Shown one piece after another: positions 1-64,000 of a stretch of 64,000 nucleotides of DNA. A program made the translations under genes and the position numbers. A model generated the notes under the pieces. The model was not told the DNA's origin. It saw only the letters and a program-made list of their open reading frames with translations, and made no database searches. Position 1 is the stretch's first letter. Each line of letters starts with the position of its first letter. Source of the DNA: Mytilus edulis (lineage: Eukaryota); contig NC_092346.1 of NCBI RefSeq assembly GCF_963676685.1, positions 64,170,001-64,234,000 of the forward strand. The letters are read 5' to 3'.

Positions 1-2710
1 ATCCTATTTAATACCAATATTTAAATTCATGTGTTTCTGTGTTACAACTTAAATCTTACAATTTAAAATGACAAGTGAAACATGTTAACAATCTCAAACT
101 CGGTTAAAATAATGAAAACGTTTTAAATTCCACCAGGTGAAATGTTTTTCTAACTTTATGAACTATCTCTTGTTTGTCAATTGTCAGTTGGACCTACAAA
201 AATAGTCCATTTACTAATGTAAACAAGATATGTCACTTTCTCCAATTTTGTCTTATGCCCCTGAAGATCTTTAGAATAGGTATTAACTTTGTGTGGGGGT
301 TTCTGGTGTAAATCAACAGAGCTTTTTACTTATTAAATAAAAAAATTCAAGATTTTTTTGACAGATTTTTATGAATTTCTATAACAAGCCTCTGTATATA
401 TTGAAGTACTATATCAAGGTGTTATTCTTAACCATGTTACCATTGTTGACATAAAGCATATATATCTAAGAAAATATTGTCACTCCAGTTTTAAATGAAT
501 GATATATATAGTGACTCCATTGTTTAAGAAATATCATTTGCAGCACTACACAAGAATATAACAGTTGTGAAATTTCTTTATTCACATATTCTAAGTTACA
601 TATAACTTAAGCCAATTAATACTACACTGTATAACAGTTACCTAAAATTGGTGGGCTTAAAGGGTGCATGACATTTTAGAGCCGATCATATAGCCCATTT
701 CGCTGGGATGGTATAGAGGTGGTATAATCCCTTCCACTGTATTTTCTACTGTCAATTCAGTAAAAACTTTTAAAGATGAATAAAAATCAGCATACTCCTT
801 GAAAAATATTTTATTCAAGTTTACTTTCAATATTATGTTTATACAAAAATAAGAAGTAGACTGATTGCTAAGGAGACAACTCTCCACCAGAGACCAAATG
901 ATCTGTTAATATTTGTTAAAACATGGAAATATAGGTTGTTGATACAAACCAAATGCAAGGAAAACAAAATGCAATATGTAACAGATACCCTTATCAGATC
1001 AAGAAAGTATTGAAAAAGATGGAGATGTTTTGATAATATTAAAGATTTACAGCTGTTCATATATGAACTGATACATGTACTACAGAAACTTAAAATTTTG
1101 AAAAATATGAGAACCAGTCTTATTGAGCAAAGTATGCATTTTAATAAATATGACATTTTAATGTTGTGCTATTTTGACATGGTAATTTATCATTCTTCTA
1201 TCATATGTTGTAAAAAGTAAACTACAGATTAATTTTCTGTTGCTAGAATTGGTTATGTTTTGGCACTAACAAAAATCAAGTGTTTTTCATTGTCCTGCAC
1301 TGGATTCTTACATCAGAGAATAAATGGGAAATGTAAGTTCTTAATTAGTTAGTTTTATTTTCCATGGCAGGGCATAATAGTATGCATGTAGCTTGAAGGA
1401 AAAGAACCAAAGTGAATTTTAATTAAACTGTTTAATGTGGATTCAGTTATTTTCGTTGGTACCAATTTTCGTGGATTGAGGAAAACTTGCATATTCATGG
1501 ATATTTAGTTTTGTGATTTTGGCAAAGTTTGCATACATGCCTTTAGAAAATTTGTAATTTGTTGAACATTCAAATTTGGTTACTCTGTTTCAATGAAATC
1601 CGCAAAAAATTGGTATCCAACAAATAAAAATGAATTCACAATAAATGATTCTATTACCATGTTGAAAGTCCTTCACGTTATGTAAAATAGTTTTATCTTC
1701 ACACCATAAAAGCATACAAAATAATTGAATTTGGAGAATGTTGCACCAAGGAGGTTATATGAGTCTCATATAACCACCTTGGTTAACACATGTTTGTGAA
1801 AATGCACTATTGCTAAAGGACATTTTAAAATTTGCAATCAGACACTTATATTTTAGCTGAAAGGGGATTTATAATGCTCTTGTAACATTATATTTATATA
1901 GACTATTAACTTATGTATATTATCTTTTTGAGAAGTCCCTATTATCTCCAATGACGTAAGCACTTAAAAATATAAAAATAACATTTACATAAAAGATATA
2001 CAAAAGGTATACAATAATGCTGAATCCACAATGTTAATACATTTCTTAATATCAAAATTTAGTTCTATTTTCATGGATATATCTAAATATTTAGACACAC
2101 CTAACCTTCATATGATAATATATATTAGCATGTTGACAGAAATAAATCATATTAAAAAATACATATTTTCAATGATAAGGTTCATTTCAGTTCAACTCTT
2201 TTCAAAAAATGGTAGTTAAAATTTGACATCTCCACAATATCTTTTAATGGAAATTCTATATGTGTTTATACCTATTTTCAAGCTAAGAGTCACCTAAATA
2301 GAATACATATAACATGTCAATTTTGGACTTATGTTCTCGTACTTTGTAACATTATAACTCACTCCTTCAAATTGTTTTCAAAATAAATAAATTAGGGAAA
2401 GTAACATACAAATCATTCCATTCATATCAAACTGCTATAGTGCTTTTTTGTACAATATTAACACAATTTTTGTGTCATTTATTCAACTTATTTTGACATT
2501 ATGTCACAAAAATAGAACTTACCTTAATATATATTTACTCATATTTTTAGAATTATTCAATTATTCATTAAATAATTATTTTTTTTAAATGTGGTATTTT
2601 TATATAAGGTTCCTTCTCAAAAGTTTTACCCGATTAAGGATTATCAAATTCATCAGTGGTTTTGATTAGTGCAAATTGAGGATATTCAACAACAAAATTA
2701 AGGCATAAGC

Positions 2711-2870
2711 CATAGGCAGATCCAGGGGGGCCTGGGGGGCCCCGGGCCCCCACTTTCGTGGGGAAAATTTGGTTGATTATATAGGGAATCATTGAAGCAT
2801 GACTGGAGCGGGCCCCCCCTTAGGTCAGTCAGCGGGCCCCCCCTTAGGAAAAGTTCTGGATCCGCCACTG
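2711..2870. mobile_element. ~160-bp hAT-like MITE (CAGTGGCGGATCC-type TIR), 5-bp TSD TAAGC
   Basis: CATAGGCAGATCC...GGATCCGCCACTG flanked by TAAGC on both sides; same family at 5755, 28077 and ~61810. Confidence 0.85.
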
Positions 2871-3589
2871 TAAGCTTTGCAAAACAAAATGATGACAGAC
2901 TGACAAACTGGACAAACATTTACCTTTGAAACTTTGTTGCATGGGGAATAATAAATTTATTTGCACATCTATTGCATATTACAAACAATGTACTAAAACA
3001 GAAAGCTTTCTTTGCTAAAATACCTTAAAATAATTCAGCTGTTTATTATATGAACAAATATGTTATTTTTATGCATCTTTAGGTATAAAAGTGAAATAAT
3101 GTACAGCTGAGGGCTATATTTTACTGAATATTTCACAAGTTAGTTAGATTAACATACGTTCCTGTGGTATTGATTGCTTGTTATTTGAATACCATAAACA
3201 TAAATCACAATAATTGGGATAATTTGCAAATTTTTATAGATTCTAATTTTGATCCTTGGTTCCTTCATTTTTTTTCATATATGAAGGGTGAATATTGAGT
3301 GCTAATGGTATATGATTACAAAAAATGTCTGCATCAACAGATTTGACAGGCTGTTCTAACTTATAGTATTACATAATTAACACTATTTAGTCATTTTTAA
3401 ATGCCCAGATTGTGACAACCCTACGCTAACAATTTTTTTTATTTTTTGTTCCTTCATTTAAATAGTTGACAGTAATATATTTTTATTAGCAATTTTTATG
3501 CCATGACAATTCAAGCCTCCTAACAAAAAAAACTATACCTTATTACAAAATGTATTACCAATTTCTATTATTTTTTTCTAAAAAAGTAC

Positions 3590-3725
3590 ACATATTTTAT
3601 TAGGGGCCAGCTGAATCCTGCCTCTGGGTTTGGGATTTTCTCACTGTGTTAAAGAAACATTAGTCCCCTTGGGCTGTTTTCTGGACTTTGGTCAGGTTGT
3701 CTCATTGACACGTTCTCGATTTCGT
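3590..3725. repeat. Interspersed repeat (TTAGGGGCCAGCTGAA family); copies at ~26030-26205 and ~37820-37980
   Basis: Recurrent homologous sequence within the window. Confidence 0.7.
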
Positions 3726-3919
3726 TCTACGCGAACGTTATTCTACGCTTACATTGTATGTAACATTTAAAGAGATATAACAATCCATTTCATCTTATGC
3801 GTATCTTTTTCTTACATTTTCAAGTATTTCATCTCAGCTGACTTTCAATACTGTAACAAATGTGACATTACCCTTCCTACAAAACAGGAGTTTTCTAAGT
3901 AGTGTGAGTTTGTATTTAC

Positions 3920-4060
3920 CTTCTTCTGCTAAACTTATATCCGCAGGAATGTCACTGTCGTTGAAACCTGGATTGGTATGTCCTCCATCAGGCGATGCAC
4001 TATCTCTCTCTTCTACTAATCTGTTCTTTTTTATTGGTGTAGACTGAGGACTTAATAGAT
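3920..4060 (-). CDS. Internal coding exon (cytoplasmic tail) of the minus-strand membrane protein gene
   Basis: Acceptor TTATTATAG|AT and donor G|GTAAAT; 141 nt, phase 1-1. Joins the 14858 donor in frame to give (D)LLSPQSTPIKKNRLVEERDSASPDGGHTNPGFNDSDIPADISLAEE. Confidence 0.72.
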
Positions 4061-5754
4061 CTATAATAACATTGTTATACATTTTAAATTAGAATTAATT
4101 TATAAAATAATCCTATGAATTAAGGAACAGTAATAAATGTGTGCAATGAACATTTCTATAGTCAGTATGATATCTTGCTCATTTCTGCTTCAGTAATAAA
4201 ACTAATTGATATATATTATACATTCAGAGTATCTGTTATTTGCATGAAAATATTGTTGATACAAAAAAAAATGCACATTATTGGGAATCCATAGTAGCTG
4301 ACCATTCTTTGGTCTTATTCTTACTTCGATGCAATCACTCATTGCTTGGCAAAGAGACAGCAAAAACCCAAAAATGAAAATGTGGATTACTTTGTGTGTT
4401 CAATTTAAAGCAGTTAAATAAGTCATTGTTTCAAATGCAATCAGAAAATTGATGTTTATCCCAAAAATACCAGATGCAATGATTGAGCAACAGTAATAAT
4501 GTAAAATTTATCTATTATTTTATTAAGCCAAAAAAAAAGATGTGATGACAAGTATAGTTGTTTGTCCTAGAAATAATATAACCATATTAAAATTCAGAAG
4601 AGAAACAACAAGATTAATTTAAGGCCTGCAGGCAGAATCATACTTCCACAATACTAGCTTGTAATTTAATTAAAGTGTTGACAATTTCAGATTTAAAAGC
4701 GGAAGTTTGAGACAATATGTTTTAATTTGAGAAATAAATTGCCTACATAGTGTTAAATGTTTTGTATGCTTAATAGTTGAGCTCTCTATGTAGACTGCTG
4801 CATGATAAAATCATTACAAAAGTGATAGTATAGAATAATTTTACAAGCAAAAAAAAATGCTTCAGCCAAAAAAATAAACACTGTATTCTAGCTTGAACTT
4901 TTGTAAACTAAATTTGTGTTTTAGAAGTACATGTAGAAGAATTTTAGAATACTATCAATTTTTTTCAACTTTAAATGGTATATGCGCAACTTAATTTGGG
5001 AGCAGGGGAGGGCTAGAAGGTATAAAAGGTTTAAAAAAAATAAAAAAAGAGCTGCAAATTATTGCATCCTTATTATTGGTTGCATGTACAAAAAGCTGAT
5101 ACAAGCAACAATCATGTCAATAATGGATATAAGACCAAATAGTTTGGTATATATACACATGCAACATACTCCGATATACTACACGATTCTTTATTTCTAG
5201 AACTGATATCTTTTATCTAACATACTTTAAGGCAGATGTTATAATGGGACAATGTCACAAAGTTCATAAAGAAGATATGTCTATAATGATACATGTATGT
5301 ACCAATGTAGTATACATGTACCATATTTGCATGCATTTATCATTTTCTGTATCTAAAAGTATAATTTTCCTATAATTTTCCTACTTATTGGTTAAGGACC
5401 AATACATAGGTTATCAATTAAACCATTACCCAATCATACTTTTATTTACACCATAATACCATTAGCTGTAACTGAATATCCTTCATTTATTATGCTTGTC
5501 CTAAATTTTTAAGGTAAATTCCTTTACAATCTGAAAGTCCAACTCTTTCCCAACTACAGAAAGAAATCTTTTTGTAAAAGTCATAATGTAATTCAAATAA
5601 TCTACCATCAGCTTGTATCATACACTATTTCACCAGTCCAATGCGAGTTGTATCCCTCTGCCATTATGGAAAATCAAAAAAGAAAAGGCTATGTTGATTA
5701 ATAACAATTATAGGAAGTACAATACTTATTTTCAAGAAAAACATGTGCCTTAAT

Positions 5755-7646
5755 CAGAGGCAGATTTAGAGGGACCGGGGCCCCCCTTTTCTGGGAAAAC
5801 TTTGGTTGATTATATAGGGAATCACTGAAGCATGACCGGAGCGAGCCCTCTCTTCGGCGGTGTGGTCACGTTTCTCCAACATTTGATAATTAGACTAAAA
5901 CAACATTAGGGATTATGGGGTCCTCTTAAGGACTCGATCTTGATATCTACCTGTAATTCACCTGTTCTTGACCAAAATATTGTTTAAAAGGTATATATTT
6001 TTTAAAGATATATATATTCTTTAATAGTCTCCCAAAATTGTAAAAGTCCATATAGTCTAACACAGTGATGTATTTTTTTATTTTATATAAAAAAAGATGT
6101 GCATGGTATGATAGACAATGAGACAACTCTCTACAAGAGACAAAATGAAACAGAAGTTAACAATTATACATAAAAAAAGAAGATATGGTATGATTGCCAA
6201 TGAGACAACTATTCACAAGAGACCAATGACACAGACATTAACAAATATAGATCACCGTACGACCTTTAACAATGAACAAAGTAATACCGCATAGTCAGCT
6301 TTAAAAGGACCCGAGAAAACAAATGTTTAACAATTCAAACGAGAAAACTAACGGCCTAATTTATGTACAATATAATAAACGAAAAAGGAATATATTACAC
6401 AGCAACGACAACCACCGAATTACAGGCTCCAACACTCCCCCTTATCTTGAGACATTGGTGCAACAGAACAATAAAAGAACTGTACAAAAACATACATAAA
6501 CAAGCAACAAATAATCTAAGACTAAATTATCAATCACTACACATCCAGTATCCGTTACCGTACGGCCGGAAGCAATTTTTTGCTTTTTTCATAATTTTTT
6601 TCTCTATTTTTCATAATAATGTACCGGTATTATAGATTACAATGTTGCGATCCTGAATAAAAATTAACATTTTATATTTTGAGAGCTATTAAGAATTTAT
6701 ATATCTTGAGTCATTAATCTTATATAAAAGTACAAAACGCAGCTTATTATCACCGATACAGTTTATTCAAAATTCTTAGTCAACTTGCATTAATTGTCCA
6801 AAGCTCAAGTAACAAATCGAAAATACTAGTAGTGCACAATATTCACCATGCCAGTTCCCACAGTTAAACACTATATAGATCACGACGCGAAGTGATGTAC
6901 CCAATTTGTATCAGCTCCGTTTTCGTGGAAAAAGTGGACAGATATACGACTGACTATTTCATCTGCTAAGACAGCATACCACGAAAACTGGGTTCGGCTC
7001 TACTGATATACAGACAGAACGACTAGGTAGATATATGGTTCTTCGCACTAGAAGACAATCGCTTTTGGTGACTTTTTACATAAATAAAACTTGGCTTTTT
7101 TGCATCGGTTTAGATTTAACATCTACATGTAACACAAATACAAAAATATATCAAGTAATAGAATACATTACTAAAATGAGGTACAGTCAGTGAACATTTC
7201 GATTTTTCATGTTACTTTTAATAAAAAAAAATCTTTTAAAAAAAATAATTTCTAGATTATTTCTTCATAATTTTTTATGAAATTTTCAGTTTGATTAGAA
7301 TTTCCCTTGTTTATTTAAGGATTTTTGTTGTTGAATAACCTTTTTAATTTTGTAAATCAAATACGGCGGATGAAAATAATTACGTAACCGTTTCTGGTTA
7401 TACTCGACCAAAAATATATGGTTTGTTAATGTTTTGATATAAATATTTTTTAACAATATCCCTTTTTACAATATTTTAGTTAAGACCTGATATAGTTGAA
7501 TTACAGGTAATTATCACGATGCCTTATGAGGACCACCTAATCCCTTATGTTGTTTTAGTCTAATTATCAAATGTTGGAGAAACGTGACTAAACCTCTTCG
7601 GCAGTCAGTTGGCCTCCACTTATGAAAATTTCTGGCTCCGCCACTG
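5755..7646. mobile_element. Same MITE family, split by a 1.7-kb nested TIR element; 5-bp TSD TTAAT
   Basis: 5' half 5755-5858 and 3' half 7595-7646 reconstitute the 2711-2870 element. Confidence 0.85.
5859..7594. mobile_element. Non-autonomous long-TIR DNA transposon (Mutator/MULE-like), TSD TCTTCGGC, containing a nested interspersed repeat (~6090-6540)
   Basis: TIR GGTGTGGTCACGTTTCTCCAACATTTGATAATTAGACTAAAACAACAT and its reverse complement; 8(-9)-bp duplication at 5851-5858 and 7595-7602. Superfamily inferred from termini and TSD only. Confidence 0.8.
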
Positions 7647-7785
7647 TTAATTTGTATTCTTCCTTCCTCTCAAATGAATAAATCTGCCATACTGGAAATT
7701 GTCTAACACTTTATGCTCTTTCATCATTTCTTTGGAGTTAAGCATACATACATGAACCTGTATATATATTATTCATTTAAAAATT

Positions 7786-7935
7786 GAATGCTTCATTTTG
7801 TAACTTTGTTGGGGTTTAAAGCGTTGACCAAAGTACATTTTGTATGAAGCCTTGAAGCGCTTCATTCTAAAAATGTGCGCATGGTCAACACTCTTACAAC
7901 CCTATGACTTTATGAAGTTACAAGAAGAAGCATTC
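7786..7935. repeat. Imperfect long palindrome within an interspersed repeat
   Basis: GAATGCTTC.TTTTGTAACTT...AAGTTACAAGAAGAAGCATTC arms. Confidence 0.7.
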
Positions 7936-8725
7936 TATACCGGGTAATTACATTTTTAGCTAGGATCATGAAAACACGATTTTTATTAAGTTTTTATTTA
8001 ATTCACCTGTGCACTTTATTGTGGGACCTAATGTCATCATGAATGATAAGTTTTATTGTGTAATGCAATTGATTAAGGAATAACGTGATATGTGCATGAA
8101 TGGAGTGATCCCCTCTTTAGTAGTCAGTGCCCCCTTTTTTATGAAAATTTCTCGATACGCCACTGATATCAGAAAAGCAGTCATAGTTATTTGATATTTT
8201 AGTGTAATATGATACATAACAGACAATGGGTCATTACATATCACTGCACATGGGATAGCTGTTTCATATTCCACTTGTTTCCATTCGTCTCAGAACATTG
8301 CATAAAGCTCTCCTGATATGGTATATGGAAAACAGGGAAAACCATTCATATTTTCCCACTTTTTCATTTTTGCGAACATTTTCACAGCTTTACCAAAAAC
8401 TGCATGTTAAAATCAAATATTTGATTTTTGCATCTGAGTGAGAAATGTTTACAAAATTGGCTTGCAGAAACCATCCGGAAGTCTCAATACTAATATTAAA
8501 ACCAATTCGGATAAATGATCCGATATGCATACAGCCGACTATCACAACACTTTTCCGTAAAAAATTAGCTTATTAATATGTTTACATTGTTTAATATAGG
8601 TAATAGAGACATAATACTCTCTGAGGTTAAATACAATCATTGAAATATATGTCCCTGATGTAACCGAATCAAAATAAAACGTACGGTCTCAGATCACAGG
8701 AATTTGTCTCTAAAGTTTACTTTAC

Positions 8726-8774
8726 CAGTGTACATCTTTTCAGAGACATTAAGAGCCTGCGTATCAGATATCAT
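8726..8774 (-). CDS. Candidate alternative first coding exon of the minus-strand gene (MISDTQALNVSEKMYT)
   Basis: ATG at 8774 with an upstream in-frame TGA. Phase-1 donor G|GTAAAG is compatible with the 4060 acceptor. Lies in a CpG-richer segment with CCGGAAGT and CCAAT motifs. Confidence 0.35.
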
Positions 8775-9472
8775 ATGTTGATCAGAATTAATAGATGAAA
8801 TTGAACAAAGATTCAAAATTGAACTGCTTCAGCAAAGTTGATCTCAGAAGGATTTGCGATTGGCTGTTCTATTTATGGCCCTCTCTGAGCAGAATGCTTC
8901 TAAAGATCTCTACAGTAAGTCAGCAGAAAAATTTAAATCCTTGATCCTCGACTAACAAATATGAGATTTTGGGTTTTGATTGACTAATTATTCAATTAAT
9001 TGGTTATCAACGCTACTTTCCACCCTTTTGGCTATTTCCTGACGGTCACTTCATGTTAGTTCGGCAAGAAAACTTACAATCCTTGTCAATTAAGACTGGA
9101 GTTGAGCGCACGTGTCGAATCGCCGGAACTCGCAACCTCAGTGTTGACAAGCTACTTATACAAAAGTTGGACTACTTTATAAAACCACCCGGCCACCTAT
9201 TCCTGCTTGAAGGGTTTTGAAAGTTCCTACTGCTGGTTCTTCCCTAAAAAGCGCGTTTGAAGTTAAAATTCGATGATTTATAGCGTACGGCTTTTCCGGG
9301 TGTATATTTCAATTACTTATTTCAATCAAGACTGCAACTATGACTATCTGAATTTCAAAACAACATACGTGTCCAAGTCACAGGTATTTGGGGCACCCCT
9401 TTTTTGGACCTCACTAAAAAAAAATGTTTGGTGTTTTTTTTTAATTTATTTACAATTTTCTACAATGTATAA

Positions 9473-9632
9473 ACATATATCAAGTCTCAACAATCCAATA
9501 TTGCTAGTCGATTACAATATTTTTTTTACTATCCATATGAGCACCAAGTGAAAAAGTCACTTGGGGCTCGTATGGATAGTAAAAAATTTATTGAAATCGA
9601 CTAGCAATGGATTGTTGAGACTTGATATATGT
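9473..9632. repeat. ~160-bp palindrome (foldback) with ~78-bp arms
   Basis: ACATATATCAAGTCTCAACAATCC...CCAAGTGA-aaaag-TCACTTGG...GGATTGTTGAGACTTGATATATGT. Confidence 0.9.
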
Positions 9633-12600
9633 CATATAGCTGGAAGCACCCCCCCTTTTTTGTCTTTGGTTGGGAACCCACCCACCCCCCTTTTTAAAAT
9701 GGCTGGATCCGCCCCTGGGGTATAAACCTTCTTTTTAAATGGAGCATTAGGTAAAAGTTTTTAGCTTATTCAGGCTTTTTGTATTCAACATCTGTTATCG
9801 AGCTGTTCTCGTGATATTCCGTCTCGCATCTCCTTTCAGCGGGCATCGCCAGTAGACGGCGTGCCCCTTTAGATCGTATTTGTTGTTAAATCTCGTGCTT
9901 TACACGATGTATTTAAATTTTAAGTATAAAACTGTCAGAAATGTGTTTGTCTTGCTCCGCTGGGCGGTTTATATTATATCATCGTGAATTATGCCCTTTC
10001 AAAAATCATGGATACGCCTCTGATGAACATGAGATGGATAATTTGCATCTTATACATGTGATGATACGCATATGGCTTATCTTAACAGTTTTGCAGTAGT
10101 AACTGACACACAGGATTGCATGTCACAAACATAGTTCTTAACTTTTCAAAATAAGTAAATTCCTCAAGTTATTCAATGTTGGTTACCGATCAAACATTGC
10201 TCTGTAGCTTGAAATCCAAGATGAAGATGTTATTCGAATTATTATGAAGCTAAAAGCTTGTATACATTGGCTTAAGGGTGTACATTATTGAAATACAAAT
10301 CTTATGAAAAGTGGTATGTCATGACATTTGTGGAGACCTCATGCTTGGATCAAAGAGACCGGGGTCTACTCAATCAGATTATGCGTCGGTGATAACACCA
10401 GAGACAGTAAAGCAGCTAAGAGCGTTGTCGTCCCATATTACTTACAATGAACAGGTGTTGGTCCAGGACTGACACTCAAATTCTTGTGTTTTGTGTTATA
10501 CTTATCGAAATCATTAGGTAAATTCCAAGAATGACAATATATAGGGACTAATCTGTTGCAGATTCACATACTTATATAAATTTCAGGGAAACCCACAAAG
10601 CTAAATGTATAGATAAGGAAATTTCAATACACCTAATATACAAAGACATGTTTAATGGTCTTTTAGTAAAGAGAGCAAAGTACACTAAAGTCATTGTCAA
10701 GACTTTCTTCTCTATCCGCATTCCCCGACAAACTGGCCAATTACTTTCTCAATTCTACGAAAACAAATTAATATTTGAACATCTTGCCCCTCATATTGTA
10801 TATGTAGGACTTTAAAGTGCGATGGTACTCTAAAGTGCGATAGTCACGCTAAAGTTCGATGGAAACTTCACGATATTAGGCAATACGCTCAAAAAAGTAA
10901 AAATAATAGGCAACACACAAAAAAAGGTAAAAATTGTCATCGAAGGGCAATAACTCATAAAGACTAACATTTTGAACATTTTAGCCCTTATCACACTTTC
11001 ATCAAAATTTGTGGAAAGTCTTAGGGAACACTTAACTGATATTTTAAAAGAACATACAGATATTTGTAAATCATTCTTGCTAGAAATGGATGTAAAATTG
11101 TTCACACAAAACATTATATTGTCGGCAAGAATATATAAATCGACCCAATGAGAATTATGGCTATTTTTTTTTTGTATTTATTTTCGCATTTAACGTTGTT
11201 TTTTTTAAAGGAAAATTCATCAGTACATCCTACAAATAAAACACATGATCTTTGCAAAAAAAAAGAGAAGATTTCATGTATAAAAAGTCGTGTTTTATAA
11301 TAACGTAAAATAAAATTTTGATACTATTAGAACCTCAATGCTCTTCAACTTAATTTGTTCTTTATTTTTGGCTCTTCACTTTTTGACTGGAGCATCACTG
11401 ATGAGTCTTTTGTTGGGTGTGTAAGGATATTATTTATACTTTGTAATTCGATCTTTTTAAGTATTATGAATAAACAAACTCCGTTCTCTCGTACCTTATT
11501 TTTTCAGGGCATACATAAAAAAGAACAAAGGTGAAGATATTTAAAGGATATATTATGGCTTGATTCAATCGAAAGAAACTGGGAAGGAATGTTCATCGAT
11601 GAATATCAGTCACGAGTATTTTCCCTTATGGTAACACTATAGTATATGCCGAACAATAATGTTAGATCTTCCGCACCCTAGGGGAGTTCTAGCTCTTACT
11701 TGAACAAACAATGCATGTCAAGCCAAAAACAATATTGATACATTATGTGGGAAATGTAATGAAATTACAAGGTTTATCAGTCGAACTTAAGGTCCCTGGT
11801 TATATAATATATAAATCAGTGTTGTATTATTTAAATTAAACAATGAATAGACATGTATGATAGAGAATTCCCATACAAATCAAATTATACTATAATATTG
11901 ACATAGCTTTTTTTATAATGAATGAAATCGCATGATTATTGAATGGAGATTATAAGTGTTGTGGAAGGATAAGCCACTTAAATGTTTAATGAAATGTGCA
12001 GGATATTTACTTATTTAGAATTTAAATGAGTTTAAATTTTAGCTTTCATTATTTGATTTCCACATTAATGAATAGATTGAAAAGACCCTTTTTAAACAAT
12101 ACACAGATCACATCTATTTCTTGCCACTTTGGTCAACTCGGTGCAAGAGATGCTCATATACATCTGATTCATGTTATCTCCTTTTTAAGTTACAATTGTC
12201 TCATTTACAGTCATTCATTTTGAGAAATTCAATATCCATAGTTTTTAAGATTGTATATTTTTTCGTCGACATGGGAAGCAACGGACACAACGAATGGTAA
12301 TTATAGTAGCTACACGATTTGTGGATTAAGGTCATTTTGTTTTGCATTTTTTTGTAAGATGTTTTAAGACGCATTGATATAAATTGTCCGGCCTAATTCG
12401 TGAAACAATATGACAGTCAAACAGGACCCATCCATCAGAAGTCACCAAACAGCATTTGATGTGTTTAACACGACAGTGAAGGCCTCGTTGATGCCATAAT
12501 CCTCCTTATTTATTGCAATATTAGATAATACACAGACATGCATACATGTATACATGTACATATGTACATTTAGTAGCATTGTCGGTACATGATAGGTCAT

Positions 12601-13051
12601 TTCAATTAAAATAAATAATGTACGTTGGAATGGTCTTGAAATATTTACTGGTTGCTGTTATGAAACTGGCAAAACTCATTGTCATCGCATACAACTAGAA
12701 AAGTGACATATATAAAGTGTAATCAAACTTCAAAGGGGACACAAACTGATTGTTTTCCACAATGCATTAATTTAGTACAATCGTTTAAAAAATTGAGAAT
12801 AAGATAAAAATAATTGTCTTCATATTTTTTGAATCGTTTACTTCGATACCGGACCTCGATCTTTTCCTATTGTATATATTTATATATATATATCAAAAGT
12901 TTTTTTGTTTTTTTTTTTATTATTTTGAAATAACAACAAAAAATATTTATTCAAGAATGATAGACTTAAAGCGCGTCGCTTATGAAAAATACCAACCTGT
13001 GTGTAGAATAGAAGTTATGGATATTATCGCTAATCATATATATATTTAATA

Positions 13052-14617
13052 CAAGGCCGTAACTACCCTTGAGGCAAGTGAGGCAATTGCCTCACTAAAA
13101 TTTCGACACTGATTATTTTTTTTAAACATATATATAAATATAATAATCGTTTGCTTTTCTGTTCTATAGCTTGTGACGTCATCACTCCTTTTAAACTATT
13201 CTTCCTGGATATAACTCAGCATCTCAACCACTGATGTTTTTCAAATACATTAACCTAGTAGCGATAATCATCATGGATCTCTAGTTAAAAACAGGCTCTT
13301 TCAGAAAAAGGAAAAGTGACACTGAAGGTAAAGAAGGAATAATTCTAGTAAACTAGTTTTTTTGTGAACAGAGTCTGAGTATTGCATATAACTTCATTAG
13401 AACAATCCAAAAACGATAAGTAGACTGACAAAGCAAGTACTGGTCTTCGGAAGGGGGCAGTCCTGTCTGCGTATTCATTTCTCCGTTTCACCAACTTTTG
13501 ACAAATCAAGTACTGGGCATCACAAGGGGGTAGTCCTGTCTGCGTATTCATTTCATGAACTTTAATCTTTCTCTTTACAGATAAATAAAATATAAATAAT
13601 ATGAAACAAGGATGGATAGTTTTTATCTATGTTTCTTTAACCTTAAAAATTGAAAGAATATCCCATATTCCAGTTTGATATTATTGAGGAATGGTAGAAC
13701 CTTTTACACAGGATTTTGTCTTTACTTATTCGGGACTACGGAATTTCGTTTCGTTACATTCGGGGTTTCGGAATCGAATACCTCAACCCCTAACCTTAAA
13801 TTTATAGATTCTGGAACTAAAATACCACCAACTATTTCCAGAAATAATTTGAAATTACTGACCTACATGTAAACGTCAAAAACTCCATTCCAATTCTCCT
13901 GTACCCATATCATATATACTTACTCTAGATATATCCCTAGTTTGTCTACTCTTTGTCAGCGTAAAAGCGAGTTTAATATTTTGTAACTTCGACTGTATGG
14001 TGGTGCTTACAGGAAAGCTTAATTCCCTTTTGCAAACAAACATGACTGTTACTACCGATGCTGCTCCCAAATTTCTGACGGAGAAGGAATTGGAAGAAGA
14101 CATTGATCATTGTGTTGATGATGGTGATGATAACGTGCTACCTTTAGAAACACAGACTGCCCTGAAACGACTGAAAACTTGGAAAAGAGCATGCACGAGT
14201 GGCGAGAGATTGTGCGGTCTTGCCATGCTCCATTCATCGCGATAAGGATATCAGCAGATCAAATTATGATTCTGAAACGATTTGACTGAACCGGCCATAG
14301 AAAAATTTGGCAAACTCTGACTGAATCGATGTTTGTTCTATGTTCTGGCAGCAGATTCAAATCAGTGATATTTGGATAATTATCTTACACATAAATTAAA
14401 TAAAGTTGTTAAAAATTTTGGTGTAAGTAAAAGTCTTAAAATATGAAAAATTTATATAAAAAGTGTCCAAATTCAAATCATTATCAAACTCTCTAAAAAT
14501 GCCTAGAATGCAGGATTTTGCACCATTCATTTCATACCCTCCAAAAAAAATTTCGCCTCGCTTCGCTCGGCTCGATTGTTTTGCCTCACTAAAATAAGAT
14601 GCCCAGTTACGGCCTTG
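13052..14617 (+). mobile_element. Internally deleted hAT-superfamily DNA transposon with transposase remnants
   Basis: TIR CAAGGCCGTAACT...AGTTACGGCCTTG, subterminal GCCTCACTAAAAT repeats, flanking TAATA duplication. ORF 13997-14245 ends ALKRLKTWKRACTSGERLCGLAMLH (hAT C-terminal dimerisation motif). Probable first exon MDL*LKTGSFRKRKSDTE|GT at 13273. Confidence 0.85.
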
Positions 14618-14857
14618 TAATAACGGAAAATTGAGATCATTTTGCAGACTTGTTCATCAGGTGTCAAGTATTTATCAGTGTGTTGCAAAAATCTATGTAT
14701 TTTTTTACTGTTTAAAATATACCATACATGGTTTTGAGGGTATGCTCAGATTATATATTTTTTTTCAAACTGGAGTGTTTAGGTGGGTTTTTCATAAGTA
14801 TCTTTTAACATCTCGTGACACCACAGTTAATTGCATTTACTGATTAATAATTCTTAC

Positions 14858-15041
14858 CTCTTCTCCTTTTCCATAATACGAAGAAAATAATTCCAAATAT
14901 CAGTAAAACAACAGCTAGTGTACTAAAAACACTAGCCACAACTATAACAGCAACACTTGGTTGTCCACTACACTCCTGACACTGCACTATTCCAAATAAA
15001 AGAATTAAAACTAAAACGTATAAAATATTAAATCTCCACAT
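14858..15041 (-). CDS. First coding exon of an unidentified single-pass (type I) membrane protein: signal peptide, very short ectodomain, TM helix, basic stop-transfer motif
   Basis: ATG at 15041. Translation MWRFNILYVLVLILLFGIVQC-QECSGQPS-VAVIVVASVFSTLAVVLLIFGIIFFVLW-KRRR, then a canonical phase-1 donor G|GTAAGA at 14858/14857. Confidence 0.8.
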
Positions 15042-16079
15042 TTTAAAAAATAAAATCCAACGAAATGAGCAATTCAAAATAAAAAATGAATTTCAACAGA
15101 TAAATCTACATCATATTTCCATGAACAAAAACACCTATATCTATCTCTGTACTCCTTAGCGAGATATGATCATATGTCATTCAAAGTTGTACGGTGAAAC
15201 GAGTTCTTCACGGTCCCGTGAACTGTCTTGTTTACAATCCTCGTAAGTTCATATCAACCCCTTTCTACGTAACAATTATAAGAATTTGACCCGTGGTCAT
15301 AGTCCGCTGAACAAACTAATTAACAACTAATTACAAAGTATTTTGTAGTATACAAGGTAAAAGTTTTTGGCGCTCCCGTTTTGGTTTTCGTTTCATGTTT
15401 TTATCATAAAATTTGTTCTTCTATTTGTTGATATATTATTTAAATAACTGAAATTCCTCCGGTCTCTTCACATGTAAATATTGATCTATATGCTAAGGTA
15501 GATAAACCGCATTCCTTTGAATTTACCTGTCTACAGGTGTAAAACAAACACAAGACTGCGTATGATAGTAGACAAACGGCTTTTTCGCGACACTACGATA
15601 GTTAATCGCAGCTGATTGCTTGAAAGAAACGGCGATTTTTATCAAGAACATATATTTTCTCAATTCAATAAAAAACGTTTTTTATTCTAATATCTTATGC
15701 AAACAAAACGGTCATCTCTTATGTCACTTTTGACTCTCGCTGTCTGTTGCAATTTGATAGAATGGATAACCATAAACAGTAAGTCACGACGAAGGATAGT
15801 TAGTAAACTGTACAGTGACAAAAAGTATATTTACTTACTACTGTAATTAGAAGATTAATTGCATACAGAGAACAATGAAGAAGATTCAGACAAAATTATG
15901 TGTCATGCATGCCATGTATATTTGTAAGTTGTAATATTAAATCGTCAGATCGGATATTACTTCTCATGCACATTATCAAAACTGCAATCTTACTGCACCA
16001 GAAGCGCATTTTGCAAATTAATGTAACTTAAGTAATGATGGAGACCAAAACTATTAATATCTCAGTCTTGTACACTAAC

Positions 16080-16800
16080 TATAGCTCAAAACAATGATAA
16101 AGACATACAAACTGGTCTAGTCAAAATCATGGGTTTTGCAAAAGAATTTGATAAAGTGCTACACAAACGCTTACTAAAATGTAAAAAGATTAAAACAAAC
16201 TATTTATATAAAAGACATACCCGACTATACGTAAAAAAATACAGCCAAAAAAAGACTCTTTGAAAACAACGCGCGCTGCATTATTTAAAGGCCTGTTACA
16301 TGCCGAAACAATTGTGTACAGCTTCAAGAAGACATCAACGCAGCTAAATCAAATATGAGAAATACTGGCTCATGTCATTCCACACGATAACATACAACAA
16401 AGAGTCTCAACAAAGAAAACTGACAAATACATTTCTATTACAACATGCATGGTCATACTCTAATCAAGTCCAATCATCAAAATGTCTAGGCATAACAATT
16501 TCTTCAGATCTCAAATGGAACAAACAAATACAACAGTCAACAGCAAAAGCAAAAGCAAAAGCAAAACAACCCTCTTCATCTATAGGACGAAACATGAACA
16601 TTAACTTAGAACCAGGAGGAAAGAGCTTGTAAAAGCTACAATAAGACCAAAATTATAATATTGCTGCACAGTTTAGAATCCACACACTTCAGAAAATATA
16701 TACAGACTGGAACAAGTGCAAAGAAGATCTGCACGATATACTTGCAAATTTGCAATAGATATCACAACACCAGTAGTGTATCTGAAATGCAAACAGGAGC
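16080..16800 (+). pseudogene. Decayed LINE (CR1/L2-group) RT fragment
   Basis: Frameshifted motifs FAKEFDKVLHKRL, LQEDI, WLMSFH, LGITISSDLKWNKQI, IRPKL, RLEQVQRRSARY. Confidence 0.8.
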
Positions 16801-19800
16801 GGTCGATACAACTCAACCTGGTATAATACAATTAAATTCTTCAGTGAGAAACTAAATTTTGATTTCTCTATTTGCCAAAAATACAGTGCAAATAAATGTA
16901 AGAGGTTGTCTGAAAAATGCCCCAAATAAGTTTTTTTTTTGTTCCGAAGTTATATGGGTGAGGTAACTCCGAAAGAAAACATAGAATGCCGAAGACGGCG
17001 GTGTTGGGTAATACAGCGCACTCACGTACAAACAGCTACTATGACATACATGCAATTTTTATCATTTTTTTCAAATAATAAAAGCAAATCATATATGAAC
17101 AAATATTTCATCTTGACAAAGCTTGTTACATTGTTGTAAGTACTTGTAACAAAAGAATACTTAATGATGCCTATAGTCAAGAAGTTCTAATGGTAATGTC
17201 ACCGCGGAAATTGGGTAACTTGTAGGGTTGTGTAACAAGAGCCTGACTGAATGGCTGCACCAGATCACACAACGAACGATTGCTCTGAATAGCAATGAGA
17301 ACTTTGACACTGAAACTTTGGTGAAAACTAACTCTTGAGACTCTGCAACTAGCAATGAATAAACCAATAATTCATCATGGAATACTAATACCTATATTAA
17401 AGATGGACTTTGTTCAGTGTAAAATCCCGATTCCAAATCATGCTTATCAAAATTATAAACAAGTATCTATAAACCATTGAAATGACACGAATAAACACAA
17501 CAAATAACAATTAATTTGAGTAATATTGTTCACAGACAAGATTAAACTATTTTTAGAACTTGAAGAATAAAGTCAATTTACTAATCTGATTATAATATTC
17601 AAAAACATAAAAAGGTAAAATGTTACTAAATAGCTAACAGATTAAAACATGTCACAAAACTGAGAATAAAATTGCACACCAAAGCATGTCCTGGATATGA
17701 AATGTAAATAGAAACGAAATGATAAAATAAAATGAATTATAAAACAGTCGTATTAAGAATTAAAGTGTCTGAAAAGATTGAACAGAAACTGTTGATAATA
17801 TAAGAAACAAACCTAATGTCCAAAATAAGATATACATAATTTGGTTCGACTTTTTCCACGTTCACAGATTCCTCCAGCCTCGAATGAAACGCAAGGACGC
17901 AAGTATTGTAAAGTTGATAAGTATCTATAAAAAGTTCTTTGGTTTTTGAAACGTCCATTTCTGTAACAGTGACTTGCATTTTGATGGTTCATATGATGAG
18001 TCCTACAAAAACTTATTTGATTTGCCATATCGGCAGATTTGGTCTGTTCGAATTTTAGAGTTGTTCCGAAGTTCATGGTTTTTAGTAGTTTTATTTCCGA
18101 TTTCAAAAGTTTGATATTCACACTTGAAAATTAAGAAATTGTTCTGAACACGAGCTTTAACTTATTTTAAAACTTGCCTTCTAAGGAGATCATGTCGTTC
18201 TACAACTGTAATATCGGCTACTGAACTTTGGTATTACATAATGCAGATCAAGAAAAAACACGATTGGTGATAGTTGTTAAGAGTTCAACTTTAAAAACTT
18301 GTCCAAAGAGGGGACTACTGTATATTCGACAGAGCAGTAATGGCAGTCGTGAGATTCAATGTCTCTGTTATATATGTATATAACATAAGAATAGTTAACA
18401 GGAGTGTTTACAAAAAAAATGTTCCACCACTAAGGCACTTGAGAATGATCACTAAACTTTCTTTCTATTTTGTGGTGTTACACTGATATTTCAGGTTAGG
18501 GTGAAGGTTGGCGCCTGTTAAAACGTTAAAACCCGCTGCATTTGGTTGCATCTGTCCTAAGTCAAGAACCTGTTGTTTCGTGGCTTTCGTTTTTTTATAT
18601 AGATTAAAGTAAAACCGTTGATTTTCCTGTTTGAGTGATTTTCCACTAGTCATTATTGGGCTCTTTATAGCTTGCTGTTCGGTGTGATTCACTCAAGGCT
18701 CCATGTTGAAGGCCGTTTTTGACTTATAATGGTTTACTTTTACAAATTGTGACTTGGTTGAGGCAAATTCAAGTTAGAGAATGGAAACTAAAAATTCATC
18801 AATTGTAAAGGGGCATTCACAAAACCAAATTAATGTCACTTTGACAGTAAAACTTACTGTTGCAAAAGATGAAAAGATACCGAGGGAGCAATCAAACACG
18901 ATACCGGGTACGCCAAGCACCATACAAACAACACAATGACCAAACGAAAGAAAAAAACCAACAAAAAAAAAGACCCCACCAAAACATTGAAGGAAATAAG
19001 TTATCCAAAGGGATCAGTATATGTAACTTTTATTTATTTTTTTTCATCAAAAAGAGGGTTGAAGGTTATTTGTTCATATTTCTTATTGTGACACAGGAGA
19101 AAAATCACAGTACAATACAAAACCCCTCTTAAAACAATAAATGAAATTGAGTGGAACTTGCAGAGGTTGATGGTTATGAAGCTATTTCTAAGTAAGCGCT
19201 TGAACAAAATAAAGTTTGGCTTCAGCTGATCTCCAGAATCAATTTCGCTATAGATCTATTCTTAACCAGAATCTGAACGATTTTGAAGATTACCACTTCA
19301 AGGATACTCCCAACTAATGGCACAAAAGATATCACATGGACTATTTCAGACTGTTTACATTGATTGACTGTTGCTTGCATTTATCCAGAGAAAAAGACAC
19401 ATTGAAGACGAAAACAAAACAACAACGACCGGCATATAGAGCAATTTGTACTGCCAATAGCAAATATAATATGTTTTCGATATGCCTTTCAATGGTAAAC
19501 CTATGGACCCGTCAGAGGTGCACGGGTTTTAAACGTGCATGCACTCTGCACGGATCACAGGATTCAAAATGACCTCATTCCTACAGGACGTGACTGCACA
19601 TTCATACATCCTGGACAGCCAATCAGACATCCCATTCTAGCGAGGGATTAACTGCAGGACGGGAGAAGTTAAAGGATGATTTGTTTTTATTTCACCTTTG
19701 GGGTCTAAGTTGTATGACATAATTAGATATTTAAGTATTACATCGAGTTGTAAGAGTCCTTATTAACATCTATACCTACTATTTGCCGTTTTATAGCGGG

Positions 19801-20584
19801 CTAAACCTCTCACTTGTAAGACAGGCGCATCAAATTCCATTATATTGACAACGATGTGTGAACAAAACAAAGAGACATAATAGGTAAAAATGTCAAAAAT
19901 AGGGGTACAGCAGTCAACAGCGTGTTATTGATATAATCACTATAAAAACAAAAAAATATTGATAACAAAGAAGCGCAAAAAGGCATATAGATACAAACTA
20001 ATTATTAAAAATGAAAGACACGAATACAAAATTTGTCATAGAACAATAACACAATGACAGGATTTCTAAGTACAGAACCACGTCGTATGCAGCAAGAAAC
20101 ACAAAAAGGCATATAGACAAAGGCCATTAGCAAAAAATGAAAGACACGAATACAAAAAAAAATATATTAGAACAATAACATAATGAGGGATAAATAAGTA
20201 CCGAGTCACGTCTAATGGATATCATAAAAACAGACTTGACAGTAAAAGTAATATTCATAAAGACAAATAAAAGAATAATATAACACGTTATTTTTAAGAC
20301 GACGAATGCAACGTCAGTACCCCGAATCTATACTTCAAGACCATCGTGTATTATATGTGAAGTTGATACGGAGTATTATCAACAATTAAGGTCTTGATGC
20401 CTTCCGACAAACTTATTTATGAAAAGGACGAGACGTTCTTTGACAAACCCCTGGTTCATCAACTTTCTGCTCAGACATTAGTGGCGTTTTACAAAAACTG
20501 AGTAGGAGCTGCAAGCTCTTGAATACCGAATAAGCTGTGACATGTATAGCCCTTATGCAGGTGAAGTTGGTATATTGCTACTAA

Positions 20585-20812
20585 GGGACGACATCAAAAG
20601 TTCAATGAAGGATAAAAAACTCAGTTCACATATTTTTTTTCACTGACCCCCACACCCCCTCTTCACTTAATTTGGGGAAAATTGATTGACCAATAGGGAT
20701 ATATGTAAAATCGATTTTAGATTAACAAAACTTGCAGCAATGTTGACCCCCACCCCAAAACTATTTGATTTAAGTTTTTTTTTATCCTACATCGATCTTT
20801 TGATGTCGTCCC
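20585..20812. mobile_element. PIF/Harbinger-like MITE, TSD TAA
   Basis: Perfect TIR GGGACGACATCAAAAG with TAA on both sides; excision restores NFPNLSS in the Penelope RT. Confidence 0.88.
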
Positions 20813-21461
20813 TAAGGTTGGGGAAATTGATAATTTCAAAATTAAAATCGTCTCGTTTGTCATAGATTCTTGTACTGAGGTGACTGTGTAAGTCAAATTC
20901 GTGGTACAAGTCTAAAAATAAAGCGGAAGGAGTCGTATCTGTTTTTTCTTTAATTCCTGTTTCGGGGAATATATTAATGAAACCTACTCAGTTCGGATTG
21001 TTAATTAAAAGAACATCATCAAGATATCTGAATGTGAAATTTAACAACCTGGCTTCTTTGATCTTATTGTTTTTGACAAGTGTCTGAAGGAACTTTTCAT
21101 ATGAAAACAAGGAGAGGTCGATAAGGAGAGGTGCACGGTTGGTTCCCATAGGAATGCCGACAATTTGTTGAAAAAGTCTACCCCCAAATTCAACAGATAT
21201 ATTGTCAATAAGAAACGCATACTAATCACTTGTTCCTCTGTGTAGCATGTCTTACCTTTTTGTACACTATTAACAAAATATGCCGTATGGTATCTTAAAG
21301 TAATATACCTATTGCGTATGCTACCATTTTTGTGTTGTGGATTATTTCTTTTGGACGATTTTTCAATTTTATATGGGGAATAGTGGTATACGGGGTTGAA
21401 AAATTAAAGGTTTTGATCAAACTAATTTCAGAGTATTTAATTATCCAGAAGTACTCAGTTA

Positions 21462-21655
21462 AGATATAAAAAAGAAGATGTGGTATGATTGCCAATGAGA
21501 CAACTCTCCACAAGAGACCAAAATGACACAGAAATCAAAAACTATAGGTCACCGAACGGCCTTCAACAATGAGCAATGTCCATACTGCAAAGTCAGCTAT
21601 AAAAGGCCCTGAAATAACAATGTAAAACAATTATAACGGCCTAATTTTTGTTTGA
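21462..21655. repeat. Highly abundant interspersed repeat (AAGAAGATGTGGTATGATTGCCAATGAGACAACT family)
   Basis: Further copies at ~845-905, 6090-6540, 18470-18760, 24430-24540, 25680-25850, 26930-27080, 32700-32870, 58235-58410, 59075-59220 and 60800-61270. Class not determined. Confidence 0.85.
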
Positions 21656-24059
21656 ATTCACAAATAGTTAATACAACTACGCGAGTAAACAGTTTCACAG
21701 TACTTATGAAGACCTTCTTTCACTGCGGACAGAATGTGTGTCAATCTAATGGACATTTTTTTAGTTGAACATGCAGATGAGACGGCAATGTAACAATGTT
21801 TACTTTGTACGGAATCTTGTGAAGCCTTGGTATCCAATACAAACAATGAAACGGTCCTCCGATTTGTTATTCAATGTAATGTTCACTGAAGCCATGACGG
21901 ACTTATGATTCGTCAAAAACTCATCCTTGTCAAATGATATGTTTTTGTATTTGGGGTTACCTGGGTCACGGTGCTCATTTATCCCTAATTCTTTTACAAG
22001 ACAATCGTGTAATACGATTATTTGAAGCTTTGTCCGCAGTAACAACAACATATTTATCATGAAGAGATGATAGACATTTCACAGCCTCTTTGTCCCTGGA
22101 AACAGACTTTGGTCGATTATTCACACAGTTTTTCAACTTATGAATGTGACGTTTTATCTGAGACCTGATTTTTTTTTACCCATTCTGTAGTCAAAGGAGA
22201 ATAAAGCATGAACGATTTATGTACCACTATCACAACATTTTACGTTATAAGGTTATTTATTGACAATTAGACGAAAGGGTTATGAATGACATAATGTCGT
22301 TGAGTTGCTGTCTGTACCAATGCCTCTGTTTATTCAAAATCTATTCAAAAGAAAAATCGTGACGAAAATATGTGTTGTGAAAATGAACGGACGGACGAGG
22401 CCACGATTGCAGTATACTAGTAGCTTCCACTCTTATAGTGCCAATCAACAATAATGCAAGACTTTCCCTCAACGCCGATGTAGTTATTCCCCTTTGATTA
22501 CTGATCAGACTTTTATAGTGTTGAACCAACATGTTAATTACTATATTTTGGACCCAAAAGGATAAATGCTTGCTATTCCTGCGGTGAATACCAGCTGGTA
22601 ATACCCATGACGATGAAAAACAGATAATTTGAACTTTGGAAGAAAAAACCCACTAAAAGACCGACACGCACACGCAAGGCTCTATATACATGCAAAACTT
22701 CTTTTAAATAGAAAGGACGAATGTTTTAGCAATACAAATCCTTATTTGTGGTCAAAAAAGAACTATGATAGATAACTTTAGCTTGCAAAAATGAAACTAA
22801 AAGATTTCTAGGACGAACCGATTGTGGATATATTTGAAAGCAGCCCAGTATAGATCAGTATAGCCGTAACACAGATGGAAATGATTACTGAAGAAAGGTC
22901 AAACTATCAGATTTCTTTTAGTGATCCCAAAAACTGTTGTCAAACCTAAAAAGTTTCAGTTGTCTTGATTCTGGCCTTTTGATGCAGAATCTTAGTTTTA
23001 ATTCTACTTTTACAACTACATTTTCTCCGTTTTTACAGTTAATTTTTATATGTTCTATATAAAATTAATGCAATCTACCATAAATATTATTTGATTATTA
23101 TTCTTGTGATAGTTATAATATGATAACACAAATCAACAGTTTACAGCACACTCATACACACGTGCGTTCTCAATGAACTTCCGTGCTTAACTTCAAAATG
23201 ATCTTTTCAATACTGAATATTCACACAATGTTACCAGATGATTCAAAAATCATTAATTTATTCCAATTCAAAATGGCGATATTTACATAACACATATTGG
23301 AATAAATATTAGATGAATTCTATAACTGCAAATACACCAAACCGATCAGTCATTAGCGACCAATACTAATACTAAACACGCTTAGCAAAAAAAATACAAA
23401 CAAATATTATACATCAGAGGATATTATTAGATATGCGTAAGTAGACTTAGAAGCAGACGATATCAAATCTGCTAAAGATTGATCGATCCTCTGTTCAGTC
23501 AGTGGTAGCGAGATTCCTTTACTTTAAGAAGAATGGCTCTAAAAGACATAATTAGCGACCAGAACAGTGTGCGGAGTGTTCTTTGAAAATGGTCGGTATA
23601 AGTACTTTATGTTGTTTTTTCTGGACGGATTAATGTACCATTTATTTTATAGTATGCTGCGGGAAAACCCATGTACATATAAACAACAGCTGATTATCAT
23701 TTTCTGAAGCTTTAATGAGGTCTAATTAATCTCACTGATCACCGGAAGTTATTGAATTGCAAGGATGTGATGGAAATAAGCAGACGAGAACTTGTTCCGA
23801 GGATTTACATAATAAAAATGCAAAATCTAAACACTCTAACAAGATGAGAAAAATTAACTTTAAAGGATGTAAAATGAAGTTACAACGAAAAATATCCACA
23901 AATAATTTTTGGAGAGTTGAGTGGAATATTGTTTAGTTTACCCCTTCAGTATTATATAGTTTTTGTGACATATGTTTCTATGAAATGTGATTTAAAAAGA
24001 ATCTTAAAAGAGTTGCGAGATCTTGGAGATATATTGCTGTATTGGCATAATGATTATTG

Positions 24060-24206
24060 ATGTGTAGTTTAGTTCTGCATAAGGATATGGCTCTAACGCC
24101 AAGATATAAGCAAAGAACTGAATCTTTGCCTAATGCATTACATGTTATGTTCGGAAATGGCCAAATCAACCCAGAAGACAATCCAAATCATTTGGTATAC
24201 AAAAAG
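24060..24206 (+). CDS. RGS7: R7-family regulator of G-protein signalling, coding exon 1 (start at ATG 24060, 24087 or 24147)
   Basis: Ends ...MFGNGQINPEDNPNHLVYKK, resembling the RGS7/RGS6 N-terminus (ESPNMLVYRK). Phase-0 donor AAG|GTAAGA; in-frame stop upstream at 24051. Confidence 0.85.
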
Positions 24207-26992
24207 GTAAGAGGGAGATGTTATATAGCGATTAAATGCTAATTTTGAAGAAAAAAACTGTGATTTCCAAACCAGACACCGTACGTGCCTCGCTTGACGT
24301 TACGTTGAGCACTATGCTGAATTAAATGTATAGAAAGGTACTGTCTTGTGCTCTTTAATCAGATTTGGCACAGTAAATTATACAAATATTCGAATTTTCT
24401 TATTTCATATCATGGCATTATTATTGCTGAAGACCGTATGCGACCTTACTTTGACCTATAATGGTTTACTTTTATAAATTGTGACATGGATGGAGAGTTG
24501 TCTTTTTGGCTCTCATACCACATCTTCTTATATCTATATAACGTAATTTAAAGGAGTATTAGAAACATCATCTGTAATTTTAAACATCAAATGGTTCAAC
24601 TGCTGTCGAATTTCTTTGATTGTTATAGGTTATAATCCCAGGCTTAGCCTTTAAAAGTACTCGCACACTCATTGCAAGATGGAACCATTGGACAGACACA
24701 ATTTAATATATATAATTCGTTGATTGCAAGCATCGAAAGACCAAAGTTAAGACCTTTTGACAAAATTTTGACAGTTTGTGTGATTTACTGTCTTACACTG
24801 TCCGGCGAGTCCGATCGCACATCATTATATCGATAATAACTATTGATATATTCAACTAGGTCAAACTATGTATCAATATTGTGCATTTAAAGGCATATTA
24901 AAATCAATTTGCACATTCATGGCATACGCATATACGTAGGTTCATATCTATGCGAGTGTAAGACAGAATGCACGATTTTACTCCATAAGAGTGTTAATAT
25001 TATGTACCTGATGATTTTGCCTTTTTACTTGCTTAGGCATTGTAGGTACGCACTGTAATGGATGTATTGCTATTTGATATATACATTGCTTACTCAAGAA
25101 TTTCCCAGGACACTGATATTGATAGTTAACTCGATACCTACTATTCTCTAGTACCATTTAAACGATTATCATCTTAAATTCCGTCACCACACAAGAGTTG
25201 ACTGTGGTATATATGTTTAGAAATATTGTTATCCATTGCTCTTCTTCCTACCGACAGTAATACCCTTGCCACGTTCTCTACACGTTAAGAACCATAGGTG
25301 ACCTGTTGTAAGTCTTAATTGCTTTCCATATTCAAAATGTCCTTATTTCCCAGTGGCAGCTCAGCTTTCCCTTCCTTCACTCAGTCGATAACATGTTGCA
25401 GTACCTACCCTTTGCATGTTTTTTTTTAACTTTGTTTTCGTCTTGGAAGAAGCCTGAAATATTTGCCAATGAACGTAAAGCAAACACTAAACAACCAACC
25501 GCGAATCGACCACAAAGTTGATTGACAGGTTCTAGTCATACTTCTCAAAATGTTGATGTATTTTTTGACACCCAATATGACATTGGATTTATTATTCAAG
25601 GCTTAGTAGATCTCTTGTGGTCCTACCGTTCTCAACCATTTTCTTGGAACAAATAAAGTTATATCATAGTTTTAACATAACATAGGCTGTTGTTTTTCTC
25701 GTTTTAATTATTGCAGACTGTTTCATGTCTATATGCTTGATAGGGCTTTTTGTTCATTGCTTAGAGTTATACGATGACCTATTGTTCCTTACATCTTTTT
25801 GGAGATAGTTATCTCGTTTACAATCAATTCACATCTTTTTATGTTTTACATTTAATATAAAATTGGATCGTACGTGCGCATGGTGAGGTATAAATTTCAG
25901 CACATTCATATAAACTTTCAATTTCAAAGTCCATACATATTCTCCCTCGCCTTGCTCCTCTGAATGTTAAGTACATCTACTCTTAATTCAATTGGCTATA
26001 GACAATCATTATTGTGTTTTTGGTTTTAGTGTGGTGTTCATTTTGCTGAACTATGGTATACATTATTGTTTAGGTGCCAGCTGAAGTCCGTCTCCGAGTG
26101 TGAGAGTTTTCTCGCTGCGTTGAACACACATTAGTAGCCTTGTGCTGTTGTTAGGTCTTTGGACGGGTTGTTGTCTCTTTGACATGTTCCTTCATTCTCT
26201 ATTCTATTCACCTCATAGATAATTTGTGTAGATGCTTAGCGATTTCTATTACCATATTTACAATTGGATTGATTATCATTTGTTGGGTACAAAGATTCGT
26301 TGATTTCATGGGTTAGGGTAAAACAAGAATGTAAATGTCCAACAAGATCAAGTTTCTTTAGTCATGTTTACCATGTTTACTGTCTGTGTCAAAACCACGA
26401 AACAAAGTGTTCAGGAAAATACACTCAATTTTTCATCAGTCCACAAAATTGGAACAAACGAAAATAGAATGTACAGTACATGATCATGATGATTAATGCT
26501 GAAGTTCTTATTTAGAAAGTAATTAATATTGTAAGTTAACTCGTGCATAAAGTTGGTGATATGGAACTGAACTTTCTTTTTTTCCGTATAGAAAATTTAA
26601 ATTAATATTGATGCTGTATTTTATTTTAATTTTGTAATTTCAGTGTTTTCCAATTTCATAGTCTTAACTTCCCCTTCCAGCCTATATATGCATGTATATA
26701 CGACATACATGCATATAGTTCCTTGTTTCCAGCAAATATTTTTATACATTTACATGGGTTATCACATTGCATTTACACTGACTTCTTCATAAAGCGGAAA
26801 GGGGATCAATTTATATATTGATATATAGTTAAATGAAAAACAGAATATAAATGGATTTAGGTTACGTCACGTTTGTTTGTGTAGTTTCTTATAAATATCA
26901 CTAGGTACACTAAGTGGGCTAAGCCACAGTACGGTGACCTATAACCATGCTAGGTGTTAAAAAAACTTGTACGTCATTTTGGTCACTAGAAA

Positions 26993-27032
26993 CAGGGACT
27001 TTCTATACTATACTTAGTATAGAAAGTCCCTG
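26993..27032. mobile_element. 40-bp perfect hairpin insertion with hAT-like CAGGG termini
   Basis: CAGGGACTTTCTATACTA-tact-TAGTATAGAAAGTCCCTG flanked by CTAGAA(A)/CTAGAA(GA), inside a copy of the abundant repeat. Confidence 0.7.
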
Positions 27033-27504
27033 CTAGAAGAGAGTTGTCTCATTGACAATCATACCACATCTTCTTATTTGTGTATGTCATATATGTAACA
27101 TTCAACTTTGGCCTGTTGAACCATATCTGAAAATCGAAAAAATAATGCATTTATCTTTTTTTGAATTTTTTGAAATATTAATTTTCTTTCTTCAAAATCA
27201 GGTTGATATGTTGTTGGTACATAATATTTCGTTTGCTTGATAAAAAAATAATAAGGTGACCAAGAGAGCAGGGAATACAGAAATTGTCATTAGAAAAAAA
27301 CCGAGCATTTATGAACTTTTATATATGAATGTTTCTGTTTTCCAAAAGGAAGATCTAGCTGTGTTTATGCCTCTATACTTTGGCTCTTCTATATGTTGTC
27401 TAAAGCCGTTTTCTATACCTTTACTGTCACATAATCGCAAGGGGTTCACATTTTTGTGCTGGAAATAAATCTATTTTCATTGTTTAGCTTATTTCTTACC
27501 ATAT

Positions 27505-27890
27505 AACCACCGTAACGGTCTCGTGTAAGTGCTAATATCGAGTGCAGAAGGTCATGGGTTCAACATGTTCAAGCCAAATCAGGTCAAACCAAAGACATGG
27601 AATTGCCATTTGATTTTTCTCTGTAAAACACGTTGCATTTAAACATAGTAAGACTTAGAGCAAGGACGGGTTGGCTCGGTGTCAGAAAAAATGTGTACGG
27701 TTAGGGTGACAATCATGTCTTCATGCGACCTTTAACTGTTTAACCTTGTGAATTTAAGTACAAATCCATTTTAGCTTGTTGGTTAGAAGTACAACAACGC
27801 ATGATTGGTTCATATTCATAGCGCATTGACATGTTCTCGGAATACTGATACATGTAATACTTGCCCATGGATGTTTAACATCAATCTATA
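27505..27890 (+). mobile_element. Degenerate SINE of a second family
   Basis: tRNA-like head (GGGTTCAA), GGTCAAACCAAAGAC body, tail GATGTTTAACATCAATC. Confidence 0.5.
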
Positions 27891-28076
27891 ATAATCATCT
27901 CACCCGATGATATGCATCATTAATGGGACACAATGTTAACCCCATTTGTTCACCGGTTTCGTGGATATTTTGCTGTAGAAAATTGATATTGCATATCTAG
28001 TTCTGCTTGCGATGATATTTTTTTTAAAGGCATGCCTTTTTTTAAATGTCACCAAAATTTTTAGAGCTGTCTGGTC

Positions 28077-28240
28077 CAGTGGCGGATCTAGAAATTTTCA
28101 TAAGTGGGGGCCCACTGGCTGCCTCAGAGGGGGCCCGCTCCCGTCACGCTTCAGTGATTCCCTATATAATCAACCAAAATGTTTGCTCAAAAGGGGGACC
28201 GGGCCCCCTACCCCTCCTACATGCCCTAAATCCGCCTCTG
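28077..28240. mobile_element. hAT-like MITE (2711 family, opposite orientation), TSD TGGTC/TGGTA
   Basis: CAGTGGCGGATCTA...TAAATCCGCCTCTG; internal similarity to 2711-2870. Confidence 0.8.
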
Positions 28241-28278
28241 TGGTATCTTTCGATGATGAATCTACTCAACTTCAAGGA

Positions 28279-29399
28279 GGCTATATTGCCGGAGCCGGTA
28301 AAATAGCTATTTATTTAGAGTTTTGCTATTTTGCCGGTCTTAATCAAAATTAAAATAGGATTATATATAAATTATGAATAGAAAAATATCGTTTTTTCTA
28401 TTCATAATTTATATAGCATATACGATATTTTTTCTATTCATAATTTATATAGCAGCTACACTTTTAAGATCTTAAATAATATATCTCTATACCATGTATA
28501 CTTGAAATATGTCTTCCTTAACATATTTATACAAATCGTGCATATTAAAATTGACAACTTTTAAATATTTAAACCGATATTAGTATTCTTTTTCTCTAAA
28601 ATGCAAGGCATGCGACATCATATATAAAAAAAATCGTCATTCTTATTACAACTTTTGATAAAAAATAACAAAAAAACCAAACTCAAACTGCTTTACAAGC
28701 GTTACAAAACCAGTGCCTTGCTTTTAGTGCATTTTTTAAGTCAGGGACAAGAAGATTCTGCCATCGCAGACATGAACTGTACATAGCATTTGTTTCTTTC
28801 GCGTCTGCGTCAATTTTGCAAAAAAAATAAATGCCGACATACATGTACATTATACTCAACATTCATAGAATATATGCTGACAATAGGCTAGATATGCATC
28901 GTCTGTACACTATTTTCTTTATTAATCTAAATACTTATTGCCATGCAGACCAGCTAGATTATTATTAAAGTTTTTCATGAATTAGTAGTCCTCGTTTCAC
29001 GTTTCCATATTTACACAGTTATGAGGGGGTCAGTTATCGTTTAGTCGGCCGGTCTGAAATCTGCTGTAGCGCTTCATATAAATCGAACTTAGCGTGTAAT
29101 TCAAGTTTGTTTGATATCAAATTGTCGTCTTCCATTCACGACCGTTAATGTTCAACAAAAATAAACATATACTAATACATCATATATCAAGTTAACGAGT
29201 GCAGTTCACAAAAGGCGAATAAACCAGATCTGAATGGAAAGGATGAGACTAAAAGGTTATTGACATCTATTATCATTTGTGCATAAATAGTTTCAATAAA
29301 AATGCATTTCATATAATCTGATTGAAAGTATGAAATAAGACCGGCAAAATAGCAAAACTCCATATAAATCGCTATTTTGCCGGAGCCGGTAAAATAGCC
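28279..29399. mobile_element. Non-autonomous TIR element with ~65-bp internally repetitive TIRs
   Basis: GGCTATATTGCCGGAGCCGGTAAAATAGC... and its inverse at 29335-29399; no clear TSD. Confidence 0.7.
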
Positions 29400-29800
29400 A
29401 CTACCATTTTTTCCCCCTCCGACACAAAGCGGATTTTACACTCAATTCCGTATTGTATTCGTAGCTTAGAATTGTTACATCCGGTGTTTTCCGTCGTTTT
29501 CCAGCATCAGTACCTATGTTTTATATCATGATAATTTGTAATTCGTTTGTTATTCAATGAAGAAGAAAAGGTACCTGGTTAGTTATACTATTATTATTTA
29601 AATCATTTAAATGTCGAACAATTGTAATTGAAAAGAATAACTACACTTTTTGATATACCTGTAACATCTATGTTCAACTATATTTATTTATAAATACATA
29701 AATTTGAAAAATTTTACCAGGCATGCGCCGGAAAGTAAACATCAGTATGTTGATGGTTTTCTGAAACTAAAGAAGAAGAACCGCAAATACTGAAATATGT
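29400..29800 (+). promoter_or_regulatory. Candidate internal (alternative) promoter of the RGS gene
   Basis: CpG-containing segment with CCGGTG/CCGGAAAGT ETS-like motifs, just before the transition to CpG-poor intronic DNA; possible short first exon with donor CTG|GTTAGT at 29577. Confidence 0.3.
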
Positions 29801-30264
29801 CACAAGTCGAAAAATGACGTCTTGAAATGCTGTTTTATTTTTTATTTTTAATTGTTTTGATTTCACTCCTCTATGAAAGCGTCACTGTAAAAACCTAAAA
29901 TAGTCATTTAAGACGTCATAATTATTTGGACTAGTCTGTGACACAAACATGTCCTTTATTCATCACATGTTGTCAGATGTGTTGTCAGGATCAGACATAG
30001 GCACTGTACTTCAGGTCAGACATATTCATATAAAAAGTTAATAGAGACAAGTATTACCTGTGAGAGTCTGGAGTATCTGTGATAAATTATCTAAATACAG
30101 AATTTTTAAAAATTAAAACCACAGTAAAACATGTTAAACATGTAAAATGGAATCTTGAAATAGGCATTATAGGCCTTCAAAAACTTTACAATTTTTACAA
30201 ATTGTGACATTTAAAATATACAAAAGAACCAACATTTGAAAACCAAATACCCAAATTCTCAAAA

Positions 30265-31425
30265 TCTGTCCGTCCACTCTATCCTGACTTCAGTCCTGAG
30301 TTCCCAAAATTATTAAGAACTGATACATTGATAGTTGCATCCATATTATATCCTAAAGTTGGTTTCTCTACCTTTATTTTGCCTAAACCAAATAGTATGA
30401 AACTTTTAAAATACAATGCTAATTACCACAAAACACAGATCAAGTCTGAATTTTGATCGTGTCTCTTTTAACTGTTCTACAGTATAAATGTCCCACAACA
30501 AATGGAAAAATGGCTGAATTTTTAGTTTGCCTCAACCAAATTCTATGAAACTTATACACAATGCTTTTTACCACAAAATACAGATCAAGTTTTAATTTTG
30601 GTTTTGTATTTATAACCATTTAAGAGTTATGTCCCTCTACAAATTGAAAAATTGCTGAATTTTGCGTTTCTGTTCTTTAACTTTATAAGTTAGCCTCTAC
30701 CAAATTTTATGACACTTATATACACAATGCTTATTACCACAAAATGCAGATTAAGGTTAAAATTTGTGGATGTCACTTTTATTGTTCTAGAGTTATGCCC
30801 TTTAGAAATGGAGAAAATTGCTCCATATTTTGTTATCGCTCTCTTACTTAAGTTAGCCTCAACCAAATTTTATGAAACTTATGACGCAAGAAATTATTAT
30901 ACCTGTTGTTTTCAATTTATTACATCACTGGGTCAATACCTCTGCTGGTGGGACTGTCAGTCTCCGTGTGTATCATCAGCTCAGTAGTTAGTACTTCGGT
31001 ACTGACATGATTTAACAAATTTTACTAAAATTATCTGTTTATAAATTTTGAAATTATTAAGAAACTAAGGTTTCAACTCCCTAAGGCAAAGTTGGCTTTA
31101 GATGAATTTGGCTATTTATTTTAGGCATTTTTGACATATAGCTCTTCAACGGTTTCGGTACTTACACATCTCCGTATTTCAAATGTTTGGCTTTGAGTGT
31201 TACTGATGAAGGTAAATCCAGAAAAGTGCTTCGGACGCAAGAAATTATTAAACGTGTTGTTTTTAATTATTTTATGCACAAGACTTACATTGTATAACCA
31301 CAAAACTTAGATCAAGTACAAATTTGGGTAGCGTCACTTTTCCTGTTCTTTAGCTATGTTCATTTATAACTTGATATGATATTCAAAGTGAGGACATCAT
31401 CTGTGTCCCATGACACATTCCCCAT
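30265..31425 (+). mobile_element. Helentron-associated (HINE/DINE-1-like) element with a degenerate tandem-repeat array
   Basis: TCTGTCCGTCC microsatellite seed, repeated AATGCTTATTACCACAAAA units, 3' hairpin-like end followed by a T-run. Confidence 0.55.
30883..31250 (+). mobile_element. Retrozyme/Penelope-pLTR-like unit (351-nt period) with a degenerate minimal hammerhead at 31197-31238
   Basis: Direct repeat GACGCAAGAAATTATTA at 30883 and 31234; core CTGATGA...GAAA-AGTGCT-TC|GGACGC. Confidence 0.65.
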
Positions 31426-31524
31426 TTATTTTTTTTTTTTTTTTTTTATGACATAGAATGTAGACAGGTGGGTACACAATTAAAACTAGTTTAACCCCAG
31501 AGAGTTTGTGCCAGTACCAAGTCT

Positions 31525-31800
31525 TGCTATCTAGTCTAAGTGAGTAAGTAGTTATTACTGTAATCACTAACCAGTCAACACTGAGGTTGTGAGTTTGAAC
31601 CCCAATCGTGCAGGTGCACTCAACTCCAATCTTATTTGACATTTGACTAGGAGTGTCAGTTTTCCTATCTAAGGTCACTGTTTTTCTCTTGGCACTAGCG
31701 ATTACTCCACCAATAAAAACTGGCTGCCACGAAATAGCTCTAAAGCAGTGCTTAAAAGTGGCTTTAAACACACAAAAAAAAATCAAAAAATCAAATCAAA
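31525..31800 (+). mobile_element. tRNA-derived SINE (related copies ~8970-9200 -, ~55950-56185 -, ~56790-57022 +, ~62080-62140 +)
   Basis: B-box-like GAGTTTGAACCC, shared body GTCAACACTGAGGTTGTGAG...GGTGCACTCAACTCCAATCTT, tail GTGGCTTTAAACAC(AAATC)n. Confidence 0.7.
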
Positions 31801-33373
31801 TGATATCTGGATTGTTAGTTTGTTGGATTTTTTTTAAGGATTTGTTTGTTTCTCTGGGTTTCTTTTTAGAGTAGAGTGGTTGATATGGTCTGTTGAGCTG
31901 TGCAGTATTTTAATGATTTATTGTATAATTTAGCAAAAAGGTTGTACCAGAAAGGATGAAGTATCATTAACATTAAAGAAAAGAAAAAGAAAAAGAAATG
32001 ATTTGATTGATATGACTGAAGTACATTGGGTTATTAATCAATTATAGAACTGTTGTCTTATTAATTAAAAGAGAACATGAGAACAAGTTGTTTACTAATG
32101 ATGGGACATTGTAATCACTAATGTCTGGTTATCTGTAATGAAGAATGATCAATATTTAAAGTCCATTAACCGTTGTATTTATAGCTCACTTTAATCAAAA
32201 GAGATGTAAATCTGCTTTAGACACCTTTTATTTGTCATAAAGAATTCAAACTAGAAATCAATGCATAACCTTTAATGTTACATATGTACATGTATCAATG
32301 CATTTACTCTTTATGGATGAATTAACTTGTACTTTTATTCCAGTTTTATTGAAAATTCAACATTGATTTTAATTACCTGCATAGTCAGAATGCTGTCGCT
32401 GATTTTGGAATTTCAGCATGGCCAAGAATTATATTTTACATGTATCTGCTCTAGAGAAGAAGAAATTGCATTAATTTATTACCTGTTCACTTCATCTCTG
32501 ATATAACCAAGAATAAAGCTTAAAAGCTTAGAAAATACCATATAATTAAGATATGAGCAAAAGGTCATAGGGATATTCTATATACAATGATATATGGAAC
32601 CAAACAATTGTTATAAAATAATAATAAAATTAAGAATGGAAATCGGGAATATGTCGAAGAGACGACAAGCCGACCATTGAGAAGACAACTGCTGAAGGAT
32701 GAATAGATATAAGAAGATGTGGTATGAGTGCCAACGAGAAAACCTTGACCCAACATGTCCAAGTCACAATTTATAAAAAAACATTATAGGGAGAAGTATG
32801 GCCTTGAACACAGAGCCTTTGCTCACACTGAACAGCTAGCTACATGTATAAAGGCCCTAAAAATGACTTAGTGTTAACCTCTTTTGAATGATTACCTGGA
32901 GATAATTTAAAAGAAACCTTTATCGATGTGAATCTATTATTCTGAAATATTGATGACTCTAAACTCTTCAAGAAGTTGATACGTGTGTGTACCATATCCA
33001 CTACATATCATACATACCTCAAGCATTTGAACTTAAGAATATTTTAGATTTTGTAAATTTCCAGAATTTTCAAATGTGTTTGTTTGGTATACATTGTATA
33101 AAAGTCTTTTTGAAATTTTTACATTATTATCTACATGTACATCATTTTTTGAAATCACAATAATAAATTATCTTGCAAATTTGACCATTGTTCAACAATT
33201 GCAATAATAACATGCAAAAATTTCAGAATTTACAGTTTTTCTATCTTGGATTAAAATTTTGAATAGTTCTGCATATCTTGGTGTATTTTTTGGTAAAGTT
33301 ACATTTACACATCTACTTTTGAAGCAATATCAGTTGTAAGGTTCATATATCATGTATATTTGGTCAAATCATA

Positions 33374-33512
33374 TTTTCACATTTCATATCTTGGTGTAGT
33401 CTTTTTCACATTTCATATCATGGTATAGTCTTTTTCACATTTCATATATCATGGTGTAGTCTTTTTCACATTTCATATCATGGTGTAGTCTTTTTCACAT
33501 TTCATATCATGG
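33374..33512. repeat. ~29-bp minisatellite, ~4.5 copies
   Basis: Unit TTTTTCACATTTCATATCATGGTGTAGTC. Confidence 0.9.
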
Positions 33513-33808
33513 GTCTTTGCTAAAATCACATTTTCACATTATTTATTGGATCTTTGATTTTGACAATTAAAATTCATATCTTGGTGAAAAGTAGATATAT
33601 TTATATCAGTCACATCAAATCATTGTGGACCAGTATTTTGTATAGTTTACAATGGTTTATATCTTGTTGTTATCTGTAGTTTAGTTTTAATTTGATATGG
33701 CATCTTTTTGACATCAAACATTCCTATGGTTAAACCTGTTACTGAATGATGAGATATGTGATGAAGTTACATTGATATGTTACATCATTCTGAATGAAAA
33801 TTTTGTCA

Positions 33809-34100
33809 AATAATAATAATAATAATAATAATAAATTCTTTATTTAAAGAGGGTAAACACAGTTAGTTACAATCACTAATCTTCCCTGAGGCCCTCATAT
33901 ACATGTATGCAATACAAGTAAAAACAAAATGGTAATAATAAAAGAAAAAAGCAATCATACAACATATAAACACAATTGTATAGACATAATAGTTCAGTGT
34001 ACATGTACCATGATTAAAAGATATAAAACAGTTAAATATCGCATGTAGTAAATAGACCTAGTATATACAAATCATTAATCAAAAAGATTAATCTGTTTGG
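33809..34100 (-). mobile_element. 5'-truncated LINE 3' end
   Basis: Minus strand GAGGGCC...TACCCTC stem, then AATAAA and a (TTA)n tail. Confidence 0.6.
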
Positions 34101-34611
34101 AATCAGTCTTTAAGTTGATATTTTGTACCAAGCCTGATATTGGTTATCTAATACTTTGTGACACATTTTCAGATCTATCACTTATTTTTTCTGTCTACTA
34201 CAATAACATATATTATTGTCTTCTTATTGATGCATATAATTATATGTAAAAAAAACTTTTTGTTGCATTTTATCTCAGCCAGAACAAATCAGCTTAAGTT
34301 CCAATTAAGCTATCTATTTGTATTCTTTACCAAATGAATCATTTTCTGATCCATTGCTTATGTACTTCCTGTTGCCAGACACATTTATGTTCTTTACATT
34401 ACATTTGTTATTTGTTATTGCAAATACATGTATAGGACATTTCTGTAGCATTTTCTCATAGCTTCTTTACATCATATGATACCAAGTTTAACATTAGTTA
34501 GCTTTACCATGTGCTTATCTAATTTCTGTTATCTACTTCAACATTGCTCATATGTATTTTATTCTACCCAAAAAAGAGAGCAGGGGTATACATTATTTGG
34601 CATTCTAACAT

Positions 34612-36655
34612 CACTGGGGTAAAGCTGATGACCGTAACTGCATTCACGGTCATCCCAAGATGTCGGATGAAAAATTAGGTCAGTTTCTGTATTGTCTGTT
34701 AAAGTGTTTCTATATCATTTTCTTTACAAATCATACATTGAAACGATGTAAATTTATAAAAGAATCACTCGGAAATCATTAATTAGTTCCGAGAAATGTG
34801 CATGAAACGGGAAATTCGATTTGAAAAAATCGCCAAGATGACCGTAAATCACAATCGAGATGACCCGTAACAGAATCAGCGATTCATAACAAGGCTGACC
34901 GTAACTGCTTTTAAGATGACCGTAATTTGTAAATGATGACCGTAACTTTTAAAGGATGACCCTCAATTCTAAGAAATATCCGTAATTATATAACTATCTT
35001 TTTGTATCAAATGATTGCCACAAGACATGCAAATGAACAGAAAGGGAAAACATGCCACAAAAGCGCGATAAAATGACACCTTACAAGCATAAAAATGGGG
35101 TGCACAGCCTTCAACTGCTCGACAAAAGATTTGTGTTTGTTTCTGGGATTCCTTTTAATGACATATAATAAATACACATTTTTAAAAATGCCAAAAAATT
35201 GCATGTACACCCATTGATATTATATCGTCTTTCATTTTGTCGTGCAAATAAAATAACAGAAATATTTTGAAAATATCATTCGAATAAACTAGTGAAGGTG
35301 AGCTCCAGCAAAGTAGATCCTTAAAATAGTATTGTACGAAAAGCGTATCACAAGGCGGAACGTTGTCAATTTGTATATATACAGAAATGTTATTCATACA
35401 GTCAGGATTCTACTTCTTCAAAATTATCTCCCCATTACGCCAGTTCATGCTATAGTTCAAAACAAGAGGCTGTCACAACGACAGAAAACCGGATTTATCA
35501 ATATTTATTTGTGTCCTGGCAATATCACAAGAACCATTACTGATGAATGGTGAAAGTGAAAATCGTCAATATCAAATTTGACCTCCATTTTGTCATCAGT
35601 ATCAACATCTTAAAATTTGAAAAGCTTAGATTGAATGGTTCATGAGTAAATGATACAACGTGAATGGAAACGCAATTTGACCTCTAATTTGCCATCAGTA
35701 ACAACATATAAAAATTTCAAAAGCTTTGGTTGAATGGTTCATGAGAAAATGCACGGACACGACTGGAAACACCATTTTTTCAATCTTTCAAGAACCATAA
35801 CTCCTGAACGGTAAAAGTCAAAATCGCCATTATTGAACTTGACCTCCATTTTCTCATCAGTAACACCATATTAAAATTTGGGAAGCTTAGGTAGAACATT
35901 TCATGCGTAAATGCACGGACACGACTGGAAACTCCATTTTTCAATCTTTCAAGAACCATAACTCCTGAACGGTAAAAGTCAAAATCGCCATTATTGATCT
36001 TGACCTTCATTTAGTTGTCAGTAACAACATATTAAAATTTTAAAAGCTTTGGTTGAACGGTTCATGAGTTAATGCACGGACAACATTTGATTGCCGCCCG
36101 CCCGCCCGCCGTACATCCCCAAATCAATAACCGACAGTTTTGTCACAAAAATCCGGTTAAAAAGAAATTTATGAAACATATTCATATCCGCTAACCGAGC
36201 CCTTATTGAGATCGACAAACTCAACAAAAAAGCTTTGAATACAATACGGATATTTCTTAGAATTGATGGTCATCCTATAAAAGTTACGGTCGTCCTATAT
36301 AAATTACAGTCAGTCTTTACAAATTACGGTCATCCTTTACAAGTTACGGTCATCTTTTTACCAATCACGGTCATCCTTGTTTTATGTTACGGTCATCTTG
36401 AAAATATTTTGATTATGATTTACGGTCATCTTAACGATTTTTTCAAATCGAATTTCCCGTTTCATGCACATTTCTCGGAAGTAATTAGTGATTTCCGAGT
36501 GATTCTTTTATAAATTTACATCGTTTCAATGTATGATTTGTAAAGAAAATGATATAGAAACACTTTAACAAACAATACAGAAACTGACCTAATTTTTCAT
36601 CCGGCATCTTGGGATGACCGTGAATGCAGTTACGGTCATCAGCTTTACCCCAGTG
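34612..36655. mobile_element. Transib-like non-autonomous DNA transposon (CAC termini, 5-bp TSD AACAT, ~370-bp TIRs)
   Basis: CACTGGGGTAAAGCTGATGACCGTAACTGC... and a near-identical inverse ending at 36655; AACAT on both sides; repeated GATGACCGTAA subterminal motif. Confidence 0.85.
35459..36162 (-). mobile_element. Helentron-associated non-autonomous element nested in the Transib-like element
   Basis: subTIR AACCGGATTT/AAATCCGGTT, (GCCC)n microsatellite, ~180-bp tandem repeats, terminal palindrome CTGTC-acaac-GACAG, inserted in an A/T run. Confidence 0.75.
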
Positions 36656-37016
36656 AACATGACGTCCTTCAAACACCCATGGTAAAATTTGAATATATTG
36701 CCTGGGCTATTCCGATCGTACTCCCACAGCATATATGCTTTTTTATGAATTAGGTACCTGAAATCATAGAACTATGACGTAAGAATATAAGCATTTTATT
36801 GGAAAATACACACTTGTCAATGTGAAACAGAAAATCATCACAACAAGGAAACTCAAACAAAACTTATTGTAAATAGTTTAAGCATGTAACTAATTCAGTT
36901 TGCTATGTTCTTTTACATCAATTTAATAGTGCGTTTATTTATGGAAACGGCAAATATTTGCCTCCACCTAGAGCACTTCGATCCAAAAGTATTGCTGTAT
37001 TTGTCCTATTAGAATC

Positions 37017-37155
37017 GAAATAATTCATGGGGGCTTGAATGTATCGTGATTTTTACCACAGGTTGTCCTTTTATGCCGATATTTTACCCCTGGCTATCGC
37101 TCAGGGTAAAATATTTGTCAAAGAGCCAACCCATGGTAAAATCACAATATATTCA
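37017..37155. repeat. Imperfect long palindromic element
   Basis: GAAATAATTCATGG.GGCTTGAAT...ATTCAAGCCTCCATGAATTATTTC. Confidence 0.75.
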
Positions 37156-40042
37156 AGCCTCCATGAATTATTTCTTAATAAGCTAATATTAAATTTGTGG
37201 TGCTACTCTGATGGCTGATAATCCTGCTACTACATTTACTACCAAACTTAGATTAAAACTTGGTTTGCATGTAAATACATTCAAATTTGATAAAACACAT
37301 TTTGTAAAACAATTAAAGTTAGTATTTTATGTTAAATTGCATATTAGACTTGGGTTTAAATTCAGTATTTTTTGTATGTAAATTGTACTTTATTAATGGA
37401 AAGAATGGAATACTATCATCTGGCCACCAAAAGAAATTGAAGGGTTATTGAGATTTGGTTTAGGTAACTTTTCAACACCTACATTTGTATGATTGTAATG
37501 TTTTTTTAACTATCTTTTTGCAAATAAAAATAACCGGATCACATGATTCCTATATCTGTTTGTCAGGTTTTTTGTTTGGTTGCCATGGTAATGATCAATT
37601 ATAAACTGATATGTTTGTTATCAAACTTATATTAGTGCAGATTTTGTCATAATGTAACTTATTGATGCTAGCAAAATCAAACAAAAAATGTGATATTTAG
37701 TTTGCACTGAAGATAAAAGTAAATAACATTATCTCAATTCTTGTAACTCAAAACATCGCTCTTGTCAGTTGAACAGCTGGTCATGTGCTATCAAATTCTC
37801 ACAACTTACGTAATACATGTCTTAATAAAATTCAAAATGGAAACTAACAACATGACCAAAGAGCAGAAAACAGCCCAAAGCCACCAATAGGTCTTCAACA
37901 CATCAAGGAAAATCCACACCTAGAGGCGGACTTCAGCTGGCCCCTAAACAAAAATGTGTACTTGTAGTTCAGAGAAATGGATGACACACTATTTCCAAAA
38001 CATTTCAATGAACAGAAATTTAAAAAAAAAACGTACAAGGGTTACAAACTAGGCCAGAGGTTCCTGAGTTGCCACCATCGATTTCCATTTTACTGTTTCC
38101 GCTATGCGTCGCCAGTAAATATACATTTGCAACTATCAAATCAAAATGGACGGTGGCACCTCTTCAACTACAGTACTGTTATAACAATTCTAGTGCACTG
38201 TGCATTACAAGAAGAAATAATACTTTAGACTTTGGAAAAACGTATAAATTTGAAATAAAATAAAATTCCACGAAACTTCATGAATGATTTTGGCGCATAG
38301 AAGTCATTGCTAAACATGACATCATACAAATGAAAACTTACAAACGGAAGGTAATTTCGTTCCTTCTAAGATTCAAATTTGGATAAAATCACATCAAAAT
38401 GGTGATTATTAGGTAGACGTTGTTTTATTTTTGACAATATTGTAGTAATTGACATTTGTTGATCCAGTGAATTAAAATGGTGAGTCCCTCCTTAGTTACG
38501 ACTTGTCAACTGGATTTGATGATTTTTTTTAGCGAATGAAAAAGATTGTTACATATCAAATGCATTAGAATAAATCTTGTACAATCTGCTAAATGTTTGC
38601 TAAGTATTTGAAAATCTTTTCAATTGCCAGATACTAGATATATTGTTAAATGTTGATTGTTCCATGTCATTTAATGTAATTTGCCAGGGATAAATATTAC
38701 ATAAGTTTTGATATCAATTTTTCAAAGAGCTTTTGATAAATTTCAGCGTAACTGTCAAATTGCATGAAAAAGTAATGCAGATTAGATACATCTTTTTTTG
38801 CAGTAACCCAGATCATTAGAGAACTGAATCTTTTTGATTAAGATTGTGATGTGTACTTAGTTACTTAATGTAGTAATGTTTCATATTCTACTTTTGACCT
38901 TACTTATAAACAGACATTCATGACATTCTAGATATATATTACATGATGACTTTGTTGATTTCTTGTTGAAATCTTCCTTTTTATTTCGAAATAAAGAGAA
39001 TATTAAGAACACTGTTATAATGAAATAAACATAACCTCCATCGACTTTTCAAATCAATGGGCCAGTTGCATATGTATATATTTGTCTTCTGCATCAGCTG
39101 TTTTGTGTAGCAATCCTAGTGTATTGATTTTTCTAAGAGAATTCCAAAGTAAATACTTTTATACATATATTGTGAATGATATTTACATCTGTTGAAATTG
39201 ACATATTAGAAAATGAAATCATCTCTAGTGAAATCATTGATTTGATCCTCAACATACGAAAAATACATCAACATTTGTCCCCAATAAAACACCTTGAACA
39301 TTTATATTAAAAAATCTGGAAATTATGAGAAATGCAACTGTTTAAGAATAGAACCATTATTCATGTTATTGGAAAATTTATAGATTTTCTTGTTGTTTTT
39401 TTACGTATTGTTTATTAACCAAGTGAAGGAAAGTATGTTCATTTTCGGTTCACTTACTTTCTATACTGTGCGCATAGAGTGAAATTATAGCATCTTTACT
39501 TAAAAAATAATATGGAAATGCTAACCATATTTATTTGAAGCAGAACTATATCGATATATGCTTTACAAAAAATTCTGGGCATTAAATGACAGCTACATGT
39601 TAATCTCTCCATTTGTCCATATATTACTGTAAACAAATGTTCTTGGATATTAATTTGAACACCCCTAGTAAACTTATACAAATAAAAAATATATATATAG
39701 GACAGAAGAAGAAACCTATTGATTTTGGGATAAGTAGGTACAAGTTTAAGATAACTTACTGAAAAAAATATGAAAAAATGGTTCACAATATTTATATATG
39801 AAGGCACTGTGATCTATAGCATGCATGAATACTCACTCAATTTGTATGATTTATATATCATCTGATCCAGTTCTTCAGACTTGCTTTCATTAACTGTCCG
39901 CACACTTTAACACTGTATAACTTAGTATTGTTTGATTTCAGTTCCTTGTTTTTGGACTGTGTAATATTAACATTAAAGATACAAGTGCTTTTTCTAGTCT
40001 GATTAGTGATGCATGTTTTCATCATTCTTTTTGTTGTGGGAA

Positions 40043-42010
40043 AACCTGGAGCTTCACGTTGGCATCATCGTCTGCGTTGTCGTCGTCTGCGTCATCTTCG
40101 TCGTCGTCTTGCGTCCTCGTCGTCCGAATAATTGATTTTGGGAGTTTTGGTCCCAACATTTTAGGAATTAGGGGCCAAAAAGGGCCCAAATAAGCATTTT
40201 CTTGGTTTTCGCACTATAACTTTAGTTTTAAGTAAATTGAAATCTATGAAATTTTGACACAAGGTTTATGACCACAAAAGGAAGGTTGGGATTGATTTTA
40301 GGAGTTTTGGTTCCAACACTTTAGGAATTAGGGGCCAAAAAAGGGCCCAAATAAGCATTATTCTTGGTTTTCGTACAATAACTTTAGTATAAGTGAATAG
40401 AAATCAATGAAATTTAAACACAAGGTTTATGAACACAAAAGGAAGGTTGGGATCGATTTTGGGAGTTTTGGTCCCAACAGTTTAGGAATTAGGGGCCAAA
40501 AAGGGGCCCAAATAAGCATTATTCTTGGTTTTCGCATCATAACTTTAGTATTAGTAAATAGAAATCTATGAAATTTAAACACAAGGTTTATGACCATAAA
40601 AAAGGAAGGTTGGGTTTGATTTTGGGAGGTTTGGTCCAAACAGTTTAGGAATAAGGGGCCCAAAGGGTCCAAAATTGAACTTTGTTTGATTTCATCAAAA
40701 ATTGAATAATTGGGGTTCTTTGATATGCCGAATCTAACTGTGTATGTAGATTCTTAATTTTTGGTCCTGTTTTCAAATTGGTCTACATTAAGGTCCATAG
40801 GGTCCAAAATTAAACTTAGTTTGATTTTAACAAAAATTGAATCCTTGGGGTTCTTTGATATGCTGAATCTAAAAATGTACTTAGATTTTTGATTATTGGC
40901 CCAGTTTTCAAGTTGGTCCAAATCGGGATCCAAAATTAAACTTTGTTTGATTTCATCAAAATTTGAATAATTGGGGTTCTTTGATATGCTAAATCTAACT
41001 GTGTATGTAGATTCTTAATTTTTGGTCCCGTTTTCAAATTGGTCTACATTAAAGTCCAAAGGGTCCAAATATAAACTAACTTTGATTTTAACAAAAAATG
41101 AATTCTTGGGCTTTTTTGATATGCTGAATCTAAACATATACTTAGATTTTTGATTATGGGCCCAGTTTTCAAGTTGGTTTAAATCAGGATCCAAAATTAT
41201 TATATTAAGTATTGTACAATAGCAAGAAATTTTCAATTGCACAGTATTCAGCAATAGCAAGAAATCTTCAATTGCACAGTATTGTGCAATAGTAAGCAAT
41301 TTTCAATTGCACAGTATTGCGCAATAGCAAGAAATCTTCAATTGCACAGTATTGTGCAATAGCAAATATTTTCAATTGCACAGTATTGCGCAATAGCAAG
41401 AAATATCTAATTGCACAATATTGTGCAATAGCAAGAAATTTTCAATTGGAGTTATCTTTCTTTGTCCAGAATAGTAGTTGAATCAACTTAAATCATTGTT
41501 TTATACAATATACAATGTATATTCACTTTTACTACCAACTGATAAATTAAAACAATCTTTACCATTCAGTGATAACAAGCACTTTATTTTACATTTTAAT
41601 ATTTTATGATGTATTTAAATGAGTAGTTATTGTTGCAAATCCCATTAGGAATTTGAATTGAGATCAGTTTTGGAAAAAGGGAAAGGGGGATGTGAAAAAA
41701 AATGGGGGGGGGGGGGGGGGGGTAAATTTTTCTCATTTCAGATTTCATAAATAAAAAGAAAATTTCTTCAAACATTTTTTTGAGAGGATTAATATTCAAC
41801 AGCATAGTGAATTGCTCAAAGGCAAAAAAAATATTTTAATTCATTAGACCACATTCATTCTGTGTCAGAAACCTATGCTGTGTCAACTATTTAATCACAA
41901 TCCAAATTTAGAGCTGAATCCAGCTTAAATGTTGTGTCCATACTTGCCCCAACTGTTCAGGGTTCAACCTCTGCGGTCGTATATAGCTGCGCCCTGCAGA
42001 GCATCTGGTT
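40043..42010 (+). mobile_element. Helentron-associated element carrying several satellite-like arrays
   Basis: (GTC)n microsatellite at ~40065-40125, ~170-bp repeats at 40130-40670, ~260-bp repeats at 40665-41200, ~37-bp repeats at 41208-41450, hairpin-like 3' end near 41985-42010. Confidence 0.7.
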
Positions 42011-42815
42011 CTAGATGAATTGTTTTGAAAAAATCTGACCATGTGAAAATCTAATCACTGGTGGGTGTTTAAAGCTACTGGTGTTAATGGCAGATTTTGG
42101 TAGTCTTCTGTATATTTAGGATTTTGTATTCTTTTACATACTTCTTAATACTGTGATATACTCATTTTCTTTAAGGTCAACAAAAGATATATTTTAGATG
42201 TTATCACACATTTGATAAAAAATTTACTTTAAAAGTAAATCATGATCAAATTTTGTCTAAGGCTTTGAATGTTCTCAGAACATGACCAAGTATAACAATA
42301 AATATAACCCATAAATAAAAGTTAGGGATAGTAATTGACAAATTGTCTAATATAATGATCCCTTGATAAAAAAAAGATGAATTAAAGTCTTGAAGTATTG
42401 TGGTAAAATGATGTTAAATTAAGAAATTAATTGCATGGCCTATCTGTCTGTAATGATTATTATAGATCACAGAACTTAAAAGCACCATTTTTATTGAGGC
42501 AAGATAACTGACATGTTATAATGTTTATTAAACATGCCTTAATGCTTGTATTGGTATTTTTACACCTAGGAGAATTAATGATTTTGCAGGTTTTGATTTG
42601 CACACCTGTAAGGAATAAACTGCACAAACAAAAAAGTTACTGAAAGTGAGATGTTGAATTTAACCAGCATTTTTTTTTAGTGTTTTGATACATTTAATGT
42701 CTTTGATCTCTAGTATGTGCTTGGCTCTTTTATTGGGTTATAAAATTGAATGCAAGATTTGCTGGAGTTTACTTTTGATGGTTAAAAACTTATCTATTGC
42801 ATCTGAAGTTATACT

Positions 42816-43325
42816 ATACTTGTCAGAATATTGTTGAAAAAGAGCTCAAAGTTATACTTTATACTGCAATCAGCTATTTTACTATACAGATAAAGCTATA
42901 CGTATAAACATTAGCTTTATAACCTCAACTAACCTATAAGCCCCGCCTTCTTACCAGAACTACTATATTTCATCAACAACGTCACGTCACAACCATGACA
43001 ACGTGTAGTAACAATGGTAAAACTTTTATGAATTTAAACTTGTTATGTCTTCAAATTTATATACCATGTTTATTAAATGTTATTAATTAAGTTCATTTTT
43101 CCTTTCTAATTCCTTAAAATGTCAATGTCCTATTGCCTGGACTACGGTCATAGGGAAATACCCAAAAATGGTACCTCAAAAGGGAAATTCCAAACACTTT
43201 TTTTTAAACAATATTTGTTACATATTTTATTTTTTTATTTTTTTTATTTTTTATCGATTTCAGTATAAAAACAATATACGTAAAGTGTCTAAATACTTGT
43301 CAGAATATTGTTGAAAAAGAGCTCA
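42816..43325. repeat. 33-bp exact direct repeat bracketing a 444-bp insert
   Basis: ATACTTGTCAGAATATTGTTGAAAAAGAGCTCA at 42816-42848 and 43293-43325. Confidence 0.9.
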
Positions 43326-43630
43326 TTGTACAACAAGCACTCATATTTTTTTTTTAAACCAGCCATATATGAAATACAGACTGTACTCGCAATTGTTAAA
43401 CATGTATATATATATGTATATATTCTGTATTGCTTCCAGAAGTAGAGTGTAAAAGTAATAAACACAGTAAACACAAAATAATTAATCAATTGAACAAAAT
43501 ATGCAAGATAAATCAGAATGTCATGATCAGTTGAAATGACTTAGTGTCAATAATGCATATTTCAGTTATTTTAATCTGGCATTGAAGTTACAAATTTATA
43601 GATAAGTAAATAGAATTGTGTATTTTTTAG

Positions 43631-43727
43631 ATGGAGACTATTGTGGAGAAGATGCAGGATGAACAAACTGGTGTTCCTGTTCGAACTGTCAAAAGCTTCA
43701 TGTCAAAAGTCCCTAGTGTTTTCACAG
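43631..43727 (+). CDS. RGS7: R7-family RGS coding exon 2 (start of DEP domain)
   Basis: TTTTTTAG|ATG...CACAG|GTAACG; 97 nt. [32 protein letters not shown] matches RGS7 [32 protein letters not shown]. Confidence 0.95.
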
Positions 43728-44894
43728 GTAACGTTAACTGGAATATAGATATCCTGGTCAAAGAAGAGCAGTGTAATTTGTGTTCTTCATGAACGACAAT
43801 TGTTTCATAGGAACACTGATGTTAACTATTGCTGAAACAGTCTTACAAAAACATGGTGTTTATCTTTTATCAGAGACTATAGAAGTAGGAAGTAAATAAC
43901 TATACAGCTTTCAATAATGAGCCAAGCCCATACCATATGATATGATATATAAACAAGGCCCTAGCTGGTATGAGAAAATGTGTAACAATTTAAAAGAGAA
44001 AACCTATGGCTTAATTTATGCTTAATGTAACTAACGAAAAACAAACCAGACAGCAGCCAATGGCAGTCAATACATGCTCCAGCTGTGACACAGGCAAAAA
44101 AGATCTTAGTCACTTTTTAAATTTGATCAGATCTACATGTACATGAATTTCTTTCAAGCTTTAATGCATTAATTATATAAAGCAGGTCTAAAATAGTGAT
44201 GTGTGAGTTTGTCTATCTATTAGTTTTTTCCCTATATTTTTTGCTCTAAATATCAATGCTGTTGTTTAAAATTGTTTTATTAAAAAACTAAAACAATTGA
44301 CAATACCTTTTATACCACCCCAATTTATTCAGAAGAATGGATATTGAGGATATGTAAAAGAAAAACTTCAAATCTAAAGTTAGTACGACCTAACTTAAAA
44401 GTAATATTTGTATTACTTCCGCCAGTAGATCCTTTTTCTTGTTTTTCTACATCGATTATGAATTGGTGACTTTACCAAAGGAGTAATGACATTGGTAACA
44501 TGTCAATATGCCTATTGAAGGTCAACAAGTCCTCTAGTTGGATGACCTCATGTAACAGTTGCATGTAAATAGGAGGACTTAGAACAAGGACATTAACTTT
44601 TATAATATCAGACGGATTATAGTTAAATCAATGGAAAACTAAAGTACATAAGAAAGGAGTAAACATCGTTTTCATTTCATAATAAAAGTTGTTTACATTT
44701 GTTTTTTAGAATTCAAGGTTTAATAGGCATCACAGGTTTGAAATAAGGAAGAAGCTAATAAACCTCTAGATTGACATTATAAAATAATTATCACTAGTGC
44801 AGCCAGATATCTTCCTTCAGCACTGTTCTGCTATTACATTTGTTGATAAATTTTACAAAACCAGATAAAGTAAATTGTTAATATTATTTTGCAG

Positions 44895-44945
44895 GTGTTG
44901 ATTTGGTGGCCTGGATGATGAAAAATGTAGATGTTGAAGATCAAG
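44895..44945 (+). CDS. RGS7: R7-family RGS coding exon 3 (DEP domain)
   Basis: TTTTGCAG|GT...CAAG|GTAGG; 51 nt, phase 1-1. (G)VDLVAWMMKNVDVEDQ aligns to RGS7 GSDIVQWLIKNLTIEDP. Confidence 0.92.
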
Positions 44946-47048
44946 GTAGGTTTCGAGAAACATATGGAGAAAAAAAAAATAAAAAAAAACTTTACACTTT
45001 GAACCTGAAATCACAGATTGAGTAATGAAAAAGATACATAATGGTATATCTGAATGGCTTTTATAGAGAATATTCATAAATAATGTCTTTAGCCATCTTA
45101 TCATAATGTGCATTTTTGTATGTGTCCTACATTGGATTAAAACATTGCTAATAATTTTCAAATCACATTTTAAACTTAGCCTTTTTTTTAAGGAAAAAAC
45201 ATTAATTGTTGATGGTAGCCTATATAAATGGTAGTGTTTCTCAAAAAGTTCTAAGAATTGTTATTCTTTGACCCCTAGTTCCCACTCCAGGTTAAGTCCT
45301 TCTGCTCAATCCTTCTGTAGACCTTTGACCCAGATCTATTCTCTCTTTATCTATCATCTCTATTCATGTTTTCCTGTCCAGTCAGTAAACTTTTCTTGCT
45401 CAACCTTTTTTTTTACTGACTAGGCATATGATAGAAGAAACAATGAGATATAAAAAAAAATAGAGAAGCGCTTGCATTCTTTAAAAAGAAATTACTGTTT
45501 TCTCTTGAAGTCACCTTGAAAGTACAGTCATAAACAACTGGTAAAAATGTGGAAATGAAAGTGAGCGAATTAAAGAAGATATTATCTAACTTTAATTGAC
45601 AATGATATCTTTAACAGAAGTAAGATCATTAGTATACTATTAATATTACATTCATACAAATTCTTGGCTCAAAAGATCGTCTTCCTAATTCATGATATAT
45701 TAATTTAAGCTCAACATAGAATCCTAACAACTGCTAGTTATATTATTTTATAAGGTCATTTATTTCATTTGAAACCGCTTATTATAATAAATATGTTTTG
45801 TGGTTTAAGTAAAAAGTAATGTATTGAGAAAGACCAACCAGTATTATATACCTAAGAAATTTCTTTTTGGGCAATACATTCATAGTTTTATATGAGAATG
45901 ATATTACAGAATAATAATTCTAGTCGAATAGGTGTATTTCATCATGAAGTCTTTCCACCATGGCCTATAAGGTATTTACATCCAACAGATTTTTTCCACA
46001 TGAAATTGTCAATTTTCATGAAGAATTTCAGTACCATTACGTTTCTGTATATATTACACAAAAACAGACTTTTATTCTCTGTTTCATGTAGTCAGTAATG
46101 TTGAAGATTGATTGTGCTTCAGAGGTGTTTTAAAAGTAAGATTACTAAAACTGAACATAAAATCTGAAAATAGCTTTTCCTACTGCATAATGAAATAAAT
46201 CATTGCAATCAATCAGAGTTGATTAGAATAATTGCTTTCATCAGGCAATATATTGTTATAACATGTGTTTTATACATACATGTGTTAATTGGTGAAATTT
46301 ATTAGATTCATAACTTGTTGCATGATTAGAATTGTGTAAATGAAATCCTATTGATAAAACAAGAATAAAATGAAATGATATCTTGTAAACTAAAACCCAA
46401 CAAGCATATTTAAAACCACTCCCAGGTAAATGTTTATGGGATTCAGAAGCTATAAATCGTTACTCTACACTTGATTTTAGATTTTCCTTTTTGAATTTTC
46501 CTCGGAGTTCAGTATTTTTGTGTTTTTACTTTTTTCTAATACAGGATAAAAATTCTAGTACCAAACTTAGAAAATTTCTCAGTAGAAAGGGGTCTAGAAA
46601 ATGCCTAAATTGTAATGAGGCTGTTAACGACCTAAACACAATTCTTCAAGAAACAGCTTTGGCTTCGGCCAAATTTATTAAAGGGCGCAAACAAATAAAC
46701 CAAAAAGAAAACCCTGGTTTTCAGGTTCATGCAATGGCTTAAATAAAATCGTTAAGCACTATGCCTTTCTTATAAATAAATTTCCATTTAATGGAGCTTA
46801 CAGAAAAGAATATTACTCCTATCGTTCAAAATTGAGGCGAAAATGTAAACAAAAAGAAAAAATATACAAGAATAAAATATGTTCAGATCTGTCCAATAAT
46901 ATCAAAAGTGACCCAAAATCCTTCTGGGACTTACTTAATAAATTGAAAGGAGTATCAGAAAATAATATTACAGAAAAACTGGATGAGCAAACATTCTATA
47001 TGCTCTTCAACTTTGTAATTGTTTGGCTTTATAAATATTTTGATATGA

Positions 47049-47092
47049 GCGTCACTGATGAGTCTTATGTAGACGAAACGCACGTCTGGCGT
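47049..47092 (+). ncRNA. Minimal type I hammerhead ribozyme motif in a ~128-bp Penelope/retrozyme-type insert (~47001-47128)
   Basis: Stem I GCGUCA/UGGCGU, CUGAUGA core, stem II GUCU-uaugu-AGAC, GAAA, short near-palindromic stem III ACGCACGU, GUC cleavage triplet ending at 47086. Insert flanked by a CTATA duplication. Confidence 0.75.
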
Positions 47093-47471
47093 ACTAAATT
47101 ATAATCCTGGTACCTTTGATAACTATAACTTCTTAAAAAAATTAAATTCTTGTGAAGCTCAACCAAAGGACAGTAAATTTCATAAAATGGTAATTTTTGA
47201 AATCTCAAGAAGAGATTTTATATGAATTTATAGGGTTAAATATACTTACCATGAAATTACATTTATAATATATAGAATATGTTTGCTTTCACAACATGTT
47301 CTCATCGCAATTAACTAGGTGATTAAAAATTACATCCATGAGATGTACTCACCTACGTCATAGTTCACCTGTGTAACATACACTAGCTTTAGTTTTAATT
47401 TGTCGTTTAATTGAATAATTTCAATTAAGTGAACAAAAAACTGAATTTATTCCAGGGGTGGTGGTGGATTG

Positions 47472-47596
47472 TGGTAAGTATATTTAACCCTATAAATTCA
47501 TATAAAATCTCTTCTTGAGATTTCAAAAATTACCATTTTATATGAATTTGGTTAAATATACTTACCATGAAATTACATTTATAATATATAGAATAT
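47472..47596. repeat. Internal complementary region (ICR) of the DIRS-type element
   Basis: 47472-47539 is the reverse complement of the left terminus including its extension; 47536-47596 is the reverse complement of the right terminus. Confidence 0.9.
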
Positions 47597-50500
47597 TTAC
47601 TGATTAACAAGCAGTATTTCATTTGGTGGAGGATAAATTCTCTCACACACATACAATTTCAACATATAAAAAATTATGTGAATTTTTTTTAAAAAGTAAC
47701 TCCATTAAATTTTGTAAATACGGATATTAGTAAAAACCGAAATTACTGAATTTATTATACAATGAAGCTATGCTGCATAACTATATGTATCAATGGCAAA
47801 CTTTGCAGATTGTATAAATACAAGTATGCAAAATTAATAGACTTGATGTAGAGTTGTCTCAATGGCACTCACATGTATATATATACCCCATCTTTCTATA
47901 TCTGATGAATAAATAATCTGCAGGTCAGTATAGAAATAATTATATTAAAGCTCCTTCATTATGAGCTAAATGTGTTGTAATATTTATGCAACAGTAAATA
48001 AGCATTTATTTCTGAATAGGTTGTTCTTGTTGCTTGTACAAATCGACAAGAACTAATCCAACCTTAATTTCATTACTTTCCACTTTGAAACTAAGTTTAT
48101 TTGGAAACATTATTACCTTTCTTTGACTTTCCATTGTTTTCTCTATATTAATATAATAACAGATAATATATGATTGCTGTCGTCTTTTGATAACCTGATA
48201 AATATCACATCTTTCGAAATAAATTCTTTTCTACTTAATTAAAGAATTATAATCAATTAAAATATACTTTGTAAATAGGTGTCCTTAATACAATCAAAGT
48301 TTATTAAAGACTCAAACCAAAGTTGTTTCATGATTATGCTAAATCTGGATTAATCTTTAAACTTTTTTAAAGTTATAGTCCCTGAGAATTTGCTTCTCTG
48401 CTAGATATACTACTTTTAATATTTTATAGATTTAGAATAAAATATTTTCATCAAGAGAAGTATTGTACTATTGTATAATGACAATTCTCTAAACTGACTA
48501 AATTTAAAAAATCTGATAAAATTTCTATGAGTGGTAGAACCTTTGAATACAATGTCTACCATTTCAACCATGAACAATATTTTTGTTTTGTATTGGACTA
48601 CTCAAGTGTAAAAATACAGAAAAGGACAAATCAGTGGAAAAGTTTCAGTATACATGTTTCCATTGATATACTGCTTCCACAGAACATTTGGATGTTGAGC
48701 TGAATTAAAGCCATGATTGTTGTCCTTATAAGTCCAAAAAGAATGCTAACAGATGATTTTCTCCAGCTATGAAAAATCTGTCTAAAATAAAATGTTTTGA
48801 TATTTCTAATTAACATTCACAACGGTTAACTTTCTAGAATATCTTGCCATGTACAGTTCCAAATTTAAAGAAACAAAAATTTGACATAATGAACAACTCT
48901 TGTATGTTGCTCTTGACAATTGTTTATATTAATTTCAGAAATTATTTCGCTATCAGAAATACTAAAATGCAACTTGTCAAATATAGTTCTATAGTTGTAT
49001 TTAAAGAAAAACACTTGTTTGGCAATATGGAAAACACTTGTACCAACTTGCAGTATCCTTAAGTGTTCTTAGTTATTTCAGAAATGGTTTCACTATCAAA
49101 AATGCTCATTTTATTTCTGTCTTGGTTCACCTCATCTGAATCCTATACATTCTGATATGATTCAATATATATCAACCAAACAGCTTTTGGTAGTATTTTG
49201 TGACTTCAACCCATTCATTTGGTTAACTTAGTCACTCAGAAGAATTTTGCATTTGTCCCCAGATTTGGCAAAAACAAAATTAATGTGATTTAAATAATCA
49301 CATCTTTCAAAACAATATTGAATCAAAATTCAAAGTAATTTTTAAAATAAACACATTTCAATTATGTGTAGCATATTCTTGCATAAGATACTAACTGTAT
49401 GCTATATATTTATATTATTCTGGCTGGTAATATGGAAATTGAAAAGTGAATAATTACCATCAATTCCGAGGTTAAAATCACATGCATTCGGAAAACCTTC
49501 CTGCATATAGATAATATACAACTTGACTTTGACCAGACTAGATTTTTGTAACTTTATGCTTATAATGAGCAAAAATAAAAATAAACAGTGACATTTTAAT
49601 ATTTAGGTATAATATTAAGAAAATGTCTCGCATTTGATTTGATATAATCATGGAATTATCATACTATATTTTACTTCCATGTACTATTCTTAGACTATTG
49701 AAAGCTATTTGCTAACTATTAATCAGTCTTTTAAATAAATTGCTTTTCCTACATTTTGCTGTAAGATTAACTGCTTCTACACTGGTGCTAAAATTTGAGA
49801 ACCAATTGAAATGTATATATATTATGTTTATATTGGTACATCATGTGTTACTCCAAAAAAAACCTCTTCTTTTTTTCTGCATCTCGTAAAGACTGACTAA
49901 ATAAAAGGTTTATATAAAGAGCTGTATAATAGATAGTTTCAAATCTTGAGAACTACTTCAATTTCCTAGACCATGTCTAGCATTTTAAATAAATCCTGCA
50001 TCCACAATGCTTTAAATCTTATTTATTTATTTACCAATATCTTACTAATTTTTTTACAAGATCTAAATTAATGATAATCTTGTTTCTATAAATAAGCATA
50101 TTTGAGTCCTCTATACTTCAGAATTCTGAATCAATATTTAACTCTAGGAAAAACAATGTGTAGCCATTGCATAAACTGTTTGGTTCTACCAATCTCACAT
50201 TAAGAATAAAACGGACCCAATGAATGAATCCTTATAGCAGAAACTTGCCCATCTGTTGGCATTGCTTAGAAAACTTAAGATGTAAATTAAGGCATAATTT
50301 TCTATCTTTAAAAGAGCATCCAAACTCCTTTTGCTTTCATGATTGGAAGATATATGTATAATTTGACAGTGATTCCCATATAGTGAGGGTAAGATAGTCT
50401 CTTAAGTCTTACGTTATCACCTTTTTTTTTTTTTTTTTTTTTTTTTGTACTCAAAACAAAACAGAATTAGTACATATTATATTTAATAAATGCATTGGCA

Positions 50501-51174
50501 ATGTACACTCTGAATTATGTAATCATTATATAAGCCATTACCTTGAATGAGTCTTTGTGAAATGCATCATGGCATCCCCTAAATTCTTTATTCAATAGAC
50601 AATCTAATGTTTACATAAAAACATATAAAAGCCTTTGTTTCCTTACTGCCGACAAAAACAAACAATTGGTTATAGCAGTTCATACTTATAATATTCATGT
50701 TCTTCTTGTCATAAGTAAACTGACCATGAAATTTAATATAAGTAAAAAGAGTTGTCACAAGCTATCAACTGTATTTAGAACAGTGCTCCATTCTTACTGT
50801 CTCCATGTCTGTTAGAGCATTGGAGAATTAATTATCAGTAAAAAAAAAAAAAAAAATAATTAAATATTTACAGCAATTTGCTGTTCTGGAAAAATATTTC
50901 AGGCTTCTAAGAATTACTGTCCTGATTTAAACTGGACATATTTAAAAGAAGTATGTATTGGTATGCTTAAACTACAATCACATTTGTATTGTACTAGATA
51001 ACAATGTATCATTTTCAGTGTCTTTAATATCTGTCTTGACTATTTCCAGACACTTGTTCAATATATTATCAATATGAGCAAATATGTTAATTGACTAAAC
51101 TGTTGGTTCATCACAAAAAACAATGTGCAACCAAATATTAGCTATGCTTGTGTTGTTTTAAAATATAATAAAAG

Positions 51175-51992
51175 TAGACATAATGTTCCCTGGGTGGAAG
51201 GATGTCTAGAAAAGTCAGATAGACCTGGACTTAAATTCACTAGTCTGATTCTAATTTATTTTATTTGCAACAATCATCCACGTGCAATTCTATGCTCCAT
51301 AAATATCAATGTGCAATAAATAAATAGTTATGATTTAATTTTATGTAAGATATCAAATCTGTATTTTATTAGAATGAATGCAACTTACAGATTCTAAATC
51401 ATGCATGTTGTTCTAGTTCCTATGTTTCCTGTATGAAACATGTCAACATTAATCAAATAGACTTGGGCAAAATCCCTATTCTATTTTAAGTCTATAGTGA
51501 TCCATTGAGCACGTTTTATTTTCAATAAATATGGTTTATGTTCCCTGAATGGAAGGTTAACCAAATAAACATCATCAGTTGTGGGCAAAATCCCTATTCT
51601 GATTGTGATGTATTTATCAACTGTTAAAACAGTATCACTGTTGGTCTACGCTCCCTGTATGGAACGTTTTCCAAATAAAACAATCAGAAATGGGCAGATT
51701 CCCTTTTCTGATTGAAATTTATTGAACCAATTGAGGTTCTAGTCACAATAGTGGTATACGCTCCCATACGGACGTTATCCACATTAAAATAATCAGATCT
51801 GGTCAAAATACCTATTCTGATTTAATAGTTATGTGTTTACACAGTCTCGTGTACCAGGTGTACACGTAACAGACTGCAAATTGTAAACAATCGAACCAAT
51901 TGAGGTTCTAGTGACAATAGTGGTATACGCTCCCATACGGACGTTTTCCACATGAAAAACAATCAGATCTGGTCATAATACCTATTCTGATT
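51175..51992. repeat. Array of six ~75-nt double-hairpin units with variable spacers inside the DIRS-type element
   Basis: Units at 51175-51250, 51405-51486, 51532-51604, 51641-51713, 51751-51822 and 51920-51992, with compensatory stem substitutions. The last two lie in a ~169-bp tandem duplication. Confidence 0.75.
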
Positions 51993-52720
51993 TTAATATA
52001 GTGATGTGTTTACACAGTCTCGTGTACAGACTGCAAATTGTAAACAATCGACTTTATCCAAACTTTAAACTCGACCCGTTTCGTAGCATTGCTCTAATGC
52101 AGTGAAAAATCCGGTCAGCTGAGCGTGAAAAAAGAAATAAACATCCGTTAAAATATATATCTTTTTAAAAACGTAGCACTCACGTAACATGTCCGATTTT
52201 GACAGCTAAATTCTGCCTTTCCTCGGACCCGATTTAATATTTGAAAATGGCGGCTAAACAAAGGTCATTTTCTATGTCGTCGTATTTCCAGACTCGTAAG
52301 CTGTAAAAATGACGAAAACGTGCATATCAGAAACTTGGCAGAAGCGCTGTATTCTGATTCACATTAAATTAATCGTATATCGATATTCCGAAAACAAATA
52401 ATGTCTTTTATAAAACATAAGGATTTTCAACAGTAAACTGTTAAAAATCCTTGCCGACGAGAAACATGCGTTCTCTTGAACGCAAAAATTAAAACTAAAG
52501 CTAGTGTATGTTACACAGGTGAACTATGACGTAGGTGAGTACATCTCATGGATGTAATTTTTAATCACCTAGTTAATTGCGATGAGAACATGTTGTGAAA
52601 GCAAACATATTCTATATATTATAAATGTAATTTCATGGTAAGTATATTTAACCAAATTCATATAAAACTAAATTTAAAAAATTAGATGAGCTAATTAATG
52701 CACTAAAAATCAATGATAAT

Positions 52721-53632
52721 ATGTCCTATAACCAACCAATAACATTAGATGAAATAGTTAAAGCCTCTAAAACCTTAAAAAATGGTAAATCCAGTGCAAA
52801 GGACTTGATTTCAAATGAAATGATTAAATATGGTATACCTGTACTAGTTGACCCTTTAACTAAATTACTTAACCTAATCTTCAAAGAAGGAACATTTCCT
52901 AAGGTATGGAATGAAAGTTTCATTTCTGTAATACACAAAAAGGGCAATAAGCTGGACCCTTCAAAATACAGAGGTATTTCTATAACCTCTAATCTGGGAA
53001 AATTATTCAATAAAATTATATATATGAGAATTACAAAATTCATGAATGAACACAACATTATTAGTGAAAACCAAATTGTATTTAAAGAAAAATCCCGTAC
53101 TTCAGATCACATCTTCACCTTAAAATCTATAATAAAACAAAAGAAAAATAAGAAACAGAAGGTGTTTGCTGCCTTTGTTGATCTCAAGAAGGCCTTTGAT
53201 ACAGTTTGGAGAAATGGATTATTTTATATCCTTTTGGAACTTAAATTACCCTGTAAACTTTTTAATATGATTCATTCTATGTATGATGATACTACATGTG
53301 GAATTAAATTCCAAAATGGTCTCAGTGAAGAGTTTGTCTCCAACCGTGGCGTTAAACAGGGAGATGTTCTCAGTCCGTTATTATTTAATCGTTACATAAA
53401 TAACTTGGTTAAAAGTCTCCAAGATGCTAATACAGATCCCATTGTAATTGGAGATACAACAATAAATTCCCTTTTATTTGCAGATGATTTACTTTTATTA
53501 TCAAATTCTGAAAAGGGATTACAAACAGCTTTAAATGTTCTTAGTGATTTTTGTAAATGCTGGAAACTAGAAGTTAACATAAACAAATCAAAAGTCATAA
53601 TATTTTTTTCTTTCTATGAAGAGATAACATAA
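52721..53632 (+). pseudogene. LINE reverse transcriptase domain (truncated ORF2)
   Basis: RT motifs YRGISI, FVDLKKAFDTV, GVKQGDVLSPLLF, LLFADD, LEVNINKSKVI. Cut off at the 3' end by an insertion. Confidence 0.93.
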
Positions 53633-53930
53633 AAAATGTGGTGCACACTGAATAACGTGCGTAGCGGGTTATTTAACAGTGTGCACCACATTTTTTATGT
53701 TATTTCAAATAGACAGATAAAATATTACAGTCATTTCTTATAATTTCTTATAAATTACTTACTTACTTACTTACTTATTTATTATTTAATTCTAAATTCC
53801 ATTTTAAACTGTAGAAAACCATGAAAAAACGTTGATGACGTCACGGTCACATTACTAAATTATGTCTATGGGCTGATAACAAAATAACGTCAGCCAATCA
53901 TAAGACGCGTGACATCCAAAATTAAATTAT
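53600..53930. mobile_element. Hairpin-containing interspersed element at the point where the LINE RT breaks off
   Basis: Palindrome at 53621-53706 (ATAACATAAAAAATGTGGTGCACACTG...CAGTGTGCACCACATTTTTTATGTTAT). Confidence 0.65.
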
Positions 53931-54376
53931 TGTAGTTTGTCTTTAATTTGTTGCCATAACCATTTATTGTCAATGTGTTAGTGCTAATAAAGTTATCTTA
54001 TCTTATCTGTAACATTACACAATTATTCATGTATATCATTGCTGATCAATTTGAGCATGTTGATATAAAGCCCAATTGTTTCTTCAGCAAATCCAGGATA
54101 TCAGTCATAGAATTCCCTTTTAACCGATATTTATAATTGACTAGTAATATACATTGTTGTATATTGATATATCAGGAGAAAGCTAAGCATCAGGTGCCTT
54201 CCTGTTTTGTTATAAAGGGTTATAGTAGAGTTAATGAGCATTGATGAAGAAAACAAATCTTCTTTTGATGTTTTTATCTTTAAATATGATACACATAGAC
54301 CTCTCAATGTCTTCAGGTTTTTGTGTCATTGGATTGGTTTTTATTCTAACATACTTTTGATTTTTTAACCCTATAT

Positions 54377-54576
54377 GAGGGGGGATAGGACCTTTATCGG
54401 GACTCCGGGATCGGGTGTTTTTAAGCTCGGGATTTCTGGATTGACCCTTTCGGGATCCGGGATTTTTTTTTTCGACTTTCGGGACTTCTGGATTTCGTGT
54501 TTTTAAGTCCGGGATTTCGGAATCTCATGTTTTTAAGCCCGGGATTTTGGGATCAGGACCCCTCCTACCCCCTCTC
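54377..54576. mobile_element. MITE with GAGGGGG termini and CGGGAT internal repeats, flanked by CTATAT
   Basis: GAGGGGGGATAGGA...TCCTACCCCCTCTC; 6-bp duplication; inserted in another repeat (~54340-55050). Confidence 0.7.
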
Positions 54577-57032
54577 CTATATGCTAACATTGCCTATGTA
54601 TATTTTAAAATTGATTGTATGCACATTGAACGACAAATCTATGTGACGTATAAAATTTTCTGACGTCAGACACACAAATCAATGAATGTGTTTGTAGATA
54701 GATGTTTTTGTGTTCTGTTAAATTGTTCCTTTTAAAATTGTTATACGATGATGACTGATGTACCCATATTTTGACTATTTTATTTAATGTGTCTGTTTAG
54801 TTAACGCATCAATGTAAATATAACGGAATTTGATGAGACTGTCATCAAAGTGAGAGGGTTAGCGCTATAAAACCAGGTTTAATCCACCATTTTCTACATT
54901 TGATAATGTCTGTATCAAGTCAGGAATATAACAGTTCTTGTCCATTCAATTTTGATGCGTTTTGTTATTTGATTTTGCCATGTGATTATGGACTTTCCGA
55001 ATTGATTTTCCTCTAAGTTCAGTATTTTTGTGATTTTACTTTTTTTTTTGCACTATGTCAGAATTAGGTTTTTGGCCAAACTGTAAAAAGATATGAGTAT
55101 GGGATGAAATGTCTGGACAACTTTAATCTGTTTTAATAAAACAAGGTTTTATCTTAGGAATGTAAATATAAACAGGACCAATTTCCCGACCAAATATATT
55201 TTAATAGAACATGTCCTGTCGGTCCTGTGCTAATTTGGAGGATTGTATGAAAACGTATGAAATTAAACAAAATCTTTTTTTATTATTTCAATCCTTTTGG
55301 TATTGAAGTTTCAGACTTTTATTTTTAAAATAAGAAAAACAGGAATATCAAGCAATCATTATACACAGCTGTTATTTGTTATATTTAAAAAAAATTCAGA
55401 TGTATTCTTTCTTAAATTTGCTTTTCATTGACATAGCTGTCAATCTTATTGCTGACCTTTTGTATTGAATATTTGGATCAATAGTAATTTTGCTTCTGTA
55501 TCAATATTGTTTCCTTAGACAAATGTCTAGGACTCCATTATGATAGGATAATCACAACTCTGTCCATCATGAGCAGAATTGTGAAACGTCATATCTATGG
55601 AGGTGTCTAACAGACTTTATTGACTTTTTGCATTGATAATTCTCTTGTCAAACCTATTTGAAACACTTGATAACACACTGTAATGACAGAATATAAATAG
55701 ACCAATGGTGGAGGACAATAGGATTAATTCACTTGGGCGTATGGACATATTTAAGATCCGTTGGACAGGATGTAGCAGTTTTGGACTAATTAAGGAGTAG
55801 AATCTGGATGAAAATGATCAAGATAATAATGTGGTCAATATTTATCACATATAGGTCTTGGGGGGGAAAAAAACCAAAGGGACAGTTTTTTTCTACCCTC
55901 AAAATATTGATGTAAAAAAATTCCTACATTTTAGACAAAAGTACTTAAACATTTATTGATTGTTGTTGTTTCTCACCACTTTCAGCTCTATTTGTTTTTA
56001 TTAGCGAAGGAAGCCTGACTGTCTACCAGAAAACTGTCAATCCAACTCAACTAAGATTGGAGTCAAGCGCACCTGCAATGTGCAAGATTTCAAACTCACA
56101 ACCTCAGTGCTGACAGGCCACTCACAACCTCAGTGCTGACAGGCCAGTGATACACGAGTTACTACTTAGACTACTATGTCACTGATTACTAAAGAAGATG
56201 ATTATCTAATAGTTCAATGAGGTCCTGATGGAAGTGTTGGTCTATCTCAATTTACACTTTTATTTTTATGGCAATGGCATTTGGTGCTTCCTATGTCAAT
56301 CTTTTTGTCATATATCTCTATCTGAAATCAAACAGTTGTCTGGAATAATTCTGCAGATATTAGCCTGATTTTGGTATGTTGGGGTAAATTGATGACTTAC
56401 AGTCTTATTATGCTTCTTCCTGGTTGTCTGACTATGTCCTAGATGCATTTACAAAGTCTGGAATTTCCTAAATACATGTATTGTATTTTTTTGGCTTTTT
56501 GCTTGCAATGTCTTCAATAGAGAACTGTTTTTGTGGTAAATTAGTTTACAACATGTATAATGGTGTCAGATTAACAGATTGAGTTTTTTTTCTGTAATAC
56601 AGACTTTTCACGAAATTTGCATACACACACTTAAAGATGTATAGTTGAGTTTATGAAGACGAGATTTGTAAGGTCTTTGGTGTGATGAGGCCAATTTCTA
56701 TAATGAAAGATAAATAATTTAATGGTGCCCTTTTTTCAATGCCTATAACTATGTTTTGTTGCTTCTTTAAATTGTGGGGCTTTGGTGTTTGAGTGTTGGA
56801 AGTAGTTCATCTACTGAAACACTAGGCTGTCAAAACTGTGGTTGTCAGTTTGAACTGGTTATGTGGCAGGCAAGTTCAACTTTTATCCTTGAGTTGGATT
56901 CACAATTTTCCTGTAGAAAGTCAGTGGTTCTCTTTAGACACTCTGACTTCCTCCACCAATGAAAACTGACCACAATAATATAGCCAATAGGGAGGTGGCT
57001 TTAAACACCAACAATCAATCAATTATTTCTGG

Positions 57033-57494
57033 TTTCAAACATCATACAGAATAAGTGGATAGACCTTTCAAACATCATACAGAATAAGTGGATAGACCTA
57101 TCAAACATCATACAGAATAAGTGGATAGACCTTTCAAACATCATACAGAATAAGTGGATAGACCTTTCAAACATCATACAGAATAAGTGGATAGACCTTT
57201 CAAACATCATACAGAATAAGTCGATAGACCTTTCAAACATCATACAGAATAAGTCGATAGACCTTTCAAACATCATACAGAATAAGTCGATAGACCTTTC
57301 AAACATCATACAGAATAAGTCGATAGACCTTTCAAACATCATACAGAATAAGTGGATAGACCTTTCAAACATCATACAGAATAAGTCGATAGACCTTTCA
57401 AACATCATACAGAATAAGTGGATAGACCTTTCAAACATCATACAGAATAAGTCGATAGACCTTTCAAACATCATACAGAATAAGTCGATAGACC
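57033..57494. repeat. 33-bp minisatellite, 14 copies
   Basis: Unit TTTCAAACATCATACAGAATAAGT(G/C)GATAGACC; head-to-tail without spacers. Confidence 0.97.
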
Positions 57495-58670
57495 TTTCAC
57501 AGCCTATTTAATTTTATTGATTAGAGAGAGATTTTGTACCCCCTAAGATGTAATAACACTGTCATGCTGTAGTCCGAAAGTTCTAAGTTGAAGAAACCAA
57601 TATGATAAACCTGGTTGATGTTTTTATATAAATCTTATTGCGTATTTGTGTTATATGAATATGTTTGATTCCCTATAGAGTATGCAGTAACAAAAACTCA
57701 ATAAGATTCAGTGTAAATGAAATTAATTTTCTGTTCAATTTTTTTAAAATAGAAAGTAAATATGAAAATCTTTCAACATGATTTTAAATAATGTAATGGT
57801 AAGAGTTTGATTGTCCCTAAGTGAGGAGTCTGTGTGCGTCAGTTAAAATCATTTCTGTCAGCTCATACATTCTTTGTTCAAAAAAAAAGAGATTGAATTG
57901 ATTTTTTTTTGGTGTAATGCATTTTACTTGGTAACAAAGCAAATATATGTAAATATAAAATTGATGAAACTAGCATTGTAAATGCTATCATAGATAAATG
58001 AGAAATGTTACTCAAGGGTGCATCTTACACATATGCTTTGTTACATTTTCAGTTTTTAATCTGTTAACTGTCAGATACTTATTTTTATCTCAGGGTTTCA
58101 GGTGGATTTTTTCAAAGAATAAAGGGAGATGTGGAGTTAAATTCCATGAGACAATCATGCAACCATAAAAAATGAACAAACTATGAGCATAACTTTACTG
58201 ATACAAGTTTTTTTGTTGTAGAATAAATGAAATAAGTAGATGTGGTATGTTTGCCAATGAGACAACTATCCATTAATGTCCTAATGATATGGATTAAAAT
58301 AATTATAGGTCACTGTGCAGCCTCCAACAATGATCAAAACCCATACCGTATAGTCAGTCAGCTATAAAAGGCTTCAACATGACATAATGTAAAACAATTC
58401 AAATGAAAAAACAACTGTATTTTAAACTGCATGGTTTAAAACTTGCAACCACAGACTCTAAATTTAATGAAATCGTAAGTTTTTATTGGCCTACACATGG
58501 CTGAAAGCAATTTTTCAGGCTTAGGCTGGTGGGCCTGTGTTAAAACCATTCTAACTGCATGTAATATATATTTGTTATGACTTGTTCATGGCATATATAT
58601 TTACCATGGTAGTGGTATTTCATGTGTATATGTCTGACATGACTTGAGTATTGTTTTTTTTTCTTTTCAG

Positions 58671-58777
58671 TTGAGGCCCTACATTTGGCTTCATTAATGG
58701 CTGCTCATGGATATTTCTTCCCAATAGATGATCATGTTCTAACGGTAAAGAATGACAACACTTACTACAGATTTCAG
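58671..58777 (+). CDS. RGS7: R7-family RGS coding exon 4 (end of DEP domain); gene continues past the window
   Basis: Polypyrimidine tract, CAG|TT...TTTCAG|GTAATA; 107 nt. (V)[35 protein letters not shown] matches RGS7 [36 protein letters not shown]. Confidence 0.96.
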
Positions 58778-59774
58778 GTAATAAGATGTATAAAATTATG
58801 TGCATGTACTCCCATATTTGTTCTCATTCTAGAGACTAGACTAGCTACAGACAATATGGTTGATATTTTTTGTACCCGTTGAAGATTGATTTATCATACT
58901 ATACCATTATAGTCCATTTTTTTGTCCATCATGTCTTGCAGTAAAGTTTGCTTTTCAAGATTTTTATACAATATTTGGTTTATCAAAGACAAGCCTCTCT
59001 TTTTATTTTGAAGTTTTTGAAGTTCAGGAGTATTGAGACTATTGATTTCAAAATGATGATACCGTTAGTACAAAGATATAAGAAGATGTGGTATGAGTGC
59101 CAATGAGACAACTCTCCATCCAAGTCACTATTTGTAAAAGTAAACCATTATATGTGAAAGTACGGTCTGCAACACAGAACATTGGCTCACACCTAACAGC
59201 AAGCTTAATAAAGGTCCCGTCATAACTCAAATTGCAGAATTTTTTTTGTTGACCTCAAAATTCTTTTGATTTTAATTATCATAATCAATGTTATTTTAAA
59301 AGCATCCTGATGAATGTATTTTTTTTTCATTGTATGACATTTGATATTTTTAATGTTCAAATTCATCCTTCAGATATTTAGAAAAAAACAATGGATTATG
59401 TGCATTGAGAAATTGAAATGGCATACATGAACACTTTTAAATTGAAAGTTTATGATATGTTATTTCAGATGTTGAAATAAATATCAAATTAGGCATTTGG
59501 CGACAATTTTGTTAATGCTATTGTCATCATGGGGGCGTTATTAATCATAGTAATTGCCATTGTGCTGAATGATAATTAATAATAATGGAAAAAATAGAAT
59601 GCCCTTTCTGTAAATATAAATTATACATGTTATACATATATTTATTACAAGGAACATTAGAAAATTAACAAATATAATTAAAACCAGACTAAAATATATT
59701 TTTATTTATAAATGTCTGGATGTTGTCTGTAACAGACTTGAGTATCTAACTTTATGTTGAAATAGATATACATA

Positions 59775-60730
59775 TGTAAATGCTCTTTTGTTCCGACATT
59801 GGAAAGTTCCGGGCGGAAAGAACTTCCTCTGGTTTAAAAGTTCCACCGGAACAAAGTGACTAGTTGAAAAGTTCCAACGGAACATTTCAACTAGTTAGAA
59901 AGTTCCTTTTTGCAAAATTAGTCAAAACCGGAACTAACAAACTAGCCCAAAAGTTCCAATGGAACTTATTCACCAGGCAGAAAGTTCCATTTGGAGAATA
60001 AATGCAAAGTAAAAGCTCAACATATTTTATTTGAACTTTTCAAAGGGAAACCAAAATACTGATTACAAAAGTCAAAAGGAACTTATCAATTAGTCACAAA
60101 GTTTCTCTTCGGCAAATAAGTCAAAACCGGAACTAACAAACTAGCCCAAAAGTTCCAATGGAACTTATCAACCAGTCCCAAAGTTCCATTGGAGAATTGA
60201 TGCAAAGACCCACATGAGGGTACTATGAATACTAAATTTGTATGATAATGCAACTTATTCTGTTTTATATGAGCTATGAAATACAACTTAAATTTTGCTG
60301 GGGGAGTTTGTTCTTCCCCCTCAGTACATCATGTACATCAAAATTTAAATACATTTTCATTATTTCCCCAAATATAAAGTTCCATGCCACATTTTTCATA
60401 TTTGTCCTCAAAGAAACCCCTTTCAGTGTGTTGGGTATTCTTGTAAATTAATGATTTGCTCTTATATATACTGATACTCATTATTCCCCTTCTTTCTACA
60501 AAAAGGACGAAATATGGTATATTCAGAATGATGTAACTAGTTGTTCTGTTCCGCCAGAACTATTCAACTAGCTACATTGTTCCAGGACTTTTCAACTAGC
60601 TACCTTTTTCTGGAACTTTTCGACTGCACTCAGAATAAAACAACTAGTTGGAATGTTCCATCGGAAAGAAATAAATAGTTGAAAAGTTCTGCCGGAACAA
60701 AGTAACTGACGGAACATAGTGGCTGTTACA
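59775..60730. mobile_element. Ginger-like non-autonomous DNA transposon (TGT...ACA termini, 4-bp TSD CATA)
   Basis: TGTAA...GTTCCG / CGGAAC...TTACA termini, CATA on both sides, many AAAGTTCC/GGAAC subterminal repeats. Confidence 0.7.
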
Positions 60731-62291
60731 CATACATGTACACAAACAGGTATAATAGCTTGAAGCAGGAAGTCAATAGTTTTTTACCATTCACAAACAT
60801 TCTGTATGTGCCTGTCCAAAGTCAGAAGCCTGTAGTTCAGTGGTTGTCATTGGTTCATGTCTGTCATATTTGTTTTTTGTCAATTGTTTTTGTTATAAAT
60901 TAGGTCGTTCGTTTTCTCAATTGAATGTTTTCATATTTTTCATGTTGGTGCTTTTTATAGCCAACCATAAAGTATGGGTTTTTCCCATTGTTGAAGTTCA
61001 TATGGTTGCCTATAATTGTTTACATCCACTTTATTTGAACTTTGATTGATGGTTGTGTCATTGGCATTTCCCTATTTTTATATTAACCCTGCCACATTTT
61101 TTATGTGCCTGTCTGAAGCCAGGAACATGTAATTTAGAGGAACTTTTGTCCTTGATTTATGTCTGTCATATATTTTGTTTTTCATTAATTGTTTTGTTAT
61201 AAATCAGGATGACAATTTTTCATTTGCTCATTGTTGAAGATTGTACAGTGACCTACAGTTGCTTACATACACGTTATTTGTGTCAACATATATTTGTTCC
61301 GCCTAAAAGAAGTTCTAATGGAATCTTTGTTATAAACATATCACATCATATCACATTTTATTGTTATAAATAGTGGTTCTAATGTCTACTGAATTTGTAC
61401 ACCAGAGAGACAGATGCTGATTAAGTACTGATATATAAATTGTATATTTAGCCTGTGGAATTGTTTTGATATCCATATGAATTATTGCAATCTTTAGCTT
61501 GAGGGATGTTTTTGATGATTATTTATAATTATTAGTATTTAATGGAAATAATAGCAGTCCATGATGATTGATGATTGAATATTGATTTAAATATCAGATA
61601 TATATGTCAAATAAAATGTAGCAACTGATTTGCCAAGGACATCTGACATTTCTTCTTGAATCAGGTCCAAACAGATATAAAGTTATAATCCTTGTTTCTC
61701 AACTCTTCCATGATATATGTCCTAACATTCCTATGTATCATATTGAAGTTTTCAGTCTATATAATGACAATTACAAATGTAAAAGTATGATTTTGCTACC
61801 TATATATGCTAGTGAAGGATCCATTATTTTTCATAAGAGGGGGCCCACTGACTGCCTAACAGGGGGCTTGCTCCAGTCATGCTTCATTGATTCCCTATGT
61901 AATCAACCAATTTGTTTTCCACTAAAAGGGCCCCCACCTAAATGCATGACTTTGTCTAGTTAAAAGACCTGTCACCTTAACAAAATATTTCAGTTTAGTA
62001 TGTTAATTATCAAACATAGGTGAAGTAAACATATGTTTAATAATAAGGCAGCAGACAAGGGCATTCCTATAATCATGCAAGGGGCCTCAGTAGCTGAGTG
62101 GTTTAAGTAGTTACTACTGTAATTACTAGCCAGTCAGTGCTGTTTCACAAACCACACCTCTTTTGGGGAGATATTTGATATTCATATATATATTTTTTAT
62201 TTTTTTTTTACTTACACACCAGGTTTCCAGATATGTTCTCTATATTTCATTTCTATGTGAACTTTATCTGTACATTAATACACATGGATAG

Positions 62292-62449
62292 CAGTGGCGG
62301 ATCCAGGGGGGGGTTCCGGGGGTGCGCACCCCCTTTTATTTTTGCCGATCAATGCATTTGTATCGGGACATATGTTTTGCACCCCCCCCTTTGCCCTGGG
62401 TTCCCTGGGTTAGCACCCCCCCTTTCGAAAATTCCTGCATCCGCCCCTG
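62292..62449. mobile_element. hAT-like MITE with related TIRs, 5-bp TSD GATAG
   Basis: CAGTGGCGGATCCAGG...CCTGCATCCGCCCCTG flanked by GATAG. Confidence 0.85.
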
Positions 62450-64000
62450 GATAGCAACCAAATCTAATTCTGTAGGAGACCAAAAGTGAAGGGTCAGGGG
62501 TAGTACAGAATTTTAGTATAAGATTAAATTCTTAGAAGTTTGAGGCATAACATGTTCAAAATATGCAGCACAGTCCAATGCTTCACCTTTGAAAAGTAGT
62601 AGTGCATACCATGATATGAACTTTCCATTTAAGAATATAATTTTTTACGATTTTTATAGTAAAAGTGGCAGTTTTAGCTGTAAAAGGAGTTCCTATGAGA
62701 AATTGCATTGTCTATATTAACAGAAGTGCAATCTATGGGATACTAATTCGTTTAATTTAATGCTTTTCATGTGTGTGAGGTCTTTTAATTATATTTGTAG
62801 AGATAAGAAGAAGATGTTCTTTTATTTACAGTTAAAGAAATCCCTGTTAATCTTGATGGTTTACTTTCTCTTTAATGTTATGTAAAGGTATTTGGCTATA
62901 TCCATTAAAATACCAGAGGGATTACTTTATAAAATGCAATAATAGGATTATATGTTTCCATTGCATGTTCTATTTCCCATGGATGTATATCATATTAATA
63001 ATGTATATTGCATCATCTGTTTACTCTCCAGAAGGGAGTTAAGAGTTATATTACTGTTAATCTCAATCATGAGTAAGATTCTTTGGATTATTCCTATTTA
63101 CAAATCAGTGGGAGAGTATGTATACTACATCTAATATGGGAAGATTGTTTATTGAATTTATAGAAATCTGATAATATGTAGCCCATTTATTTTCCTGCAG
63201 ATCTGACACTGTAATTACTATCATATTCCCAAATTTCATTTTCCTTGTCAGATTCTGTAAGCTTGGATCTTATCCTAGCCCAGCTTGCTAGTTTATGTAT
63301 TATATATTTTATAAGATTTGAAAGGAATTTTTGCAAGAAAAATTGGAGAAAGGAAAAATTCTATTAGACGCTTAAGTAATGATATTAGTTTCAAAGGAAA
63401 ATTGATTTACATATCAGTTGACAATGGCATTTAGCTCTACTTTTATTTTGAATGAATGTATTGCTGTCTGTTTTTAAAAGAATGTAACTTTCTGGTATAA
63501 TTGCATTGTAAGCATTGACATACCGCATTAAGTTCATAGATGAAGTAAACCCTCTGTTTCACTTTGTAAAAATACAAGATTTATTGCATGTTGGGGAAGA
63601 CTTGCTGTTGTCAGTGACTACACAAAGGTTTTGTAAAGTGGTAAATTATTTCCATTTGATTCCAACTGTGTTTCTGTTACAGTTATACCAGAATCAATGC
63701 AATACACAGAATAACTACTCTTTGAAATTGAATAAGGAGAGAGAGAAAAAACAGTTTATGACAGAAAACTCTGAAAATTCATTTCAGATTTGCCACATTT
63801 ATATAGTTTTATCTCAGAGCGTTTTATACGTTAGAATCAGCCAGTTATTGTTCTAGAATTGTTTTTAGTGGAAGAAGACGTCAAGTCTTCTGAAGACTTA
63901 AGGGGCTGACCATTGGCATTGAGTCTCCGTATGCCGCATTCATTTCGTGTATTACAATTTCAAAACAACTTAGATTCCTGACACCGATTTTTACACATGA

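Follow-up and report, generated by a model that had tools for sequence, protein, structure and literature searches.

The window analysed is a 64-kb stretch of Mytilus edulis DNA containing no N (contig NC_092346.1, positions 64,170,001 to 64,234,000). It carries, at 47182-52667, a 5.5-kb non-coding insert with the full ITR/ICR geometry of a DIRS1-type element. The two ITR arms (47234-47401 and 52486-52653) are complementary at 168 of 168 positions. The 5' (left) terminus (52486-52667, minus strand) consists of the 168-nt conserved ITR and a 14-nt outer part that is matched only by the ICR, while the 3' (right) terminus (47182-47401, minus strand) consists of a 52-nt outer extension and the 168-nt conserved ITR. 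Two ICRs were identified at 47472-47596 (minus strand), laid out as in PMC3266345. One (47536-47596) is complementary at 61/61 positions to the end of the 5' terminus (52607-52667), the other (47472-47541) at 70/70 positions to the end of the 3' terminus (47182-47251), and the two overlap by 6 nt. DIRS1-like elements possess two ICRs by the 3' terminus, each complementary to one of the outer ends, and the short circular junction is where they overlap (PMC3266345); the sense strand of the element is therefore the minus strand of the window. The element is a DIRS1-type retrotransposon of a Mytilus mussel, young and non-autonomous.

The element inserted precisely into the ORF2 of a LINE on the plus strand (RVT_1, E 8e-41), which remains upstream at 46832-46996 and 47103-47187 and downstream at 52668-53632. 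Its left half aligns to residues 10-68 of a homologue and its right half to residues 108-400 of the same one, and its frame reaches 47187 and picks up again at 52668, giving a clean reading of the empty site. The LINE reverse transcriptase is 95% identical to a fragment annotated as Mytilus edulis. The motif ATAAAA is present at both element junctions and once in the ICR junction; integration occurred without target-site duplication, at a short sequence that the site has in common with the junction, as is found for DIRS-type elements. The LINE carries other interruptions. An insertion of ~110 nt (about 46997-47112) also splits ORF2, 90 nt to the left of the DIRS-type element, and bears a type I hammerhead motif at 47049-47092 on the plus strand (Rfam Hammerhead_1, 30.1 bits, E 3e-5, gathering score 34); it is probably a retrozyme or a Penelope-related fragment. 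Where the truncated RT ORF ends, 53621-53706 holds 30-bp arms that are 97% complementary and separated by a 26-nt gap, with weak matches to plant miRNA families of Rfam on both strands, far under gathering. A small foldback or a MITE probably inserted here and truncated the LINE.

The interior of the DIRS1-type element (47597-51171, minus strand) is non-coding, with no ORF longer than 72 aa, a CpG observed/expected ratio (o/e) of 0-0.24, and T25 and A17 runs. A scan of ten interior ORFs against Pfam identified no Gag, RT or recombinase domain, the sole match being a chance-level hit to DUF3501 (E 0.11, 13 bits against a cut-off of 25). The lack of longer ORFs and of these domains marks the element as non-autonomous or non-coding. 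DIRS1-like elements and their non-autonomous derivatives, such as TOC1 of Chlamydomonas, a known active non-autonomous DIRS, have the same inverted termini, two overlapping ICRs, absence of target duplication and use of proteins supplied in trans; the present element differs from DIRS1-like elements in that searches revealed no remnant of gag, RT or YR. Within the interior, the T25 run (50422-50446) and the A17 run (50840-50856) are in inverted arrangement and flank a segment of 393 nt, possibly a nested insertion of retroposed or foldback type.

Downstream of the 5' ITR, in the sense of the element, lies a CpG-island-like leader (52040-52485, minus strand) with 26 CpG and an o/e of 1.83; the window as a whole has 0.58. 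The segment is a candidate for an internal promoter or for a leader free of methylation. Small palindromes were observed in it, among them a near-perfect one of 16 bp (52419-52452) and one forming a hairpin with a 7-bp stem (52467-52484). The leader is followed, 670-1500 nt from the 5' end of the element, by an array of six related units at 51172-51998. An earlier note made from the sequence alone had named an inferred 5' ITR and the CpG-rich segment; the ITR/ICR geometry and this segment were confirmed, which puts the array within the 5' leader of the non-coding element.

The array was delimited using a covariance model built from its units and run, with filters off, on both strands of the 64 kb. 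The earlier note had described six double-hairpin units in which pairing is kept; the model found exactly six, all folding as described, with scores of 62-94 bits against 20 bits for the next-best match in the 64 kb. No seventh unit was found in the window by covariance-model, motif or BLAST searches. Each unit folds into two short hairpins with an A-rich linker between them. The stems are of 4+3+3 and 7+3 bp, and hairpin 2 has a symmetry of 13-6-13. The loops, CTGNAT and CAAAAT, are kept across the units together with the linker, while the spacers between units decay; the stems, like the loops, are more conserved than the spacers. The consensus structure predicted by RNAalifold contains hairpin 2 and, of hairpin 1, the inner stem.

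The units, listed here without strand, differ in how their stems are built. U1 (51172-51256; covariance-model match 62.4 bits; MFE -18.5 kcal/mol, 25 pairs) is the most diverged, its hairpin 1 possessing its own perfect 7-bp outer stem (TAGACAT/ATGTCTA) and a TTCC/GGAA inner stem and its hairpin 2 having been rebuilt. In U2 (51411-51492), hairpin 1 is a continuous 8 bp that includes ATGTTTC/GAAACAT, and the arms of hairpin 2 read AAATAGA/TCTATTT rather than AATCAGA/TCTGATT. The flanks of U3 (51527-51610) give hairpin 2 an additional 5-bp stem. U4 (51637-51719; covariance-model match 94.3 bits) is the best-formed unit, with the stem of hairpin 2 extended to 10 bp. U5 (51747-51828) carries the variants GTGG/CCAC and GGT/ACC, the alternatives being TTGG/CCAA and GGG/CCC, and U6 (51916-51998) is a copy of U5 plus its spacer, ~90% identical. 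All of these stem sequences had been quoted in the earlier note, and a listing of the pairs showed each to be present. Stem extensions differ from unit to unit, and the architecture of hairpin 1 drifts among units, its stem positions sliding.

No Rfam family matched the array, either at E<=5 in a search of the part of the window from 48 to 56 kb or at gathering scores in a search of the whole window, so that the Rfam comparison suggested earlier yielded no match, and ARAGORN found no tRNA. Unit motifs, exact or degenerate, had 0 matches in metagenome, viral and prokaryote-genome collections, a result of little weight given that these hold no animal genomes, and 17-mers of the units were absent from the literature text searched. 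For a 44-aa ORF running across U3 and U4, HMMER against 1.8 billion proteins gave one match, P0001, which was rejected as spurious, as it is the translation of an unrelated low-complexity tandem repeat.

The units are separated by 154, 34, 26, 27 and 87 nt, intervals that had been described earlier as variable spacers. The term suggests units set among unrelated spacers, which is not the design of the array. The starts of the spacers align between periods, and BLAST HSPs with 69-72% identity cross a unit, its spacer and the following unit. What repeats is thus the whole period of ~110 bp, in diverged tandem copies. The spacer portion is the fastest-evolving part of the period and changes by indels. 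An arrangement of repeats with unique, unrelated spacers (CRISPR-like) was not found in the array.

Every spacer bears a small hairpin of its own. That between U3 and U4 (51620-51642) has a direct-inverted-direct layout of ACTGTT, AACAGT and ACTGTT, and that between U4 and U5 (51724-51739) is GAACC-N6-GGTTC, which recurs at 51893-51908. A larger third hairpin, H3, is present after U5 and after U6. The longer interval between U5 and U6 is the result of a duplication of ~170 bp (~90% identity) and a 16-nt indel, by which H3a (51834-51889) differs from H3b (52007-52046; stems of 8 bp and 6 bp). The extra segment of H3a contains an inverted copy of the neighbouring CGTGTAC, which creates an additional perfect 7-bp stem. 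According to PMC3266345 and PMC7192593, the termini of DIRS elements are rebuilt from the ICR in each cycle. As the termini here are identical to the ICR and U5 and U6 differ by ~10%, we infer that the array already existed at the last transposition and was carried along by the element.

Maintenance of pairing was measured in two ways. In a MAFFT alignment of the units, 80.8% of pair cells are canonical, against 73.9% after shuffling (0/500 shuffles as high) and 38-56% with slid partners, and 7 pairs have changed on both sides. In a structure-guided register with the best-formed unit, U4, as reference, a choice that somewhat inflates the counts, homologous Watson-Crick pairs number 19/20 in U2, 15/20 in U3 (16/20 canonical with one G-T wobble) and 20/20 in each of U4, U5 and U6, U5 and U6 sharing history. 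Simulations were started from U4, with the observed number of substitutions (20-24) placed at random, and left a mean of 12-13 surviving pairs. Under uniform mutation the probability of at least the observed number of pairs is 6e-5 for U5, 1.4e-4 for U2 and 0.07 for U3; when only Watson-Crick pairs were counted, with transition-only mutation and a 3-fold GC bias, it was still <= 3e-4 for U5 and U2, a bound that held in every point-mutation model tried. From U4 to U5, 4/20 substitutions fall in the 40 stem positions, against 9.6 expected, and 4/4 are compensated. Two of the compensated pairs are transversions outside CpG. The folding energies of whole units are also better than those of mutated controls, less sharply. 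These data come from six paralogous units at a single locus, and two of the units are recent duplicates. Independent point mutation is rejected for the array; some process keeps the arms complementary.

The earlier note had gone further and read the compensatory changes as selection on the structure of RNA or single-stranded DNA. The part of this claim concerning pairing beyond neutral point mutation stood. The step to selection did not follow, given that no signal specific to RNA was found, that footprints of template switching are present and that one of the "compensations" is CpG decay. The ACG/CGT of U4-U6 has become ATG/CAT in U2 by CpG decay on both arms, from which the T-A pair results automatically, and three changes in U2 are C>T on one arm and G>A on the opposite arm. 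Compensatory change alone does not imply selection on RNA. Intrastrand template switching can create and maintain perfect hairpins without selection, homogenising their arms and inverting their loops (PMC8794818, PMC8604942, PMC5453318). The inverted copy in the H3a indel, the direct-inverted-direct layout between U3 and U4 and a likeness between loops are marks of this process, the last being weak and suggestive only: the loop of hairpin 1 in U5 and U6 resembles the reverse complement of that in U2-U4, with GTAT shared. Idiosyncratic palindromes are found in the spacers and the leader as well, which suggests a regional tendency to form inverted repeats.

These footprints support the main rival to a function in single-stranded nucleic acid, namely that the array is a palindromic minisatellite without such a function, dyad-symmetric from the start, in which intrastrand switching during replication or reverse transcription maintains and even perfects self-complementarity and symmetric GC-to-AT and CpG decay helps by turning C-G into T-A pairs. 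We regard this as possible, if on the unlikely side. The mechanism is documented in the three studies cited above, and the array shares with template-switch hairpins perfect Watson-Crick arms, multi-base matched changes and an indel with an inverted copy (PMC8794818); the stem extensions specific to single units and the opposite-arm changes of U2 are likewise accommodated. Other blocks of the window are equally structured: a 901-nt region over the array folds with z of -8.2 on the plus and -10.5 on the minus strand relative to dinucleotide shuffles, yet its kb block ranks 4th of 64 by excess folding energy, strongly but not uniquely structured, and the density of perfect-stem hairpins per kb does not discriminate the array from the rest. 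Template switching is, however, a mutational process and not a functional class, and it does not predict conserved loops and linkers beside decaying spacers. The shortage of stem substitutions and the two transversion pairs outside CpG are also left unexplained by a minisatellite, and to retain 12/12 hairpins while unit identity is down to 60-70%, switching events would have to occur locally at a very high rate. Should template switching alone keep the pairing, the array would be a compact natural example of mutation bias mimicking compensatory evolution, and a warning to those who infer RNAs from covariation in genomes rich in repeats.

Pairing within the array is almost exclusively of the Watson-Crick type (~97% of pairs), which also fits a minisatellite, as does the equivalence of the two strands. 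G-T pairs account for 5/132 on the plus and 3/129 on the minus strand, and the unit energies sum to -126.0 and -123.9 kcal/mol, respectively. A strand-specific signal, in the form of G-U pairs or unequal folding of the strands, was not found in the six units. With G-T pairs rare on both strands and energies equal, the data do not distinguish RNA from DNA or sense from antisense.

Double-stranded DNA was considered as well, the repeats then being promoter or enhancer monomers, or palindromic sites for a dimeric host factor or for the DIRS recombinase. The array adjoins the CpG-island-like leader, its CpG o/e drops from 1.8 to 0 away from the 5' end of the element and is zero beyond, and the youngest duplicate units are 5'-proximal. 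The 5' monomers of mouse L1 are promoters of ~200 bp; like those of the array, they are tandem, CpG-rich and located at the 5' end of a retroelement, with the youngest copies on the 5' side and increasingly degenerate ones further in. Mouse L1 monomers are not known for covarying hairpins. The 13-6-13 symmetry of hairpin 2 would suit a dimeric protein, and the window holds another element with palindromic repeated motifs. That element, at 59.8-60.7 kb, served as a contrast, as the variants of its GTTCC-N3-GGAAC family lack compensation. Matched changes in both half-sites are unexpected for a sequence-specific dimer, and the compensation seen in the array and missing from this family argues against plain double-strand protein sites. 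We consider a double-stranded function unlikely.

A foreign origin was assigned a still smaller probability. According to this explanation, the array would be unrelated to DIRS biology, a repeat that the element captured or that became nested in it, such as a satDNA-like array borne by a Helentron/HINE or MITE. Short tandem arrays with palindromes carried by transposable elements are common in bivalves (PMC7492417), and the present array resembles those of HINE/Helentron, pearl, DTC84 and MgE in having up to about six monomers within a mobile element together with palindromes (PMC7492417, PMC3879986). The rest of the element interior is anonymous AT-rich DNA with poly-T and poly-A runs, and a palindrome follows the last monomer. 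Of the features of HINE/Helentron elements that were looked for (subTIRs, a left-flank microsatellite and a 3' palindrome), only the palindrome is present. The array differs from the bivalve examples in having no subTIRs of Helentron type, no microsatellite module, a monomer of ~110 bp instead of ~160 bp and a carrier of DIRS type; a candidate subterminal inverted repeat (50866-50888 versus 52020-52047) scores within the random range of the window. The array also grades continuously into the CpG-rich leader, which speaks against a captured repeat.

The earlier note had further proposed a precursor of small RNAs, and such a precursor, whether miRNA-, piRNA- or snoRNA-like, is highly improbable. 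Tandem hairpins are present, and the double hairpin with its A-rich hinge superficially resembles H/ACA RNAs. The stems of 4+3+3 and 7+3 bp are too short, however, clusters of miRNA type requiring ~20 bp or more, and the units show neither ACA nor terminal motifs in addition to the lack of Rfam matches. Readings of the units as H/ACA snoRNA, miRNA or tRNA-SINE were ruled out by stem length and missing motifs.

The explanation that we favour, tentatively and at somewhat less than an even chance, sees in the hairpin pairs multiplied cis-acting modules on the RNA or single-stranded cDNA of the element, read by DIRS proteins supplied in trans. Conserved loops and linker beside decaying spacers are the pattern expected of constrained modules. 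A non-coding family that is mobilised in trans carries only what its mobilisation needs, which makes a conserved and multiplied hairpin module in the leader a candidate signal. Counting against this explanation are the six paralogous units at one locus, two of them recent duplicates, and also the absent strand signal, the drift of hairpin 1, the regional palindromes, the footprints of template switching and the CpG decay on two arms.

Each monomer of ~110 bp has a pair of short hairpins and an A-rich linker, all conserved, along with a spacer that evolves fast and forms a hairpin of its own. As cis-acting modules, the hairpins would act on a single-stranded form of the element, be it sense RNA and/or the linear single-stranded cDNA reported for DIRS-1. 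Gag, RT or recombinase of an autonomous DIRS, supplied in trans, would recognise them, and recognition would lead to the packaging or processing of the non-coding parasite. Template switching is probably the source of many of the matched arm changes, and selection at the level of the element would filter the variants, retaining hairpins and loops. More doubtful is the specific scenario in which a DIRS parasite without proteins multiplied a double-hairpin recognition module six-fold and so captures the Gag, RT or recombinase of autonomous DIRS on its RNA or single-stranded cDNA.

Packaging signals of retroviruses and LTR retrotransposons offer a parallel. They lie in the 5' leader, consist of short covarying stems with conserved loops and allow trans-complementation of defective genomes; hairpins of the leader are the classical retroviral packaging signals, and gammaretroviral Psi has a conserved double-hairpin core. 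Those signals are single-copy, whereas the array consists of six tandem monomers for which a function is put forward from sequence features. For DIRS-type elements, cis requirements are not known to have been mapped beyond the ITRs and the ICR. A limited search of the literature turned up no report of tandem hairpins arrayed in the leader of a DIRS element. If the hairpins were a recognition module, their stems held by compensatory evolution, tyrosine-recombinase retrotransposons would have their first defined cis-acting signal for packaging or processing.

Other repeats were observed in the window to the right of the element. The GTTCC-N3-GGAAC palindrome is borne by repeats of ~31 nt that form two oppositely oriented clusters within the element at 59818-60730; these look like the subterminal transposase-binding repeats of a DNA transposon. 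At 54397-54554, a CGGGAT-rich tandem repeat of 30 nt (TRF score 101, 2.5 copies) adjoins a GC-richer stretch, and a repeat finder reports four copies of 45 nt over the same positions. An ORF of 151 aa at 57019-57474 on the minus strand consists throughout of an 11-residue repeat, being a 33-nt minisatellite that is read through and not a gene.
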